From: a virus
Taxonomy: Duplodnaviria; Caudoviricetes
Strand: one strand, 5' to 3'
Virus record (IMG/VR): IMGVR_UViG_2912765049_000001
Span: 64,001-128,000 of that record
Length of the DNA: 64,000 nt
Part shown: one piece after another, positions 1 through 64,000 of the stretch
Position numbering within the stretch: position 1 is the stretch's first letter
How the letters are laid out: each line of letters begins with the position of its first letter
Made by a program: the position numbers and the translations under genes
The notes under the pieces: model-generated
The model's database searches: none
What the model saw: only the letters and a program-made list of their open reading frames with translations
Told to the model about the DNA's origin: nothing

Positions 1-182
1 TGGTCTTCGTCCTGACCGACGCCCTGCACAACCAGGCCGCACCCGCCGGCGACGACCCCGCCACCGCCAAGCTGATCGGCAGGTCGATCCTGCTCGCGAT
101 CCACGCGTTCACCGACGCCGACAATCAGGACGCCCTCACCCTGCTGCGCGCACTGCGCAACGAGGTCCTGCAGGCCGACTGA
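1..182 (+). CDS. 3' end of a hypothetical protein (partial; ...VFVLTDALHNQAAP...LRNEVLQAD*)
   Basis: Frame open from the window edge to TGA at 180-182 with GC-rich third positions; not in the ORF track. Confidence 0.55.
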   Translation, partial: VFVLTDALHNQAAPAGDDPATAKLIGRSILLAIHAFTDADNQDALTLLRALRNEVLQAD

Positions 183-194
183 GCGACAGCCGGG

Positions 195-549
195 TCAGCG
201 CGGCCACGTCGCAGGCAGGGGCGCCGCGATGATCCCGTTGAGCAGCGCGCGCAGGTCCGCCAGGAGCTGCTGGCCCTCGGCCGACGTCGGGTAGTCCGCA
301 CCGCGCAGCAGCGTCGCCGCCCGCGCCAGCGCGCCGGCGAACAGGTTCTCCTCCCCTGCCGGGGCGAGGTCCGGTCCGGCCGCGCGCATCCCGGCGAGCA
401 CCGCGTCGACGGGCGGCGCAGCGGGAGAGGCGTTGAGGATCTCGGCCGCGCAGGCCCGCTCCGGCGAACTCGGCTGCCACGAGCCGTCCTCCAGCCCCTC
501 CAGCAGGGACCGGAGCCCGGGTCGTGGCGTCGTGGAAAGTGCTCGTCAT
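195..549 (-). pseudogene. Hypothetical protein with an apparent +1 frameshift (MTSTFHDATT/GLRSLLEGLEDGSW...ATWPR)
   Basis: ATG at 549 and the well-biased 195..401 frame join if one base is removed near 519-521 (span 355 nt = 3n+1); could be a sequencing error. Confidence 0.45.
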
Positions 550-701
550 ACCGCCGGAGCCTAAGTCGCCCCCTGCTCCCAGCCGCACCCGGGGAGGCCC
601 GGGTGTCGTCTTGCTCGGCAATCCGATCCGCGCTCCGCCCCACCTGCGGCGACCCCTGATCTACAGTCGATGGGTCAACATCCCGAAGGACCGGGGGAAT
701 T

Positions 702-1376
702 GTGGAGAGCTTCTTTCAGCGGGTCGAGCAGGCGTGGCCGGCGGGACGCCGTGATCTTCACTGGCACCTGCTGCCCGCCCCGGCCACGGAGGCGGTGGCG
801 CTCGGCAGGCCGTATCTCGGCCTGACCCTGACCCGCGGCCTGCACCGGGTCATACCCGAGTGGATGCACTGCACCGTTCTGCACGCCATCGGTGCCGACG
901 TCGACAACGACCCGGCTGTCCGCGCCGGTATCGATCTTCTCGTCGACGACGTCACCCGCCGAGTCGCCGATGTCGAACCGTTCACGCTCACCTTCGGCCG
1001 GCCAGCCATCGCCCGGTCCGCGATCGAGGCGCCCGGCTCGCCGGATCGCCCGCATCAAACCCTCGTCGAGCACGTCATGGCGGCCCACCGCGAGCTGTGG
1101 GGCGACGCACACCTGCTGTCCCCCAGCAAGGCCCCCCACATCTCCCTCGCCTACGGCGGCGAGGACGCCGAAGGCATCGACCCGGACCAGCTCAACTCCC
1201 AGCTCGCCGACATCGAGGACGATCACGCGGTGGACGTGTACGTGGACCGCCTGCACCTGGTCGCCCAGCGGCACGACGGCGCCCGCATCACCTGGCAGCC
1301 GCTCGCCGAAGTCACGCTGAAGGGCGTCGACGACGAAGCCTTCCTCGACAGCATCATGGCCGAGCTGGACAACTGA
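702..1376 (+). CDS. 2H phosphoesterase (2'-5' RNA ligase family)
   Basis: Two Hx(T/S) motifs, MHCTV and PHISL, about 85 aa apart. Confidence 0.8.
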   Translation: MESFFQRVEQAWPAGRRDLHWHLLPAPATEAVALGRPYLGLTLTRGLHRVIPEWMHCTVLHAIGADVDNDPAVRAGIDLLVDDVTRRVADVEPFTLTFGRPAIARSAIEAPGSPDRPHQTLVEHVMAAHRELWGDAHLLSPSKAPHISLAYGGEDAEGIDPDQLNSQLADIEDDHAVDVYVDRLHLVAQRHDGARITWQPLAEVTLKGVDDEAFLDSIMAELDN

Positions 1377-1403
1377 CCGGCGGCGACGGCGAGACAGGCC
1401 GCG

Positions 1404-2258
1404 TCAGGTCGCAGGTACGAGCTGGGCCGTCACGCCGGTGGGATGCAGGAACTGCCGGGCACCGCGCAGTGTGGTGCGCAGATTCTGCTGGGTCGCCCGG
1501 CTGTCGAGGCGTACGTCGAGGGCGCCGAGAAGTGTGCTGTTGGCCCGCAGGCCCTCGGGCAGCCGGGAGGCGTCGAGGCCGTCACGGCGGGCGATGAGGA
1601 TGCCGAGCTCGTGACGGCTCACCGCGTCGGACCCTGCGAGATGGTGGATGCCGGCCGCGTCGCACGACGCCAGTTCGACAAGGGCGGCGGCCAGGTCGGT
1701 GACGTGCACCGGGCAGCGGATGTCGTCGGTGAACAGGGCGCCGTCGCGGGTGCCGGAGGCGAGTTCGTGGACGACGCGCTCATGGACCGAGCGCCCTTGG
1801 CCGATGATCAGCGAGGTGCGGGCGACAGCGGCCTTCGGGTACACGGCGAGGACCCCGGTCTCCGCCGCCGCTTTCGCCGCTCCGTACGGGGTGACGGGGT
1901 CGGGGAGGAAGGTCTCGTCGTAGTGGACTCGGGTACCGGAGAACACTGCGTCGCTGGAAACGTGGACCAGGCGGCTGCCGTGCGTTGCTGCGGCCATCGC
2001 GACCCGGATGGGGCCCTCCGCCGTCGCCGCCCAGTCGTCTTTGCGGCTTGCTGTGTTGATGACGAGATCCGGGCGCACCTCCGCCATGACGGCGTCCAGG
2101 CGTCCGGCATCCCGCAGATCGAGGGGGTACCACTCGGCTTGGGAGGCGTCGCCGGGCTTGGTCGCGTACGTCGCGGCTGTGGTGTGCCCGGCCGCTCTCG
2201 TCTGCCGGATCAGCTCGGCCCCTAGGAAGCCGCTGCCGCCGATGATCAAAGCTCTCAT
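1404..2258 (-). CDS. RmlD-like SDR oxidoreductase (dTDP-4-dehydrorhamnose reductase family)
   Basis: GGSGFLG Rossmann motif, VSSDAVF, YGAAK. Start moved to MRALIIGG at 2258; a TACCGT -10-like hexamer lies just upstream (possibly leaderless). Confidence 0.85.
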   Translation of the reverse strand: MRALIIGGSGFLGAELIRQTRAAGHTTAATYATKPGDASQAEWYPLDLRDAGRLDAVMAEVRPDLVINTASRKDDWAATAEGPIRVAMAAATHGSRLVHVSSDAVFSGTRVHYDETFLPDPVTPYGAAKAAAETGVLAVYPKAAVARTSLIIGQGRSVHERVVHELASGTRDGALFTDDIRCPVHVTDLAAALVELASCDAAGIHHLAGSDAVSRHELGILIARRDGLDASRLPEGLRANSTLLGALDVRLDSRATQQNLRTTLRGARQFLHPTGVTAQLVPAT

Positions 2259-2376
2259 GGGCGACACGGTAGACCGGACCCGGTGGGCACCGGCGGAGGC
2301 GGACGCCGCTGGTTCGGGTGTCCGCCTCCGCCGTCGACGTACCGGATCTGACCGCGCGGCCGGCCGCGCGCCGGGG

Positions 2377-2838
2377 CTACGTGTGAGGCTGCCAGACGTA
2401 ACGGACGTCTGGCTCACGCTCGTCGTTGCGCCGCCCGTCCGTCCGCTCGGCCTCTATGAAGCCGTGCCGTTCATAGAACCGCCGCGCCGGCATGTTGACC
2501 TGGAACGTCCATAGCGTCAGCCCGTCTGGCTGCTCCTGCTTGGCCAGGGCCATGAACCGATCGCCCAGCCCCCGCCCACGCCACGCTGGGTCGAGGTAGA
2601 GCTGCTTCAGCTCCACGCCGTTGAGCACCAGGACCCCCACCACACGGTCCCCGGTGACCGCCACCCAGGTCTCGTAGCGCGGCACCAGCACGCGTAAGAA
2701 CCAGTCCCGCACTTCGGCGTCGCTGTGTGCGCAACGCACTGACGGCAGCGCGGCGTTGAAGGAACGCAGCCATACGTCGGCGGCGGGGAACGCGTCGGCG
2801 GAGCCTGCACGACGGAGGACGACGGCGTCACTGTTCAC
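2377..2838 (-). CDS. GNAT N-acetyltransferase
   Basis: LYLDPAWRGRGLG acetyl-CoA motif and NMPARRFYERHGF; in-frame TTA at 2695-2697. Confidence 0.9.
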   Translation of the reverse strand: MNSDAVVLRRAGSADAFPAADVWLRSFNAALPSVRCAHSDAEVRDWFLRVLVPRYETWVAVTGDRVVGVLVLNGVELKQLYLDPAWRGRGLGDRFMALAKQEQPDGLTLWTFQVNMPARRFYERHGFIEAERTDGRRNDEREPDVRYVWQPHT

Positions 2839-2850
2839 GGCGCGAGACCT

Positions 2851-4173
2851 CTACTTCCCTGGCCGTCCGAGCTGGTGGACGGTCCAGCCCGCCGAACGCC
2901 ACGGCTCGGGGTCGAGGGTGGTGCGACAGTCGACGAGCAGGGCGTTGGCGGGGCGGTCCACGAGGGCCTGGGGGTTGGCGTGCCCATACTCAGGCCACTC
3001 GGTGGCCAGGACGACGACGTCGGCGCCGTCGAGGGACGCGGGCAGGTCGTCGGTGTAGTCGAACTCGGGGTTGCGAATCAGCGCTGTGTTCACGGCCTGC
3101 GGGTCGTGGATGGTGACGGTGGCGCCGGCCTGCTGGAGGGCCTGGGCGAGCGCGAGGGCCGGACTCTCCCGGACGTCGTTGGTGCCGGGCTTGAACGCGG
3201 CGCCCCACACGGTGACCCGGGCGCCCTCGAGGGGATAGTCGCCCAGGACGCGGGTGATGAGGCCCAGGGCAACGTCGGTGCGGCTCTCGTTGATCTCCTC
3301 GGCGGCGCGCAGGAGGGTCGCTGCGCGGTCGGCGCCGAGCTGGCGGGCGGAGGCGGTGAAGGCGCGGATGTCCTTGGGGAGGCAGCCACCGCCGTACCCG
3401 ATGCCGGGCCTCATGCCGCCGCTGCCGATGCGCGGGTCGATGCCGAGGATGTCCACGATCTCGGCGATGTCGCCGCCGGCGGCCTGGCACATGTCGGCGA
3501 CGGCGTTGATGTACGAGATCTTGAGGCCGAGGAAGGTGTTGGCCGCGCCCTTGGCGAGTTCCGCGGTCTGCGGGTCGGTGACGAACAGGGGGGTTCCGGC
3601 GTCCAGGATGGGGGCGTAGACGGCTCGGATTGCCTTCTCGCCCTCGGGGGTGGTGAGACCGGCGATGAGGCGATCCGGACGCAGGGTGTCCTCGACGGCG
3701 TGTCCCTCGCGCAGGAACTCCGGGTTCCATACGACGTCGACGCGTTCGCCGGCGGGGGCCAGGCGCTGGGCGAGCTCGGTGACCTGGCGGGTCGTGCCGA
3801 CGGTGACCGTGCTTTTCCCGACGATGGTGCACGGCCGGTCGAGGTGGGGAGCGAGCTGGCGGATGGCGCCGAAGACCTGCCCGGTGTCGTAGGACCGGCC
3901 GTCCGGGCTGATGGGGGTGCCGACCCCGATGAAGTGCAGCTCGGCGAAGTCGGCGGCCTCCCGGATGCTGGTGGTGAACCGCAGGCGCCCGCTCGCGGTG
4001 TGTTGGGCAAGTAGCTCGGGAAGGCCGATCTCGAAGATGGGACAGTGGCCGGCGTTGAGCTGTTCCACCTTGGCTTGGTCGACGTCCACGCCGATGACCT
4101 CGTGGCCGAGTTCGGCCATCGCCGCCGCGTGCGGGATGCCAAGGTGACCACAGCCGATTACTGAAATTCTCAT
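2851..4173 (-). CDS. ugd: UDP-glucose/GDP-mannose 6-dehydrogenase
   Basis: IGCGHLG, KSTV, NPEFLREG, catalytic GYGGGCLPKD, AFKPGTNDVRESP. Confidence 0.92.
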   Translation of the reverse strand: MRISVIGCGHLGIPHAAAMAELGHEVIGVDVDQAKVEQLNAGHCPIFEIGLPELLAQHTASGRLRFTTSIREAADFAELHFIGVGTPISPDGRSYDTGQVFGAIRQLAPHLDRPCTIVGKSTVTVGTTRQVTELAQRLAPAGERVDVVWNPEFLREGHAVEDTLRPDRLIAGLTTPEGEKAIRAVYAPILDAGTPLFVTDPQTAELAKGAANTFLGLKISYINAVADMCQAAGGDIAEIVDILGIDPRIGSGGMRPGIGYGGGCLPKDIRAFTASARQLGADRAATLLRAAEEINESRTDVALGLITRVLGDYPLEGARVTVWGAAFKPGTNDVRESPALALAQALQQAGATVTIHDPQAVNTALIRNPEFDYTDDLPASLDGADVVVLATEWPEYGHANPQALVDRPANALLVDCRTTLDPEPWRSAGWTVHQLGRPGK

Positions 4174-4207
4174 TCCTTGACTCTCACTCTGGGTGGGGGC
4201 CCGCGTG

Positions 4208-4255
4208 CGGGGCCGGGGAACAAGCCTCAGAGGCTAGCGCCGTTCCCCGGCCCCG
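4208..4255. terminator. 14-bp stem-loop between the sirtuin-like gene and ugd
   Basis: CGGGGCCGGGGAAC (4208-4221) and GTTCCCCGGCCCCG (4242-4255) are perfect inverted repeats. Confidence 0.65.
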
Positions 4256-4259
4256 TAGT

Positions 4260-5510
4260 TCAGGCTTTGTCGGCGCGGAAGTTCAGCAGCTGCTCCAGCT
4301 CACTGATGGCGTCGGCGGCCGTCTGCCGTACGACCACGTCACCGGTCTGCGGTGCCTCCAGCGGGTACTCGAACCAGGAACCGTCCGGACGGGGGAATCC
4401 CTCCGGGTCGACGATGAACACCTGGAGTCCGGCCTCGCGGGCCCGCTTGGCCACCTGCCGCCGGTCGGCGTGCAGCCCGATCACGACCAGGGCCTTGGCG
4501 TCGGGGTGGAAGGTGACCGGCGGGATCCGCTGGTCGTAGCGGCGCATGAACTGCTCCTCGAACCCGGCGCGGGCGCCGAGCGCGTCGAAGTTGTTCGTGA
4601 TGAACGGGCCGACCATGTGCCCGGCCTCCTCCATGCGCTTGAGCGCGTGCAGGGCCGGGGTGACCTCGGCTTCGAAGCAGGCCCGGTACATGTCCGACAG
4701 CTCGGCGACCTTGTCCTCGGTGTTGAGGAGCATCTCCGCGAGCAGCGGGTCCCGCCCCGGTGCCAGGACGAACGTGAAGCCCTTGCGGAGCTGCTCGTCC
4801 TCGATCTCGTTGACGTGGTAGATCTCGTGGAGCCGGTGCAGCGGCGGAATGCCGGCCTCGTAGGAGACGCCGCAGCCGACCTCGACCTGGAACGGCAGGA
4901 AGTCCGTGAGCTGCGCCAGGTTGTCGGCGTAGACCGGCTGTCCGGGGGTGTCCTTGACCCGGACACCGTGGCTCAGGACCTCCCACGGCCGGCGGCGGAT
5001 CGCCCTCGGCGGGTACGTGTTGACGGAGGTGAACGTGGTGTCGATGACCTGGTAGTCCTCCGGAAGCCGACGGCCCGCCCGCAGATCCTCCGGGTGCTCC
5101 TCGAGGCGAATCATGTGGACGCGCAGGTCGCCCAGTTCGAAGCGGCCCGGCCCCGTCTGCTTCCAGCCGCCCTCGGCCAGCATGGCGTGGTTCTGCTCCC
5201 ACGCCTCGTCGATCTCGGCCTGCGGCGCCGCCACAGAGTGGTACACGTACATCTGCTGCATGGCCAGCGCCGGCGCCGCGGTGGTGTCCACCAGGCCGTA
5301 CTGGTGCCAGTAGTGGACGATGCGGCGGCGTGCGTCACCTTCGCCCGTCCAGCCGGAGTTGGAGGCGGTCTCCTTCTGCTGGGTGCGCCGCCAGATGCCC
5401 TCCTCCACGAAGCGGGGCCGGTCCGCGTTCACCCCGTAGTAGTCGTGCCACTTGCTGAGCTGCTCCTCATCGAGCTGGTCGATGACCGTGACGGGAAACT
5501 GCACCTGCAT
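4260..5510 (-). CDS. Atypical SIR2/sirtuin-fold protein with an unknown N-terminal domain
   Basis: GCGVSYEAGIP resembles GAGIS..SGIP; ALHALKRMEEAG; ITNNFDAL resembles TQNID; ALVVIG; IVDP. No HG catalytic motif and no Zn-binding CxxC pairs. Confidence 0.7.
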   Translation of the reverse strand: MQVQFPVTVIDQLDEEQLSKWHDYYGVNADRPRFVEEGIWRRTQQKETASNSGWTGEGDARRRIVHYWHQYGLVDTTAAPALAMQQMYVYHSVAAPQAEIDEAWEQNHAMLAEGGWKQTGPGRFELGDLRVHMIRLEEHPEDLRAGRRLPEDYQVIDTTFTSVNTYPPRAIRRRPWEVLSHGVRVKDTPGQPVYADNLAQLTDFLPFQVEVGCGVSYEAGIPPLHRLHEIYHVNEIEDEQLRKGFTFVLAPGRDPLLAEMLLNTEDKVAELSDMYRACFEAEVTPALHALKRMEEAGHMVGPFITNNFDALGARAGFEEQFMRRYDQRIPPVTFHPDAKALVVIGLHADRRQVAKRAREAGLQVFIVDPEGFPRPDGSWFEYPLEAPQTGDVVVRQTAADAISELEQLLNFRADKA

Positions 5511-5577
5511 GTCGTGTCCTCGATTTTTGATCCGAAACGGTCCGCCCCCGGTGAGGTGGGAGCGGCGCGGCAGGGGG

Positions 5578-6870
5578 CTAGCTGAGGGCGGCCACCGCGG
5601 CGGTGAGCGCGGCGGTCAGGAAGTCGATGTCCTCGCCGCTGGAGTTCAGCGGGGGCGCGACGACCAGGCCCTCGCTGCGCGGGTCACCGGCTCCGGTGAA
5701 CGGGTAGAAGAAGACGCCTTGCCGCTCGCACTCCTCCATCAGGGGCCAGAGCAGGCCAGGGGTGACCTCCACTCCGTACAGGTGGCCGAGGCCCCGTACG
5801 TCCCGCACGACCGGCTGTCCGGTCAGGGGCCGCAGGCGCGCCCCGAGCTGTTCTCCGCGCGCCTGGAAGGCGTCGAAGTCCATGGATTCCAGCTCGTCCA
5901 GGACCCCGAGGCAGGCCGCCGCCTGCAGGGGGTGGGTGGCCATGGTGCCCATCGCGGGCAGCGGGTCCGCGCCTTCGCGGCGCAGCAGCGGTGCGAGCTC
6001 GGGCGACACGAGCACCGCACCCACACTGGTGTAGCCGGCGCCGAGGCCCTTGGACAGGATGCACAGGTCGGGATCGGCGCCGTCCCAGTGGTTGCTGGCC
6101 AGGGGGGTGCCGGTGCGCCACAGCCCGGTCAGGACTTCGTCGTGGATGACGAGGACGTTGCGTTCCCGGCAGATCTCCTTGACGCGCCGGAGGTATCCGT
6201 CGGGCGGCACGTAGGCGCCGCCGGTGGTGCCGTTGACGGGTTCCAGGAGGACGGCGGCGACGTTCTCCGCTCCCCTGCTGTCGATCGCCTTCGCCACCTC
6301 GTCGGCGCACGAGGCGTCGCACGAGCCCGCTGCGTGGTGGTGGGTCGGCGGGTAGGGCGCCGGGAAGGCCGGGCCGAGGCCGAGCGCGTCCTCCGGGCGC
6401 GGGCGCCGGGCGTGGTTGCCGGCGAGCCCGAGGGTGAGCGCGCTCATCCCGTGATAGCTCAGGGTGGAGGTCAGGATGTCGCCGCGCCGCTTGCCTCCGC
6501 GGACGCGCGCGATGTTGCGGGCCAGCGCGACGGCGACCTCCACGCCGAGCGTCCCGCACGTGGCCAGTGCGATGGAGTCCTCTGGACGGCCCACTGCGCG
6601 GCACAGTCGGTTCATCAGCTCCAGTTGGGTGTGGGGCCGTACGACGGCGGCGCCGCCGAACGAGGAACGGGGGAACTGCTGCTCGATGCGGGAGAAGACC
6701 TTGGGGCTGCCGTGGCCCACGTTCACGCAGAGGAGGCCGCTCGATCCGTCGAAGATGCGGCGGCCGTCAGCGAGGTGGAGCCAGGGACCGCTCGCCGTCA
6801 CGACGTCGAGGTCGGGTAGTGGGCGGGATGAGGTCAGGAGCCGTTCGCGACTGGATAAGTACCGATCCAC
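5578..6870 (-). CDS. Class III PLP-dependent aminotransferase
   Basis: NVGHG, SYHG, LLEPVNG, HDEVLTGLWRTG, SKGLGAG. GTG at 6870 follows a GAAGGGA RBS; codon 5 is TTA. Confidence 0.9.
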   Translation of the reverse strand: MDRYLSSRERLLTSSRPLPDLDVVTASGPWLHLADGRRIFDGSSGLLCVNVGHGSPKVFSRIEQQFPRSSFGGAAVVRPHTQLELMNRLCRAVGRPEDSIALATCGTLGVEVAVALARNIARVRGGKRRGDILTSTLSYHGMSALTLGLAGNHARRPRPEDALGLGPAFPAPYPPTHHHAAGSCDASCADEVAKAIDSRGAENVAAVLLEPVNGTTGGAYVPPDGYLRRVKEICRERNVLVIHDEVLTGLWRTGTPLASNHWDGADPDLCILSKGLGAGYTSVGAVLVSPELAPLLRREGADPLPAMGTMATHPLQAAACLGVLDELESMDFDAFQARGEQLGARLRPLTGQPVVRDVRGLGHLYGVEVTPGLLWPLMEECERQGVFFYPFTGAGDPRSEGLVVAPPLNSSGEDIDFLTAALTAAVAALS

Positions 6871-7032
6871 GAAAGAAGTCCCTTCTTGGGTGTGCGCATT
6901 GGGGCGCACGGGATCACGGCGGGTCGGTTCATGTGCGGTGGGTGTCCGGGTGTGCGTCGAGCGCGTCCGGTGATGACGAGCGCGACCACTCACGCCCGGA
7001 GAGCTGTCTGTCAGCTGTTCCTCACCGTACCC

Positions 7033-7061
7033 TCAAACCCTTTCTTACGTATAGGGTTTGA
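7033..7061. promoter_or_regulatory. Palindrome TCAAACCCT-N11-AGGGTTTGA in the divergent promoter region (candidate operator)
   Basis: Perfect 9-bp AT-rich inverted repeat between the aminotransferase and the XRE regulator. Confidence 0.5.
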
Positions 7062-7253
7062 ATGCCGTTGTGCGGCCCTGCGAAGCACGGTGGGGGTACA
7101 TCTCGAGCATGGCGCCCTGCCGGACGCGACGTCATTGCTCCTTGGCGCGCGGAACATTGCGGGACGCCGTCAATGGCCACGAGTCCACTGCCCCGGGCGT
7201 TGGGTGCTCCGCTACCGTGAGCGGCCCGGGCCACGCATCCACGGGGGTGTGCC

Positions 7254-8670
7254 ATGGCGACAGTGACCCGCTCGCGCCGCGCGGCGATCCAGCGGGAGGC
7301 CGTACAGATCCGGATGCGGTGCCAGCGCTCGGGACATTCGACCGAGCGCACCGTGGCGGCGATCCGCGCGAGTCTGCCCGAGGTCTCTGCGCTCGAGGCG
7401 TGGCGGCTGGCGCTGGGCTGGTCACGGGCGGACACCGTCACCCAAGTCGCCGCGCTCTACCGGGCCGACGGGTTACAGCCCCCGGGCCTTTCGGAGTCGA
7501 TGCTGTGCCGCTGGGAACATGATCAGGAACGGCCGGGAGCGGAATACGCCGTGATGCTGTGCCGGGCCTACGGAGCACGGCTCGAACACCTGGGCCTGGG
7601 CCGTTGGGCCGGTGAAGGCGCTGGCCTTCGGTACCGTCTCCCGGAGCCCGTCGCGTGGGTGTCCGGCCCGCGGGAAGAGATGGAGCCGATGACCACTGAC
7701 GCCGGCCTTCCGGCCGTACGAGAATCTCTGCAGCTCGCCCTCCTCGCCGATCCGCAGGGCAGTCCGCTCGCGGCCCACTTGGCGGAGGCCGCTGTCGAGC
7801 ACTACGACCTCAACTACTCCAAGCACCCGCCGCAGACCTTGTTCAAGGAGATCCGCGACACCAGGGCCCTGCTCATGCCCGTGATGCAGGCCGCCGGCAG
7901 CACCCCCCCACACCGTCGAACTGCAGCGGCAGGTGGCCCGGCTGTCCGCACTGCTGGGCAACCTTGCCTTCCACCTCGACGACACGACCGGCGCGCGGAC
8001 CCATCTGGGTACCGCGGCCACCTACAGTGAGCGAGTGGGTGATGCGCGCCTGGTGGCTTGGGCGTGGGGCGCGCTGAGCTTGGTGGCCCGGTCCACCAAG
8101 CGGTACGAGCTGGCCTTGTCCCACGCCCAACGTGGCGCTGCCCAGGCCCCCGCCGGGCTCGTACGCGCGCAACTGCACGCCTGGGCTCTGCTGCCCTCCC
8201 TGGCGGCGCTCGGGCGCGGTCCGGAAGCGGACGCCGCGCTTGCGACCGCCATGCACGAACTGGAGACCGACGGCACCGGATCCGCGCCCGGCCGGTTCGG
8301 CTTTGACGAACCGGAACTTGCGCTGCACCAGGCCGAAGCCCACCTAGCGCTGGGCCGCGCCGAGCAGGCCGCGGCCCGGGCCGAAGCCTCCGCCGGCGGC
8401 TGCATCCTCGCCACGCCTGGCTGGGCAGCCGCCACCTTGGTCCTCGCCCGGGCCGAGGCCGCAGAACGCCCCGAGGATGCGGCCAGCCGCGCCCTGGATG
8501 TCCTCGACCGCGTTCCCCCTGCCCGGCTGCGCTCGACCGCCCGCGCCCGGCTCTCGCGCCTCGACGGCCAGCTGGCGGCGAGGACGGCGGGCCCCGTGGC
8601 CGACCTGCACGAAAGGCTGCAGCTGCTGCCTCCGCCCGTCGACGCCCACGGAGGCTCGGCCACAGCCTGA
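7254..8670 (+). pseudogene. XRE-family HTH regulator with a TPR-like C-terminus, split by a +1 frameshift in a C7 run
   Basis: ORF 7254..8030 (WRLALGWSR...LSESMLCRWEH) and ORF 7933..8670 (TPR-like helices) join if C7 at 7903-7909 becomes C6, giving 471 aa; TTA at 7473-7475. Confidence 0.75.
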
Positions 8671-8779
8671 GCAGGACGGATGATGTCCCCCGGAACGGGC
8701 CGGGTGCCGTGCCATGATTAAGACGACATGACGGCCGGACACACCGTCAGTCGGGCACCCCGCCCATGACGATGCGTAG

Positions 8780-8847
8780 ATCGCGCAGGCTCTGGGGGTG
8801 GGCGCAACTCCGCAGCGGACTGCGCCCACCCCCAGAGCCTGCGCGAT
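8780..8847. repeat. 27-bp perfect inverted repeat upstream of the GntR gene
   Basis: ATCGCGCAGGCTCTGGGGGTGGGCGCA at 8780-8806 with its exact reverse complement at 8821-8847. Confidence 0.9.
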
Positions 8848-8877
8848 TCCCTGGGACTGAACGAGTGAGGGGACATT

Positions 8878-9558
8878 GTGGCCAGGCGCACGACGGCCTA
8901 CCGACGCGTCGCCCAGGAGCTGCGCGACCAAATCGGCGACGGCACGCTCAAGCCGAACGACCGCATCCCGTCGCTGACGGAACTGCAGGAGACATTCGGG
9001 GTCTCGGACACCGTGATCCTGGAGGCCCGCAAGGTCCTGGTCGCCGAGGGCCTGCTGATCGCCCGCACCGGCGACGGCACGTACGTCCGCGAGCGGCCGG
9101 AGCCGCAGCGCCTGGTGCACCACGCCCCGGACGATCCGGAAGAGCCGCTTTTCCGGCTGGAGGCGGCCGAGTCCGGGCTGTTCCCCGACATCGTCGAGGT
9201 GGAGGCGGAGACCACCGTGCCCGCGCCGGCCGCCGTGGCGCGGTGGCTGGACGTCAAGACGTCGAGGAAGGTCAAGCGCCGGGTGCGCCTGTTCCGGCAT
9301 GACGAGATGCCAGTGCAGCTGCTCACCGTGTACACGCTGGCGAGCGGGAAGACCGACGCGTCCGGCGTGGAGGAACAGGTCACCTCCCGGCCGGCGCTGG
9401 ACACAGAGGCCCGAGCCCTCGAGGGCGTGGTGGGCCAGCCGGTCACGGTGGCGACACGGATCGAGCGCCCGGCGGCGGGCCGGGCGCGCGTGCTGGAGAC
9501 GGTCGTCCTCGCCGAGCGGTACACCCTGGTCTACCGGCCCACGTCCGGCCCGGCATGA
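8878..9558 (+). CDS. GntR-family regulator (HutC/UTRA-like; same family as plasmid KorA/TraR)
   Basis: YRRVAQELRDQI..GTLKPNDRIPSLTELQETFGVS...GDGTYV winged HTH. Confidence 0.88.
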   Translation: MARRTTAYRRVAQELRDQIGDGTLKPNDRIPSLTELQETFGVSDTVILEARKVLVAEGLLIARTGDGTYVRERPEPQRLVHHAPDDPEEPLFRLEAAESGLFPDIVEVEAETTVPAPAAVARWLDVKTSRKVKRRVRLFRHDEMPVQLLTVYTLASGKTDASGVEEQVTSRPALDTEARALEGVVGQPVTVATRIERPAAGRARVLETVVLAERYTLVYRPTSGPA

Positions 9559-9588
9559 CGAAACCCCGGCCACGGGGCCGGGGTTCGT
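9558..9588. terminator. Terminator between the convergent GntR gene and phage late operon
   Basis: AACCCCGGCC-ACGG-GGCCGGGGTT hairpin. Confidence 0.7.
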
Positions 9589-9668
9589 GAAAGCAGACCT
9601 GCCCGAGGGCCGGACTACGCCGTGATCGTAGCTCCGGTGAGGGCCGTCATCCAGCAGGTTCCCGGCGG

Positions 9669-10295
9669 TCAGCCGCGCCCGACCGCGACGAGCGCCTCGG
9701 CCAGGGCGGACTGGACGGCACCGACGTACGCCTGGAAGGCGGCCGTACGGTTGCCGCGGTTCCCACGGGACAGGTCACCGCCGACGAAGAACGCCGCCCG
9801 CTGAGCGGTGCTGATCTCCAATTGCACGCCCGCCTTGCGGGTGTTCTGATTGCAGATGTTCTCCGGGGCGCCGCCGTCGAGCTCCGGGGAAGCGAGCTGC
9901 ACCACGAACCCCGCCTGGGACAGCGCCAGCCCCACGCGGTCGCGCAGCGGGTAGTCCAGGCCGCCGAGGTTCGTCAGCGGCGCGGTCCCGGCGCAGCCGT
10001 GCCAGGACACGGTGTGCGTGGCCGCCCGGGCGAGCGCCAGGGCGTTGGGCTCGTCGAAAGCGGTGCTGGTGATGTGCAGCTCGGCGTTGCCCGACGCCTT
10101 CATGCCGTCGAAGACGTACAGGTCGTGGATCCCGCTGGCCGCGGCCTCAGCGAGTTCGCCCGTTCCCTGCTCGATGCCGCCGCCGTGGATGGCCAGGTGG
10201 AGCAGCGTGGAGACGGGCGACCTGCGCCAGTTGCGCTGGTAGTCGAGCCCCTCGAGGTGCTCGTGGGCCAGGTCCGTGTACGAGGTGTACGGCAT
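9669..10295 (-). CDS. Poly-gamma-glutamate hydrolase (phage PghP-like Zn peptidase)
   Basis: AIHGGGIEQGT, LHITSTAFDEP, VSWHG, NICN, GVQLEIS motifs. Confidence 0.88.
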   Translation of the reverse strand: MPYTSYTDLAHEHLEGLDYQRNWRRSPVSTLLHLAIHGGGIEQGTGELAEAAASGIHDLYVFDGMKASGNAELHITSTAFDEPNALALARAATHTVSWHGCAGTAPLTNLGGLDYPLRDRVGLALSQAGFVVQLASPELDGGAPENICNQNTRKAGVQLEISTAQRAAFFVGGDLSRGNRGNRTAAFQAYVGAVQSALAEALVAVGRG

Positions 10296-10323
10296 GAGTC
10301 GCGGGGCTCCTTCGGGTGGGTGG

Positions 10324-10560
10324 TCAGTGGCCCAGGACGGCCCAGACGAGGGCGCCCAGGGCGATGAGCACGCTGAGGGCGGGCAGCGGCCAGCGGGTGC
10401 GCTCGAGCGCGGCGACCCGCTCTTCGAGTTCCTCGACCGCCTTGTCGGTCTGGTCCGAGCGCTGCACGAGCAGGGCCAGCTGGCCGTCGATGCGCGCGAG
10501 CCCGACTTCGAGGGCGCGCCGGAGTTCGGCCAGCTCCAGGGCGACGTCTCCGTCGGGCAC
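10324..10560 (-). CDS. Small coiled-coil protein with a C-terminal TM helix (lysis cassette accessory protein)
   Basis: Heptad-rich N-terminus and hydrophobic WPLPALSVLIALGALVW; directly downstream of the holin. Confidence 0.7.
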   Translation of the reverse strand: MPDGDVALELAELRRALEVGLARIDGQLALLVQRSDQTDKAVEELEERVAALERTRWPLPALSVLIALGALVWAVLGH

Positions 10561-10574
10561 GGCGTACTCCTAGG

Positions 10575-10829
10575 TCAGAGGCGGGCGGTGGGGTCGGACT
10601 TGGCCGGCAGCCACGAGGCGGTGCCGATCTGGCCGAGGCGGGTGCCGATGGCGCCCTTGACGACGGTCAGCGCGGCGGGGAGCGCCGCGACGGAGGCGGT
10701 CTGCAGCACGGACAGGTCGACGATGTCGGTGACCGCTCCGGCGAGCAGGAGGCCGAGGAACGCCTCGACGTAGGTCAGGACGGTGCGCTCGGCGACGTCG
10801 GCGAGGGCCTTGCGGGCGGACTGGGGCAT
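10575..10829 (-). CDS. Holin (r1t-like)
   Basis: MPQSARKALADVAERTVLTYVEAFLGLL, two TM segments, follows the endolysin; true start lies inside the longer track ORF. Confidence 0.8.
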   Translation of the reverse strand: MPQSARKALADVAERTVLTYVEAFLGLLLAGAVTDIVDLSVLQTASVAALPAALTVVKGAIGTRLGQIGTASWLPAKSDPTARL

Positions 10830-10849
10830 GGGTGAACTCCCTTGGGATG

Positions 10850-12052
10850 TCAGGTGGTTGCGGTGAAGGCGTGCCGGGCGGCCAGCCGCTTGAGCGAGGC
10901 GAGGCCGGGGACGCCGTCGGCGGCGGAGCCGGTGTAGGAGCCGCCGGCCTTGCTGCGCTGCCAGGCGGCGTACGCGGTGACGGTCTTGGAGCCGAAGGAG
11001 CCGTCGGCGAACTCGCGCTTCAGGAGGCCCTCGGCGACCAGGGCGTCCTCGACGATGCGGACCTCGGTCGGGTAGGTGGTGTGTCCCTCGGCGGCCGGGA
11101 CGTCCTTCTTCGCCGCGGCGACCAGGTGGGCCACGCTGACCTTTGGCTTGGCCGGGGTGGGCGCCGGGTCGGCCGGGGCGGTCGCCTTGTACAGGACCTT
11201 GACCGTGCTGATCGCGCCCGGGTCCTGGTGGTCGTTGCCCGGAACGTCGCCGTGCGAGAAGTGGCCGCCCTTGGACTGCCAGACGCTGCGCGAGCGCGCC
11301 TTGCCCGCCCCCGGGTACTTCGCCGGGGGCCCGGCCGGGAAGACGTCCGGCACGCCCCAGGAGCGGGCCGCGGACAGGATCTTCTGCCAGCCCGGCTTCT
11401 TCGCCGGGTCCCAGCCGTTGGTCCACGGGCTCTTGGCGTAGCCGAGGACCTCGATCTGGATGCAGACGCGTCCCTCGCGATTGGTGCGGCGGGTGCCGTC
11501 GTTGCGCAGCGCCCGGCCGCTCTGGTTGAGCGGGCCGAACTGCCCGACCCGGTCGGTCACGGGGCAGTAGATGAGCTGCGGTTCGGAGGCGACCCGGATC
11601 AGGTACGAGCCGACCGACTCGAGGTACTTGCCGCCGGCCGGGGACTCGGTGCTGTGGTGCACGACCCGCGGGGGGTTGCCAGGGGTGTCCATCGCGCCGC
11701 CGATGGACCCGTCGCCGAGCCGGATCGCGCCGGAGATCCACACGGTGCCGGTGGCACCTCGCGGCAGCTCGTCCGCACCGGGCAGGTCGCCGGTGAGCGC
11801 GCCGACGGCCGGTTCGGGGTCCGGGCGCCGGATGATGAACGGCTCGGCACCCACCGGCTCGTACCAGTCCAGGTCACCGTCGTCGCGCAGCACGAACACG
11901 GTGCCCGGGCGACTGGAGTGCTCCCGGGTGAAGCGCGGCACGGTGTCGATCTCGGCGATGGCGCGGGCGGTGTCGACGTGCGCCTGGTCGACCTCGCCGC
12001 AGTAGGTGACGGACTGGTTGGGGTGAACGACGGCAGCGTGGTAGGTGGGCAT
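10850..12052 (-). CDS. Endolysin, N-acetylmuramoyl-L-alanine amidase with a C-terminal peptidoglycan-binding domain
   Basis: VVHHSTES, IQIEVLG, HFSHGDVPGNDHQDPG; C-terminal ADGSFGSKTVTAYAAWQ and ADGVPG. Confidence 0.88.
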   Translation of the reverse strand: MPTYHAAVVHPNQSVTYCGEVDQAHVDTARAIAEIDTVPRFTREHSSRPGTVFVLRDDGDLDWYEPVGAEPFIIRRPDPEPAVGALTGDLPGADELPRGATGTVWISGAIRLGDGSIGGAMDTPGNPPRVVHHSTESPAGGKYLESVGSYLIRVASEPQLIYCPVTDRVGQFGPLNQSGRALRNDGTRRTNREGRVCIQIEVLGYAKSPWTNGWDPAKKPGWQKILSAARSWGVPDVFPAGPPAKYPGAGKARSRSVWQSKGGHFSHGDVPGNDHQDPGAISTVKVLYKATAPADPAPTPAKPKVSVAHLVAAAKKDVPAAEGHTTYPTEVRIVEDALVAEGLLKREFADGSFGSKTVTAYAAWQRSKAGGSYTGSAADGVPGLASLKRLAARHAFTATT

Positions 12053-12061
12053 GGCTCCTCG

Positions 12062-12880
12062 TCAGGCGTGGAGTTGGATCGCGTCGATCTGCTCGCGCAA
12101 CGCGACGTAGGTGGACAGGCGCAGGAAGAAGTCGCCGTCGTGCCCCCAGCTGGGGCTCCAGGAGTTGCGCAGCCGCAGCACGGTGCGCTCCGGGATCACG
12201 CGGCCGTCCGGGTACTGGGCGACGTCCTCGAGGCCGATGGCGCACACCTCGTGGCCGCCGGCGAGCCCGGAGGTGCGCCAGTACGGGACGGCGTCGACGA
12301 AGCCGTCGCGGCCGGGGGTGAACCAGGCGTTGAACCAGGGCAGGCCGAGCAGGACCGGTCCGTCCTGCAGGGCGGCGGCGAGGGCGTCGGCGTCCAGGGC
12401 GTGGGTGTAGGAGCCGATCAGACCGCGGGCCTTGAGGGCACGGGCAGTACCGAGGCCGGAGCTGCCGCTGTCGGCGGGCGGCCACTGGTAGGGCACGAAC
12501 TCGTCGAGCGCGGTCGCCTCGGTGTACAGGCCGATCGCCCACCGTTCGGCCTGCGCCGCGTCGTTGGTGGGCAGCCCGGCGTGTGCGAGGGCGTCGGGGG
12601 CGAGCAGCACGGACAGGGCCACGGCTGCGGCGTTCGCCGTGCACGAGCCGAGCGCGTCGACGTCCGGGGCGCCGGGCACGATGGTGGAGGTGCGGATGCT
12701 CTGGCTGTAGAGGTCCTGCTGGTTCAGCACCGGGATGGCAGGCTGCCAGTGGACGGGCCGCAGGGCCTCGCCGCGGTGGCGCCGGACGTGGGCCAGCGAG
12801 CGGGCGTCGAGGACTTGGTGGCGGCCGAGCGCCGGGTGTGGGGTGTAGTGGCGTACGAGAACGCCGTGTGTGATGGGCAC
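12062..12880 (-). CDS. Papain-like (C1) cysteine peptidase
   Basis: Triad motifs LGSCTANA, GGHEVC and LRNSWSPSWGHDG. Confidence 0.8.
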   Translation of the reverse strand: MPITHGVLVRHYTPHPALGRHQVLDARSLAHVRRHRGEALRPVHWQPAIPVLNQQDLYSQSIRTSTIVPGAPDVDALGSCTANAAAVALSVLLAPDALAHAGLPTNDAAQAERWAIGLYTEATALDEFVPYQWPPADSGSSGLGTARALKARGLIGSYTHALDADALAAALQDGPVLLGLPWFNAWFTPGRDGFVDAVPYWRTSGLAGGHEVCAIGLEDVAQYPDGRVIPERTVLRLRNSWSPSWGHDGDFFLRLSTYVALREQIDAIQLHA

Positions 12881-13099
12881 CGACTGGTCCGCTTCTCCCC
12901 CGCGCCCCAGATGGGCTTGGCCACCGGCCCGCGCACGGCGGATTCGGATGGCTCCCTCGGGGGTGTGGTGCGGACCGCGAAGCGGTGGCGTGTGGGCGGA
13001 GGGTCGCCCGCAGGTGCCGTGATCAATGATAGGTGCGGTCCCGCGCGGGCCCGGCCCGCGTGCCCGTGCCGTCCGGACTGCCCGCGGGCCGGGAGCCGT

Positions 13100-14094
13100 T
13101 CAGGTTCCGTCGATCAGGCGCTCGGCCAGGTACGGCGACCAAGTGCCCGCCGTGATGCCCTGGCCGATTCCGCAGGAGCCGTCCGAGTCGCCGGGGTACT
13201 TCACCCACAGCAGGTAGTCGGCGCCCGCGACGCCGATCGAACTGGGCACGCCCAGGCGTCGTCCGGCGGGGTTGCACCAGTCGACGTGCTGCCCGACCTC
13301 GTTCATGGCGCCGTTGCCGTTGCGGGCGGTGTCCACGACGAAGCCCTTGTTGGGCACCCCGAGGCGGGCGAGTTCGGCGGTGATCTGGGAGGCATAGGTG
13401 CAGCACACGTCGACGGCGTCGAAGTTGGCGACGTTGACCGCGAAGCCGCGGACCTGGGCGACGCCGGCGTCCTTCAGGCGGGCGGCGATCTCCGGCGGGC
13501 GGATCCAGGTGGCGTTGCCGCCGTCGAGGTAGACGGTGGTGGCGGGACGCGCGGCGAGGGCCTGCGCGGCATAGGCGACCAGGGCGGTGCGTTCGGCGCG
13601 GGCCGCGTCCGAGGGGAGGTTGCCGAGCTGGGCCAGGGAGTCGGGCTCGAGGATCACCAGGGCCGGGCGGTCGCCGATGCCAGCCGCGGCGGCGTCGATC
13701 CATGTCCGGTAGGCGTCCGGGGACGGCGAACCGCCGGAGCTCTGCCCGCCGTTGTCGCGGTTGAACATGTTGTACAGGGCGACGATGGGCATCTGTCCGT
13801 GGGCGGCGGCTGCGGCGACGTATGCGTCGAGGTCGGCCTGGATGTCCTTGTTCCAGTCGCCGAACCAGCGGGCGCCCGGGCGGCGGGCGATGGACCGCTC
13901 GAGCTTCTTGGCGCGCGGGTCGTCCGGGTTCAGCGTCAGCCACTTGGCGGCGTTGGAGTCGGGGTCGACGTAGAAGCCCTCCTTCACGGTCGAGCAGGTC
14001 AGCCGGACCTCGGTGAGGTAGACGGTGACGGCGCTGGACTGTCCGAGCTGGAAGGAGAGCTGGCCGGCGGTCGTCATCGTGGAGGTGAAGCTGA
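13100..14094 (-). pseudogene. 3' part of the interrupted CBM4-GH6 cellulase (GH6 catalytic domain)
   Basis: FYVDPDS, ILEPDSL, YLDGGN, VVDTARNG, WCNP, WVKYPGDSDG; rejoins 18439..18772 in frame once the insertion is removed. Confidence 0.88.
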
Positions 14095-14118
14095 GAAGCT
14101 GTTTCAGAACCGGAGATC
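14095..14118 (+). repeat. Left terminal inverted repeat
   Basis: GAAGCTGTTTCAGAACCGGAGATC; imperfect match extends to about 42 bp. Confidence 0.92.
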
Positions 14119-14334
14119 CGTGACGTTCTGTAACGGATGGCAGAGTCGTTCCGCTGTGTGTCGGGTATGGGGGCGTGTTCGCGCATAAGCGGGCAAGCCC
14201 GCACACGAAGCGGGGTATTTTCTGTCGTTTGTGGTGACCTGGGGGCGGGCGGCGGAGCGTGGAAGGTCTACGCGGGCCGGAGCGGTGGTGGCCGGTGAAG
14301 TGCCGGCCTTTTCGGGCCCCTGGGAGCGTGTGCC

Positions 14335-15270
14335 ATGGTCCAGACCGTCGGCAGTGTGCCGTGCGAGCGTTTCGATGATCTGGTGGACCAGTCAGTGAAG
14401 CTGGTCCGAGTGATGACGGGCTGCCAATTCGCACTCGGAGACTTCGCGCTGGAGATCGCGCCGCTGCGTACGCACGGCGGGAACATGGCGCTGGGGGAGG
14501 GCGAGGAGCAGGGGGTGGAGGACTCCTTACGCCTCTTCGCCGAGGAGATAGGACTGTCCTTCCACACGGTGCGGACGTATCGGTGGGTGGCCGCGCGGTG
14601 GCCGAAGAATCAGCGCCAGGAGGGCGTCTCCTTCGAGGTGCACCGGATCTTGGCGTCGGCGCCGGACGCGTACGAGTTGATCCAGCATCCTCCAGTCAAT
14701 GAACGGACGGGCCACTCCGAGTGGAGCGGGGACGCGGCGAAGCGAGCGGCGGGATGGGCGACCGCGACACCGGTGACGGCGGCGGAGAAGGTCGAGGCCA
14801 TCCGGGACCTTGCGCAGGACGAGGCGGTGGCTGCCCAGGCGGCATGTGACCTGCTGCACCGGCCTGAGGTGGCCTTCAAGGCGATGCGGGACCGGCAGGC
14901 CCGTGAGCTGGTCAATCAGGCCCAGTTCGATCAGGCCGAACTCGTCGAGGAAGGAGACGAGGAGGAGGCATGGTGGGACGAGAACGACGCTGGGGAGGAG
15001 GACGGCGTTGTTGATCCCGTCGCGATCGTGCGGGGTTTCCACCGGGCTATGGAGTTCACCGACTTGATCGGTGTCTGTCAGGGCTTCGTCGCCGGGGCGA
15101 GCCGGCTGGTTCCCCGACTGCGGGGACGGGAGTTCTCCGAATCCCAACTCGCGCTGGTCGCACGGCATTTAGAGAAGATCCGGGCGACGGCGGACTGGAT
15201 CGAGACGGCGGTGTCCACCGGGAAGGTGGACCTGGATGAGGCCCTGGCCGAGCTGCTGAGGGACAGGTAG
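14335..15270 (+). CDS. DUF6192 / RacO-like protein
   Basis: QFALGDFALEIAP...FAEEIGLSFHTVRTYRWVAARWP...GVSFEVHRILA pattern; two TTA codons (14527, 15169). Family call from memory. Confidence 0.65.
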   Translation: MVQTVGSVPCERFDDLVDQSVKLVRVMTGCQFALGDFALEIAPLRTHGGNMALGEGEEQGVEDSLRLFAEEIGLSFHTVRTYRWVAARWPKNQRQEGVSFEVHRILASAPDAYELIQHPPVNERTGHSEWSGDAAKRAAGWATATPVTAAEKVEAIRDLAQDEAVAAQAACDLLHRPEVAFKAMRDRQARELVNQAQFDQAELVEEGDEEEAWWDENDAGEEDGVVDPVAIVRGFHRAMEFTDLIGVCQGFVAGASRLVPRLRGREFSESQLALVARHLEKIRATADWIETAVSTGKVDLDEALAELLRDR

Positions 15271-15272
15271 CC

Positions 15273-15689
15273 ATGAAACGGCGGGCGGGACTGCCCGCTC
15301 ATGTTCACGGCGAAGCCGTACGCAAAGCCCTGCAAGAGGCACGTCCTGCCGGGCTGCACCTGAAACAGCTGGTCAAAGCTACCAAGTGCACCCCCGCCCA
15401 GGTCTGGACGGGCATCCGGTTCCTGCGGAAGATCGCGGTCAAGGAAGGACTGCCGCCGGTGACCTTCAACCGCCGGGACGGGTTCCAGCTGTCCGAGGAG
15501 CCCGAGGTGTGGATCGCTTACGAACGCGCGATCTTCGGGGCCGAGCTGCATCGCATCACGAATTTCATCACCGGGATCGTCGCCCCGCACGCCAAGCGCA
15601 CCCCCGAGGACGAGTGGGCCCGCCTGGTCCTGGAACAGCTCGGCGGGGTCAAGGCCACCCTGGAAGTCCTCACCCGCATGGAACGCTGA
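15273..15689 (+). CDS. RacP-like small protein (predicted winged-helix N-terminus)
   Basis: Starts 2 nt after the upstream stop; PAGLHLKQLVKATKCTPAQVWTGIRFLR. Confidence 0.6.
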   Translation: MKRRAGLPAHVHGEAVRKALQEARPAGLHLKQLVKATKCTPAQVWTGIRFLRKIAVKEGLPPVTFNRRDGFQLSEEPEVWIAYERAIFGAELHRITNFITGIVAPHAKRTPEDEWARLVLEQLGGVKATLEVLTRMER

Positions 15690-15690
15690 G

Positions 15691-16653
15691 ATGACCTGCC
15701 CGAACGAGACCCGACCGCCAGCCGTGCGCGAGCGGCGCTACCCCAGCGACACTACGGACGCCGAATGGGCCGTCCTCGAACCGCTGCTGCCCGTCCCGGC
15801 CTGCCGGCTTCCCGCGGGCGGGCGCCCGGAGAAGCATTCGCGCCGCAACGTGGTCGATGCCATACGGTATGTGAACGACAATGGGTGCAAGTGGAGGGCC
15901 GTTCCCGTCGACTTCGGGATCCCCTGGCGCACGGTCTACGGGTTTTTCCAGCGATGGCGGGCGAGCGGAGACCTGGCCCGCATCCACGCCGAACTGCACC
16001 AGAAAGTCCGCGTTCACGACGGCCTCAATCCCCACACCGTCGCGGTGATCCTGGACTCCCAGTCCGTCAAGGGCGCCGAGACGGTGAGCCAGGACACCCG
16101 CGGCTTCGACGGCGGAAAGCTCATCAATGGCAGGAAGCGGCACCTGGCCGTAGACATGCGCGGCATGGCGCTCGCCGTCATGGTCACCCCTGCCGCCCCG
16201 CACGACAGTATCCCCGCCCGCGACCAGCTCTTCCGCCTGCGCCTGACCCATCCCGAACTCGCCGTCGCCTGGGCGGACTCCGCCTACGGCGGAACCCTCA
16301 TCGACTGGTCTCACTCCTTCCTCGGCATCACCCTCAAGACGGTGCCCCGCCGCAAAGACCAGGACGGCTTCGCCGTCCTCGCGAAGAGGTGGCGCGTCGA
16401 GCGGGCCATCTCGTGGATCATGAGAGCCAGGAGAAACGTCCGCGACTACGAGCGGCTCATCTCCCACAGCGAGGCCCACATCACCTGGACCTTCATCACC
16501 CTCATGGTCCGCCGCCTCACCCACCCTCCCCGGCCACCCCGCACGTCACCACACCCCGTCGAACCGGTCGAGACGAGCGCCGACAAGCCCAAGCCCATAC
16601 GCCTGCGGAAGCCGTCGAACACCATCCGCCTCGCCCCAGCTGCTCTGAGCTGA
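15691..16653 (+). CDS. IS5-family transposase (IS1031-like)
   Basis: YPSDTTDAEW, ILDSQSVK, GRKRHLAVD, WADSAY, RWRVERAISW DDE motifs. Confidence 0.93.
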   Translation: MTCPNETRPPAVRERRYPSDTTDAEWAVLEPLLPVPACRLPAGGRPEKHSRRNVVDAIRYVNDNGCKWRAVPVDFGIPWRTVYGFFQRWRASGDLARIHAELHQKVRVHDGLNPHTVAVILDSQSVKGAETVSQDTRGFDGGKLINGRKRHLAVDMRGMALAVMVTPAAPHDSIPARDQLFRLRLTHPELAVAWADSAYGGTLIDWSHSFLGITLKTVPRRKDQDGFAVLAKRWRVERAISWIMRARRNVRDYERLISHSEAHITWTFITLMVRRLTHPPRPPRTSPHPVEPVETSADKPKPIRLRKPSNTIRLAPAALS

Positions 16654-16965
16654 CACATCTTGCGGCCGGTGTCACTCCGAGATCCGGGTGGCTAGCAGAT
16701 CTGTCTTCATCGGTGCCACTCGGGGCAATTCCGTGTGCGCGCAAACCCACTGCCAACGGGTCGCCGTTGCGGAGGACCGGTACCCGAGGGGACAATGCGT
16801 GGAGGTGCCGGGTGGTCATCCCGGCGAAGTGTTGGAGGCGCTGCTTGTGAACACCGCATCGCGGTGCGCCTCGCTGTGCGCGCCAGACGCTGACCACTTC
16901 GCTTCGCCCACCGGCTGACCTGCTTCGTTCGCGGTGGGCGCTTCCTCTTATGGGAGACCACCGTA

Positions 16966-18267
16966 GTGCCCGAAGACTTCTTGACGGGTGATCGCCGTCC
17001 TCTGACAACGGTTCTTGGCGCCAACTTCGTTTCGATCACTGGGAATTGCCTCACGTACATGGGCGTGCCGTGGTTTGTGCTGCAGAGCACGGACAGTGCC
17101 GCCAAGGTGGGGATCGTCGCGTTCTGCACACTGCTGCCCGTAGTGCTTGCTGCGCTCGTCGGTGGTCCGGTCATCGACCGGATCGGGCGACGGCGGGTGA
17201 GTGTCGCCTCGGATCTCGCCTGCGGGGTTGCCGTTGCGGCGATCCCGCTGCTGCAGTTCGCCGGCATCCTGCATTTCTGGATGCTGTGCGTGCTGATGGC
17301 GATGACCGGGCTGTTCCGTTCGCCGGGTGAGACTGCCCGCGGAGTGCTGTTGCCCACGCTCGCCGAACGCGCCGCAATGCCGCTGACCAGGGCCGCCGGG
17401 TTGTACGACGGTGCGGCACGCTGTGCGGCGCTGACTGGATCCGCTCTCGGAGGTGTGCTGATCGCCGTACTCGGTGCCGAGAATGTCCTGTTGGTGGATG
17501 CCGCGACCTTCGCTGTGGCCGCGCCGCTGTTCGCGTTCGGGGTGCGCGGTCTGCCTGAGGCGCAGGCCCGACGGCGGGTCGAGCCCGCGTCGTTGCGTGC
17601 CTACCGTCGTGAACTCGCGGAAGGGTATCGCTTCGTGGCGGCCACGCCGTTGCTGTTGGGCCTGTGCCTGATGACGCTGGTCACCCGGGGGCTCGATCAG
17701 GGATGGAGCGCCGTGCTCCTCCCGGTGCATGCCCGTGAGAAGCTTGATGGTTCCATCGATCTCGGTCTGCTGAACGCGGCGTTTGGTATCTGCGCACTCA
17801 CGGGGGCGCTGGTCTACGGTGCGGTGGGCAGCCGGTTTCGGCGGTGGCCGGTGTTCACGGTTGCGTTTCTCATCGTAGGCCTGCCGCGCTTCGTGGTGGC
17901 CGCCTTCACCGACACCTTCGGGCCACTGGCCGTGATCATGGCGGTTGAGGGCCTCGCTTGCGGTGTGCTCAACCCCATCATGGCCACCGTGACGTATGAG
18001 ACGGTGCCGGAGGCACTGCGCAGCCGGGTGCTGAGTGCGACGACAGCCTCGGTCCAGCTGGTCACTCCGCTGGGCGGACTGGCTGCGGGCTTCCTCGTGG
18101 ACTCGGTCGGCCTGCCCTCCACGCTGCTGACGATCGGGGGTGTGTACCTGCTCGCCACGCTGTGCCCGGTGATCTTCCCGGCCTGGAGACAAATGGACAG
18201 TACCGGCTCTCCCCACGACAGGGCGGAGGGCTCGCTGCCGCAGAGTTCGGGGTCGAAGCGGGTGTAG
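16966..18267 (+). CDS. MFS transporter, DHA3/Tap-like efflux pump (transposon passenger)
   Basis: About 12 hydrophobic segments, motif A GPVIDRIGRRR, VPWFVLQST, VPEALRSRV. Confidence 0.88.
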   Translation: MPEDFLTGDRRPLTTVLGANFVSITGNCLTYMGVPWFVLQSTDSAAKVGIVAFCTLLPVVLAALVGGPVIDRIGRRRVSVASDLACGVAVAAIPLLQFAGILHFWMLCVLMAMTGLFRSPGETARGVLLPTLAERAAMPLTRAAGLYDGAARCAALTGSALGGVLIAVLGAENVLLVDAATFAVAAPLFAFGVRGLPEAQARRRVEPASLRAYRRELAEGYRFVAATPLLLGLCLMTLVTRGLDQGWSAVLLPVHAREKLDGSIDLGLLNAAFGICALTGALVYGAVGSRFRRWPVFTVAFLIVGLPRFVVAAFTDTFGPLAVIMAVEGLACGVLNPIMATVTYETVPEALRSRVLSATTASVQLVTPLGGLAAGFLVDSVGLPSTLLTIGGVYLLATLCPVIFPAWRQMDSTGSPHDRAEGSLPQSSGSKRV

Positions 18268-18414
18268 TCACGCTGATGGCCGTTTCGGCGCTGCTCACAA
18301 ACACTTGACGTCGGTGCTCCCCGTCGCGTGATCAGGCGGGGGGCCTTGTCCTCTTCGGTGAGCCGCAGGCGCCAGACCAGGTCCTATATCAGGCGCCAGT
18401 CACGGAACGTGACA

Positions 18415-18438
18415 GATCTCCGGTTCTGAAACAGCTTC
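18415..18438 (-). repeat. Right terminal inverted repeat
   Basis: GATCTCCGGTTCTGAAACAGCTTC, exact reverse complement of 14095-14118. Confidence 0.92.
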
Positions 18439-18772
18439 TGAACACGAAGTGGGTGTCCGCGGTCGGCAGGCTGAGCTGCTTCTCCAGGACCGGCGTCCAG
18501 GGGTCGACTCCCATGCCGACCTTGGCGGCCATGGCGGTGCCGTCCTGCGAGGCCCGGGCCGTGAACGAGAGGGTGTAGCGGCAGCCCGCCCGCAGGGGGA
18601 TGCCGTCCTGGCCAAACACGGCGTCCCACAGGTTCGCGGCGTCCGTGCTCGCGGTGGCCTCGAGGCCGGCCGTTCCGGCGGTGATGGTGACCATGGCGGC
18701 GTTGCCCGACCACCAGCCGGTCGTGCCGTTGGTGAACGACCCGTTGGTGATGAGGTCTCCGTACGCGGGCAC
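18439..18772 (-). pseudogene. 5' part of the interrupted cellulase (CBM4/9 carbohydrate-binding module)
   Basis: LITNGSF..GTTGWW, NLWDAVFGQ, YTLSFTARAS; AAGGAGG RBS; no signal peptide. Confidence 0.85.
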
Positions 18773-18788
18773 AGGGAAGCCCCTCCTT

Positions 18789-21071
18789 TTACTTGGTGTA
18801 GGTGACGCGCAGTTTCGGCGGGTACGTCTGCCCGTACCCGCGGGCCCTCCCGTAGAAGGTCTTGTCGGTGGTGTTGGGGTCCAGCGCGATGCCCCGCCAC
18901 GTGGTGGAGTCGAACACTGCGGTGATGTCGACCCACTTGCCCTGGTTGCGTTTCCAGGCGATGGTCTGCGCCTCGGTGTCGCAGGAGAACTTCGCCGGCC
19001 GGGAGGCGTGTTTGTGGGCGCGGATGACGGCCTTGCCGCCGTCCGCGTAGTACCAGTGGTCGAAGTACAAATAGATCTCGGCTTTGTTGATCTTCGCGCC
19101 GGACAGGTCGGTGGCCAGGGCCGCGGGGAAGCCGATCAAACTGGCCTGCACGCCGTTGTTGGCGGAGTAGTAGCCCTGCAGGCAGGAGTTGCCGTAGTAG
19201 GCGTTGTAGCCGGAGCGGCTCGCGTACGACCCGGACCAGGAGGCCGCGTAGGTCTTGGTGTACGTCTGCACCGGTTCGGCGCCGGTGCCGCCGCCGGTGT
19301 TGTACACGCCGGTCAGCGGGATCTCCGGGCCGATGTCCTCGACGTAGAAGACGTTGGTGCGGCCGGTGGTGCCCAGGCCGAGTTCGAGGGTCTGCCCACT
19401 GGTGCCGCCGGAGTTCTGGAACGAGAGCAGCAGGCGGTGCAGGCCGGGACCCAGGGTGGTGGCGCTCGTGACGTGTTCCAGGTCGACTCGCTGGAAGCGG
19501 CCGGTGTGCGACGGCGTGAGGATCTCGGTTTCCCGCAGGGTCGAGGTGAGCGTGGGCTTCGCGGTGCCCCCGTCACGCAGGTAGAGGTGGATCTCGCCAT
19601 CGGTGGCGTTGTCGAGGTCGGCGGTGGCCCGGAAGACGATCCGGTACAGGCGGCCTGCCTCGGCGGTGAAGGGCAGCTCCAGATAGCCCATCTCGCTGCC
19701 CGTTGTGGTGACGGTGGTGCCCGGGGCGGCGCGCGCGATGATTCCCTTGGGCCCGGCCCCGAACAGGTCGCTGACGGGCTCCCCGCCCACGGTCAGCTCC
19801 CCGGCGACGTTGACGTCGTTGAAGCCGGCGGATCCGTCGGTGTCGATCGTCGCCACCGGCTCGCCGTTGTTGCGCAGGGTCAGGTACTGGGGTGCCCCGG
19901 TGACCAGGGACACCGCCTCCTCGCCGGTCTCGTCGAACAGGCGCACCCCCTGGGGGCCGATCTCCGCGCGGGCGCCGCCGGTGACCCGACCGAAGATCGT
20001 GTGGACTTCGGAGTTGTCGAACACGACCCAGCCGGCCGTGGCGGCGGAGGACTCCAGGCACAGCACGGCCTGGGTGGTGCCCTGCGGGGCGGCGACCTGG
20101 CCGGTGATGCGCTGCCACATGCCGGGGATGGGGGTGGTCTTCTCCACCACGCCGTAGCCGAGGACCGTGCCGACGGCGTTCTCCCACCGGGCGAGGATCT
20201 TCACGCCGCTCGCGTTGAGGTCGTCGGAGGTGAGGATGTCGACGGCCATGTAGAGCTGGACGCCGGCGAGGATGGGCACCCGGGCCAGCGGCAGGGTGAA
20301 GTAGGTGGGGGTGTCGGCCAGACAGTCTGCGCGGACGCCGATGCCGGTGCGGTTGCCGGGGGCCAGCGACCACGGGGCGCCGGCCGCGGCGATCGCGGCC
20401 GCGGTGGCCGCGCCCTCGAAGCCGGGGTCGGGCATCAGGTTGGTGCCCTGCCCGACGGCGATCTGGTCGGGGGTGACCGAACCGACCGCCAGGTGCGGTG
20501 TGATGATGGCGCCGACCGCGATGTGGCCCTGCTGGATGACGCCGGTGCCGACGTCCGTGGAGGCCGCGCGGCGCGCGGCGGTCTGCACGGCCGCGGAGGG
20601 CAGGCTGGGGGTACCGGAGGTGTTGACCGCGACCAGGCGCACCCAGATCGGGTCGTAGTAGTTGGTGGCGATGGTCACCGACGCGCCGGACGCGGCCTCG
20701 ATCGTGGCCGCCGGCCACATCACGTCCGGCTCGGCGTCCGCCGAGGTCATCAGGTGCACCTGGACGCGGGAGAGGTCCAGCGGGGCGGCATCCGCGTCGG
20801 TGAACGCGCCGTCCCAGGTGATGCGGACGCCGTTGAGGGCGGGTTCGGTCTGCGGGGCGGACGGGACGGGCGGGCGGGGGCCGTTGACCGCGACCACGCC
20901 GGAAGTGCCGTCGCCCTGCTGGCCGATGACGGCCCGCAGCGAGCCGCCGACGTCGTAGACCTCCAGGGCGGTGTCTTCCAGGGAGGCGTGGCTGAGGCGG
21001 CTGGCGCGCTGGAGGCCGGTGATCTGCCGTTCGATGCGGGCGAGGCGGGAGCCGATGTCGAGGCTGCTCAC
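18789..21071 (-). CDS. Minor tail / tail fibre protein
   Basis: Last tail gene; N-terminal SRLARIERQI coil, FN3-like and CBM-like segments (NLMPDPGFE); GTG overlaps the upstream stop. Confidence 0.72.
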   Translation of the reverse strand: MSSLDIGSRLARIERQITGLQRASRLSHASLEDTALEVYDVGGSLRAVIGQQGDGTSGVVAVNGPRPPVPSAPQTEPALNGVRITWDGAFTDADAAPLDLSRVQVHLMTSADAEPDVMWPAATIEAASGASVTIATNYYDPIWVRLVAVNTSGTPSLPSAAVQTAARRAASTDVGTGVIQQGHIAVGAIITPHLAVGSVTPDQIAVGQGTNLMPDPGFEGAATAAAIAAAGAPWSLAPGNRTGIGVRADCLADTPTYFTLPLARVPILAGVQLYMAVDILTSDDLNASGVKILARWENAVGTVLGYGVVEKTTPIPGMWQRITGQVAAPQGTTQAVLCLESSAATAGWVVFDNSEVHTIFGRVTGGARAEIGPQGVRLFDETGEEAVSLVTGAPQYLTLRNNGEPVATIDTDGSAGFNDVNVAGELTVGGEPVSDLFGAGPKGIIARAAPGTTVTTTGSEMGYLELPFTAEAGRLYRIVFRATADLDNATDGEIHLYLRDGGTAKPTLTSTLRETEILTPSHTGRFQRVDLEHVTSATTLGPGLHRLLLSFQNSGGTSGQTLELGLGTTGRTNVFYVEDIGPEIPLTGVYNTGGGTGAEPVQTYTKTYAASWSGSYASRSGYNAYYGNSCLQGYYSANNGVQASLIGFPAALATDLSGAKINKAEIYLYFDHWYYADGGKAVIRAHKHASRPAKFSCDTEAQTIAWKRNQGKWVDITAVFDSTTWRGIALDPNTTDKTFYGRARGYGQTYPPKLRVTYTK

Positions 21072-22168
21072 GCGGCGGCCCCGTAGTGGAAGGAGTCGGC
21101 CCGGGCGAGGCTCACGGTGACGCTCTCGCCGTCGCTGCCGCCCGGGCGGACGCTCCAGCCCATGACCCGCATCCAGCCGGTGAAGGACACCCAGTCGTTG
21201 TGGACCCGGGTGTAGACGTCGTCGCCCACCTGGAAGGAGCCCAGCGGGGCGGCCGGGTGGTCGGGGCGGATGCGGATCTGTTCGATGGTGCCGCGGATCT
21301 GCCGGCGCTTGCGGTCGGCGGCGGCCCGCTTGGCGAGGATGTCGGTGCCCTTGACCTCCGGCAGGGCCAGCACGGTCTCCATGCGCAGCCGTCCGTCGCG
21401 GACGCTGTCGATGTGCCGGCGCTTGTTGCGGCCCTCGCCGGAGCCGGTGGCAATGACGGTGTTGGCGAACTCGTCGGCGGAGCGCGGGACGGGCGGGGCG
21501 TCGAGGACGTTGATGCCGGTGGAGAAGGACACGTCGGTGCGGCGCGTGCCCAGCCGCGGGTAGCCCAGGCGCAGCCTGCGCACGATGGCGCCGTTCGCGC
21601 CCCAGGCGGTGTCGCACGTGTAGTCCGGGGAGTCGTCGGCGGAGACCAGGTCGTCGACGGCGTCACCGAGGACCGGCTCTTCCCACCAGGAGAACTTCAG
21701 CGGCTCGGCGGTCGTGCCGACCTTGGCGGTGGAGGTGGTGGGGTCCACGACGACGCCCAGGTTGCCGTCCGGCAGGGACTGCGCGTACGCCCAGACGTCC
21801 CGGATCACCTTGCAGGGGTCGGCGTTGACGTACGGGCCGCGGCCGTTGAGTTCGCCGTGGACGTCGTGGCGGCGCTGCAGGTACGACGACCAGCCGGCCG
21901 CCTCGAGGGAGAGGGTGCGGTCCTCGGGGGTGGCCTGCCACAGCAGTCCGCCCCAGCGCAGGTGCCCGTCGCGCTCGGCGTACAGCAGGACGTTGCCTTC
22001 GTCGGCGACGTCCGGCAGGGAGCGGGCGAAGCGCGGGGCGAGTTTGCCGGTCAGGGCGCCGGGCCCGTTGAGTTCGGGGCCGAACTCGACGTCGGTGAGG
22101 GGCACGTCCGGGCTGATGATCTCGCCGGTGAGGGCGTGCTGGGCGAGGTAGCGGTAGGCGGACGCCAT
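21068..22168 (-). CDS. Minor tail protein (ReqiPepy6 gp37-like hub)
   Basis: MASAYRYLAQHALTG, LRWGGLLW, LRLGYPRLG; position in the tail module. Confidence 0.75.
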   Translation of the reverse strand: MASAYRYLAQHALTGEIISPDVPLTDVEFGPELNGPGALTGKLAPRFARSLPDVADEGNVLLYAERDGHLRWGGLLWQATPEDRTLSLEAAGWSSYLQRRHDVHGELNGRGPYVNADPCKVIRDVWAYAQSLPDGNLGVVVDPTTSTAKVGTTAEPLKFSWWEEPVLGDAVDDLVSADDSPDYTCDTAWGANGAIVRRLRLGYPRLGTRRTDVSFSTGINVLDAPPVPRSADEFANTVIATGSGEGRNKRRHIDSVRDGRLRMETVLALPEVKGTDILAKRAAADRKRRQIRGTIEQIRIRPDHPAAPLGSFQVGDDVYTRVHNDWVSFTGWMRVMGWSVRPGGSDGESVTVSLARADSFHYGAAA

Positions 22169-23100
22169 CAGATGATCCCCTCGCTGAACTCGACGTCCGC
22201 GAAGATCGACGTGCCCGCGTCGACGCTGAGGTCGCCGGTCGGGGACTTGTACATGTAGGTCTCGACGTATAGGCGCTGGGTGGTGCCGCGGGCTGCCGCG
22301 GAGAGGGTGATGGTGTCGCCGAGGACGATGGTGTTGCGGCGGGTGTTGTTGGCCTGGTCGTCGTCGATGACGGTGGCCTGGCCGACGTCGGTGCCCAGGT
22401 ACTGGCGCATCTGCGCGAACACGTCGGCCTTGGTGTAGCGCAGCCCGGCGACGGTGAGCATGATCTTCGCGGTGGTGGCCCAGGAGGGTACGGCGACGTT
22501 CCAGGTCGCCGCGGCCGGCCAGACGTGCCACTTGGCGTCCGAGTACGCCAGGGTGCTGAGCGTCGTGGGGAAGCTCGGGTACAGGGAGCGCTCGCGGCGG
22601 GGGTTGGCGATGCGCCGCAGATCGGTGATCATCGCGGCGGTGACGGTGCCGGTGTTCGCCGGGAGACTCACTCGGGCCAGGGGGATCGCAGAGTACCCGG
22701 CCGGCACGGCGGTGGCGGTGCTGGAGACCCCGGAGATGACGTCGAAGAACACCGTGTCGTCGGTGGCCGGGTTGCGGTTGCCCTCGTACTCCGGGTCCAG
22801 GACGCGCAGGACGACCATGTCGGTGCGCGGGCTGGCGCCGGTCGGCGCGATCGGGACCTGCTCGGTGCCGATGTTGTACGCGGTGTAGTGGCCCTGCCAG
22901 GGCACCGCGCGCCCGCGGACGATGCCAGAGCCCTCCCCCACCAGGACGCCGCCGGCCGGGACGGTCAGCGGAGTGACCTTCAGGTCGTTGCCCTCGGTGA
23001 CGCCTTCGGCCCCGCGGGACAGGTCGCGGATCATCATGCGGAAGGTCTGGGCGGAGTGCTTCGCGCCGGTGGTGAGCAGCGGCGCCTGGGCCAGGGTCAT
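22168..23100 (-). CDS. Minor tail protein
   Basis: MTLAQAP..., PRTDMVVLRVLDPEYEG, IPLARVSLPA..TVTAAMITDLR actinophage pattern. Confidence 0.7.
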   Translation of the reverse strand: MTLAQAPLLTTGAKHSAQTFRMMIRDLSRGAEGVTEGNDLKVTPLTVPAGGVLVGEGSGIVRGRAVPWQGHYTAYNIGTEQVPIAPTGASPRTDMVVLRVLDPEYEGNRNPATDDTVFFDVISGVSSTATAVPAGYSAIPLARVSLPANTGTVTAAMITDLRRIANPRRERSLYPSFPTTLSTLAYSDAKWHVWPAAATWNVAVPSWATTAKIMLTVAGLRYTKADVFAQMRQYLGTDVGQATVIDDDQANNTRRNTIVLGDTITLSAAARGTTQRLYVETYMYKSPTGDLSVDAGTSIFADVEFSEGII

Positions 23101-23114
23101 ACGGGGTCGCTCCT

Positions 23115-24011
23115 CTACAGGGTGGGCCAGGCTGGCCGCCACGTGGCGGTCAGGCGGGCGGAGTTGGTGGGGTCGGTGGCGGTCCACCGCAGCTCGCTGA
23201 CGCCGGTGGGCAGCGTGAACGTGTCGATGCGGGAGGCGGCGGTCAGTGCCGTGGCGGCGTTGCCGCCGTTGCTGCGCAGCACGGAGCGCCAGGTGGGCCG
23301 GGTGTCGATCTCGATGAAGTCGCCCGGGTCGATGACGGTGTTGAGCTGCAGCACGCGGCCGGACTCGACGTGGGTAATGCGTGGGTTGGCGCACGGGCCG
23401 TAGATCCGCAGCACGGGCCAGGTCGGGGCCTTGCCGTCGACCTGGATCCAGCCGGGCCGGGTGGTGCCGTCCGGGCCTGGGTCGACGACGATGGGCGCGA
23501 CGACGGGCGCCGTGAACCCCCCGTCGGAGATCATGCCGAGCGGGATCGTGGCGTGCTGGGGGGTGTCGCTGTAGTAGAGGGGGTCGGCGGCGAGGAACTC
23601 GAGGTCGAGGGGCACCCAGCCGTTGACGAGCTGGGTCAGGTCCGGGTCGGCCTTGCGGAGCCGGCCGTTGAGGACACGGACGTCGCGGCCGGGGAACTTC
23701 AGCCGCAGTTCGGTGGTGGCGCCGCCGGTCAGGCGCAGCGCGGGGTCGTCGTGGACGTCCTGGATTGCGGCGAGGAGGTCGAGGGCGGCCACCTGGTCGC
23801 CGGGGGTTTTGATCGCGGCGTCGATGCGGACGGTGCGGCCGGTGTAGTAGTCCGCGCCGAGCCAGATGCCGTCCGCGCTGGGCGGGTCGACGTCGGCGGT
23901 GCGTACCTCGGCGCGGCCCAGGCCCTCGATGGCGGCAATGGGGACCGGGGTGCCGGTGCCGATGACGACGCCGCCCAGTTCGTGCTGGTGGTCCTTGAGG
24001 ATGGCGTTCAT
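23115..24011 (-). CDS. Distal tail protein (Dit)
   Basis: Immediately follows the tape measure gene (ATGA overlap); EFLAADPLYY, PTWPVLRIYGPCANP. Confidence 0.78.
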   Translation of the reverse strand: MNAILKDHQHELGGVVIGTGTPVPIAAIEGLGRAEVRTADVDPPSADGIWLGADYYTGRTVRIDAAIKTPGDQVAALDLLAAIQDVHDDPALRLTGGATTELRLKFPGRDVRVLNGRLRKADPDLTQLVNGWVPLDLEFLAADPLYYSDTPQHATIPLGMISDGGFTAPVVAPIVVDPGPDGTTRPGWIQVDGKAPTWPVLRIYGPCANPRITHVESGRVLQLNTVIDPGDFIEIDTRPTWRSVLRSNGGNAATALTAASRIDTFTLPTGVSELRWTATDPTNSARLTATWRPAWPTL

Positions 24012-27000
24012 CGGTGCTGCACCCCGCCTCGCTGAGCGCGGCGCAGCTGGTAGCCGACGGCAGCGGCGATCTGCTGTTCGGTGGCGCCGGGACGGTCGAT
24101 CTGGATGGTCTGGTTGCCGATCAGCGGGGCGGCCTGCTGAACGACGATGACCTGCACGCGGCCGGCCGCGGCGTCCTGCAGGCCGGTGAGGGCGTAGCCG
24201 AAGCGCCCGGCGACGTCGCCCAGGACGGCGGTGGCGCGGCGGCGTTTGCCGAGGGCGAGCGGCACGTACGCCTCGCCCTGCGTGCTCGGTTCGGCGAAGC
24301 GGACCAGGCCGCCCGAGGTCGCGTAGATGCCCTCGCGGATGCCGCCGTCGGCGTAGGCGAGGCCCTTGTTGGCCTTGGTGAGGTCGGCGAGCAGGCGTGT
24401 CGCGCGGGAGCCGAGGGCCTTCTTGATCTGAGCGGTGGCCCTGGTGGCCACCGTGATGATCTCGTCCTCGTCGAGGCCGGTCGCGTCCGCGATGGCGTGG
24501 ATGCCGGTGGTCTTCGACTTCGTCGCCCCGATGATCTTCACGAGGGTGGCGAGCTGCTCGTCCGAGAGCGTCTTGCCCGCCGCCTTGGAGGCGTCGTTGG
24601 CGGCCTTCGCCTTCTTCGGGCTCTTGACCGCCTGGGCCGCGAGGTCCTCGGCGTCCTGGTCGCCCTGCTCGGCCAGGCGCGCGGCGAGGTCGCCATAGCC
24701 GGAGGCGGCCAGTTTGGCCAGGTTCTGCTGGAAGGCGGTCTGGTCCTTCACGGCGCTCTTGAGCTGCCCGGTGTAGTCGCCCAGGCTCGCCTTGGACGCC
24801 TCGGCGAGGGCTTTGAGCTCCTTGGTCATCTGGCGGACGTACTTGCCGGAGCCGGTGGCCATCTTCCGGGTCAGCGCGACGCCGTCCTCGCCCATCTCCT
24901 CGAGGGCCTTGGCGACGTCGGTGCCGGCGCGGGCGGCGACGGTGGACAGGTCGCGGCGCCAGCGGGACATCGCCTTGGAGGACGCCTTCAGCTTCTTGAG
25001 GAAGATGTCGAGGCTGAAGTTGCCCTTCTTGTTCTGGGACTCGCTCGCGATCGACGACAGCGTGGTGTACGAGGCCGGGGTGTAGGAGAAGTCCGACAGG
25101 CCGCCGTCGGCGTACCAGTCGATCCCGGACGGGTCTCCGCCCAGGCGGCGCACGACCTCCTCGGTGATCCGGCGGGAACGGGGCCGCTTGGAGTGGGCGA
25201 AGGGGACGTATGCCTCCCCGTGAGTCTCGTCCTCCCCCCACACCCGCCAGGAGCCGCCCTTGGCGATCTGCGCGACGTGGTTCTCCTTGCGCATGCCGCC
25301 GTCGGCGTAGAAGTCGACGATCCCGCCGTCGGCCTGCTTGCGGACGTTGTCGGCCTGCTTGCGCAGCGCGTCGGCGAGGCTGGACGGGTCGGCGCCGAGG
25401 TTCGAGAAGACCGACACGTGCTTGGTGGTGATGGTGATCGACTTGTCGCTGAGCCGGTCCCGGGCGCCCTGGACCGCGGCGATGTTGGACAGGGCGGTGC
25501 CGGTCTTGGCGGTGACCTCCACGCTGCCGTCGGGCAGCGTCCGGGTGGTGAAGCCGACCTTGTTCAGGGCGTCCATCGCCGTCTTGTTCAGCGTCTTGAC
25601 GGTGACGGACTTCGCGCCGGGGGTGGCCTTGATCTTGGCGATCACGGAGTCGAGGCCGCCGACGGCGACGGCGGTCTTCGCGTCGACCTTGACGTCCTTG
25701 CCCGCGGGGACCGACGACAGGGCGCTGACGAGCAGGCCCAGTTCGGCACGGGCGCCCTGCGTGGGAGCGGTGATCTTGTATTCGCGGGTGCCGGGGATGA
25801 GCTCGATCGCGTAGCCGAGGTCCTCCAGCTCCTTCTTGGCCTGCTCCCCCAGCGCGTCGACGGTGATCGTGCGCTTGTCGGGGACGCGCGCGAACTCGGC
25901 CTGCACGGCGAGGAGTTCGGCCAGCGTCTGGTCGACTCCCTTGGTCTGCAGGAGGATCGACACCTGGCCGGGGATCAGACCCATCTGGTCGGCGACCTGC
26001 TGGGCCTGGGCGCCGGTGACGCCGTACTGGGCCAGCAGGTCCAGGGCCGACTTGCGGGCCTTGTCCATCTCGGTGCGCGCGGCCTGCAGGGACTGCGGCA
26101 GGTCCTTGCCCTGCTTCTGCGCGAAGTCGAACGAGGCGATCGCGGAGGACGCTGCGGCGTCGGAGATGTTGTTGAGGCTGTTGAACAGCTGCTGCCCGTT
26201 GCGGCTGGTCGTGTTGAGGGTGCCGTTGAGGCCGACGAGCTTCTTGCCGTAGTCGCCGGACTTCTTGATCTGGTCGTCGACGGCCTCGCTGGCGTTGAGG
26301 ACGGCCTCGTTGAGCCGGGCCTGGGCCGCCTGCAGGCTCACCGACCCGCCGGACAGCAGGTCGAGGGCGTCCTTCAGGGCGCGGGTGCGCTGGTCGGCGT
26401 CGGCGGTGCGGTCGGCGAGCGCGCCGACGGCCACCTTGAGCTTGTCGTACGCGCTCAGCGCCCGGCCGGAAGGATTCTGCGCCTCCGCGAGCCGCTTGGC
26501 GTCCTTGACGCCCTGCTCCATCTCGCCGCGCATCGACTTCAGCGCGTCGGCCGCCTTCTTGTACCGCTCGCCGGTGTCGGTGTACTCGAGCTTGCTGGCC
26601 TTGCCGGCGGCGTAGTCGACGTACTCCTTGTTGGCCTCGGCCAGGTCGCGGTACTTCTTCTCCAGAGCGGCGAGGCTGGTGCCCTGTCCGAGGTAGGCGT
26701 CGGTGAGGGTCCGCATGGAGACGCCGGATTCCTCCAGGACGTCGACCAGCTTGGTCTTGCTGTCGTGCAGCTTGTAGTCGAGGAGGGTCTGGGCCGCGGC
26801 GGCCCGCACGTTCTCGTCGATGACGCCGCCGGAGTCGCGCAGCGCCCGGGTCAGGTCGGCAATGCGCTCCTGGTGCTCGGCGGCGGCCTGGGCGGCCTTC
26901 TGCTGCTGGGCGGCGAGCAGTCCGAGGCCGACGGTGACGCCGGCGAGCGCCAGGCCCCAGGGCCCGCCCATCGCGCCCATCAGCCCGGTCATCGCGCCAC

Positions 27001-29206
27001 GCAGGCCGGTGCCCGCGGCCCGGGTGATGCCGTTGAGGGTGCCGGTGAACCCCGACCCGGCGGAGGAGGCGGTCCGGAAGGAGGACGCCATCTGCCCGAT
27101 GATCGGAACCCGGGTCTGCAGCACGGCGAACGCGGCGCCGTACCGGGTGATGGACTGGCCGGAGGCGGTCGCGAGGCTGCGCTGCACGGCCATCTGGGAG
27201 TTGAGGCTGCTGACCGCGCCCGTGACCCGGCCGCTGATGGTGCTGGCGAGGCCGGACATGATCGGGCCGACCCGGCGGTACAGCAGCAGCCCGAACAGCG
27301 CCGTCTGCACGGGCCCCGGGAGTGCGCCGAAGACGGAGACGAGTCCGCCGACGACCTGCCCGATGGGGACCAGGACCGTGGAGAGGGCCTCCACGGCGGC
27401 GGCTGCCGCGTCCAGGACGAGGACGATGACGTCGAGGGAGTTGGCCGCGCCGTCCGTGTCGCTGCCCAGGTCGGCCAGGGCCTCCCCGATCGGGGTGACG
27501 CCCTGGGCGAGGTTGTCCAGCACCGTCATCAGGGCCTGCCCGGCGCTGATGAGGACGTGCAGGCCGTCGGCGAGAGCGGTCTCCCCCAGTTCCTTCAGCG
27601 GCTCGAGGAGGCCCTTGGCCTCGTCGACCAGGCCGCCGAGCCCTTCGCGGGCCTGCGCGGCCAGGTCGGGCCCGAACAGGGTGGTCAGGTCCCGGGCGTA
27701 GCCGATGGCGCCCGTGATGTACGGCGTGGCGGAGGCCAGTCCGGAGGTGAGTCCGCGGGTGAGCCACTCCAGGCCCGGGGCGAGTCCCTCGTAGATCTCC
27801 AGGCCGGTCTGGCGGGTCTGCTTCTTCAGCAGCACCATGGCGCCGGCCAGGCCCTGGTTCTTCGCCGCGGCGATCGTCGCCGCGGCGCCGTTCTCGTTGA
27901 CGGCCTGGTTGAGGGAGTCGAAGGAGACGACGCCCTGGTGGGCGAGCGCGATCGCGCCGGAGAGGGCGGGCTTGCCGAACGCCTTTGCCGCGGCAGCGGT
28001 GAAGTCCTGCTGCGACATCTCGTGCTGAGCGTGGCTCAGCTTGTCGATGACGTAGCGCAGGCCCTTGAAGCGGCCCTCGGTGTCCCACGCCTCGATGCCC
28101 ATCTCGCGCAGACCCTCGGTCATTTTCTTCGTGGGGTTCGCGAGATTGGTGAAAATACCCCGGAGGGTTGTTCCTGCGGTTTGGCCGAGAATACCGGCCT
28201 TGCCGAGCATGCCGACCGCTGCGGCGGCCTCTTCCATGGAAACGCCCAGGCCATGGGCTACCGGCCCGGCGTATTTCATCGAATAGTAGATATCGATGAT
28301 GTCGCCGGATGCGGCATTTGCTGTTGCCGCGAGAATGTCCGCCGCACGGCCCGCCTGATCGGCGCCCAGGGCGAATTGGTCCATCATGTCGCCGAGATAT
28401 TTGGCGGAATCTGCGGCGTTGACGTTCGCGGCGGCCGACAGTTGCAGCGACGCCCGGGTGGCGCTGATGGCCTGGTCGGTGCGGAAGCCCGCCTTGGCCA
28501 GTTCCACCATCGCCTCGGCGGCGCCGCCGGCGGTGGCGGTGGGCAGCTCCATGTCGGCGCCCAGGGCCTTGGCGGTGGACGAGGCGCGCTGCATCTGCGA
28601 TGCCGTGGCGCCGGTGACCGCCCCGAAGGTGGCCATCCCGCGCTGGTACTCGTTGCCGTTCTCGATCAGTTCGTGCAGACCGAGGACCAGTCCTCCCCCG
28701 GCCAACAGCCCGGTCAGCCCGGCCAGTTCGGAGCGCAGACGGCGGGTGGCGGACTCCGTGTCGTGCAGGGAGCGGGTGCCGCGGCGGCCGATGCCCGCGA
28801 GGCGGCCGTCGGCGTTGCGGGCCGCCCGGGCCAGGGATGCCAGGTCGGTGGTGGCGGTGCGGAGCTGGCGGGACATGGCCCGCAGGTCGGTGGCCGCGGA
28901 GCGGGAGGCGCGGGCGCTGGAGCGCTGGGCGCTGGCGGCCCGGTTGGCGTCGCTGCCCAGGCGGCGCAGGTCCCGGCCTGCCGAGGAGGCGCCGGTGCGC
29001 AGGGTGCGCAGCGGGGTGGCGGCGCCGCGCAGGCCGGTGGCCAGCGTGCGCAGCGAGCGGTCGCCCGCGCCAAGGCGGCCCACCTCCCGGCGGACGGCGG
29101 CCAGTTCGCGGGAGAGGTCGCGGGCCTCGCGGCGGGAGCGGTTGAGGGTGCGCACGAGCCCGTCGCCGTTGCCCGTCAGGGCAACAGAGAGGCTCCACGC
29201 GACCAC
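24008..29206 (-). CDS. Tape measure protein (TP901 family core)
   Basis: 1732 aa, Ala/Leu-rich helical; AAEAMVELAKAG, KYAGPVA, AGTTLR core; central TM region. Confidence 0.93.
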   Translation of the reverse strand: MVAWSLSVALTGNGDGLVRTLNRSRREARDLSRELAAVRREVGRLGAGDRSLRTLATGLRGAATPLRTLRTGASSAGRDLRRLGSDANRAASAQRSSARASRSAATDLRAMSRQLRTATTDLASLARAARNADGRLAGIGRRGTRSLHDTESATRRLRSELAGLTGLLAGGGLVLGLHELIENGNEYQRGMATFGAVTGATASQMQRASSTAKALGADMELPTATAGGAAEAMVELAKAGFRTDQAISATRASLQLSAAANVNAADSAKYLGDMMDQFALGADQAGRAADILAATANAASGDIIDIYYSMKYAGPVAHGLGVSMEEAAAAVGMLGKAGILGQTAGTTLRGIFTNLANPTKKMTEGLREMGIEAWDTEGRFKGLRYVIDKLSHAQHEMSQQDFTAAAAKAFGKPALSGAIALAHQGVVSFDSLNQAVNENGAAATIAAAKNQGLAGAMVLLKKQTRQTGLEIYEGLAPGLEWLTRGLTSGLASATPYITGAIGYARDLTTLFGPDLAAQAREGLGGLVDEAKGLLEPLKELGETALADGLHVLISAGQALMTVLDNLAQGVTPIGEALADLGSDTDGAANSLDVIVLVLDAAAAAVEALSTVLVPIGQVVGGLVSVFGALPGPVQTALFGLLLYRRVGPIMSGLASTISGRVTGAVSSLNSQMAVQRSLATASGQSITRYGAAFAVLQTRVPIIGQMASSFRTASSAGSGFTGTLNGITRAAGTGLRGAMTGLMGAMGGPWGLALAGVTVGLGLLAAQQQKAAQAAAEHQERIADLTRALRDSGGVIDENVRAAAAQTLLDYKLHDSKTKLVDVLEESGVSMRTLTDAYLGQGTSLAALEKKYRDLAEANKEYVDYAAGKASKLEYTDTGERYKKAADALKSMRGEMEQGVKDAKRLAEAQNPSGRALSAYDKLKVAVGALADRTADADQRTRALKDALDLLSGGSVSLQAAQARLNEAVLNASEAVDDQIKKSGDYGKKLVGLNGTLNTTSRNGQQLFNSLNNISDAAASSAIASFDFAQKQGKDLPQSLQAARTEMDKARKSALDLLAQYGVTGAQAQQVADQMGLIPGQVSILLQTKGVDQTLAELLAVQAEFARVPDKRTITVDALGEQAKKELEDLGYAIELIPGTREYKITAPTQGARAELGLLVSALSSVPAGKDVKVDAKTAVAVGGLDSVIAKIKATPGAKSVTVKTLNKTAMDALNKVGFTTRTLPDGSVEVTAKTGTALSNIAAVQGARDRLSDKSITITTKHVSVFSNLGADPSSLADALRKQADNVRKQADGGIVDFYADGGMRKENHVAQIAKGGSWRVWGEDETHGEAYVPFAHSKRPRSRRITEEVVRRLGGDPSGIDWYADGGLSDFSYTPASYTTLSSIASESQNKKGNFSLDIFLKKLKASSKAMSRWRRDLSTVAARAGTDVAKALEEMGEDGVALTRKMATGSGKYVRQMTKELKALAEASKASLGDYTGQLKSAVKDQTAFQQNLAKLAASGYGDLAARLAEQGDQDAEDLAAQAVKSPKKAKAANDASKAAGKTLSDEQLATLVKIIGATKSKTTGIHAIADATGLDEDEIITVATRATAQIKKALGSRATRLLADLTKANKGLAYADGGIREGIYATSGGLVRFAEPSTQGEAYVPLALGKRRRATAVLGDVAGRFGYALTGLQDAAAGRVQVIVVQQAAPLIGNQTIQIDRPGATEQQIAAAVGYQLRRAQRGGVQHR

Positions 29207-29227
29207 CGCCGCTCTCCTTTCCGCTCG

Positions 29228-29611
29228 CTAGAGGCGGTGATCCCGGCGGGTGTGCGCCCGGGTGCGCTGTTCGTGCAGTGCTCGGGGGATGAGGCCGACC
29301 TTCACGCCGTAGCCGTGCTGGCCGTCGGGGACGTGATCGCGTTCGTGGGCGATCAGCTCGCAGCCGGGGCAGCGGGAGGTGGTGCCGACGTACGCGAAGC
29401 GGTCGCCGCCGGCGTCCTCGTCCCACTCGTCGTGCCGGGTGCCGCAGTCGGGGCAGGTGAGCCGCTGCAGCTCCCGGTAGGCGAGGGCCTTGGCCCGGTC
29501 GACCGGCGTCCAGGTGCCGTCACCGCCGAGGAAGGCGCTGTGCGGGATCCCCCAGCGGTCGCACAGCTCCAGCTCGGCCCTCAGCTGCGGGTCGGCCCGG
29601 AGCCTTTTCCC
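29228..29611 (-). CDS. Tail assembly chaperone, -1 frameshift extension (gpGT-like)
   Basis: Slippery G GGA AAA at 29611-29605; the -1 frame reads RLRADPQLRAELELCDRWGIPHS...CPDC...CPGC to TAG at 29228-29230. Confidence 0.85.
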   Translation of the reverse strand, partial: GKRLRADPQLRAELELCDRWGIPHSAFLGGDGTWTPVDRAKALAYRELQRLTCPDCGTRHDEWDEDAGGDRFAYVGTTSRCPGCELIAHERDHVPDGQHGYGVKVGLIPRALHEQRTRAHTRRDHRL

Positions 29612-30150
29612 CAGTCGCTGCGCTTGGTGTTCTGCGCGGCGAGCGCGGCCTGGAAGAGTTCGACACGGTCGGCCATGCCCCAGGAGGCGAGCAGATCGGT
29701 GGCCTCGTCCTCGCTCATGCCGTCCACGCTGGCGGCGGAGATGAGGGCGGCGGGGAAGGTGTCCTCGTTCCAGTCGGAGCCGGACTCGGCCTGTTCCTCC
29801 GTCGGCGGGTGCTCCTTGACCAGCTCGGCGAAGGCGTCACCGGGCAGGGCGCGGAAGGTGAGGACCTCGCAGTCGGCCTCGTACGCGGCGCGGGCCTCCT
29901 CGAGGGCGGCCTCGGCCGCCTTCGCCTCCTTGGCCAGGGCGTCGTTGCCCGGGTCGGCGTCGACGAGCTGGCGGAGGTTCTTCGCCTGCCGCAGGGCTTC
30001 CTCGAAGCGGTCGCGCAGGCCCTGGTCCTGCCACAGGTACAGGGGGACTTCGGCGGCCTTGCGGGCCCGCAGCCGGGCCATCTTCGCGGACCAGTGGGCA
30101 TCGGCGGCCACGGCGGCGGCCGGCGGCTCGGTGTGGACGGCGGCGCTCAC
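29581..30150 (-). CDS. Tail assembly chaperone (gpG-like)
   Basis: Lies between the major tail and tape measure genes; ends just after DWGK at the slippery site. Confidence 0.85.
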   Translation of the reverse strand: MSAAVHTEPPAAAVAADAHWSAKMARLRARKAAEVPLYLWQDQGLRDRFEEALRQAKNLRQLVDADPGNDALAKEAKAAEAALEEARAAYEADCEVLTFRALPGDAFAELVKEHPPTEEQAESGSDWNEDTFPAALISAASVDGMSEDEATDLLASWGMADRVELFQAALAAQNTKRSDWGKGSGPTRS

Positions 30151-30686
30151 GACGTCAGCTCCTTCTTCGTGCTGTTGGTCGCGGTGTTGCCGACGGCCGG
30201 GACGGCCAGGCCCTGGGCCGGGCGGCGGGTGATGGTGAACTTCGTCTCGAACTTCGCCGCTTCGTTGTCGGTGGTGAAGGCGGGCGACTGGGAGCCGACG
30301 CGGACCGGGAACACGTCCATCGACTTCGAGTTAGGGACGTCGCCCTTGCGGAGGATGACGACGTAGCCGATGGTCCCCTTCTTCAGGAGCTGCTCGATCT
30401 CGTCGCTGACCTTGTCCTCGTAGAAGGTGAACGAGGAGTCCTCGGCCTTGTCGGATCCGGGGATGGAGGAATCGAAGTCGTCGCCCATGTCGGGCGTCTC
30501 GATGCTCTGGTTCTCCAGCGTGAAGCCGGAGATGTTGGCGATCGCCGCGGACAGGTTGGTGCTGCCGTCGAGTTCGGCGCGGGTCGGCTTGAGGTTCGCC
30601 GCGTCGGCGATGGTCGGCAGCCACAGGAAGATGGAGACGCCACGGCGGCTGTACTTCTCAACCGTCTTGGCGGTGGGCAGTGCCAT
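30147..30686 (-). CDS. Major tail (tube) protein
   Basis: KPTRAEL, ISGFT, IETPD, IPG, GYVVILRKG pattern; position. Confidence 0.82.
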   Translation of the reverse strand: MALPTAKTVEKYSRRGVSIFLWLPTIADAANLKPTRAELDGSTNLSAAIANISGFTLENQSIETPDMGDDFDSSIPGSDKAEDSSFTFYEDKVSDEIEQLLKKGTIGYVVILRKGDVPNSKSMDVFPVRVGSQSPAFTTDNEAAKFETKFTITRRPAQGLAVPAVGNTATNSTKKELTS

Positions 30687-30787
30687 GGGATGGGCCCCTC
30701 GGGTCTGCGCGTCAGTGCAGGTCGGTCACCAGGTGCTGGTGCCGTGTCCGCGAAAGGGGCCGCCGCGGTGCGGGGTGGCGAGCCGGG

Positions 30788-31222
30788 CTAGCCGGTCGCC
30801 GGGGTCCAGCGGAGCTGGAATCTGATCACATAAGAAACGATAACGGCGGCCGGGTCGTCCTCCGGGCCAGCGTCTAGAGCCAGTTCGCGGGCGTAGCAGC
30901 TGAAGCCCGGCACCGTGAGGGCGTGCAGCCAGGCCCCGTCGGTGTCGCGTCCGAGGACGGCGGTGCGGACGCGGTCGGCGAGCCATTCCGCCTGGGCGTG
31001 GGTGCGGGCCACGCAGTCGACCTGGTAGTAGGTGTCGCTGTCCTCATGCCGGTCGGTGAACGGGGCCCCGTCCAGGGTGAGGGTGAGGGAGCGCAGTACG
31101 GAGTACGGCGGCTCGGCCGGCTTGCCGTCGACCTGGGGCAGCGCCCCGGCGCCGCACGGCTTGCCGGTCGCGGTAGCGAGCAGTGCCCCCAGTGCCTGGG
31201 ATACGAGGCGGCGTTCGATCAT
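30788..31222 (-). CDS. Tail terminator protein
   Basis: PPYSVL, YQVDCVART, AEWLADRVR; position. Confidence 0.7.
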   Translation of the reverse strand: MIERRLVSQALGALLATATGKPCGAGALPQVDGKPAEPPYSVLRSLTLTLDGAPFTDRHEDSDTYYQVDCVARTHAQAEWLADRVRTAVLGRDTDGAWLHALTVPGFSCYARELALDAGPEDDPAAVIVSYVIRFQLRWTPATG

Positions 31223-31626
31223 TCGAAGGCCCCCATCGCGGCGGTGGCGATCCGTTCGGCGAAGCGGGGCTGGATCAGGGCGAGCGCCGGGGTGACGTGC
31301 GGGAAGGGCGGCTGGGCGTAGATCCGGCCGAGGGAGTCGGCGCCGTAGAAGCCGAGTTCCAGGCGGCGGGCCTGGGGGGCGAAGGTGCCCACCGTGGCGG
31401 TGGCGCCGTGTCGGCGGGGGCGGACCTGGACCTGCCAACTGGCCCGGTAGCGGCCGGTGATGACGTTCGGGCCGGGCCGTCCGCTGGCGGCGGCCTGGAT
31501 GAGGGCCTGCAAGACCATGGCCTCGTGGCCGACGGCGCGCGCGGTGGCCGGTCCGACCCGGGCGGCGGCCTGGGCCATGGCGGCGGCGAGCTGGTCGGGG
31601 TCGGTGAAGCGCCGGGCGGGGCTCAT
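31219..31626 (-). CDS. HK97 gp10-like neck/tail protein
   Basis: GPNVITGRYRASW, ARRLELGF, QPPFPH. Confidence 0.75.
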   Translation of the reverse strand: MSPARRFTDPDQLAAAMAQAAARVGPATARAVGHEAMVLQALIQAAASGRPGPNVITGRYRASWQVQVRPRRHGATATVGTFAPQARRLELGFYGADSLGRIYAQPPFPHVTPALALIQPRFAERIATAAMGAFE

Positions 31627-32051
31627 GGGCTGGCCCCTCGCGGGTTGTTCTCGTCCAGCCAGGTCACGCGGACGGCGATGACGGTGGCGGCCAGGCCCGG
31701 CTGGGCGCAGCGCCAGGTCCGTCCGACCAGCGCCGGGTCCTGGGCGGCGCGCAGCACACGGACGGTGTCGTCGCGGGCGGCGACCGGGGCGTCGACGGGG
31801 GTCAGCAGCCGGTAGGTGGTCTTGGGGTCGTCCGGGTAGGGCTGGCCGGCGACGGGCACGGTGATGCCGGGGGCGGCGGTGTCGTCGAGGACGGCGCCGG
31901 GACCCTCGTACACCACGTGCGGAGGCGGGGCCTCGAGGTCGCCGGTGTCCGGGTTGAGGATGGGGGGCCCGGCCGGGCGGCTGATCTGGATGGTGTCGCC
32001 CATCATGAGGTCCTCGACGAGCGCGCCGAGGAAGCGGAGGTCGAGGGTCAT
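31623..32051 (-). CDS. Head closure / stopper protein (DUF6093-like)
   Basis: LMMGDTIQISRP..NPDTG..VVYEGPG. Confidence 0.65.
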   Translation of the reverse strand: MTLDLRFLGALVEDLMMGDTIQISRPAGPPILNPDTGDLEAPPPHVVYEGPGAVLDDTAAPGITVPVAGQPYPDDPKTTYRLLTPVDAPVAARDDTVRVLRAAQDPALVGRTWRCAQPGLAATVIAVRVTWLDENNPRGASP

Positions 32052-32428
32052 GGGCGGCCTCCGGCCCACTCGGTGAGCTGGCGGAGCATGGCGGTGGTCA
32101 GTTCGGTGGGGCTGCCGTCGAGGTCGTCGCGGTTGAGGGCGGCCTGCTGCAGGCGGGACGGGTCGATGCCGGCCAGGAAGGCCACGATGGCGTCGGTGGG
32201 CGGGACTTCGCTGGCGACGGCGACCTGGGCGTAGCCGTCGAAGACGGCGGCGTCGACCGGCGGGCGGACGTACAGCACGAGCAGCGGGGGCTGGTTGGCG
32301 CGGTGCTCGAGGGTGTAGCCGGACAGCGACGCGGAGACCTCGTGCCCGGCGAGGGTGACGCCGGCGCGCACTCCGTCGGTGGTGATGCGGACGGAGTGCA
32401 GGTCGTCGGCCAGGCTGGGTTCCTGCAT
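32048..32428 (-). CDS. Hypothetical phage protein
   Basis: Coupled ORF in the late operon with good codon bias. Confidence 0.6.
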   Translation of the reverse strand: MQEPSLADDLHSVRITTDGVRAGVTLAGHEVSASLSGYTLEHRANQPPLLVLYVRPPVDAAVFDGYAQVAVASEVPPTDAIVAFLAGIDPSRLQQAALNRDDLDGSPTELTTAMLRQLTEWAGGRP

Positions 32429-32470
32429 GGCGGGGAGTCCTCGTCTCTCGGTGGCGGTGGTGGCGGGTGG

Positions 32471-32692
32471 CTACTCGGGGTCGTCGGTGTCGTCCGCTTC
32501 CGGGGGCGGGTCGGCGCGTTCGGTGTCGGTGCTGACGGCGAACCCGAAGGGGACGTCGTCGGCGGGCGGTTCGGCGGGCAGGGCCTGAAGCAGGCGCAGC
32601 GCGGTGGTCTCGGCGGCCTTGAGGGCGGCGGTGCTGTTCTGGCCGACTTCGATCTCGATCTCGCGGCCGGGGGCGCGGACGATCAGGCGCAT
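32471..32692 (-). CDS. Hypothetical phage protein
   Basis: Overlapping ORF in the late operon. Confidence 0.55.
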   Translation of the reverse strand: MRLIVRAPGREIEIEVGQNSTAALKAAETTALRLLQALPAEPPADDVPFGFAVSTDTERADPPPEADDTDDPE

Positions 32693-32958
32693 CGGCTGCC
32701 GTCCTCACCGATGGTGGGCCAGTGCCAGGTGCCGGGGGCCAGCGGTGTGGCGTCGGCGTGCGGCAGGGGGCCGCTGAAGAAGAAGCCCTCGGGGCTGAAG
32801 ACGACGAGGACGGGCTGTCCGGCGTCGTCGACGGCGGTGACGAGCGCGGCACGGCAGGTGCTGGGGTAGCGGCCGTCGGCGCTGCCGCGGGAGACGTAGT
32901 GGACGATCCGGCCGATGACCAGGGGCTGGTCGGTTCTCGGGGCGGTCGGGGCGCTCAT
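32683..32958 (-). CDS. Hypothetical phage protein (IGRIVHYV...CRAALVT...GTWHWP family)
   Basis: Motif typical of small phage head-region proteins; ATGA overlap. Confidence 0.65.
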   Translation of the reverse strand: MSAPTAPRTDQPLVIGRIVHYVSRGSADGRYPSTCRAALVTAVDDAGQPVLVVFSPEGFFFSGPLPHADATPLAPGTWHWPTIGEDGSRCA

Positions 32959-33803
32959 ACGGGTTGTCCCTCCTCGATGGCGGGGTCGTGGTTGAGGTCC
33001 GGGCGGGGGATGAAGCGGCGCAGGCATCCCGGATGGGCGATCGGGTAGATGGCGGCTTCCTCGGCGGAGCGGAGGGTGTCGTGGGCGCGGTCGGGTTCGG
33101 GATGGCTGGTCCACCCGCACTCGGGGCCGTCGGTGACCTGCACCCAGCGGGCCTCGAGGTCGGCGGTGGTGGCGGTGAGCGCGCCGGTGTTAGCGACGGT
33201 GACGGACTGCGCGGACAGCGCGGCCCGGGCCCAGGAGGCGGCCGGGTGCTGGGTGCCGCGGCCGTAAGGGACGGTGTCCAGCGGGTGCTGGGTGGCCAGG
33301 TCGTCCGTGGTGGGCGGATCAAGAGCGCGGGCGGCGGCGGTGGCGGCCCGGGCGAACGCCTGGGCCCGGCGGACGATGTCGGTGATGCGGCGGATGAGGA
33401 CCGGGTAGCAGGCCGCGGTCAGGACGGACAGCACGTCCTGGTGGGTTGGGCTCCACTCGAAGGCCGGCCTGCGGGCGTCCGGTGTGAGCAGGGCGGAGCG
33501 CAGCGCGTCCTCGGCGCCGAGCCGGTAGGCCCTGGGCAGGTCGACGGCGGTCCACCGTTCGACGAGCGCGCCGACGTCGGTGTTGAAGCGGGCGGTCGCC
33601 GCGGTGAAGGCGGCCAGCGCCGTACGGACGGCGGGCGGTACGGCGCCGGGCCGGGCGCCGCGGCGCCGCGCGCTGGACAGGGCCCGCAGGACGGTCTGCT
33701 GAGCGGTGGTCAGCAGCAGCCAGTCGGCCTCGAGTTGGCGTTGGGCGGCTGCGATGAGCTGGCCGAGGGCCTCGTCGCGGGTGGTTTCGCGCGGGGTGCT
33801 CAT
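32955..33803 (-). CDS. Minor capsid / head morphogenesis protein (MuF-like)
   Basis: C-terminal VTDGPECGW..H and IAHPGCLRRF. Confidence 0.7.
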   Translation of the reverse strand: MSTPRETTRDEALGQLIAAAQRQLEADWLLLTTAQQTVLRALSSARRRGARPGAVPPAVRTALAAFTAATARFNTDVGALVERWTAVDLPRAYRLGAEDALRSALLTPDARRPAFEWSPTHQDVLSVLTAACYPVLIRRITDIVRRAQAFARAATAAARALDPPTTDDLATQHPLDTVPYGRGTQHPAASWARAALSAQSVTVANTGALTATTADLEARWVQVTDGPECGWTSHPEPDRAHDTLRSAEEAAIYPIAHPGCLRRFIPRPDLNHDPAIEEGQPV

Positions 33804-34132
33804 CGGCGGGGCCGCTCGCGCAGGTACAGCACGCCGCCGCCCGGGCCGTCGCCGTCGCCAGGGGTCTCCTCGCCGGGGACGGGCGTGGCGGGGTCCTCCA
33901 GCTCTTCGATCTGCCGGTCCAAGGCGGCCACGTTGCCGCTGGTGTCGACGGAGACGACGCCGGACAGTGACACCTTCAGCGGCTGGGCAAGCAGCGTCGC
34001 GCGGCGTTCGCGCAGCACCTCGAGCGCCACGGCGCGCAGCGAGTGCAGGCGGGCGTAGCGCTGGTCGAGGTCGGTGGTGTCGGTGGCCGGGCCGAGCGTG
34101 GCCAGCAGCCAGCGGCGGGAGGCGTCGTCCAT
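33800..34132 (-). CDS. Head-tail adaptor-like protein
   Basis: 110-aa helical protein downstream of the capsid gene. Confidence 0.6.
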   Translation of the reverse strand: MDDASRRWLLATLGPATDTTDLDQRYARLHSLRAVALEVLRERRATLLAQPLKVSLSGVVSVDTSGNVAALDRQIEELEDPATPVPGEETPGDGDGPGGGVLYLRERPRR

Positions 34133-34223
34133 GGGGCAGCCCCAGACGGGTGGGAAGAAAAGGGGGTCCGGTACGGGCCGGGTGAGGACGGGCCCGGCCC
34201 GTACCGGACGGCGAGGGGCCGGG

Positions 34224-34514
34224 TTACTCCTCGGCCTTGGCGGTGGTGCGCCGGGTGCGCGGCTTGTTCTCCGGCTTCGGTTCCGGCTCGGCCGGCTCCT
34301 GGGCAGCGGGCTCCTGCCCGCCCCCGCCCGCGCCCGGGTCGGGCGCCGCCGGGGTGTCCGCCGGGTCGGGCTCGGGCACCTCGCCGTTCTCCCACGCGGA
34401 CGGGGTGCGGATGAGCTGGGCCAGGTGCGGCTCCGGCTCGGTTCCGGCCTCGCAGATGACCCACTCGTGCGAGGTCGGGTCCTTGACGTAGACGGTGGAG
34501 AGGAGTCGGGGCAC
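34224..34514 (-). CDS. Hypothetical Pro/Glu-rich protein after the capsid gene
   Basis: GTG 2 nt after the capsid stop (VPRLLSTVYVKDP...). Confidence 0.6.
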   Translation of the reverse strand: MPRLLSTVYVKDPTSHEWVICEAGTEPEPHLAQLIRTPSAWENGEVPEPDPADTPAAPDPGAGGGGQEPAAQEPAEPEPKPENKPRTRRTTAKAEE

Positions 34515-34516
34515 GG

Positions 34517-35587
34517 TCACCACACCCGCGCGGCCATGTGGATGTCCGGCACGTACATCACCGGCATGGCGGAGGCCGCGACCTTGGTCCACACGGTGAC
34601 CGGGTCGTCGGTGTAGCCGTGGGTGACGACGATGCCGGGCGCGTCCTCCCGCAGGATCGCGGGGTTGGTGCCGCGGGACAGCACGAGCGACTCGGCGGTG
34701 ATGCCGTACTGCGTCTCGCCCCACTGGCGCGGGTTGGGCGGCAGCATCAGCCACAGGTTCTCCGGCAGTACCCGCGGGTTGGTGCCGTCGTCCAGGGGGA
34801 TCTGCACGTCGTACACGGTGATCGGCGGCAGCCCGTACCGCGCACGCACGGCGTCGACCTCGTTGGGGGCGAGGACGGCGGTGGGGATCTGCGAGCCGAG
34901 CAGCGACCCGTAGTAGGCCGCCCGGTAGGACTGGTTGCCCGCGAGGAGGCTCTTGGCCTTGAAGGACGTGAAGATCCGGGTGGGCAGCGGTGCCCGGGCG
35001 TCGCGCAGCGCCTGGATCCAGCGCATCTCGTCCGCGAGGGCGTCGGCGGTCGGGTCGGTCCACGGCACCGGAGCGGTGGGCATGTGGGCGGCCGGCACCT
35101 GGGCGTCGTACTCGATGTACAGGTTGTTCTCGCCCTTGAGCGTGAACTTGCCGTCGGCCAGCAGGTCACCGGCGGCCAGCTCCATGCGGGAGCGGATGGA
35201 CAGCACGTGCGCGGCGACGTCGTCGTACACGGCCTGGACCAGCTCGTCGGAGTTGGCGCCGCGGTCGGCGTCGAGGAGGATCTGCTCCATCTCGCCCACG
35301 AGGTACTTCTGGCCGAGTGGCGGGAGCTTGCCCTCGGTCTCGACCATGGTGATCTCGCGGGTCGCGATGGGCGTGGTCGCGTCCCAGGCGCGGTACTTGG
35401 CCGCCGGCACCCGGCGGTTGGTCCGCTTCACCCTCCACTTGACGGTGTTGAGGCGGACTTCCGGCAGCACGCTGCGGGTCAGCTCGTAGTCCTCCGGCCC
35501 GGGGATCGCGCGGACGAACGCGTTGATGTCGGTCGCCGTGAGCTCCCGGAGCAGGAGCTCGAGCATGTCGTGCATCTCGGTCGGCAT
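34517..35587 (-). CDS. Major capsid protein (lambda gpE-like)
   Basis: 356 aa from MPTEMHD; KLPPLGQK, SRMELAAG, DPVTVWTK...MPV; position. Confidence 0.85.
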   Translation of the reverse strand: MPTEMHDMLELLLRELTATDINAFVRAIPGPEDYELTRSVLPEVRLNTVKWRVKRTNRRVPAAKYRAWDATTPIATREITMVETEGKLPPLGQKYLVGEMEQILLDADRGANSDELVQAVYDDVAAHVLSIRSRMELAAGDLLADGKFTLKGENNLYIEYDAQVPAAHMPTAPVPWTDPTADALADEMRWIQALRDARAPLPTRIFTSFKAKSLLAGNQSYRAAYYGSLLGSQIPTAVLAPNEVDAVRARYGLPPITVYDVQIPLDDGTNPRVLPENLWLMLPPNPRQWGETQYGITAESLVLSRGTNPAILREDAPGIVVTHGYTDDPVTVWTKVAASAMPVMYVPDIHMAARVW

Positions 35588-35601
35588 GACGGGGCTCCCT
35601 C

Positions 35602-36012
35602 TCAGGATGCGTAGGTGACGGAGGCGGTGGTCTTCTTCACGGCGGTCGCGTCGAAGGCGACCGGGAGCTTCGCCGGGGCGACGAGGCCGTGGATGCGCAG
35701 CGCGGCGCCGATGCGGGTGGCGCCGACGCCGAAGGCGGTCTCGGTGTCGAGGAAGCCGGCGAGGACCTCGTGGCCGTCGGTCGCGGCCGGGTCGTACGGC
35801 TCGTACAGGCCGCTGGTGGCGTTGCGGGCCAGCGGCAGGCCGGACTTGAAATGCGCCTCGACGGTCTTGATGCCGCGCACCCAGTGGGTGTTCTCCGCGA
35901 ACTTCGCAACGTCGAGGGTGATCGTCTGGTTGGTCTCGGTGCCGTGGCTGGACAGCAGCCAGGGGCGACCGACCCGCAGGCTCTGAGTGGTGGTGATCGG
36001 CTGGATATCCAT
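35602..36012 (-). CDS. Head decoration protein
   Basis: KSGLPLAR..TSGLYEPYD...LAGFL...HGLV...KLP. Confidence 0.8.
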   Translation of the reverse strand: MDIQPITTTQSLRVGRPWLLSSHGTETNQTITLDVAKFAENTHWVRGIKTVEAHFKSGLPLARNATSGLYEPYDPAATDGHEVLAGFLDTETAFGVGATRIGAALRIHGLVAPAKLPVAFDATAVKKTTASVTYAS

Positions 36013-36142
36013 GCCGGGGTCGTCCTCCCGTGGGACGGGCGCAGCAGAAGAGCGGGGCACCGCAGTTGGTGCCGTCGTCCACGGGGAGGAAGGGGGTGGG
36101 CGTGGTCCCAGGGGTGGTGCGGTGGTGCGGAGCGGCGGCCGG

Positions 36143-36892
36143 TCAGGCCGCCTGGTCGCCGGTGCCGAACATGCGGGCGGCCATCGCGCGGCCGGCGTCG
36201 CCGGGCTTGCCGGTCGGGGCCTGGCGCTGCGGGGGTCCGCCGGCCGGGGAGCCGGACGGAGCGGGCGGGGTCTGGGGTGTGGGGGTGGGCGTCCCGAACA
36301 GGGCGGGGCGGCGCTTCTTGAGGTCCTTGGCCGCCTCCGCGATCGCATCGGCGTCGGCGTCCGGGGTCTCGGCGAGGGCCTTGTCCAGCAGCACGAGGGC
36401 GTCCTCGAGGTCCGCGTCGGCTGCACCGAGGCCGATGAGCGCAGAGGTGCGCTGCGCCTCCTGCAGCTTGGCCTGGGCCGCGGCCAGGGTCTCGGCGGCG
36501 GTGGTCTCCTTGGCGGTGATCGCCTTCTCCCGGTCGGCGAACGCGGCCTCCCGGCGCTGCTCTTCGGACAGCTGGGCTTCCTTGAGTTTCTTGGCGTCGC
36601 CGAGGACCTGCTTGATCTGCTCGGCGTCGACGCTGTCCGGGTCGAGACCGGCCTCCGCAGCGAGGTCGCGCAGCGCGGACTGCCTGCCCTGGTCCTTCTC
36701 CCGGGTCATCATCAGGCTCAGGCGCTTCTGGGTGACCGTGACGGTCTCCTCGTCGCTGCCCTGGCCGCTCTGGCGGTCGGCGACGTCCTTCGGCGTGGGG
36801 ACCGGCGGGGGCGAGGCCGGCGGGGCCGCGGGCGGGGCGGGGTTCGGAGCCGGGGCCGGCGGGATGGCCGGGGTGGGCGGTTCGTCGGGCAT
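36143..36892 (-). CDS. Capsid scaffolding protein
   Basis: Pro-rich N-terminus, charged coiled coil (KEAQLSEEQR), PALFG; between portal and capsid. Confidence 0.78.
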   Translation of the reverse strand: MPDEPPTPAIPPAPAPNPAPPAAPPASPPPVPTPKDVADRQSGQGSDEETVTVTQKRLSLMMTREKDQGRQSALRDLAAEAGLDPDSVDAEQIKQVLGDAKKLKEAQLSEEQRREAAFADREKAITAKETTAAETLAAAQAKLQEAQRTSALIGLGAADADLEDALVLLDKALAETPDADADAIAEAAKDLKKRRPALFGTPTPTPQTPPAPSGSPAGGPPQRQAPTGKPGDAGRAMAARMFGTGDQAA

Positions 36893-36926
36893 GTGGGTGT
36901 CCTCCACCGGTGCGCCCCCGCGCCGT

Positions 36927-38774
36927 CTACGAGTTTACGGGCGATCTTGACTGCTGCTGTCCCGCGTCAACTCCGGTGCCCTCCGCGGCCGGTAGGCCGC
37001 TGGGGCCGGGCAGGACCGGGGCGGGGATCTGCTCGGGGTCGGCGGGCTTCATGCCGAGGTAGTCGCGTACGGCGGCGGCATCACCGGTGGCGTCGGCGAG
37101 GGCGGCGGCCTGGTCGAAGGCGCGGGACTGGATGCGCTCGATCTCTTCCGGGATGTCCTCGATCGGCCAGCCGCCCTCGGCGAGCATCCGCAGCGCGGTC
37201 TCCAGGCTGATCAGCCGGGCCGCGTACGCGGTGGCGACCTCCTCGAGCACGCCCATGCGGTCGGTGGGGGTGTAAGCGCCGAAGACCATGTTCGCCGGGT
37301 GGACGCCGCGGCCGATCCAGTCGGGGTGCTGCCCGGCGATAAACAACCGCTGAACGAACCGCAGCAGGAGCTGGTACTTGTGCCGGCGGGCCAGGCGCAT
37401 GGCGGCGATCAGCTTGTCGAGCGGGCCGAGGGAGATCTTCAGGGCGTAGCCGGAAGGCAGCTGCGCCGGGTCCTGGGTGCCCAGTGCGATCGGGGGGAGG
37501 CGCAGGTTGACCGCTGCGCGCTCGCGCAGGGTCTCCACCGTGGCCAGGAGCTGGGCGAGTTGGGGTGCGGTGTTCACGACGTCCATGCGCCCGCCGTCGG
37601 CCAGCCGGAAGACGGTGCCGGGTTCGACCTGCACGCTGGCCCGGCCGTCCTGCAGGCCCGAGACGGACAGGATCGGGATGCCGGTGGTCGCCGAGGCGCG
37701 GGCCGCGTCGGTGTCGGATGCCGCCAGCTCGTCCATGATCTGAAGGACTGCCGCGAGGGACGCCTTACCCCAGTGCTCTTCGGCGCCGGGCACCGTGTTG
37801 GGCAGGTGGACCACCGGAATGAAGTCGATCAACAGGTCGAGGGCGTCGAGGACTTCGCCGTCGCCCCTCTGGGCGTAGGTGGCTTTGCCCATCGGCAGGT
37901 TGTCGACGTCGTCGGTGCGCTCGAGGTCTTCCAGCAGCCAGGTGGCGTCGGTGAGGTAGCAGGTGAGGTCGGACGGTTCGTCGTTCCAGGCGTACTGGCG
38001 CCAGATCCTGCCGTGCTCGTCGGCGGTGTCGCCCGGGGTGAGCTGCGGGTCGTCCTCGTCGCCGACGAAGGCACGCAGCGGCCGGCCGCGCCGGTCGGCG
38101 CCCGAGACGGTCGCCGGGCGGATGGGGCCGAGCTCGTAGGTGATGCGGCGCAGCCGCGCCTTGAGGCCGCGCCGTTTGTCCTCGGGGATCTCCCAGGCGA
38201 AGTGCACGCGGTGGGGGAACTCCCCGCCGTCGTCGCCCAGGATGGGGAAGTAGAAGCCGGGGTCCATGACGCGCACGACGGGGCGGCGCTTGTCGGGCTC
38301 CCAGGAGACCCGGTAGATGGCGTCCCCCAGGCCGACGGCCTTGCGCTCGGCCTGCTGCATCCGCATGGCCAGCTGCTCGTCCTCGGCCCAGGTGAGGAGG
38401 TCCTCCTGGACCGCGCGGGCTTCCTCGTCGAACGTGGTGGTGTCGTCCGGCTCCGTGCCGGCCACCACGATGCGCTGTTCGTCGCCGAGGACATCGGAGG
38501 TGATCGCGTCGACGAAGGCGGCCGGGTCGCCGTACTCGCGGCGTTCACGGGCGGAGGGCCCGTCGCGGACCTCGGCGAGTTCGCCGGCCTGGCCGCCGTC
38601 GTAGGCGGCGAGGACGGTGTACGCGGCGAGGCGGCGGGTGTCTTCCTCGGGCACCCAGGTGGCGTACGCGGACGGGAAGGCCCGCCGGTTGGGGTCGCCG
38701 GTGGTCGGATCGGCGTACACCGGCTTGAAGTTGAGCCAGCCCCAGGCGTCGATGAGGAATTGCCGCAGGCCCAC
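36927..38774 (-). CDS. Portal protein
   Basis: 615 aa; GLGDA, FIPVVHLPN, WGKASL, SGYAL, EEIERI. Confidence 0.82.
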   Translation of the reverse strand: MGLRQFLIDAWGWLNFKPVYADPTTGDPNRRAFPSAYATWVPEEDTRRLAAYTVLAAYDGGQAGELAEVRDGPSARERREYGDPAAFVDAITSDVLGDEQRIVVAGTEPDDTTTFDEEARAVQEDLLTWAEDEQLAMRMQQAERKAVGLGDAIYRVSWEPDKRRPVVRVMDPGFYFPILGDDGGEFPHRVHFAWEIPEDKRRGLKARLRRITYELGPIRPATVSGADRRGRPLRAFVGDEDDPQLTPGDTADEHGRIWRQYAWNDEPSDLTCYLTDATWLLEDLERTDDVDNLPMGKATYAQRGDGEVLDALDLLIDFIPVVHLPNTVPGAEEHWGKASLAAVLQIMDELAASDTDAARASATTGIPILSVSGLQDGRASVQVEPGTVFRLADGGRMDVVNTAPQLAQLLATVETLRERAAVNLRLPPIALGTQDPAQLPSGYALKISLGPLDKLIAAMRLARRHKYQLLLRFVQRLFIAGQHPDWIGRGVHPANMVFGAYTPTDRMGVLEEVATAYAARLISLETALRMLAEGGWPIEDIPEEIERIQSRAFDQAAALADATGDAAAVRDYLGMKPADPEQIPAPVLPGPSGLPAAEGTGVDAGQQQSRSPVNS

Positions 38775-38848
38775 GTCGTCCCTCCGGACAAGGTCGGCCC
38801 CGCGCCGTGATCAAGGATATCGGCGGGGGGCCGGAGGGGCTGCGGGCG

Positions 38849-39094
38849 TCAGGCGTAGCGGTGGCCGGCCTCGTAGTGCTCGAAGTCCCGGTCCTCGACC
38901 AGCCGCCAGGTGCGGCGGCGGCCGATGACCTGGTTCGCCCAGCGCTTGGCCAGCATGACGTCGCGCTCCGGGATCTCGCTGAACGTCTCGTGGCAGTCGC
39001 GCTTGCCGCCTTCCAGTTCCCAGCCGCTCACGTCCACGTCGATCCACGTCGGTGTCAGCTTGTACCAGGCGAGTTCGGCGAGTTCGTCGTCCAT
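38849..39094 (-). CDS. Hypothetical protein
   Basis: GGAGGA RBS before MDDELAELAWY; divergent from the HTH gene. Confidence 0.6.
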   Translation of the reverse strand: MDDELAELAWYKLTPTWIDVDVSGWELEGGKRDCHETFSEIPERDVMLAKRWANQVIGRRRTWRLVEDRDFEHYEAGHRYA

Positions 39095-39140
39095 CCGGTC
39101 CTCCGTCCGATGTGGTTTCTGGGCTTCAACCCCTCCAACT

Positions 39141-39162
39141 TTACAACGTGATGTTGTATTGT
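39141..39162 (+). promoter_or_regulatory. Operator/promoter copy 1 (TTACAAC-GTGAT-GTTGTA-TTGT)
   Basis: Member of the 8-copy TACAAC-N5-GTTGTA family. Confidence 0.8.
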
Positions 39163-39177
39163 GGCAATGGAGCCGGA

Positions 39178-39198
39178 GACAACGGATCGTTGTATAGT
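39178..39198 (+). promoter_or_regulatory. Operator/promoter copy 2 (GACAAC-GGATC-GTTGTA-TAGT)
   Basis: Second copy upstream of the HTH gene. Confidence 0.8.
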
Positions 39199-39314
39199 CA
39201 GCGCCGGGCGCGGTCGACGTGCACCGACCGCCCGGAACACGTGCGGTCCACCCCGAGGAGAGCGGGGCGGACCGCACACCCATCGTTCCACCCGACAGCA
39301 GAGGACACAGGATC

Positions 39315-39569
39315 ATGACGAAGGAATCGAAGGAAGCGCCCCAAGAAGGGGGCGAGACCGAGGTGTGGGGTTACGCGGAGGTCGCCCAGGAGATCGGCGT
39401 GGCGGTCGGGACCGTGCGCTACTACTGGTCGCAGAAGCGCCACCTCCTGCCGGACCCTGACGTGACGCTGAGCGGAAAGCCCGGCTGGTACCCCGCGACC
39501 GTGAAGGACTGGAAGATCAAGCGCCCCGGCCAGGGCTTCCGCACCGACCTCCAGGACCAGGACTCCTGA
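39315..39569 (+). CDS. Small AlpA/MerR-type HTH DNA-binding protein (candidate repressor of the operator family)
   Basis: WGYAEVAQEIGVAVGTVRYY, LPDPD, PGWYPATVKDW, RPGQGFRTDL. Confidence 0.8.
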   Translation: MTKESKEAPQEGGETEVWGYAEVAQEIGVAVGTVRYYWSQKRHLLPDPDVTLSGKPGWYPATVKDWKIKRPGQGFRTDLQDQDS

Positions 39570-39673
39570 GCCGCCCAGACCGACGCTCGCACCGCCGCGG
39601 CGCGCCCCGCTCCCCCTCCGGAGCCGGGGCGCGCGGCGTTTCCAGCGGGCCGAAACAAGATCAGAAAAGCCCT

Positions 39674-39702
39674 TTCAACTTTACAACATAGCGTTATATA
39701 GT
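39674..39702 (+). promoter_or_regulatory. Operator/promoter copy 3
   Basis: TTCAAC-17 bp-TATAGT containing TTACAAC-ATAGC-GTTATA. Confidence 0.82.
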
Positions 39703-39746
39703 CTGCGGGAGAGGCCGGACCCGCCGGCCCCGAGGGGAGGAACGAG

Positions 39747-40241
39747 ATGTTCACCGTCAGCCTGGACCTCAACGCCCACGGCCTGCCCGCCAGCGATCCG
39801 CTGACGGTTCACGGGGTCGGCGCCTGGGTTCACGGCACGACCGGCATCCGATACTCCTTCCACGACCCGGCGATCCACTTCCCCGGCTCGGACTGCCCGG
39901 TCACCGGCGTCCTGGTGGCCGACAAGTACATCGACCCGGTCTACCGGGACGACCCGGCCAGCTACGACTTCGACGACGAGCCGGCCGTCTCGGTCAGCCT
40001 CGGCGACCCGACGGCCGCCGACGTGCACGACCAGATGATCGAGGTCGGCGACTGGGGCTTCAGCGGGTACGTGGTCTGCAGCGACCTGTACCTGAACCCC
40101 GGCCCGCACCCCGACCACGCCGACCGGTACCCCTTCGAGGCCGGGACGCGAGTGGACGGGCCGACATACCACCTCACCGCGAGCCTGCTGCGGGCCGCCG
40201 CCGCCGACTACGTACACCGGTGGAAGACGACCAACGTGTGA
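39747..40241 (+). CDS. Hypothetical protein (operator-driven cassette)
   Basis: GGGAGG RBS; acidic 164 aa. Confidence 0.72.
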   Translation: MFTVSLDLNAHGLPASDPLTVHGVGAWVHGTTGIRYSFHDPAIHFPGSDCPVTGVLVADKYIDPVYRDDPASYDFDDEPAVSVSLGDPTAADVHDQMIEVGDWGFSGYVVCSDLYLNPGPHPDHADRYPFEAGTRVDGPTYHLTASLLRAAAADYVHRWKTTNV

Positions 40242-40338
40242 CCTGCGCCCCGGCCTCCCCGCCGGGGCGCAGCCGTGACCGCAGCCCGGCGGAGGTGCTC
40301 TGACCTCCTCTTTTCTCTGGAAGATCGGCGCCATGCGC

Positions 40339-40367
40339 TTCAACCTTACAACGCTACATTGTATAGT
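40339..40367 (+). promoter_or_regulatory. Operator/promoter copy 4
   Basis: TTCAAC-17 bp-TATAGT containing TTACAAC-GCTAC-ATTGTA. Confidence 0.82.
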
Positions 40368-40412
40368 TGAGGTGCAAGGAACGGACCGGTACCAACGAGG
40401 AAGGAGTCAGAC

Positions 40413-40661
40413 ATGACCCTCGACCAGCCCACGGCGGACAAGGTGTTCGAGGCCGCCCTCGCGGCGCGGTTCCACCCCACCAACCTGGGCCTGACCGGCG
40501 AGGTGTGGGTCGACGGCTACACCTACCGGGTGGTCGTCACCGAGACGGAGCGGGCCTGCACCGACGTACGGGCGGGCTGGGGCGACGCCGAGTACACCTT
40601 CGCCAGCGCCAGCCCCGAGCAGGACCGGGCGCTGCGCGAGGCGATCGCCAACCCTAACTAG
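40413..40661 (+). CDS. Hypothetical protein (operator-driven cassette)
   Basis: AAGGAG RBS; followed by a hairpin at ~40668-40710. Confidence 0.72.
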   Translation: MTLDQPTADKVFEAALAARFHPTNLGLTGEVWVDGYTYRVVVTETERACTDVRAGWGDAEYTFASASPEQDRALREAIANPN

Positions 40662-40743
40662 CCGACAACGGCGGGGGCTTGCCCTGGGGCAAGCACGGCA
40701 AGCCCCCGCCACCCGACCCGCGACCGACCACCAAGGAGGCTCC

Positions 40744-41349
40744 GTGACCGTCACCTTCACCGCCGCACACCGGCCGCCGGTGGGCTACGCCGTCAGCTGC
40801 TGCTGCCCGCAGGCCACCGTGCTCGCCCCGCGCTTCGGCAGCTACCCGGATGCCCAGGATGCCGCCGACCGGGCCAACGCCGCCCCCGGCCCGCGAGACC
40901 CGCTGCCCGGCTGCGACCTGCCCGAGATCTGCCCGGAGTACCCGCTGTACGCGGAGGAGGTGGACCCGGACGGGGAGGTGCCGTTCGTTGAGTTCTCGAA
41001 CACCAACGTCGTCGGCGTCCTCGAGGCGCTCGGCTTCCCGCTCGCCGCGGACGCGGGCACGGCGTGCGACGCCCTCGAGGCCGGTCTGCCGCTCGAGGTG
41101 CCGGACGACGCCGTGGTGATCCCGGTCGCCGTGGTCGACGCCCACGGCCAGCTGGGCGCGGGAGACTTCCGGGCCCGGGTGCTGACCGCGCTCGGCCTGG
41201 CCCCCGAGGATCCCGGCGTGCCGGACCTCCGGCTCGGGCGCACGGTCGTCTGCGGCCGTGCGCCGGGCTACCTGCAGCGGCGCCTGCGGGAGCTGTACGA
41301 GCTGGCCGACTGGTGCGCTGCACACGGCCGCGAGGTGGCCTGGCACTGA
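40744..41349 (+). CDS. Hypothetical Cys-containing protein
   Basis: AAGGAGG RBS; ends GYLQRRLRELYELADWC..VAW. Confidence 0.7.
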   Translation: MTVTFTAAHRPPVGYAVSCCCPQATVLAPRFGSYPDAQDAADRANAAPGPRDPLPGCDLPEICPEYPLYAEEVDPDGEVPFVEFSNTNVVGVLEALGFPLAADAGTACDALEAGLPLEVPDDAVVIPVAVVDAHGQLGAGDFRARVLTALGLAPEDPGVPDLRLGRTVVCGRAPGYLQRRLRELYELADWCAAHGREVAWH

Positions 41350-41470
41350 CCCGGTCCGCCCCGCTTGCCCCGGGGCGGACCGGGCGCCGCACGGCGCGCT
41401 GTGGCCGCGTCGGCCACGCGCCAAGTGCCGTGCCCATCAGGGACTTTCCTCGAAAGATCTGGGCCGCGGC

Positions 41471-41499
41471 TTCCACCTTACAACGCATCATTGTATAGT
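41471..41499 (+). promoter_or_regulatory. Operator/promoter copy 5
   Basis: TTCCAC-17 bp-TATAGT containing TTACAAC-GCATC-ATTGTA. Confidence 0.82.
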
Positions 41500-41545
41500 T
41501 GATGTTGGAAGGGGCAGACGCCCAGGACGAACCGAGGAGCACCTC

Positions 41546-41884
41546 ATGAACAACGCACGACGCCGGGCCCGGATCTGCATAGCCTTCGCCCGCCAGGAGG
41601 TCGCCGAGACCTTCGGGCCGGTCGCCGACCTGGATGCCGAGGACCGCGCCTGGCGGCGGGAGTCCCTCGCCTCCACCTTCAAGGGGTACACGGAGAACCG
41701 GGTGACGGGGGTGGGCGCCGACTGGCGCGAGGCCCTCAAGGACGCCGCCGACAGAGGCCGGATCGACCTCGCCGAGTACGACGGGGACCTGACGGTCGCC
41801 CGCGACGCACTCCTGCACGGCGCGATCTGGGAGTTCGTCACCACGGCGGACGGGATGGCGATCCTGGACACCTGCGCCTCCTGA
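41546..41884 (+). CDS. Hypothetical protein (operator-driven cassette)
   Basis: GAGGAG RBS before MNNARRRAR. Confidence 0.7.
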   Translation: MNNARRRARICIAFARQEVAETFGPVADLDAEDRAWRRESLASTFKGYTENRVTGVGADWREALKDAADRGRIDLAEYDGDLTVARDALLHGAIWEFVTTADGMAILDTCAS

Positions 41885-41887
41885 ACA

Positions 41888-41940
41888 CCCGCAGCTTTGC
41901 CAGCCGCCCGAGCGCACCGGGCGGCTGGCAAAGCTGCGGG
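41888..41940. terminator. 23-bp perfect hairpin closing the cassette
   Basis: CCCGCAGCTTTGCCAGCCGCCCG-N7-CGGGCGGCTGGCAAAGCTGCGGG. Confidence 0.8.
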
Positions 41941-41979
41941 ACTACCCCCCACCCCGCCGGAGAAAGATCACCAAACCCC

Positions 41980-42009
41980 TTCCAACATTACAACACTGCG
42001 TTGTATAGT
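41980..42009 (+). promoter_or_regulatory. Operator/promoter copy 6
   Basis: TTACAAC-ACTGC-GTTGTA-TAGT. Confidence 0.82.
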
Positions 42010-42067
42010 TGATCTCGAAGGGGGCGGGCAAGCCCCCGGACCTTGATAAGTGCAGAGGGAGCGCAGC

Positions 42068-42292
42068 ATGGACGAGATGACGGTCGCCGACCTGATCGAG
42101 AAGCTCGAGCGGATGAACCCGGAGGCCAAGGTGCGCCTGGCCACGCAGCCGAACTACCCCTTCGAGTACACGATCGGCGAGGTGACCGAGACCGAGGACG
42201 GCACCTGCTGGATCGCCGAGGGCGAGCAGCAGGGCTACCTCAGCGGCGAGGCCCAGGAGGCCCTGGGCTGGAGCAACTGGAGCCGCAACTAG
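42068..42292 (+). CDS. Small acidic hypothetical protein
   Basis: MDEMTVADLIEKLE...PFEY; GGGAG RBS; hairpin downstream. Confidence 0.72.
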   Translation: MDEMTVADLIEKLERMNPEAKVRLATQPNYPFEYTIGEVTETEDGTCWIAEGEQQGYLSGEAQEALGWSNWSRN

Positions 42293-42361
42293 CCGAACGC
42301 CACACCGGGCCCGCCTCGAGGAGAGCGAGGCGGGCCCGCACGGAGACGAAAGGAGCAGCGG

Positions 42362-42568
42362 ATGCCCCTCTACATCCTCAAGGAGCTCGACTCGCAGGGC
42401 CGCGTCTTCCAGGACGACGACACCACCGAGTACTTCGACGACACCGACCACAACGGCAACGCGCTGGACGCCGCAATGGACGCCTACAACTTCCGGGTCG
42501 GTCAGACCGATGAGGCTTGGGGCGCCGGGGTCGGCGCGACCCGCTGGACGCTCCTTCAGGTCGGCTAG
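42362..42568 (+). CDS. Small acidic hypothetical protein
   Basis: AAGGAG RBS; DDDTTEYFDDTD. Confidence 0.7.
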   Translation: MPLYILKELDSQGRVFQDDDTTEYFDDTDHNGNALDAAMDAYNFRVGQTDEAWGAGVGATRWTLLQVG

Positions 42569-42621
42569 CCCCCGACACCCGCTCCTGGCAGCCCCGGCCC
42601 ACCCGGCCGGGGCTGCGCCGT

Positions 42622-44181
42622 TCACCGGCGTCCGTTGAGGCGCCCGTCGCGGTAGCCGCCCGTCCCGCTGTCCACGGCCGCCGGGTTGGCGAGTTCCGTC
42701 AACGCGTGCACCGCCGCGTCCATCCGGTCCGGCGAGTCCAGGCCCGGCATCCAGGTCACCATCTGGACCTCGAGCGCCGGCCACTCCCCCACGTGCCGCA
42801 CCCGGCCCTGCTCGTACAACTGCGCGATCGGCTCCGCCCTCAACCTCTTGCCCTGCTTCGCGGTCACCGGAATGATCCGCGGGCGCAGCGCCCCGGCCGC
42901 CTCGGGCCCGCCGCCGCGTACCAGTTCGTCCCAGCCCTGGACCAGCACCTGGCGGGTCATGTCGCCGCCGAAGTTGGACTCGACGACCAGGGCGTCCGCG
43001 TCGACCTCGAGGGCGAGTTCGCAGGCGGCGCGCCCCCAGTCGGCGGCGCCCATCTTCCCGGAGCGGTCGGCCAGGACGTACAGGTTCCCGGCGGCGTCGC
43101 GGCCGGCGGCCACGATGCCGACCTCGTCGCTGTCCTCGCCGCCTCCGGCCGGGTCGACCGCGACGACGATCCGGGTGAGCTTGATGCCGCGCAGCTGCTC
43201 GGTGCTGACCCGGTGGCCGCGGATCCACTCCCACTTCCAGATGCCGCCCTCGAGCGGCCTGGGCTGCTGCTGGTACAGCGCCCACCAGCCGCGCTCGCCG
43301 ACTTCGTCGCGGAAGTCCTGCAGGTGCTCGAGGCCGAAGCGTTCGGGCCACAGCGGCTCGCCGAGGGCGCGGCCGAGGGCGTCGTCCGGGCTGTCGGCGA
43401 TCGCGGGGAGGTTGATGACCGTCCAGCGCGCGGTGTCGCGGGCGGCGTCCTGGGTGAGGATCCGGCCCGCGAGGTCGTTCTCCGACCAGCGGGTCTGGAT
43501 GACCACGATGGAGCCGTTGGGCTCCATACGGGTGTTGAGGACCTGCTGCCACCAGTCCCACAGGTCGCCGAGCACCGTGGGGCTGGCGGCGGCCTTGGCG
43601 TCCTTCAGCGGGTCGTCGACGATCGCCAGGTGCGCGCCCATGCCCGTCAGCGAGCCGCCGACACCGGCGGTGACGAGGCCGCCGGGGCCCCCGGTGAGGT
43701 CGAAGCGGCCGGCCGCCTTGGAGCCGTAGCGCAGGGAGATGCCGAGCTGTTCGCCGTACTCGTTGATGGAGTCGCGCAGCCAGCGGCCGTGGCCTTCGGC
43801 GAGCACGGCGCTGTAGGAGGCGATCATCAGCCGGTGGGTGGGGTTGCGGCGCAGGTACCACAGGGGCGCCCACCGGGCGGCCCTCTGGCTCTTGCCGTGC
43901 CGGGGCGGCATGTTCAGCAGGAGCCGGACCCGCTCGCCGCGGGCGATCCGGATGAACGCCTGGTCGATGAGGTTGAGGTGCCGGGCCTGGAGCTCGCGGC
44001 CGTCGGTCAGGAGCGCGGCGAGCGCCCCCGGGGAGCGGTCCATCGCCATCTGCCGCTCGATGTGGGCCAGGCGGATGCGCAGGTCGGGCGAGGCGGTGCG
44101 GGCGATGACGAGCCGCTGGGCGCGCGGGAGGGTGCGGTAGCGCTCGAGGAGGCGTTGCTCCTGGTCCGGCGCCTTCATCAT
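42622..44181 (-). CDS. Terminase large subunit
   Basis: MPPRHGKS Walker A, IVDDP Walker B, IQTRW, VAVDPA, VESNFGG, PDRMDA. Confidence 0.93.
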   Translation of the reverse strand: MMKAPDQEQRLLERYRTLPRAQRLVIARTASPDLRIRLAHIERQMAMDRSPGALAALLTDGRELQARHLNLIDQAFIRIARGERVRLLLNMPPRHGKSQRAARWAPLWYLRRNPTHRLMIASYSAVLAEGHGRWLRDSINEYGEQLGISLRYGSKAAGRFDLTGGPGGLVTAGVGGSLTGMGAHLAIVDDPLKDAKAAASPTVLGDLWDWWQQVLNTRMEPNGSIVVIQTRWSENDLAGRILTQDAARDTARWTVINLPAIADSPDDALGRALGEPLWPERFGLEHLQDFRDEVGERGWWALYQQQPRPLEGGIWKWEWIRGHRVSTEQLRGIKLTRIVVAVDPAGGGEDSDEVGIVAAGRDAAGNLYVLADRSGKMGAADWGRAACELALEVDADALVVESNFGGDMTRQVLVQGWDELVRGGGPEAAGALRPRIIPVTAKQGKRLRAEPIAQLYEQGRVRHVGEWPALEVQMVTWMPGLDSPDRMDAAVHALTELANPAAVDSGTGGYRDGRLNGRR

Positions 44182-44221
44182 GGGGGGCTCCGTGCACCCC
44201 CGCGCACCTTTCCATGATCTC

Positions 44222-44623
44222 TCAGATCGGGGGGTCCTCGATCAGCGCGAGGAGTTCGTCCAGTTCGGCGGCGGTGACGGCGGCCGGGTCGACGGCGGGT
44301 CCGGCGCTCTCGAGGCGGGCCGGGGCATCCAGGCCCAGGCGTCGGCTGCGGCTGTCGCTGATGGCGAGTGCGGTGCTGATGGCGTCGAGGTCGCCGGTCG
44401 TCGCCAAGTCCCAGATGGCGTGCTGGAGTTCGTCGAGGGAGCGCTGGTCGGCTTCGTGGCGGGCGAGGGGCTCGAGCGGGTCGGTGGCTGCGAGGGCGTC
44501 GGCGAAGTCGGCGGCGGCCTCGGCTGCGTCGGCGTAGTCCAGCTCCCGGGCGATGGCGGTGAAGTCCTCGCCGGTGAGGCGGCGGCGGAGCAGTTCGGCA
44601 CGCCGCTGGTCGAGGTGCGCCAT
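44222..44623 (-). CDS. HTH protein, terminase small subunit-like (paralog of 46936..47400)
   Basis: RRAELLRRRLTGEDFTAIARELDY...GDLDAI...RRLGLDAP. Confidence 0.65.
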   Translation of the reverse strand: MAHLDQRRAELLRRRLTGEDFTAIARELDYADAAEAAADFADALAATDPLEPLARHEADQRSLDELQHAIWDLATTGDLDAISTALAISDSRSRRLGLDAPARLESAGPAVDPAAVTAAELDELLALIEDPPI

Positions 44624-44749
44624 GGTGTCCTCCATGAGTCACACCGCCGGGGGGCGGTGTGGTGGCCCCTGCGCGGGTCCCTTCTGGTCAACCTGCGGAG
44701 CAGGGGCTCCGATCTGCGGCAATGGAGATCAGGAAGATGCCCCACACCC

Positions 44750-44779
44750 TTCCATCTTTAAAACGCTCCGTTGTATAGT
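44750..44779 (+). promoter_or_regulatory. Operator/promoter copy 7 (leaderless)
   Basis: TTAAAAC-GCTCC-GTTGTA-TAGT with ATG 6 nt after the -10 box. Confidence 0.8.
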
Positions 44780-44785
44780 TGAGCC

Positions 44786-45055
44786 ATGCCGAAGAGGACA
44801 CGCAGGGACCGGGACAGCGAGCGCGAGCAGATCGGCCAGCGCCTCGAAGCCGAAGTCGCCGAGATCAGGTTCGCCTGGCTGAAGCAGGACACCGAGCAGA
44901 AGACGCGGGAAGTGCTGGAACTCCTGGGCGTATCGGACGCCTGGAAGCGGGAGACGGCGGCCAGGCTGTACCAGCAGATGGCGGCGGGCGAACTGGACCC
45001 TCGGGTCGGGTTCGAGCAGGCCGCCTTCGTACAGTCCCTGACCGTGACCGAGTAG
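44786..45055 (+). CDS. Hypothetical protein (leaderless cassette)
   Basis: ORF directly after operator copy 7; hairpin downstream. Confidence 0.7.
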   Translation: MPKRTRRDRDSEREQIGQRLEAEVAEIRFAWLKQDTEQKTREVLELLGVSDAWKRETAARLYQQMAAGELDPRVGFEQAAFVQSLTVTE

Positions 45056-45117
45056 CACGGCCCACGGGGCGGCGGGCACCCCCCGCCGCCCCGCCACGGC
45101 CGCCACCACGGAGCTGT

Positions 45118-46197
45118 TCACGTTCGCGGTCGGCCCAACTCGGCGGCGTCCAGGATCCGTTCGCGCACGGTCTGGGCGATGGCCCGCATCAGCAGCGGGG
45201 GGACGGAGTTGCCGATGCGCGCCCAGACCTTGTCGACGGGGCTGTCGCCCCAGTCATAGGCGTCGGGGAAGGTCTGCAGGCGCGCGAGTTCCCGTACGCC
45301 CAGCAGGCGGTCCTCGTCGGGGTGGAGCAGACCGTTGCGGGACGCGCTCACCTCCTTGATGAGCGTGAAGGCCGGTTTGTCCCAGGCCAGGCGCTCGAGG
45401 GAGAAGAACGCCTTCTTGCCGCCGAGGTCGAGGAGCGTGTCGCCGCCGTTGCGGCCGGGCGGGATGAGCGGGGCCACGCGGGCGGCCTTGCCGGAGGGGC
45501 GCTGGAAGGGGCCGGGGTCGTCCAGGCCGGCCAGGGCCTCCCGGACGGTCAGCGGCCGGTCGACGGGCGCCGGGTGGACCGGGTCGACGCAGAGGTCGCG
45601 CCGGACACCGATGAAGATCATGCGCATGCGCTTCTGCGGGACGCGGAAGTAGGAGGCGTCCACGAGGCGGGCGGTGACCCGGTAGCCGGGCCCGGCGGCC
45701 TTGAGCGCGCCGAGGATCTCGGCGAACAGGGAGCGCATCTGCCCGCGGACCATCCCGGCGACGTTCTCCATCACGAACGTCTTGGGCTGCCAGTGCTCGA
45801 TCAGCCGTACGTATTGGCGGAAGAGCTGATTGCGGGGGTCGTCGATCTGCCGGCGGCCCACCGTGCTGAAGCCCTGGCAGGGCGGGCTGCCGTCGAACAC
45901 GTCCAGCTCACCCGGCACCAGCCCGAGGACGGCCGGGTCCAGGGCGGCGATGTCGCCGTGGTGCAGCAGCACGTGGGGGAAGTTGCGGCGGAAGCAGTCG
46001 GCGGCGTGGTCGTCCCACTCCACGGCGAGCAGCTCCCGGTATCCGGCCATGGAGTAGCCCAGGGAGCTGCCCCCGGCCCCGGCGAAGGTCGACACGACGG
46101 TCGGCGCGTCCGCCGCGCGCGGGGCGAGGTGGGCGGCCCAGGCGTCGGCCAGGAGCCGGCCGTAGTCGAGCCGGGTGCGGACGACGGCCGGGCTCAC
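45118..46197 (-). CDS. DNA (cytosine-5) methyltransferase
   Basis: FAGAGG, GSPPCQGFS, ENV, QKRMRMIF, RELARLQTF, IGNSVPP. Confidence 0.93.
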   Translation of the reverse strand: MSPAVVRTRLDYGRLLADAWAAHLAPRAADAPTVVSTFAGAGGSSLGYSMAGYRELLAVEWDDHAADCFRRNFPHVLLHHGDIAALDPAVLGLVPGELDVFDGSPPCQGFSTVGRRQIDDPRNQLFRQYVRLIEHWQPKTFVMENVAGMVRGQMRSLFAEILGALKAAGPGYRVTARLVDASYFRVPQKRMRMIFIGVRRDLCVDPVHPAPVDRPLTVREALAGLDDPGPFQRPSGKAARVAPLIPPGRNGGDTLLDLGGKKAFFSLERLAWDKPAFTLIKEVSASRNGLLHPDEDRLLGVRELARLQTFPDAYDWGDSPVDKVWARIGNSVPPLLMRAIAQTVRERILDAAELGRPRT

Positions 46198-46733
46198 GCT
46201 GCGGCCTCGTCACCGGTGAACGTGTGCCCGCACTGGGGGCAGGTGTGGGTGGTGGGCTGGAGGGCCTCGGCGATCGACTCGTCGAACGCGGCGAACCCTT
46301 CCGGGAGTTCGGCGGTCAGCAGGCGGGTGACCTCCTGCTGGCTCCAGCCGGTCCCCTCGAGGTCGCCGTCGAGCGCCGCGAGCGCGGCGGCGAGGTCCTC
46401 CTCGTCGTAGAAGCCGAGCTCGGCGAGCTTGTTGTCCGCCAGGTTGATACGGCGAGCGGTGTCGTCGTCGCAGGTGATGACCTCGCACCGGGCGGTGGTA
46501 CGGCCCTCGGCACGAAGCGCGTCGGAGGTGTGGTTGCCCGCCAGCACCACCAGGGAGTCGCCGGTGTCGCGGACGACCAGGGAGCGGTACTGGCCGTGGC
46601 GGCGGATGGAGGCCCGGATCGATTCGACGTCGCCGCGGCGGGGGTTGCCCGGGTAGCGGGTCAGGTCCTCGAGCGGGACGTCGCGGGTGCCGGTGTAGGT
46701 GGCGCCGGGCAGGCCGGCGGTGGTCTCGCTCAT
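46194..46733 (-). CDS. ParB/Srx-like N-terminal domain protein with a C-terminal Zn ribbon
   Basis: PGNPRRGD, LAGNHT, NLADNK, CPQCGHTF. Confidence 0.8.
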   Translation of the reverse strand: MSETTAGLPGATYTGTRDVPLEDLTRYPGNPRRGDVESIRASIRRHGQYRSLVVRDTGDSLVVLAGNHTSDALRAEGRTTARCEVITCDDDTARRINLADNKLAELGFYDEEDLAAALAALDGDLEGTGWSQQEVTRLLTAELPEGFAAFDESIAEALQPTTHTCPQCGHTFTGDEAAA

Positions 46734-46936
46734 GCGGGGCGTCCTTCGTTGTGGTCCGCGATGATGCGCCGGGCCCAGGTGTCGGGGTCCTCGAAGCCCC
46801 ACCTGCGGGCGTCCCATTCGGTGGCGCGGTCGCGGATGTCGATCCAGATGTCCAGGAGCTGGTCCCGCAGGGCCGGGTCACGGGTGCGGCGCAGTCGGGC
46901 GGCGAGGTGGGCGAAGGCGGCCGGGTGCGCGGGCAC
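46730..46936 (-). CDS. Hypothetical protein
   Basis: GTG overlapping the upstream stop (VPAHPAAFAHLAARL...). Confidence 0.55.
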   Translation of the reverse strand: MPAHPAAFAHLAARLRRTRDPALRDQLLDIWIDIRDRATEWDARRWGFEDPDTWARRIIADHNEGRPA

Positions 46937-47400
46937 TACGCCTCCTCCGGCGTCTCGCCGCCGGGCGCGGAGTCGTCGGTCAGCGTGATCAGGCGTTCCA
47001 GCTCGGCGAGGTCGACGGCTTCGACCTGGAGCGGGCCGCCGTCGGCGCCGGTGATCTCGGTACGGGCGGGCCGGTCGAGTCCGAGAAGCCGGGCACGGCG
47101 GTCGATGACCTTCAGGACGGTCTCGATCGCCTTCAGGTCGCCCTTGGCGGCCTTGGCCCAGGCGGCGGCCTGCATCCGGTCCAGACGCTGGACTTCGAGT
47201 TCGCGCAGGGTCGCCGCCGCGGCCGACTCGGCCTCGAGGTTGGCCTCGAGCGCGCGGTGGACGTCCTTGGAGGCGGCGCCGCGGTCGGAGTAGTCGAGCC
47301 GTTCGGCGATCGTCTGGAAGTCCATGCCGGCCAGCCGCAGCGCGATGGCCTGCGCGCGGCGGTGTGCGGTGGCGGCGCGTTGCGCCTTGGACGCGGGCAC
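46936..47400 (-). CDS. Terminase small subunit-like HTH protein
   Basis: RRAQAIALRLAGMDFQTIAERLDY, RRARLLGLD, EITGADGGPLQV. Confidence 0.72.
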   Translation of the reverse strand: MPASKAQRAATAHRRAQAIALRLAGMDFQTIAERLDYSDRGAASKDVHRALEANLEAESAAAATLRELEVQRLDRMQAAAWAKAAKGDLKAIETVLKVIDRRARLLGLDRPARTEITGADGGPLQVEAVDLAELERLITLTDDSAPGGETPEEA

Positions 47401-47414
47401 GGGTCAGCCCCCGT

Positions 47415-48692
47415 TCAGTCGTCCTGGTCGGGGAGGGTGAAGTCGTGCGGCTCGCCGGTGGACTTGAGCACGGGCTGTTCGCCGGTGTGTTCCTGGTAGC
47501 GGCGGCAGATGACGTCGGCGTACCGGGGGTCGAGCTCGACGACGCGGGCCGAGCGGCCGGTGACGTGCGCGGCGATGAGCGTGGACCCGGAGCCGCCGAA
47601 CGGCTCGTAGACCAGCCCGTCGGGGCGGCACGAGTTGCGCAGGCCGGCGGTGATGAGGTCGACGGGTTTGGAGGTGGGGTGCTCGGCGTTGCGCGCGGGC
47701 TTGGGCACCTCGAACACCGTGGTCTGCGCGTTGTCGCCGTACCAGCGCTCCCCGCCACGGCCCAGCCGCCCGGACCCGGCCGGCGCGTCGGTGAACCCGT
47801 ACAGGATCGGCTCGTGCCGGTAGTGGTAGTCCGACCGGCCCAGGACCATGGTGTCCTTGGCCCAGATCAGGTTCTGCCGCACCAGCCACCCGGCGTCCGT
47901 CATCGCGGTCTCGAAGGTGATGCGGGCGGTGTCGGCGTGCGCGACGTAGACGGGCGCGCCGGGCTTGAGGGCGACGGTGGCCACCGCGAAGGCGCCGGCC
48001 AGCAGTTCGGGCAGGTCGGTGGCCCCGTCGTTCTGGATGGTCAGCGCGTCCTTGGTCTTGCCGACGTAGTCGACGCCGTACGGCGGGTCGGTCCACATCG
48101 CGTCGCAGCGGTCGCCGTCGAGCATCTCCTCGACGGCCGCGACGTCGGTGGAGTCGCCGACCAGGAGGCGGTGGCGGCCGAGGATCCAGACGTCGCCGAC
48201 CTGGGAGTGCGGGTCGGCCGGGGCATCGGGGATGTCGTCGGGGTCGGTGAGCGCGGCGGGCTCTTCCTCGGTACCCAGCAGGGCGGAGACATCTTCGGCG
48301 GTGTAGCCGGTGCCGTCGAGGTCTCCGTCGAGGTAGGAGAGCAGGTCCGCCAGGGCGTCGTTGTCGTACGTGCCGAGCTCGGCGAGCCGGTTGTCGGCGA
48401 GGTTGATGCGGCGGGCCTGGTCGTCGTCGCACTCGATGACCTCGCACCGGGCGGCGGCGTAGCCCTCGGCCTTGAGGGCGTCGTGGGTGTGGTTGCCGGC
48501 CAGGATGACGTACTGGTCCTCGCCCAGGGCGCGCACCACCAGGGAGCGGTACTGGCCGTGGCGGCGCAGCGAGCCGCGGATGGCGTCGATGTCGCCGCGC
48601 CGGGGGTTGCCGGGGAACCGCTCGAGCTGGTCGAAGGGGATCTCGCGGGTGCCGAGGTAGGTCACCGCGGCGGTGGGCGTGGGGGTGCCCAT
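47415..48692 (-). CDS. ParB-like domain fused to an N6A/N4C DNA methyltransferase (beta class)
   Basis: PGNPRRGD, WTDPPY, HPTSKPV, EPFGGSGST. Confidence 0.9.
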   Translation of the reverse strand: MGTPTPTAAVTYLGTREIPFDQLERFPGNPRRGDIDAIRGSLRRHGQYRSLVVRALGEDQYVILAGNHTHDALKAEGYAAARCEVIECDDDQARRINLADNRLAELGTYDNDALADLLSYLDGDLDGTGYTAEDVSALLGTEEEPAALTDPDDIPDAPADPHSQVGDVWILGRHRLLVGDSTDVAAVEEMLDGDRCDAMWTDPPYGVDYVGKTKDALTIQNDGATDLPELLAGAFAVATVALKPGAPVYVAHADTARITFETAMTDAGWLVRQNLIWAKDTMVLGRSDYHYRHEPILYGFTDAPAGSGRLGRGGERWYGDNAQTTVFEVPKPARNAEHPTSKPVDLITAGLRNSCRPDGLVYEPFGGSGSTLIAAHVTGRSARVVELDPRYADVICRRYQEHTGEQPVLKSTGEPHDFTLPDQDD

Positions 48693-48813
48693 GGCAGCTC
48701 CGTCCACCCCCACAGTGCCGTGATCCATTTTCCCCGACCCCGGCGGTGACCTGGGCGGGCGTCAAGTGGCCCGGAGCGGCGGGCGGTTCGGCAAAAGATC
48801 ATGCCCCCTCCCC

Positions 48814-48843
48814 TTCCAACCTTACAACGCTTCGTTGTATAGT
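48814..48843 (+). promoter_or_regulatory. Operator/promoter copy 8
   Basis: TTACAAC-GCTTC-GTTGTA-TAGT. Confidence 0.82.
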
Positions 48844-48879
48844 TGGGGTGTGAGGACGACCCGCCCCCAGGAGGCAGAG

Positions 48880-49230
48880 ATGCAGCGCACCGCCGGACAC
48901 ACCCACTGCCTCCGCTGCGACCGCGTCCTGCGCTCCCCCCGCTCCGCCGCCCTCGGCTACGGCCCGACCTGCCTGCGCAAGGTCAAGGCCGCCGCCCTCG
49001 CCCACGCGCGGACCGGCAGCCACAAGCCCGCCCAGGTCGCGAAGGCCACCGAGCTGATCGAGATGGGCGGCCTGGTCCGCCTGCGCGCCCGCCGGGTCTT
49101 CCAGGTGGTCGCCTCCGACGGGATCACCACCTACAAGACCGCCCCGCAGGCGTGCACCTGCCCGGCCGGACTGCGCGGCCAGCACACCTGCTACCACCGG
49201 ATCGCCGCCCAGATCGTCGCCGCCGCCTGA
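48880..49230 (+). CDS. DUF6011-like Zn finger plus SWIM-type Zn finger protein
   Basis: CLRCDRVLRSPRS..LGYGPTC and CTCPAG....CYH; AGGAGG RBS. Confidence 0.75.
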   Translation: MQRTAGHTHCLRCDRVLRSPRSAALGYGPTCLRKVKAAALAHARTGSHKPAQVAKATELIEMGGLVRLRARRVFQVVASDGITTYKTAPQACTCPAGLRGQHTCYHRIAAQIVAAA

Positions 49231-49268
49231 CCGGCGGCGGCCCGACGGGCCGGACAGAGAGGAACACC

Positions 49269-49739
49269 GTGACCGACTCCGACGCCTACGAGATCGACTG
49301 GAACGACGGGAACCAGGAGATCGCCGAATCCGTGATGTGGGCCGCCGACGAGCGCAAGCCGCTTCTCGTCACGACCCCCAAGGGCGAGATCGTCCGCCTG
49401 GTCCCCGAGACCGCCCCCGAGACCGAGGCCGCAACGCCCGCCGCTCTGGAGGGCGTCGTGGCCCACCCGATCGTCGAAGAGCGCAACAGGTCCCTTCGGG
49501 TCACCGGTGCCCCGAACGTGACGGACTTCTTCGGCGTCACCCTCGCCCCGCAGTCGGTGTACCTGAAGTACCGCCGGCCCACGGGCGAGGAGCCGATGCT
49601 GGAGATGGCGTACGTCAACGGCTACCGCGTGCCGGGCACCAACAAGCCGGAGGAGTACACCACCATCACCTTCATCCCCGGCACCCACGACCTGCCCGCC
49701 TGGCTTGCCGCCCTGGTCGACGCCCACATGCCGTGGTGA
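49269..49739 (+). CDS. Hypothetical protein
   Basis: GAGGAA RBS before GTG (VTDSDAYEIDW). Confidence 0.65.
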   Translation: MTDSDAYEIDWNDGNQEIAESVMWAADERKPLLVTTPKGEIVRLVPETAPETEAATPAALEGVVAHPIVEERNRSLRVTGAPNVTDFFGVTLAPQSVYLKYRRPTGEEPMLEMAYVNGYRVPGTNKPEEYTTITFIPGTHDLPAWLAALVDAHMPW

Positions 49740-49936
49740 CCCTCCCCCGGTCGTCCAGCCGGCACCGCCCCTCGCCCCGCCCGCCGGCGGGGCGTTCGGC
49801 TTTCCCCCTGCGGTGCCGGCATCGGCGCAGCACAGGGCCGGTTTTCCGGGGTTGCAAGTCCTGCCCGAGCGGAGTGATGAATGGGCCGCCGCCACCCCGG
49901 CGGCATCAACTCCCCTACGAGAAGCAGGAGTTCGCC

Positions 49937-50461
49937 ATGTCTGTCGAGGTCACCAACGAGGTCCGTGCACGGTACGGCCGGGCGCTGCTCGCGTACTACG
50001 ACGACGCCCGGGCCGCCCTCGGGCACGAGCCCAGCGCCCGGGAGGACGTCGGCCTGGTGTGGGCGGCCTGCGCCCGGGGCGGCAGCCAGGACCGGTGGGA
50101 CGCGGTACGGGCCGAGGACCTGGCGGCGGACGCCGACTGGGCGTGCGAGGTCCTGGGCGACCTGGTCTCCAACCTCTTCCACGCGGCCGACGGGATCGTG
50201 ATCCCCCGGCTGCTGCTGGACGCGGTGGCCGCCTCGGAGAGCCGGGGCGAGGCCGCCTGGGGCGAGGCCGCCCGTACGGAGGCGTGGCGCCTGCTGGGTG
50301 AGCGGGGCCCGCGGTTCGCCCGCCTCCTGATCGCGATGCGCCGGGCCCTGCTGACGGTCCATGACGTCGACGCCGACGGTCTGTTCGAGGGGGCCCGCAG
50401 CGCCTTCGAGGCCGAGGTCGAGGAGGAGCGGTACGACGCGGTGGCCGCCCGGCGCGCCTAG
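49937..50461 (+). CDS. Hypothetical protein
   Basis: AGGAG RBS before MSVEVTNEV; hairpin at ~50474-50500. Confidence 0.65.
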   Translation: MSVEVTNEVRARYGRALLAYYDDARAALGHEPSAREDVGLVWAACARGGSQDRWDAVRAEDLAADADWACEVLGDLVSNLFHAADGIVIPRLLLDAVAASESRGEAAWGEAARTEAWRLLGERGPRFARLLIAMRRALLTVHDVDADGLFEGARSAFEAEVEEERYDAVAARRA

Positions 50462-50606
50462 GGAGTATCCGGGCAAGTCCCCTACCGGGGCGGGGACTTG
50501 GGTTCGGGTCTGGCGTGTCTTCTCGGCACGGGGGGTTTAGAGAAGGGAATGGATGGTCCGCGCCAGACCCGAACGTGTCCGATGATCGGATCGCCCGTCG
50601 GGGCGG

Positions 50607-50915
50607 TCAAAAATCGGGGGCATCGGCGGGTGTCGTGTTCCGCATACGGTCGATCAGGGTGCGCACGTCGGGCACGTCCGCCAGGTGCTGCCCGGCCCGG
50701 GCGCAGTCCAGGGTGGGCGAGCCCGTGGCGGGCACGGGGCGGCTCCCCCGAGGCGCGGCAGGCGGGGAGGAATCGGCCCTCGAGGGGCGGCAGAGCCGCG
50801 CCGTGCCGATGGCCACGACCTTCCCGTCCTCGCGCCCGGCTGCGAGCAGCGTGACGGAAGCGGGTGCGCTGTACGTGGGGGGTCGGGCGGTGGACGCCGC
50901 CCGGGAGTCGTTCAT
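50607..50915 (-). CDS. Hypothetical protein
   Basis: GAGGAG upstream; divergent from the HTH gene. Confidence 0.4.
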   Translation of the reverse strand: MNDSRAASTARPPTYSAPASVTLLAAGREDGKVVAIGTARLCRPSRADSSPPAAPRGSRPVPATGSPTLDCARAGQHLADVPDVRTLIDRMRNTTPADAPDF

Positions 50916-51184
50916 GCCTGCTGGTCTCTCCTCAGTGTGCTCTTCCGGAAACGCACAACGAGCCGGTAAGGCCCCAGTGGTCGCCGGAGGGCATGCCTGG
51001 TGGCGGCCAGGTGACCCGGAAACGGAATGTGACTACTCTGCGCGCAAATTGTGATCCTGCCCGTCACACCTGAAGGTGTCAACTAAAGTACACAGGAACA
51101 AGATCAAGAGAGTGAGTACGTGGTTGTGAGCAGTCATCGGCGGCCAGGCGGCTTTCACGCCGTGCTCGGCAAGCCTGGTGAGCG

Positions 51185-51691
51185 GTGAGCCCAGGCCGTC
51201 CGTCCCTGGCGGACAAACTCAGGGCCCTCATGGCCAGCCGCCGGGACGCCAACGGCCGGGCGCACACATCACGTTCGCTGTCCGCCGGCGTCGACGCGCT
51301 CGAGGAAGATCACACATCGGTCTCCCATGCCGCGATCGCCAAACTGGCCAATGGCTCGCAGGACAACCCGACCATCGCGACGGTCGTGGCCTTGTGTCAG
51401 GCCCTGGGCGGAGTGCCGCCCGCGTACCTGCTCCCGCACGACAGCTACGACGACCTCACGGCGCTCGAGGTGTTCGAAGATCCCGACGCGCGCCGCGTCC
51501 TCGCCCTGTTGAATGGGCTCCCCAAGAGTGAGTGGCGAAACGTCGTTGCAGACTTGGAGCGGCGACGCGACGATCTCGGCTTGCCGCCGGTGCCGCGCAG
51601 TGAGGCCGCCGAGAAGCCGGGCCGACGGCGTCGCCGGCGCAGTAGGGACGAGGCCGCTCAGTATGCGGCCGATGCATTGGAAGGGCTCTAA
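51185..51691 (+). CDS. XRE/EspR-like HTH regulator
   Basis: LADKLRALM, VSHAAIAKLANGSQDNPT..TVVALCQAL.GVPPAYL. Confidence 0.78.
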   Translation: MSPGRPSLADKLRALMASRRDANGRAHTSRSLSAGVDALEEDHTSVSHAAIAKLANGSQDNPTIATVVALCQALGGVPPAYLLPHDSYDDLTALEVFEDPDARRVLALLNGLPKSEWRNVVADLERRRDDLGLPPVPRSEAAEKPGRRRRRRSRDEAAQYAADALEGL

Positions 51692-52459
51692 GTGGACGGC
51701 ATAGTCTTCGGGACGTGCACAGTGGCCGGCGTGCTGGTCACCTTTTTCTGCACCAGGAGGGCCGTCGGCAACCCGCGCGTGTCCACGTGGTCGATCGCGG
51801 CCGCTTTCGGCGTCTGCACCCTGGGCGTCTTCTTCGCCGTTCCCATGGTCGCCGACCTGGCGGAGGACGCCACCGGCGTCGCCAACGTCGGCAAGCTGAT
51901 CGCGCACATCTGCGCGATCCTGTGGTGCGCGGCCCTGCAGATCACCATGGTGGACCTGGCCTACCGCCCGGAGTACGTGCGGGCCGCGATGTACCAGCGG
52001 GCCTTCGCGGCCATGGTGGAACTGGCCGTCATGGTGCCGCTGTTCCTCGCGACCAACGAGCCGCGCATCGAGTTCACGACCGCGTACGCCGCGGACACCC
52101 GGGTCGCCGCGTATCTGCTGATCTACCTGGCGTATGTCATGGTCACCTGCGGTGAGCTGGCCTTCATGTGCGGCCGGACCGCACGGCGCAACTGGGGCAT
52201 CCGGCCCTGGAGCGGCGCCGGTTTCGCGCTGTCCTCCATGGCCGCGACACTGGGCATGGCCTACACGATGTCCAAGGGCTCGTACCTGATCTTCTACATC
52301 CTGGGCAATCCGTGGTCGCTGGATGTCGAGGAGGTCGTGAGCCCCGCGCTGAGCGGCCTGGCCGTGATTTTCCTCTTCCTGGGCCTGACGCTGCCCATGG
52401 TGGGCGCGTTCCGGGAACGGCTGCAGCAGGACAAGGAGCAGGAGCCTGCCGGGCTCTGA
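51692..52459 (+). CDS. Multi-pass membrane protein (MAB_1171c-like)
   Basis: About 7 TM helices, AAYLLIYLAY; abuts the EspR-like gene. Confidence 0.68.
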   Translation: MDGIVFGTCTVAGVLVTFFCTRRAVGNPRVSTWSIAAAFGVCTLGVFFAVPMVADLAEDATGVANVGKLIAHICAILWCAALQITMVDLAYRPEYVRAAMYQRAFAAMVELAVMVPLFLATNEPRIEFTTAYAADTRVAAYLLIYLAYVMVTCGELAFMCGRTARRNWGIRPWSGAGFALSSMAATLGMAYTMSKGSYLIFYILGNPWSLDVEEVVSPALSGLAVIFLFLGLTLPMVGAFRERLQQDKEQEPAGL

Positions 52460-52529
52460 CGCCGCGTCCAGGACTGTGGGCCGCACGCAACGCGCGTGCG
52501 GCCCACAGTCGTCTCCCGGGGTGCCGGGG

Positions 52530-53717
52530 TCAGCGGGAGGGGCCGGTGCCGTAGCGGACCGGCAGTTCGACCAGGCCGCGGGCGCGCAGGGAAGGCCGCC
52601 AGCGCAGTTCGCTCCCGGCCAGCTCGAGGTCCTCGAACCGGCCGAGGAGCGCGGCGAGGGCGATCTCGGTCTCCAGCCGCGCCAGCGGTGCGCCCAGGCA
52701 GTAGTGGATGCCGTGGCCGAGCGCCAGGTGGCCGGCGGCGTCACGGCCGAGGTCCAGGCGGTCGGGGTCGGAGAAGCGGTCCGGGTCGCGGTTGGCGGCG
52801 GACGGGGACAGCAGCACCGTGTCGCCCGCGGGGATCGTCACGCCGCCGATCGTCACGTCCTGGGTGGGGAAGCGGCGGATGGCGAGCAGGGCCGGGCCCT
52901 CGAAGCGGGCGAACTCCTCGACCGCGCCGGCGATCCGTGCCGGGTCCTCGCGCAGCAGGGCCATCTGGTCCGGGTGCTGCAGGAGCGCCAGGACCGCGTT
53001 GCCGATCAGCTGCACCGAGTTCTCGTATCCGGCGAAGAGGATGAGGAACGCCAAGGACATCAACTCGTCCTCGGTGAGCCGGTCGTCGTCGGCGTCCCGT
53101 ACGGCGATCAGGTCGGAGAGGAGATCGTCCGCCGGGCTGGCCCGCTTGTGGGACATGAGGTCCTTGAAGAACCCCATCATCGCCACCACGGCCTCCTTGG
53201 CGGCCTGGGGCCGGCTCGGATCGGGGGCGACCAGCGCGCTCCCCCAGGAGCGGAAGTCCCGTCGGTGGCTGTCGGGGATGCCGAGGAGTTCGCAGATCAC
53301 GGTGATCGGCAGGGGCGCCGCGTAGGCGGCGATCAGGTCGGTCGTGCCCTGCGCACCCAGCGCGTCCAGGAGCCGTTCGGCGGTGGCCGTGACCGGCTTG
53401 CGCAGCTGCTCGACCCGGCCGGGGGTGAAGGCGCGTCCGACCAGGCGGCGCAGCCGGGTGTGGTCCGGCGGATCCATGTTGAGCAGGTTGGCGTCCAGTG
53501 CCGGCGGCAGCGCCAGCCCGCGATAGCTGCCCTCCCGGGCGTGCGCCTTGTCCAGCGACAGCCGCGGGTCGGCGAGCGCGGAGCGTACGTCGTCGTACCG
53601 GGTGACGAGCCAGGCCGGTTGGCCGTCGGGCCCGGCGATGCGGTGTACGGGCGAGGCGGTGCGCAGACTCCGGTAGACGTCGTATGGGCGGGTTATCAAA
53701 TCGTCCGCAAGATCCAT
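52530..53717 (-). CDS. Cytochrome P450 (CYP107-like)
   Basis: LNMDPPDHTRLR, AGYENS, EFAR (ExxR), HLALGHGIHYCLG. Confidence 0.93.
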   Translation of the reverse strand: MDLADDLITRPYDVYRSLRTASPVHRIAGPDGQPAWLVTRYDDVRSALADPRLSLDKAHAREGSYRGLALPPALDANLLNMDPPDHTRLRRLVGRAFTPGRVEQLRKPVTATAERLLDALGAQGTTDLIAAYAAPLPITVICELLGIPDSHRRDFRSWGSALVAPDPSRPQAAKEAVVAMMGFFKDLMSHKRASPADDLLSDLIAVRDADDDRLTEDELMSLAFLILFAGYENSVQLIGNAVLALLQHPDQMALLREDPARIAGAVEEFARFEGPALLAIRRFPTQDVTIGGVTIPAGDTVLLSPSAANRDPDRFSDPDRLDLGRDAAGHLALGHGIHYCLGAPLARLETEIALAALLGRFEDLELAGSELRWRPSLRARGLVELPVRYGTGPSR

Positions 53718-54025
53718 GCGCTCACCCTATGGGTGCGGCTCGAGCGTCCGGCGGGGCAACGACAGCGGCCCCCGGCCGAGTCCCTCGAGGGGACTTCAGG
53801 CCGGGGGCCGATGCGCTCCCATCTCCCGTACTGCCCGACGAACTCAGCTGCTCCACGGCTGCATTCGTCGCCGGTTCCGCCGATGCCCGCGGCTTTCCCG
53901 GTGCTCCCCACCGTACACGAAACCCACTACGTAAGGAAGGGTTTAGTTGGGGCCTGACATGCCGGTGGCGCAGCCCCTCCCGCCGGGCTGCGCCACCATG
54001 CCGTCGTCCACCGTCTCACCGGCGG

Positions 54026-54739
54026 CTACTGCCAGGGGGCGCGTCCCGTGCCGTCCGCCCACTCCAGCAGGGCCTGCGAGCCCATCAGCTTCAGCGGCGC
54101 CTCGAGGTCGTTGTTCCAGTCGAAGGCGCTCGCGGTGAAGCCGCTCGTCGTGACGATCGCGGCCAGGTCGCAGCCGTGGGTGTCCTGGTAGGTGCCGTTC
54201 ACCTGGTACAGCACCTCGGCACTGACCTTCTTGGTCTCGGTGTACCGCTTGCACTGGATCAGCAGCCAGCGTCCGTCGGGGGTGCGGGCCTTCACGTCGC
54301 CCGCCCGGTCGTTGGCACCGCCGAGGACTTCGACCTTGGTGCAGCCGTCGCGCTGGCACAGCCGGGCGACGGCGCGTTCGAAGCCACCGGGTGACAGGGC
54401 CCGGAAGTGGTCGATGTCGGTGGGCAGTTCGCCGTGCCCGTCCAGGCGCCAGCGCCGGTAGCGGCGCCTGCCCCACAGGTAGGCGGTGGTGACGCCGGCC
54501 AGGCCGAGGACGGTCAGCAGCGCGGCGAGTATGCCGGGGTGGCGGCTGAGGTAGTCGCCGATGAACAGCAGCGCCAGGACCACGACGATGATGAGCGCGG
54601 TGCGGTCTCCGGCCGTTAAGTGGCGTCGCCAGCCGCGGCGTACCGCGCCCCGGCGGCGGCCGGCGGGGTGGCGGCGACGGCTGGTGCGGCGCGCGGGACG
54701 GCGGCGCTCGGGGTGCGGGCGGCGGGTGGTGCTGGCCAT
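54026..54739 (-). CDS. Membrane-anchored Mrr-like restriction endonuclease
   Basis: FERAVARL, GGANDRAGDV, IQCKRY, VTTSGFT; two N-terminal TM helices; TTA at 54617-54619. Confidence 0.82.
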   Translation of the reverse strand: MASTTRRPHPERRRPARRTSRRRHPAGRRRGAVRRGWRRHLTAGDRTALIIVVVLALLFIGDYLSRHPGILAALLTVLGLAGVTTAYLWGRRRYRRWRLDGHGELPTDIDHFRALSPGGFERAVARLCQRDGCTKVEVLGGANDRAGDVKARTPDGRWLLIQCKRYTETKKVSAEVLYQVNGTYQDTHGCDLAAIVTTSGFTASAFDWNNDLEAPLKLMGSQALLEWADGTGRAPWQ

Positions 54740-54804
54740 GGTGGGTCTCTCCTATCGGTTGATTCGGTTCGGGATGGTGCGCCGGGCGTACGGGTGAGGG
54801 GAGG

Positions 54805-55398
54805 TCAGTCCTCCCACCAGGTACCGGAGAAGCCACCGGAGCGCTTGCGGCGGGCGCCGCCGAAGACGATGCGCAGGAACAGGGCGCCGGCGAGGACGAC
54901 GCCGACGACCTTCAGCACGGTGATGGTCGCGCCCCACAGCGTGTGCAGGCCGGAGTCGATCGCGTCGACGATGTCGTTGCCGTACACCGCACCGACGGTG
55001 GTGACCGCGGCAACACCGGCGAGGTAGGTGGCGGCCTTGAGCTTGCGCCGGTTCCAGGTGAGCCACTGGGGCAGGGTGCGCCGCTCGCGCTCCATGAAGG
55101 CGGTGGGCAGCGAGGCCGGGTCGGGCGAGGCCGACATGGCCCGGCGCGGCGCGGCCGGCGGCGGGGTCGGCTGCTCGAGGGGAACGACCTCGCGGACCAT
55201 CTCGGTGGAGCCGTCGGTGTTGGTCTTGTGGGTCTCGCGGACCGTGTAGCCGTCGGGGACGACGAAGGGGGCGATGCCCGGGGCGACGGGGCCGGGCTGT
55301 GGGATGTGCCGGCCGGGGGTGGTGTCGCTGAGGTCGGCGAGGAGAGCCTGCGCCGTGTCGTACTCGGACTTGCTGAGCCGGACGTTGCCGTCGTTCAT
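54805..55398 (-). CDS. Membrane protein of the transfer/spread module
   Basis: Two C-terminal TM helices; in the TraB gene run. Confidence 0.62.
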   Translation of the reverse strand: MNDGNVRLSKSEYDTAQALLADLSDTTPGRHIPQPGPVAPGIAPFVVPDGYTVRETHKTNTDGSTEMVREVVPLEQPTPPPAAPRRAMSASPDPASLPTAFMERERRTLPQWLTWNRRKLKAATYLAGVAAVTTVGAVYGNDIVDAIDSGLHTLWGATITVLKVVGVVLAGALFLRIVFGGARRKRSGGFSGTWWED

Positions 55399-55402
55399 GG
55401 GG

Positions 55403-55573
55403 TCACGCTTCCTTGTCTGAAGTGGTCGGGGGCTGCGGGGCGGTGCGGGGGTGGGCCAGCGCCCGCCGCAGCGGGCTGGTGGTCGCGGTGGAGGTCGGGT
55501 CCAGGACGGCGATCAGGAGGCGTCCGTCCGGGGCGGGGACGATGACCGGCTGGTCGGCGGCGGGCTGCTGCAT
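55403..55573 (-). CDS. Small hypothetical protein
   Basis: MQQPAADQPV...; fills the gap in the operon. Confidence 0.4.
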   Translation of the reverse strand: MQQPAADQPVIVPAPDGRLLIAVLDPTSTATTSPLRRALAHPRTAPQPPTTSDKEA

Positions 55574-55581
55574 CGGGTCGG

Positions 55582-55896
55582 CTACTCGGTGTCGGGGTTG
55601 ACCGGGCGGGCGACGAACGGCAGGCGCTGTGCCCGGCTCACGTCGATCTCGGCGGCCCCGTACAGCGGGTCGGTGGGATCGCGCCAGAGGTTGCCGCCGT
55701 ACGCGGGGTCCCGTTCGCGGAGCTGGTGGACGTACCCCCGGCACAGACGCGTGTCGTGGCCGCGGACCGGCCAGCCGGAGGTGGTCGCGCACCAGGTGCA
55801 CGACGGATCGGGGCGCAGATGCCGGGCGATGACGTGGCCGAGCTGGGTCAGGCCGGCGCCGATGGCGAAGGACAACAGGACGACGAGGACGCCCAT
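55582..55896 (-). CDS. Small membrane-anchored Cys/His protein
   Basis: N-terminal TM, CTWC...H....C; AGGAAAGG RBS. Confidence 0.6.
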   Translation of the reverse strand: MGVLVVLLSFAIGAGLTQLGHVIARHLRPDPSCTWCATTSGWPVRGHDTRLCRGYVHQLRERDPAYGGNLWRDPTDPLYGAAEIDVSRAQRLPFVARPVNPDTE

Positions 55897-55916
55897 GGTC
55901 GAGAACCTTTCCTGGG

Positions 55917-56111
55917 TCAGAAGTTGATGGAGTGCAGCGCGTCGGCCATCGAGCTGAACGCGTTGGTGATGGAGGGGGCGATGCCGGTGGAGGCGAGGAA
56001 GAAGCCGAACAGCGTGGCGGCCAGGGCCGGGAGGGGGCGCAGGGTGCCCCCTCGCAGCATCACGATCACGATGATGAGCAGGAGCAGGACGGCGGAGACG
56101 GAGATGGCCAT
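55917..56111 (-). CDS. Small two-TM protein typical of actinomycete conjugative elements
   Basis: MAISVSAVLLL...FGFFLASTGIAP, directly after traB. Confidence 0.72.
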   Translation of the reverse strand: MAISVSAVLLLLIIVIVMLRGGTLRPLPALAATLFGFFLASTGIAPSITNAFSSMADALHSINF

Positions 56112-56114
56112 CGG

Positions 56115-58646
56115 TCAGTTCTCTTCCTTGATCTGGGCGAGGAGGGCGTTGAGGGCGTCGGGCTTGTGCAGCACGTCGCGGGCCTTGCTGCCGTCGCGCT
56201 CGCCGACGATGTCCCGGGCGGTCATCTGGTCCATGAGCCAGACCGCCTTGGCGAAGCCGACGCGCAGCTTGCGCTGCAGCATCGACGTGGACCCGAACTG
56301 GGTGGAGACGACCAGCTCGACGGCGTGGCAGAACAGGTCCAGGTCGTCGCCGAGCGGCTCGGCTCCGTCTTCGTCCTCGTCGTCGTCCTGCAGTTCGGCC
56401 GGCGCCGGGTGGTCGGGGTCGGCCCACACATACGGTGTCCTGGGTCCGCCGGGCTGCAGGACGCTCTCGTCGTTGGCGAACCACTTCGAGACGGCCTGCC
56501 GGCTGGGCGGCTTCTCCTCCGGGTACTGCTCCTCGAGCCGCTTCAGGCAGGCGTCGATGGTGATGCCGTCGGGCCCGGCGTCGCGGACCATCTCCATCAC
56601 TTCGTCCTTGCGGGGGTGCTCGCGGGATTTGTCCTTCTCGGCCTCCTCCTGCGCCTGCTGGGCGCCGTGCTTCTCGGCGGCCTGCTGGGTGAGCCATTCG
56701 GCCTCGGCGAGTGCCTTGGAGATCGCGGCCTGCACGCTTGCCTCGTCCGGGCCGGGCGTTCCGGCCGGCGGGGTGGGCTGGCCGCCGACCGGCGGCTGCT
56801 GGCCCCCCTGGCCGCCGCCGTACCGCCGGAGGTAGTCCTCGGCGGACCCCAGAGGACCGAGGTCGCTGGGCAGGGTCCCGCGCCCGGTGCTTCCGTTGCC
56901 GGAACCGCCGGTGCCCGCGGGCGGCTGGACGGTCGGCGCGGGCGGCGCCATGGTGCCGGTGCCGCCGCCGTTCATGCTGGCGGAGGTGCCCGTGCTCGCC
57001 GAGCGCGGCGCGTCGATGCCGAAGGCTTCCAGCAGCCAGCCGATGCGCTCGGTGTCGGACCAGCGATCGCCGTAGCCCCATTTGTTGGCGATGGCGACGG
57101 CCTCGTCGTCCAGGTCGGGACGGATGTGGGCGCGGGCGACCGCCATCTCCTCGATGTGCGTGGAGTCCTCGTCGTCGTTGACGTACGCGAAGCGCCCCTT
57201 CTCCGGCGGCTCGGAGGGGTTCATGGCCGACGTCTTGATGTAGCAGGCGCCGTTGCCGGGCAGGGCGGCCAAATTCACCTGGTGGTAGAAGTCCGGGAAG
57301 ACGTACTGGCCCTCGCCCTTCTTCCGGAAGCGCAGGCCGATCGTCGTGTCGTACTGGCTGTCGATTTCGCCGCCGCCCGTGTTGGGGCCGGTACCGCGCT
57401 GCACCACGTCGACGTAGTCGATCGCCGCCTTGCGGCCCTTCTTGATGCCGCGGGTCTTGGGCTTGGCGGCCATCGGCGACCAGGCCATCAGGTCCGAGCC
57501 TTCCTCGGTGATGACGATGATCGCGGGCTTGTCCGGCTTCGGGACGAGCTTGCCGCCCGGGGCGGTCTTCGCCCGCTGGTCCGCGACGTCGTGTGCCGCG
57601 TTGTACAGCCGTACCGCCTCGTCCTCGGTCGTGGCGATCCAGTCGATGAGCGGGCGGTCGATGACGTTGCCGTCCCCGTCCTTCCAGCCCTCCACCCACG
57701 GCCGCACCCACCGCTTGGCCGTGTGGCCGCTGGCCATGTCGATCATCCAGATCACCGCGTCGACGCAGCGCGTGAGGAGGGAGATCAGCACGTGCAGGGT
57801 GACGCTCTTGCCGGAGCCCTTCTGGCCCGCGATGAGCACGCTGTTCTGCCGCATCAGCAGTTCGATGGGCTCGCCCGACTCCAACATCCCGAGCGTGAGG
57901 GGCTCGTTGATGGTGATGGGGTGGTCGCTGGGGTCCAGCTCCACCAGCTCGGCGAGCACGTTGCGCGTGGACACCTGCAGGTACGCCCGGTCGGCCGTCT
58001 CGCCCGGCTTCAGGGTGAGCGCGCCGGCACGGACACCGGCCTTCATCTCCAGGCGCTTGAGCAGCGGCAGCAGGCCGTCGAAGTCGGTCTCGGTGAGCCG
58101 CAGCGTCAGCTGGAAGCCGTAGTTGGCCTTGTCCTTGCCCTCGACGAACACGCCGCGGGCGCCGACCGAGGCGAACATGTCCGCCCAGTCGGTCAGCGGC
58201 TTGGCGAGCGCCGCCTCCTCCTTCGCCCACTGCTCGGCGATCTCGTCGCCGCGCAGGTAGCGGTCGATGCCGTAGAACGGGGAGATCATCACCGTCATGG
58301 CGCCGAGCGCGGCGGCCGAGGCGAGCGTCCACGGGGTGCCGTGGGCGACCCAGTTCAGCCAGCCCGCCGCGGCGCCGGTCCAGATGCCGGAGAACGCGGT
58401 GTGGAACCAGCGGGCGCGCCTGGAGCGGCCCTCGCCGCCGGTGCGGATGAAGCGGGCGGTGGCCACGGCGATGACCCCGCCGACCGAGCCGATGCCGAGC
58501 ATGTCCAGCGGCACGGTGTGGCCCTGGTCCTCGATTACGCCCAGGCCGACGCCATCGAGGTAGATGAACCCCGCGGTGAACAGCGGGGTCGAGACGACCC
58601 CGTGCACCCAGGGGATGACCTCGCGGTCTTCCTTCGAGCGGGCCAT
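56115..58646 (-). CDS. traB: TraB-type FtsK/SpoIIIE conjugative DNA translocase with a C-terminal FtsK gamma domain
   Basis: N-terminal TM helices, Walker [27 protein letters not shown], a wHTH-like segment, then [20 protein letters not shown]...GSKARDVL. Confidence 0.8.
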
Positions 58647-58721
58647 GGTGTGGAACTCCTTAAGGTCAGGTCGTGGTCAACAGCCGGAGAGGGAGCAGCG
58701 GAGCGGGAGCGCCCGGTCGGA

Positions 58722-61163
58722 TCAGGCGGTGTTGCGGGACTGGTCCCACTTGGCGGCCTGGTAGCTGGGGTTTTCGAGGTTGTGGAGCTGCTCCTGGTGC
58801 AGCAGCCGGTACAGGAAGTGGACGGCGGTGATGGCGCCGCCCAGGTCGCGGAAGCGCTGGCCGGCGTCCCGGTGCATGGCGGTGACGGCCTCGTGGACGC
58901 GGAACTCCGACTCGGTGACGGTGGCGACCGTCTCCATCAGCTCGTAGAGGGCCTCCGCGAGCGGCGCGAGGTGCTCGATGGTCATCTCGTAGCCGAACAT
59001 CGTCCCGGACGGGTGCAGCCGGATGTGGATCCCGGCGTCGCGGATGGCGCCGGAGGCCAGCAGCAACGGCATGACGTGGACGGTCGGGTCGGTCCACGCG
59101 AACTGCGGCATGACGTGCGCCCAGTTCTCGGACAGGTCCCACTTGCGGCCCTGCCAGGTGGGGTTCTCGATGTTGTCGAGCTGCTCGGCGTGGATCTCCC
59201 GGTACACCTTGTGAGCCGAGTCGACGAACGCGCCCAGCGCCAGGAAGTGGATGCCGATCGTGCGGTACTGGTTCGGGATCTCCGGGTTGACCTTGAAGTC
59301 GTCCTCGGTGACCTGCGCGATGTCGTGCATCAGGTGGCACATCGCGAACTCGAGGTGGCCGAGGTTCTCGATGACTGCCTCGTAGCCCTTCATGCTGTCG
59401 GCCGGCGCCGCCGCGAAGGCGGCTGCGGCCATCCGGATCGCGTCCGCCGCGTAGATGAGTGGATAGGCGTGGTGAACCGGGGCGTTGTCCACGGGTGTTC
59501 CTCCTGCGGTTCCTGCTGCGGTGGCCGGCGACGGCACGGGGGCGTGCCCGCCGGAAGTCGGTACGGGAGCGGCGGTGCCGCCTCCTGCGGTCGGGACCGG
59601 TCCGGCCTTCTTCGCGGCGGCCGGCGCAGGCAGCGGGCTGGCGGTGGCGGTCTTGTAGACCCACGCGTTCAGCCACGACCAGGTCCGCGAGACGTTGACG
59701 AGCTTGGCCAGCGGGCTGGTCGCCCAGTACAGGACCCGGGAGAGCGGACGCAGCCAGTTCGGCCCCATGGTCGAGAAACGGACCGTGCCCAAGAACGAGT
59801 TGAGGGAGAGGACCGCCCGGCCGCCCCAGCGCATCGCGTTGGCCAGGAGCTTCCCGCCGTGCCGGCGGGTGCCGCGGAACACCGCGCGGAACGGCGTCGC
59901 CACCTTGTTCATGCGGTGGCGAAACCTCGGGCTGCTGACCTTCCGGTACACCTTCCCGGCGGCGCTCTTGGTCTTCCGGATCGGGTTCCGCTTCCAGGTG
60001 TAGCCCGCGTGCCGAGGCGCCTTCGCCTTACCGACCTTGTGCTTCTTCTTGCCGGAGCCCTTCGGGCCCTTCGCGGCGCCCTTGCCCTTTCCCTTGCCGG
60101 CGGGCGAGACCTTGCCGGGCTTGCCCGGAGCGCCCTTGCCGGGGCCCTTGCCCGGGGCCTTCTTGCCGCCAGCGCCCGTGCCCTTGCCGGTGGGCGCGCC
60201 CTTGCCCGGAGCGCCCTTGCCCGCGCCCGTGGTGCCCTTGGGCGCCTTCTTGCCGCCCAGGTCCTTGATCTTCCCGGCCAGGGCCTTCGCGTCCTTGCCC
60301 AGCGCGCGCGAACCGTCGCTGAGACCCTCGAGCATCCCCTTGCCGCTCTTCCCCGGCACGGCAGAACCCTTGCCGCCTCCGGCGCCCTTGCGGTTCAGGT
60401 TGCCGCTCCCGGGCGTGCCGGGCCCCTTGCCGCCCGGGCCCTTGGAGCCGAGTCCCTTGGAGCCAGGCCCCCCGCCGCCGAACAGGCTGCCCTTCATGGG
60501 CTTCGGACCGGCGGTCGACCGGTTGCCGCCCAGGCCGCCCTTGTTGGAGCGCGGCGAGGTGTTCAGGCCGCCGGAGCGGTTGGAGGACGGGCGGTTCGGT
60601 CCCAGGCCGACAGGCTTGCGGGACGGGCCACCACCGGGGCCGGTCGTGCCCCTGGACCCGGCGCCGGAGCGCCGCGGGCCGCTCCCGCCGGAACGGTTCC
60701 CCGACAGACCGCCACCCGAGCGGCCAGCGCCGGTGCCCGTGCCTCCCCGGCGTCCGGCGCCCGTGCCGCGGCCCGGGCCGCCTCCTCCGGTGCCGTTCCC
60801 GGCCCGGTTGCGGCGGCTGGCGACCTGGGCGGCCCGGCGGCCGGCCCTGATGACCGCAGCCGTGGTCGCGGTGGCCGCGGCGGCCAGGATCGCGAAGATG
60901 ACGATCGGCAGGCCGAAGACGTGGGCCAGCCAGCACACCGAGATCAGTCCGGTGATCACGCCGCCGGGGATCAGGACCCCGGCAAGGCTGCTGTCCTTCT
61001 GTGACGTAGAGCGACGGCGCTGCGTGCGCTGACCGCCCGGGTCCGTGGTCGCTGCCGCGCCCGACGCCTGGGGCGGTACGGCAGCAACAGGCGGCGGCGC
61101 GGTCGCCGTGGCCGCCGGCGGCGCCATGTCGAAGTCGGGGGTGCTCACGGGGTCTTCCTCCAC
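58722..61163 (-). CDS. TraA-like membrane protein with a G/K/P-rich linker and a duplicated C-terminal helical domain
   Basis: Two repeats ending H.EQL.N.ENP....KWD; immediately upstream of traB. Confidence 0.6.
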   Translation of the reverse strand: MEEDPVSTPDFDMAPPAATATAPPPVAAVPPQASGAAATTDPGGQRTQRRRSTSQKDSSLAGVLIPGGVITGLISVCWLAHVFGLPIVIFAILAAAATATTAAVIRAGRRAAQVASRRNRAGNGTGGGGPGRGTGAGRRGGTGTGAGRSGGGLSGNRSGGSGPRRSGAGSRGTTGPGGGPSRKPVGLGPNRPSSNRSGGLNTSPRSNKGGLGGNRSTAGPKPMKGSLFGGGGPGSKGLGSKGPGGKGPGTPGSGNLNRKGAGGGKGSAVPGKSGKGMLEGLSDGSRALGKDAKALAGKIKDLGGKKAPKGTTGAGKGAPGKGAPTGKGTGAGGKKAPGKGPGKGAPGKPGKVSPAGKGKGKGAAKGPKGSGKKKHKVGKAKAPRHAGYTWKRNPIRKTKSAAGKVYRKVSSPRFRHRMNKVATPFRAVFRGTRRHGGKLLANAMRWGGRAVLSLNSFLGTVRFSTMGPNWLRPLSRVLYWATSPLAKLVNVSRTWSWLNAWVYKTATASPLPAPAAAKKAGPVPTAGGGTAAPVPTSGGHAPVPSPATAAGTAGGTPVDNAPVHHAYPLIYAADAIRMAAAAFAAAPADSMKGYEAVIENLGHLEFAMCHLMHDIAQVTEDDFKVNPEIPNQYRTIGIHFLALGAFVDSAHKVYREIHAEQLDNIENPTWQGRKWDLSENWAHVMPQFAWTDPTVHVMPLLLASGAIRDAGIHIRLHPSGTMFGYEMTIEHLAPLAEALYELMETVATVTESEFRVHEAVTAMHRDAGQRFRDLGGAITAVHFLYRLLHQEQLHNLENPSYQAAKWDQSRNTA

Positions 61164-61206
61164 ATCAGGGGCGGCGAGGTGCGGTAACTGTGCGTGTCGG
61201 GCATGG

Positions 61207-61366
61207 CGTCAAGCCGGAGCGTCAACGTCAACGTCAAGGAGCCTCGTCAACGTCAATTCGTGCTGATCAAGGGGCCGTTTCCGGGGCCTGGGGCGGGGTT
61301 TGGAGCCCTCACGTCACGTCCGGGAGATAGACGTTGACGTTGACGCACCCAGCTTCACGTCACGTT
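61207..61366. repeat. Cluster of CGTCAA/ACGTCA hexamers (candidate clt or regulator site)
   Basis: 6 CGTCAA forward, 2 TTGACG and 2 CACGTCACGT in about 160 bp upstream of the traA-like gene. Confidence 0.7.
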
Positions 61367-61827
61367 CGGTTAGCGAAGTAGGAGAGGATGAGGACCGCGC
61401 CGATGACCGCCAGCAGGTGGTTGGCGAACCTCGACGAGATGCGCTGGCGGGCGACCGGGCGGTAGGCGGCGGAGAAGTCCCGCGTCCCGCGTGAGGCGTC
61501 CAGCGGCTGGCGCAGGCCCGCCGGGATGCCCTCGAAGGACGTCTTCCAACGCGTCGGACTGTCACGCTCCGTGAGGTCGGGAAGCTCGCCCGCCTGCAGG
61601 GCCATCTCGAGCGTGTTGAGGTCCCGGCGGGCGCGGTCGATGTTCCGCTGGATCCAGTCGTCCCTGTCGTTCACCGCGACGGTGCGCAGGATCTGGTCCA
61701 GGTGGTGGTGGACGGCGGCGAAGTGCGCGATCGCGGGAGTCTCGGTCAACGCGAACTTGGCGTCGACGCAGGCCATCTGACGGCCGTTGAGCTTGGGCGG
61801 CGGTACGCGCTCGAGCTGGGGGTCCAT
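61360..61827 (-). CDS. Hypothetical protein with a C-terminal TM helix
   Basis: GAGGAAG RBS; good codon bias. Confidence 0.6.
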   Translation of the reverse strand: MDPQLERVPPPKLNGRQMACVDAKFALTETPAIAHFAAVHHHLDQILRTVAVNDRDDWIQRNIDRARRDLNTLEMALQAGELPDLTERDSPTRWKTSFEGIPAGLRQPLDASRGTRDFSAAYRPVARQRISSRFANHLLAVIGAVLILSYFANRT

Positions 61828-61855
61828 GCTTCCTCCTCTCGGGTATTTGTGCAGG

Positions 61856-62077
61856 TCAGGCGGTGCCGTTGTAGGCGTCGAGGGCTTCGAGCTGACTCCA
61901 GTCGACGCGGATCTCCAGGTCGAGCTCCTGGTCGCGGGCCCAGTTCTGGCCGTCCTTGTCGCCGGGCAGCCGGGTGGTGATCTCGGACTCCAGGCGGCGG
62001 GCGGCGCCGGTGAGGATGTCCCGGGCCTCGCGGACGGTCGTGGCCCGCAGGACGGTCCCGGTGGTGTCGTTGGTCAT
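61856..62077 (-). CDS. Hypothetical protein
   Basis: Purine-rich RBS; 73 aa. Confidence 0.55.
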   Translation of the reverse strand: MTNDTTGTVLRATTVREARDILTGAARRLESEITTRLPGDKDGQNWARDQELDLEIRVDWSQLEALDAYNGTA

Positions 62078-62114
62078 CGGTGACGGCTCTCTCTCGTTCT
62101 CGTGTTTTTGCAGG

Positions 62115-62411
62115 TCAGGGGGCTTGCCAGGTGCGGTCGTAGTCCGCGCCCGGGTTCTCGTCGTCGCCGGCCTGGAACTGTTCGTTGAGCTGCCGGGACT
62201 CGGTGATGGCCTGGATGACCGGGCCGAGGTCGAGGGAGATGCGGAGCTTGATCGGGGTGTTCCGGCGGGTGTCGTTCTTGATGAAGGGGTCGCCGGGGAC
62301 GAGGGTCTTGAGGTGGGCGTCGATGAGGTTCGTGACGGCCTCGAGGGAGGTCTGGGCCTCCTGGGCGGTGGCGGCCTCCCACTCGTACTTCGGGGGGTCG
62401 ACGAGGGTCAT
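62115..62411 (-). CDS. Hypothetical protein
   Basis: AAGGGA RBS; 98 aa. Confidence 0.58.
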   Translation of the reverse strand: MTLVDPPKYEWEAATAQEAQTSLEAVTNLIDAHLKTLVPGDPFIKNDTRRNTPIKLRISLDLGPVIQAITESRQLNEQFQAGDDENPGADYDRTWQAP

Positions 62412-62434
62412 GTCCCTTGCTCTCCTTCGGTCTT

Positions 62435-63072
62435 GGTCTCGCGGGGTGGGTCTCGGTGCTGGGGCGGTCTCGGTGTCGGCCCCGGCCGGTGCGGGTCTCG
62501 CAGGGGTGTGTGACCGGGTCTCGCGAGACCCGGTCTCGGGGTCTCAGCCGTCGGTGCCAGTGGCGTCGGTCTCGGTCTCGAGGTCTCGGTAGGTGCGGTG
62601 TCCGGCCTCGTACAGGGCCCGGGCGTCGGCAAGCCGCTTAGCTGCGGTGGAGCGGGGGCAGCCGGTGATCTCCTCGGCCTCCCCCTTGGCGTTCTTCGGG
62701 CCGAGCTGCACCGTGTTCGCGCCGCCGCGCTCCCACATGACGTCCAGCAGGGCCTGGACTTCGGCGGCCTTGTCCCGCAGCCGCGAGACCTTCGCGGTAC
62801 CGGTCTCGCGGGGGCGAGACCTGGGGGCCGTGGTCTCGCGAGACCGGGCCTGGGTGGTCTCACGAGACCTGCGAGACCCGCCCTGGCCGGTCTCGCGAGA
62901 CCCGGTCTCGCGGGTCTCAGCGGTCTCGGTCTCGGTGTCCGTGCGGGTGTGAGACCCGGTCTCGGTGGTCTCGTGAGACCCGTTCGAGACCCCGGTCTCA
63001 CCGGGGGGCAGCGCACGGCGGGTCTCGGTCTCGATCGCCTCGGTGTCCGAGACCGAGGTCTCGGGCGAGACC
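62435..63072. repeat. Dense GGTCTC/GAGACC array including GGTCTCGCGAGACC palindromes
   Basis: About 36 hexamers by manual count in about 640 bp, in both orientations, inside and downstream of the gene. Confidence 0.9.
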
Positions 63073-64000
63073 CGCTCGAGGAACTCGATCACCGGGATCG
63101 TCGTGGGACCGGCGTCGGGACCGGTGCGGTGGACGGTGACGACGTAGCGGTCCGCGTAGGCCGCTCCGGCGCGGCGGGCCTTGCGGTCCGCGAGGATGTG
63201 GCCGGCGGCGGTCCAGGCGGCTTCGGCGTTCGCCCACCGAAGCGGGTTGTCGATCATCAGGGAGCGGGCGGTCCAGGAGCGGACCGGGTAGCGGGTCCAG
63301 CGGCCCATGCCGAGGCTCGGCAGTGCCGGCGGGAGGTTCTTGTCCTCGCGCAGCTTGCGGCGGTGGACCAGGCGGGCGAACAGCTCCCACAGGACGACGC
63401 CGACCATCGACATGGCGCTGAAGGTGACCGCGCGGGGGGTGGCCGACCAGTCGTGGGAGTAGTGCCACCACTGCTGTACCGCGGCGCCGATCCCGAACAG
63501 CCAGGTGGCGATGCGGTACTCCCAGCCCTTGTCGCCGTCGCGGCGGGCCTGGTCGTACAGCCAGGCGCAGTACGCGGTCGTCATCTCGTACGCGGCGGCG
63601 TAGACCAGGGACGCGGCGAAGTTCCAGCCCAGGACCTTGATGGCGAAGCCGGACTGTCCGGTCCAGGCGACCACCATCGGCGCGATGATGGGCACGATGA
63701 TCAGGGCTCGGACGGCGGCGGCCAGCAGGATCTTGCGCACCTTGTCGAGCGGGGTCGGCTTGCCCTCCTTGCGGGACTGACGGCGCTGCCGGGTCTGCTC
63801 GTCGAGCTGCTCCTTCTCCTTCCGCTTCTTGGTCCGCTGCCGGTCGGCCGCCTCGTCCTTCAGCCTCCGCTTCTCCAGCTTCTGGAACGTCGGGCTCAGG
63901 GCGCGCTCGAGTTCTGCGGCGGCCTTCTCCCGGTCTTCCTGAGCCTCCTTTCGCAGGTTGTCGGCCTCGGCGGTCGCCTCGGCGCGCTTGGTCCTGGCCT
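62544..64000 (-). CDS. DUF2637/Spd-like membrane protein with an N-terminal coiled coil and a C-terminal HTH (5'-partial)
   Basis: Frame open to the window edge; four TM helices; LPSLGMGRWTRYPVRSW; EAEEITGCPRSTAAKRL. Confidence 0.72.
   Translation of the reverse strand, partial: ARTKRAEATAEADNLRKEAQEDREKAAAELERALSPTFQKLEKRRLKDEAADRQRTKKRKEKEQLDEQTRQRRQSRKEGKPTPLDKVRKILLAAAVRALIIVPIIAPMVVAWTGQSGFAIKVLGWNFAASLVYAAAYEMTTAYCAWLYDQARRDGDKGWEYRIATWLFGIGAAVQQWWHYSHDWSATPRAVTFSAMSMVGVVLWELFARLVHRRKLREDKNLPPALPSLGMGRWTRYPVRSWTARSLMIDNPLRWANAEAAWTAAGHILADRKARRAGAAYADRYVVTVHRTGPDAGPTTIPVIEFLERVSPETSVSDTEAIETETRRALPPGETGVSNGSHETTETGSHTRTDTETETAETRETGSRETGQGGSRRSRETTQARSRETTAPRSRPRETGTAKVSRLRDKAAEVQALLDVMWERGGANTVQLGPKNAKGEAEEITGCPRSTAAKRLADARALYEAGHRTYRDLETETDATGTDG

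Follow-up and report, generated by a model that had tools for sequence, protein, structure and literature searches.

Conjugative transfer in Streptomyces depends for its first step on TraB, and both the recruitment of the plasmid DNA and its Spd-mediated passage through the recipient mycelium are unexplained (PMC4447253). The TraB/TraA proteins of pSVH1, pJV1 and pWTY27 act at clt loci, element-specific clusters of 4–9 short repeats within or next to a transfer gene, which are read by the C-terminal wHTH of the translocase itself and serve as an assembly site for the transfer of dsDNA (PMC4447253, PMC3583192). SpdA2 of pIJ101, a small (117–163 aa) soluble protein with an N-terminal DNA-binding region, binds palindromes within its own coding region, namely 1–3 copies of the 12-bp sequence CGTCACGTGACG, which is conserved across plasmids, and has a stability phenotype (Thoma et al. 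2014, PMC4170104). SpdA interacts with TraB and with Spd proteins (PMC4447253), and SpdB2 of pSVH1 is an oligomeric integral membrane spread protein that contacts TraB and is reported to bind DNA non-specifically, with no array in cis described for it (Thoma et al. 2015, PMC4447253).

The locus described here shares features with each of these. It lies at the head of a TraB operon, where the 3' part of a gene for a predicted membrane protein, together with the adjoining flank, carries a dense array of a 6–7-bp word. As with SpdA2 and sps, a candidate DNA-binding protein of a transfer region has its sites in or next to its own gene, where they shape the peptide (SRDD/E there, ET/SR here). It differs from SpdA2 in that the candidate reader is the C-terminal domain of an 843-aa membrane protein, and in that the word is element-specific and occurs in 23–41 copies of 6–7 bp. 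The sps palindrome CGTCACGTGACG is absent from the window (the whole 64,000-nt stretch of DNA analyzed) at one mismatch or less, and its five matches with 2 mismatches are fewer than expected by chance. The likeness to clt lies in the element-specific cluster of short repeats, but the word of the array co-varies with the HTH of a separate membrane protein and not with TraB; no cluster of GACCCGGA, which we take to be the recognition word of the pSVH1 TraB, occurs in the window. By description, the protein resembles SpdB2 in its N-terminal coiled coil, a presumably cytoplasmic C-terminal domain and the position of its gene in a spd/tra region. Many short sites at a single locus, bound by many small DNA-binding domains that position or anchor a replicon, are also found in the centromere and anchoring systems ParB/parS, ParR/parC, TubR/tubC and RacA/ram, and parS of Bacillus subtilis sits inside spo0J. 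In contrast to these, the cassette has no ParA, ParM or TubZ-type motor adjoining it, its candidate reader is an integral membrane protein, the spacing of the array is irregular, and the setting is a TraB transfer operon. The literature searched on DUF2637 or on such arrays contained nothing relevant and no description of this system. New relative to the precedents would be the membrane-protein reader, the 23–41 copies, a word that overwrites the linker peptide, and an exchangeable cassette with at least three specificities.

Replicon and operon

The window is part of C2, a replicon of 151,949 bp in a Streptomyces genome of 9.77 Mb (71% G+C) that also has a chromosome of 9.62 Mb. A locus 99% identical to the array locus is present in S. 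muensis DSM 103493. Since C2 carries, besides the TraB operon, a tailed-phage module (window 10850–44181) with genes for endolysin, tail protein, tape measure, scaffold, portal and large terminase, it is a phage-plasmid-like element with a Streptomyces-type transfer module. It encodes DNA methyltransferases, and a ParA-like gene (C2:28238-28789) is located about 98 kb from the cassette. The operon headed by the array gene continues with small genes, the gene for an 813-aa protein, and that for a TraB-type translocase (Table 1). The gene upstream of the array gene (L001:9134-9844, minus strand), beyond the end of the window and in the transfer operon, specifies a 236-aa membrane protein that matches the Pycsar effector TM family (PF18967, 6e-08) and is PycTM-like. 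The gamma domain of TraB (56115–56360) is 69–72% identical to the gamma domains of chromosomal FtsK proteins in several Streptomyces genomes, and the word that it reads may be a chromosomal one of KOPS type instead of one specific to the element. An Rfam search of positions 61000–64000 returned no RNA family.

Table 1. Features of the array locus and its operon, in window coordinates
Feature	Position	Strand	Basis or remark
TraB-type FtsK-like dsDNA translocase with C-terminal FtsK gamma domain	56115..58646	-	operon of the array gene
TTGACG/CGTCAA repeat cluster, two inverted blocks	61207..61366	.	upstream of the 813-aa gene and traB
73-aa ORF (orf73) between orf98 and orf155	61856-62077	-	counterpart absent from all related loci examined
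98-aa gene (orf98) downstream of the array gene	62115..62411	-	conserved in class A and class B elements
Exchangeable cassette, array plus HTH	62398..63091	.	sole block without homology to class B L009, L010 and L003
Intergenic DNA after the stop (132 bp), 8 words including TGAGACC at the stop; 7 GAGACC and 1 GGTCTC on the coding strand	62412..62543	.	word count
Array, 36 exact GGTCTC/GAGACC words, consensus CGAGACC	62435..63072	.	exact hexamer count
Array gene, 3' part of the 843-aa gene (5' end beyond the window)	62544..64000	-	full ORF L001:6544-9075
C-terminal helical HTH-like domain (∼80 aa, class A, recognition helix RSTAAKRL) plus ETETD tail	62547..62792	-	sequence and AF2 model
Low-complexity ET/SR linker (∼95 aa), 24 of the 36 words	62793..63077	-	codon reading
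Four-helix membrane domain, DUF2637-like	63150..63740	-	phrog_10376 match, 4.8e-11

A dense array of a short word

An earlier note, made from the sequence of the window alone, had reported about 36 GGTCTC/GAGACC hexamers at this locus, and exactly 36 were counted. The array is unique in the genome. The remaining 63.4 kb of the window hold 57 further copies, giving a total of 93 where shuffled sequences have 61 ± 7, and the maximum elsewhere in the 9.77 Mb (both contigs) is 7 words per 700-bp stretch. Outside the array, C2 shows no enrichment or skew of the word and no KOPS-like distribution. Read on the coding (minus) strand, 24 of the words are GAGACC and 12 are GGTCTC, while 30 of the 36 copies have C at position -1, from which the extended consensus C-GAGACC follows. 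Tandem Repeats Finder sees just a few local duplications of two copies (24–33 nt), so the array is not a plain tandem repeat.

Five 14-bp palindromes, GGTCTC-NN-GAGACC, had been listed by the note, and all were found (62517, 62832, 62856, 62889 and 62967). Such pairs are rare or absent in the other loci of the same class (class A, see below), which consist mostly of direct repeats, and the spacing of the words is irregular. A model of dimers on palindromes was dropped, as neither palindromes nor a fixed spacing are conserved in the other class A loci. The same observations indicate that the unit is the single 6–7-bp word, a unit that many tethered domains could recognize as monomers.

The distribution of the words was also as the note had described it. 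The stretch coding for the helical core of the C-terminal domain (62588–62784) is without any word, and the array runs on past the stop codon (62544–62546), which itself lies within a word, TGAGACC, and is followed by 7 words that are wholly intergenic. The non-coding words are polar: within 450 nt after the stop, the five class A loci favor GAGACC on the coding strand by 7:1, 13:1, 15:0, 5:0 and 3:2. Codon preference cannot account for polarity in non-coding DNA. It fits a directional nucleoprotein array, or the hand-over to a directional motor.

Selection on the DNA

The words of the array are read in four frame and strand settings: GAG-ACC, giving Glu-Thr (16 copies), xGG-TCT-Cxx, giving x-Ser-Arg/His (7), xxG-GTC-TCx, giving Val-Ser (4), and CGA-GAC-C, giving Arg-Asp (1), while 8 copies are non-coding. 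One consequence is visible in the codon usage. Of the 11 serine codons in the linker, 7 are TCT, a codon that makes up 0.65% of serine codons genome-wide, as estimated from 461 long ORFs of high GC3 (binomial P ∼1.6e-13), and none of the 12 serine codons in the rest of the array-gene segment is TCT. The use of several frames, the rare codons, the extension into non-coding DNA, and the retention of the word in relatives whose linker peptide has changed all bear out the claim that selection acts here on the DNA and not on the protein.

A protein-driven repeat in the same operon served as a negative control. In the G/K/P-rich part of the 813-aa gene (window 60080–60425), GGCAAGG occurs 12 times (CCTTGCC on the plus strand), with strand and reading frame (Gly-Lys-Gly) the same for every copy, and just 3–4 copies survive in homologs; from these properties it is a repeat driven by the protein. 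They also rule it out as a second array or a KOPS-like clt. The GAGACC array is unlike it.

The array gene and its protein

The earlier note was right that a gene carries the array at 62435–63072, but the extent of the gene had to be corrected, as the ORF runs off the window and encodes 843 aa. The protein consists of an Ala/Glu-rich coiled coil (∼440 aa), a DUF2637-like domain of four TM helices, a linker and an HTH-like domain, in this order. It has no Pfam match, PF10935 (DUF2637) over the 4-TM domain included. However, three relatives that are 47–50% identical to it (P0006, P0009 and P0010) do carry PF10935, and two proteins with the same HTH class, P0167 and P0190, score this family at 2e-36 and 2e-15. 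The even number of TM helices places both termini on the same side of the membrane, which is presumably the cytoplasmic side.

An AlphaFold2 model of the C-terminal domain, computed from an alignment of six sequences, has a pLDDT of 79 and helices at residues 2–21, 37–42, 46–62 and 68–77, of which 37–42 and 46–62 would form the putative helix-turn-helix. No firm family for this domain emerged from searches of Pfam, NCBIfam, PDB sequences, Foldseek, VIA-align and the ESM Atlas. Structural comparison gave weak matches (best Foldseek E 1.8, best Z 4.8), and many of the weak neighbors are DNA-binding domains of TetR, GntR, MarR, DeoR and WYL-type regulators, which is consistent with the domain being an HTH.

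The word follows the class of the C-terminal domain

The C-terminal two-thirds of the protein have more than 150 relatives, nearly all in Streptomyces and many plasmid-borne. Among 401 Streptomyces species genomes sampled, the TM domain was detected in 11 and the class A tail in 3. The DNA of 18 loci was compared, and each has a dense array in the 3' part of the gene and its flank. In 12 of them the anatomy is the same as here: the words occupy the linker DNA, are few or absent over the HTH DNA, and reappear in the tail and downstream of the stop.

The C-terminal domains fall into three classes, each with its own word. Class A (recognition helix [RK]STAAKRL) has 23–41 copies of GAGACC, and comprises the element studied, S. 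yaizuensis, genomes G267 and G301, and a plasmid of S. scopuliridis. Class C, which is homologous to class A, has the helix KTTAY[HN]RL and 19–34 copies of GAACC or CGAACC, and was found in Streptomyces sp. NPDC004267, genome G030 and a 47.8-kb plasmid of Kitasatospora fiedleri. Class B, with the helix GSI[AS][ST]DRA and 28–39 copies of CGGWCCG, is represented by ten loci in two subtypes that are just 37% identical; it is unrelated to the others, and hhalign gave no relation between class A/C and class B domains (probability 0.1). The word agrees with the class of the C-terminal domain in 18 of the 18 loci. The expectation of the earlier note, that homologs would carry other words co-varying with the recognition helix, was thus borne out. 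The note had also named an outcome that would speak against it, homologs conserving the amino acids and not the DNA motif, and the opposite was observed: within class A, HTH identity goes down to 48% and the linkers cannot be aligned, and the word GAGACC is still kept. It is the linker peptide that changes.

The same association can be followed at the protein level, where the dipeptides of the linker are a proxy for the word. Six class A relatives have 16–22 ET plus SR dipeptides, while 110 class B relatives have 0–3 of these and 8–28 DR plus GP; among the 120 protein relatives, linkers rich in ET and SR occur only with class A, and those rich in DR and GP only with class B. For the closest class A proteins (P0001, P0006 and P0011) the words were deduced from the linker peptides only. 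A profile of the A/C domain collected 99 representative proteins, mostly of 250–450 aa, with the domain nearly always at or near the C-terminal end. Some of them are bona fide DUF2637 proteins, and their linker dipeptides (ET, EP/PV, ES, EL or TP, again as a protein-level proxy for the word) follow the recognition helix. A locus search with P0167 as query found no loci.

Arrays are not confined to these three words. A further 80 DUF2637 loci were examined, and their long-linker members have arrays of still other words, among them CGCTCA (L052, 22 copies inside the array region and 5 in the rest of the locus), GTCGGA (L079, 20 and 2), AGGACA (L066, 12 and 0), GGCGAA (L071, 14 and 3) and CGGTCC (L100, 13 and 1), while the short members in this set (∼300 aa) have no arrays.

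Two class B genes are interrupted as annotated or assembled. In contig_5 of S. diastatochromogenes (L003:4388-5683) the C-terminal domain is out of frame, and in NZ_CP117710.1 (L009:8660-11181) the annotation splits the gene into two overlapping CDS. Sequencing errors within the repeats could explain both, as could genuine decay. Two of the array words are also type II restriction sites (GGTCTC for BsaI/Eco31I and CGGWCCG for RsrII), which matters for the cloning of these loci (62435–63072; L010, L011) and is probably a coincidence. We know of no restriction site that corresponds to GAACC or CGAACC.

An exchangeable cassette

Three class B elements (NZ_CP117710.1, NZ_CP108665.1 and S. diastatochromogenes contig_5, i.e. 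L009, L010 and L003) share the backbone of the element studied. DNA identity to them is 72–80% on both sides of the cassette; it stops at window position 63084–63092 and resumes at 62397, so that homology breaks at the outer end of the array and returns 38 bp beyond its other end. The TM domains of these class B elements are 84–85% identical to the one studied, closer than those of other class A proteins, and at least five changes of cassette class are needed on the tree of the TM domain.

The other components of the operon do not follow the word. TraB is 74–76% identical to the TraB of the class B elements and 66% identical to that of the class A element of S. yaizuensis; the recognition helix of its gamma domain is shared unchanged with L009 and has one residue different in S. 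diastatochromogenes, and its second wHTH-like helix shows small changes only (SRQAV vs SRQSV). The earlier note had proposed that either the HTH protein or TraB reads the array. Of these, the HTH protein remains, as the word co-varies with its class, while TraB does not co-vary and is not supported. Three further candidates for a specificity partner, orf98, orf155 and the 813-aa protein, were ruled out because none partitions with the word; orf98 is conserved in class A and class B alike. The orf73 was rejected as well, being unique to the element studied. The TTGACG/CGTCAA cluster provides an internal control, since all five loci of this TraB lineage retain it, irrespective of whether the array consists of GAGACC or CGGWCCG, and it is a candidate for an operator or for the true TraB site.

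With TraB, orf98, orf155 and the 813-aa protein all independent of the word, only the C-terminal domain encoded by the array gene itself co-varies with it. The word follows this domain and TraB does not follow the word, which argues that the array is the docking site of the protein itself rather than a clt of TraB; on the comparisons made, it is probably the protein's own predicted site. The swap alone is no proof of recognition, as the array and the DNA coding for the domain are interleaved within 700 bp and one recombination carries both, so that co-transfer by linkage is expected. More weight rests on the persistence of the word within a class across long divergence, non-coding DNA included, and on its change between the homologous classes A and C, and from this we infer physical binding.

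Alternative explanations

Four other explanations of the array were weighed. If it were a clt-type site, TraB hexamers would assemble on the repeats and pump the dsDNA of the element. The clt loci described so far consist of short repeats clustered close to tra genes or overlapping them, and TraB or TraA binds them (PMC4447253, PMC3583192); the array, 3.8 kb from traB in the same operon, is such a cluster; its non-coding class A words are polar, as they would be at a site for loading a directional motor. Against this stand the relationships of TraB, which is closer to that of the CGGWCCG elements than to that of the other GAGACC element compared (74–76% vs 66%), with the gamma recognition helix identical to that of L009 and the second wHTH-like helix nearly unchanged, the fact that it is a different cluster (TTGACG, 61207–61366) that stays with this TraB lineage, and the lack of enrichment or skew of GAGACC elsewhere on C2. 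Taken together, these make a clt clearly improbable. A second possibility keeps the protein as the reader and changes the purpose: the pair would be a centromere-like determinant of stability or incompatibility for a low-copy replicon, and not part of transfer or spread. It has a precedent in SpdA2/sps of pIJ101, which affects segregational stability and not transfer (PMC4170104). Dense arrays of direct repeats resemble the ParR/parC and TubR/tubC centromeres. Swaps of a site together with its reader among close relatives are typical of incompatibility determinants, ParB/parS of P1 and P7 being an example. However, the gene lies inside a TraB/Spd-type operon and its family travels with TraB-type genes in the loci examined, no NTPase partner (ParA, ParM or TubZ) is found beside the cassette, the word spacing is irregular, and a separate ParA-like gene is present on C2. 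We regard a purely segregational role as rather unlikely, and favor, to a modest degree, a role in transfer or spread, on the grounds of the operon context and of the ParA-like gene elsewhere on C2. That gene is itself silent on this locus.

The remaining two dispense with the HTH as reader. The array could be a by-product, functionless as DNA, of an ET/SR linker grown by slippage, and in keeping with this Glu and Thr are preferentially encoded by GAG and ACC, local duplications of 24–33 nt exist, class B linkers have clear tandem peptide repeats, and a truly codon-driven cluster (GGCAAGG, 12 copies) lies nearby. The non-coding extension and the codon data contradict it: slippage does not account for four frame and strand settings plus non-coding copies, for the rare TCT at 7 of 11 serines (P ∼1.6e-13), for a word kept where linker peptides cannot be aligned, or for three different words each tied to one HTH class, and the idea is hardly credible. 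A different reader of the words, for instance a host protein or a restriction-modification enzyme, is likewise very improbable. Type II restriction sites do match two of the three words, and DNA methyltransferases are encoded on the element, but no restriction-modification gene is found in or beside the cassette and none co-varies with it, while a host factor would leave unexplained why the word changes with a domain encoded in cis.

Proposed mechanism and significance

The explanation that we consider probable as a whole is that the HTH-like domain has its cognate docking site in the array carried by its own gene, an arrangement by which the locus would be tethered at the membrane near TraB. 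The protein would be anchored in the membrane by its DUF2637-like 4-TM domain and would oligomerize, probably through the N-terminal coiled coil of 440 aa, so that many copies of the HTH, each held in the cytoplasm on a flexible linker of ∼95 aa, could bind single CGAGACC words, of which there are 36 in 640 bp. One locus of the 152-kb phage-plasmid would thus be fastened to the membrane by multivalent tethering, beside the TraB DNA pump encoded in the same operon, and the fastened DNA would be offered for transfer or for intramycelial spread. The array and the HTH would form one exchangeable specificity cassette. More speculatively, the sites may lie in and just behind the tail-coding DNA because the protein captures its DNA in cis while transcription, translation and membrane insertion are coupled, as the HTH would be translated last, beside its own sites, with the TM domain already in the membrane.

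If this is true, an Spd-like membrane protein with a sequence-specific tail and a private array of 23–41 copies would connect the DNA substrate to the membrane apparatus, a link that has so far been missing. The family also offers natural specificity swaps, with three words and three recognition domains on near-identical backbones. Apart from its function, the locus shows how strongly a site in cis can shape a coding sequence, down to rare codons and a linker peptide dictated by a DNA word, and such DNA-dictated linkers matter for annotation and for the reading of low-complexity regions. Beyond this element, it is plausible, and put forward here tentatively, that a widespread system of address labels exists among the DUF2637-type membrane proteins found on plasmids of actinomycetes, on AICEs and on phage-plasmids. 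In it, swappable cassettes, each a C-terminal reader domain with tens of copies of its word running through the linker codons and 3' flank of the gene, would fasten DNA to the membrane at the TraB/Spd apparatus, decide which DNA is passed on in intramycelial spread, and act as a determinant of specificity or incompatibility. If this reading holds, a molecular role would be assigned to Spd proteins.
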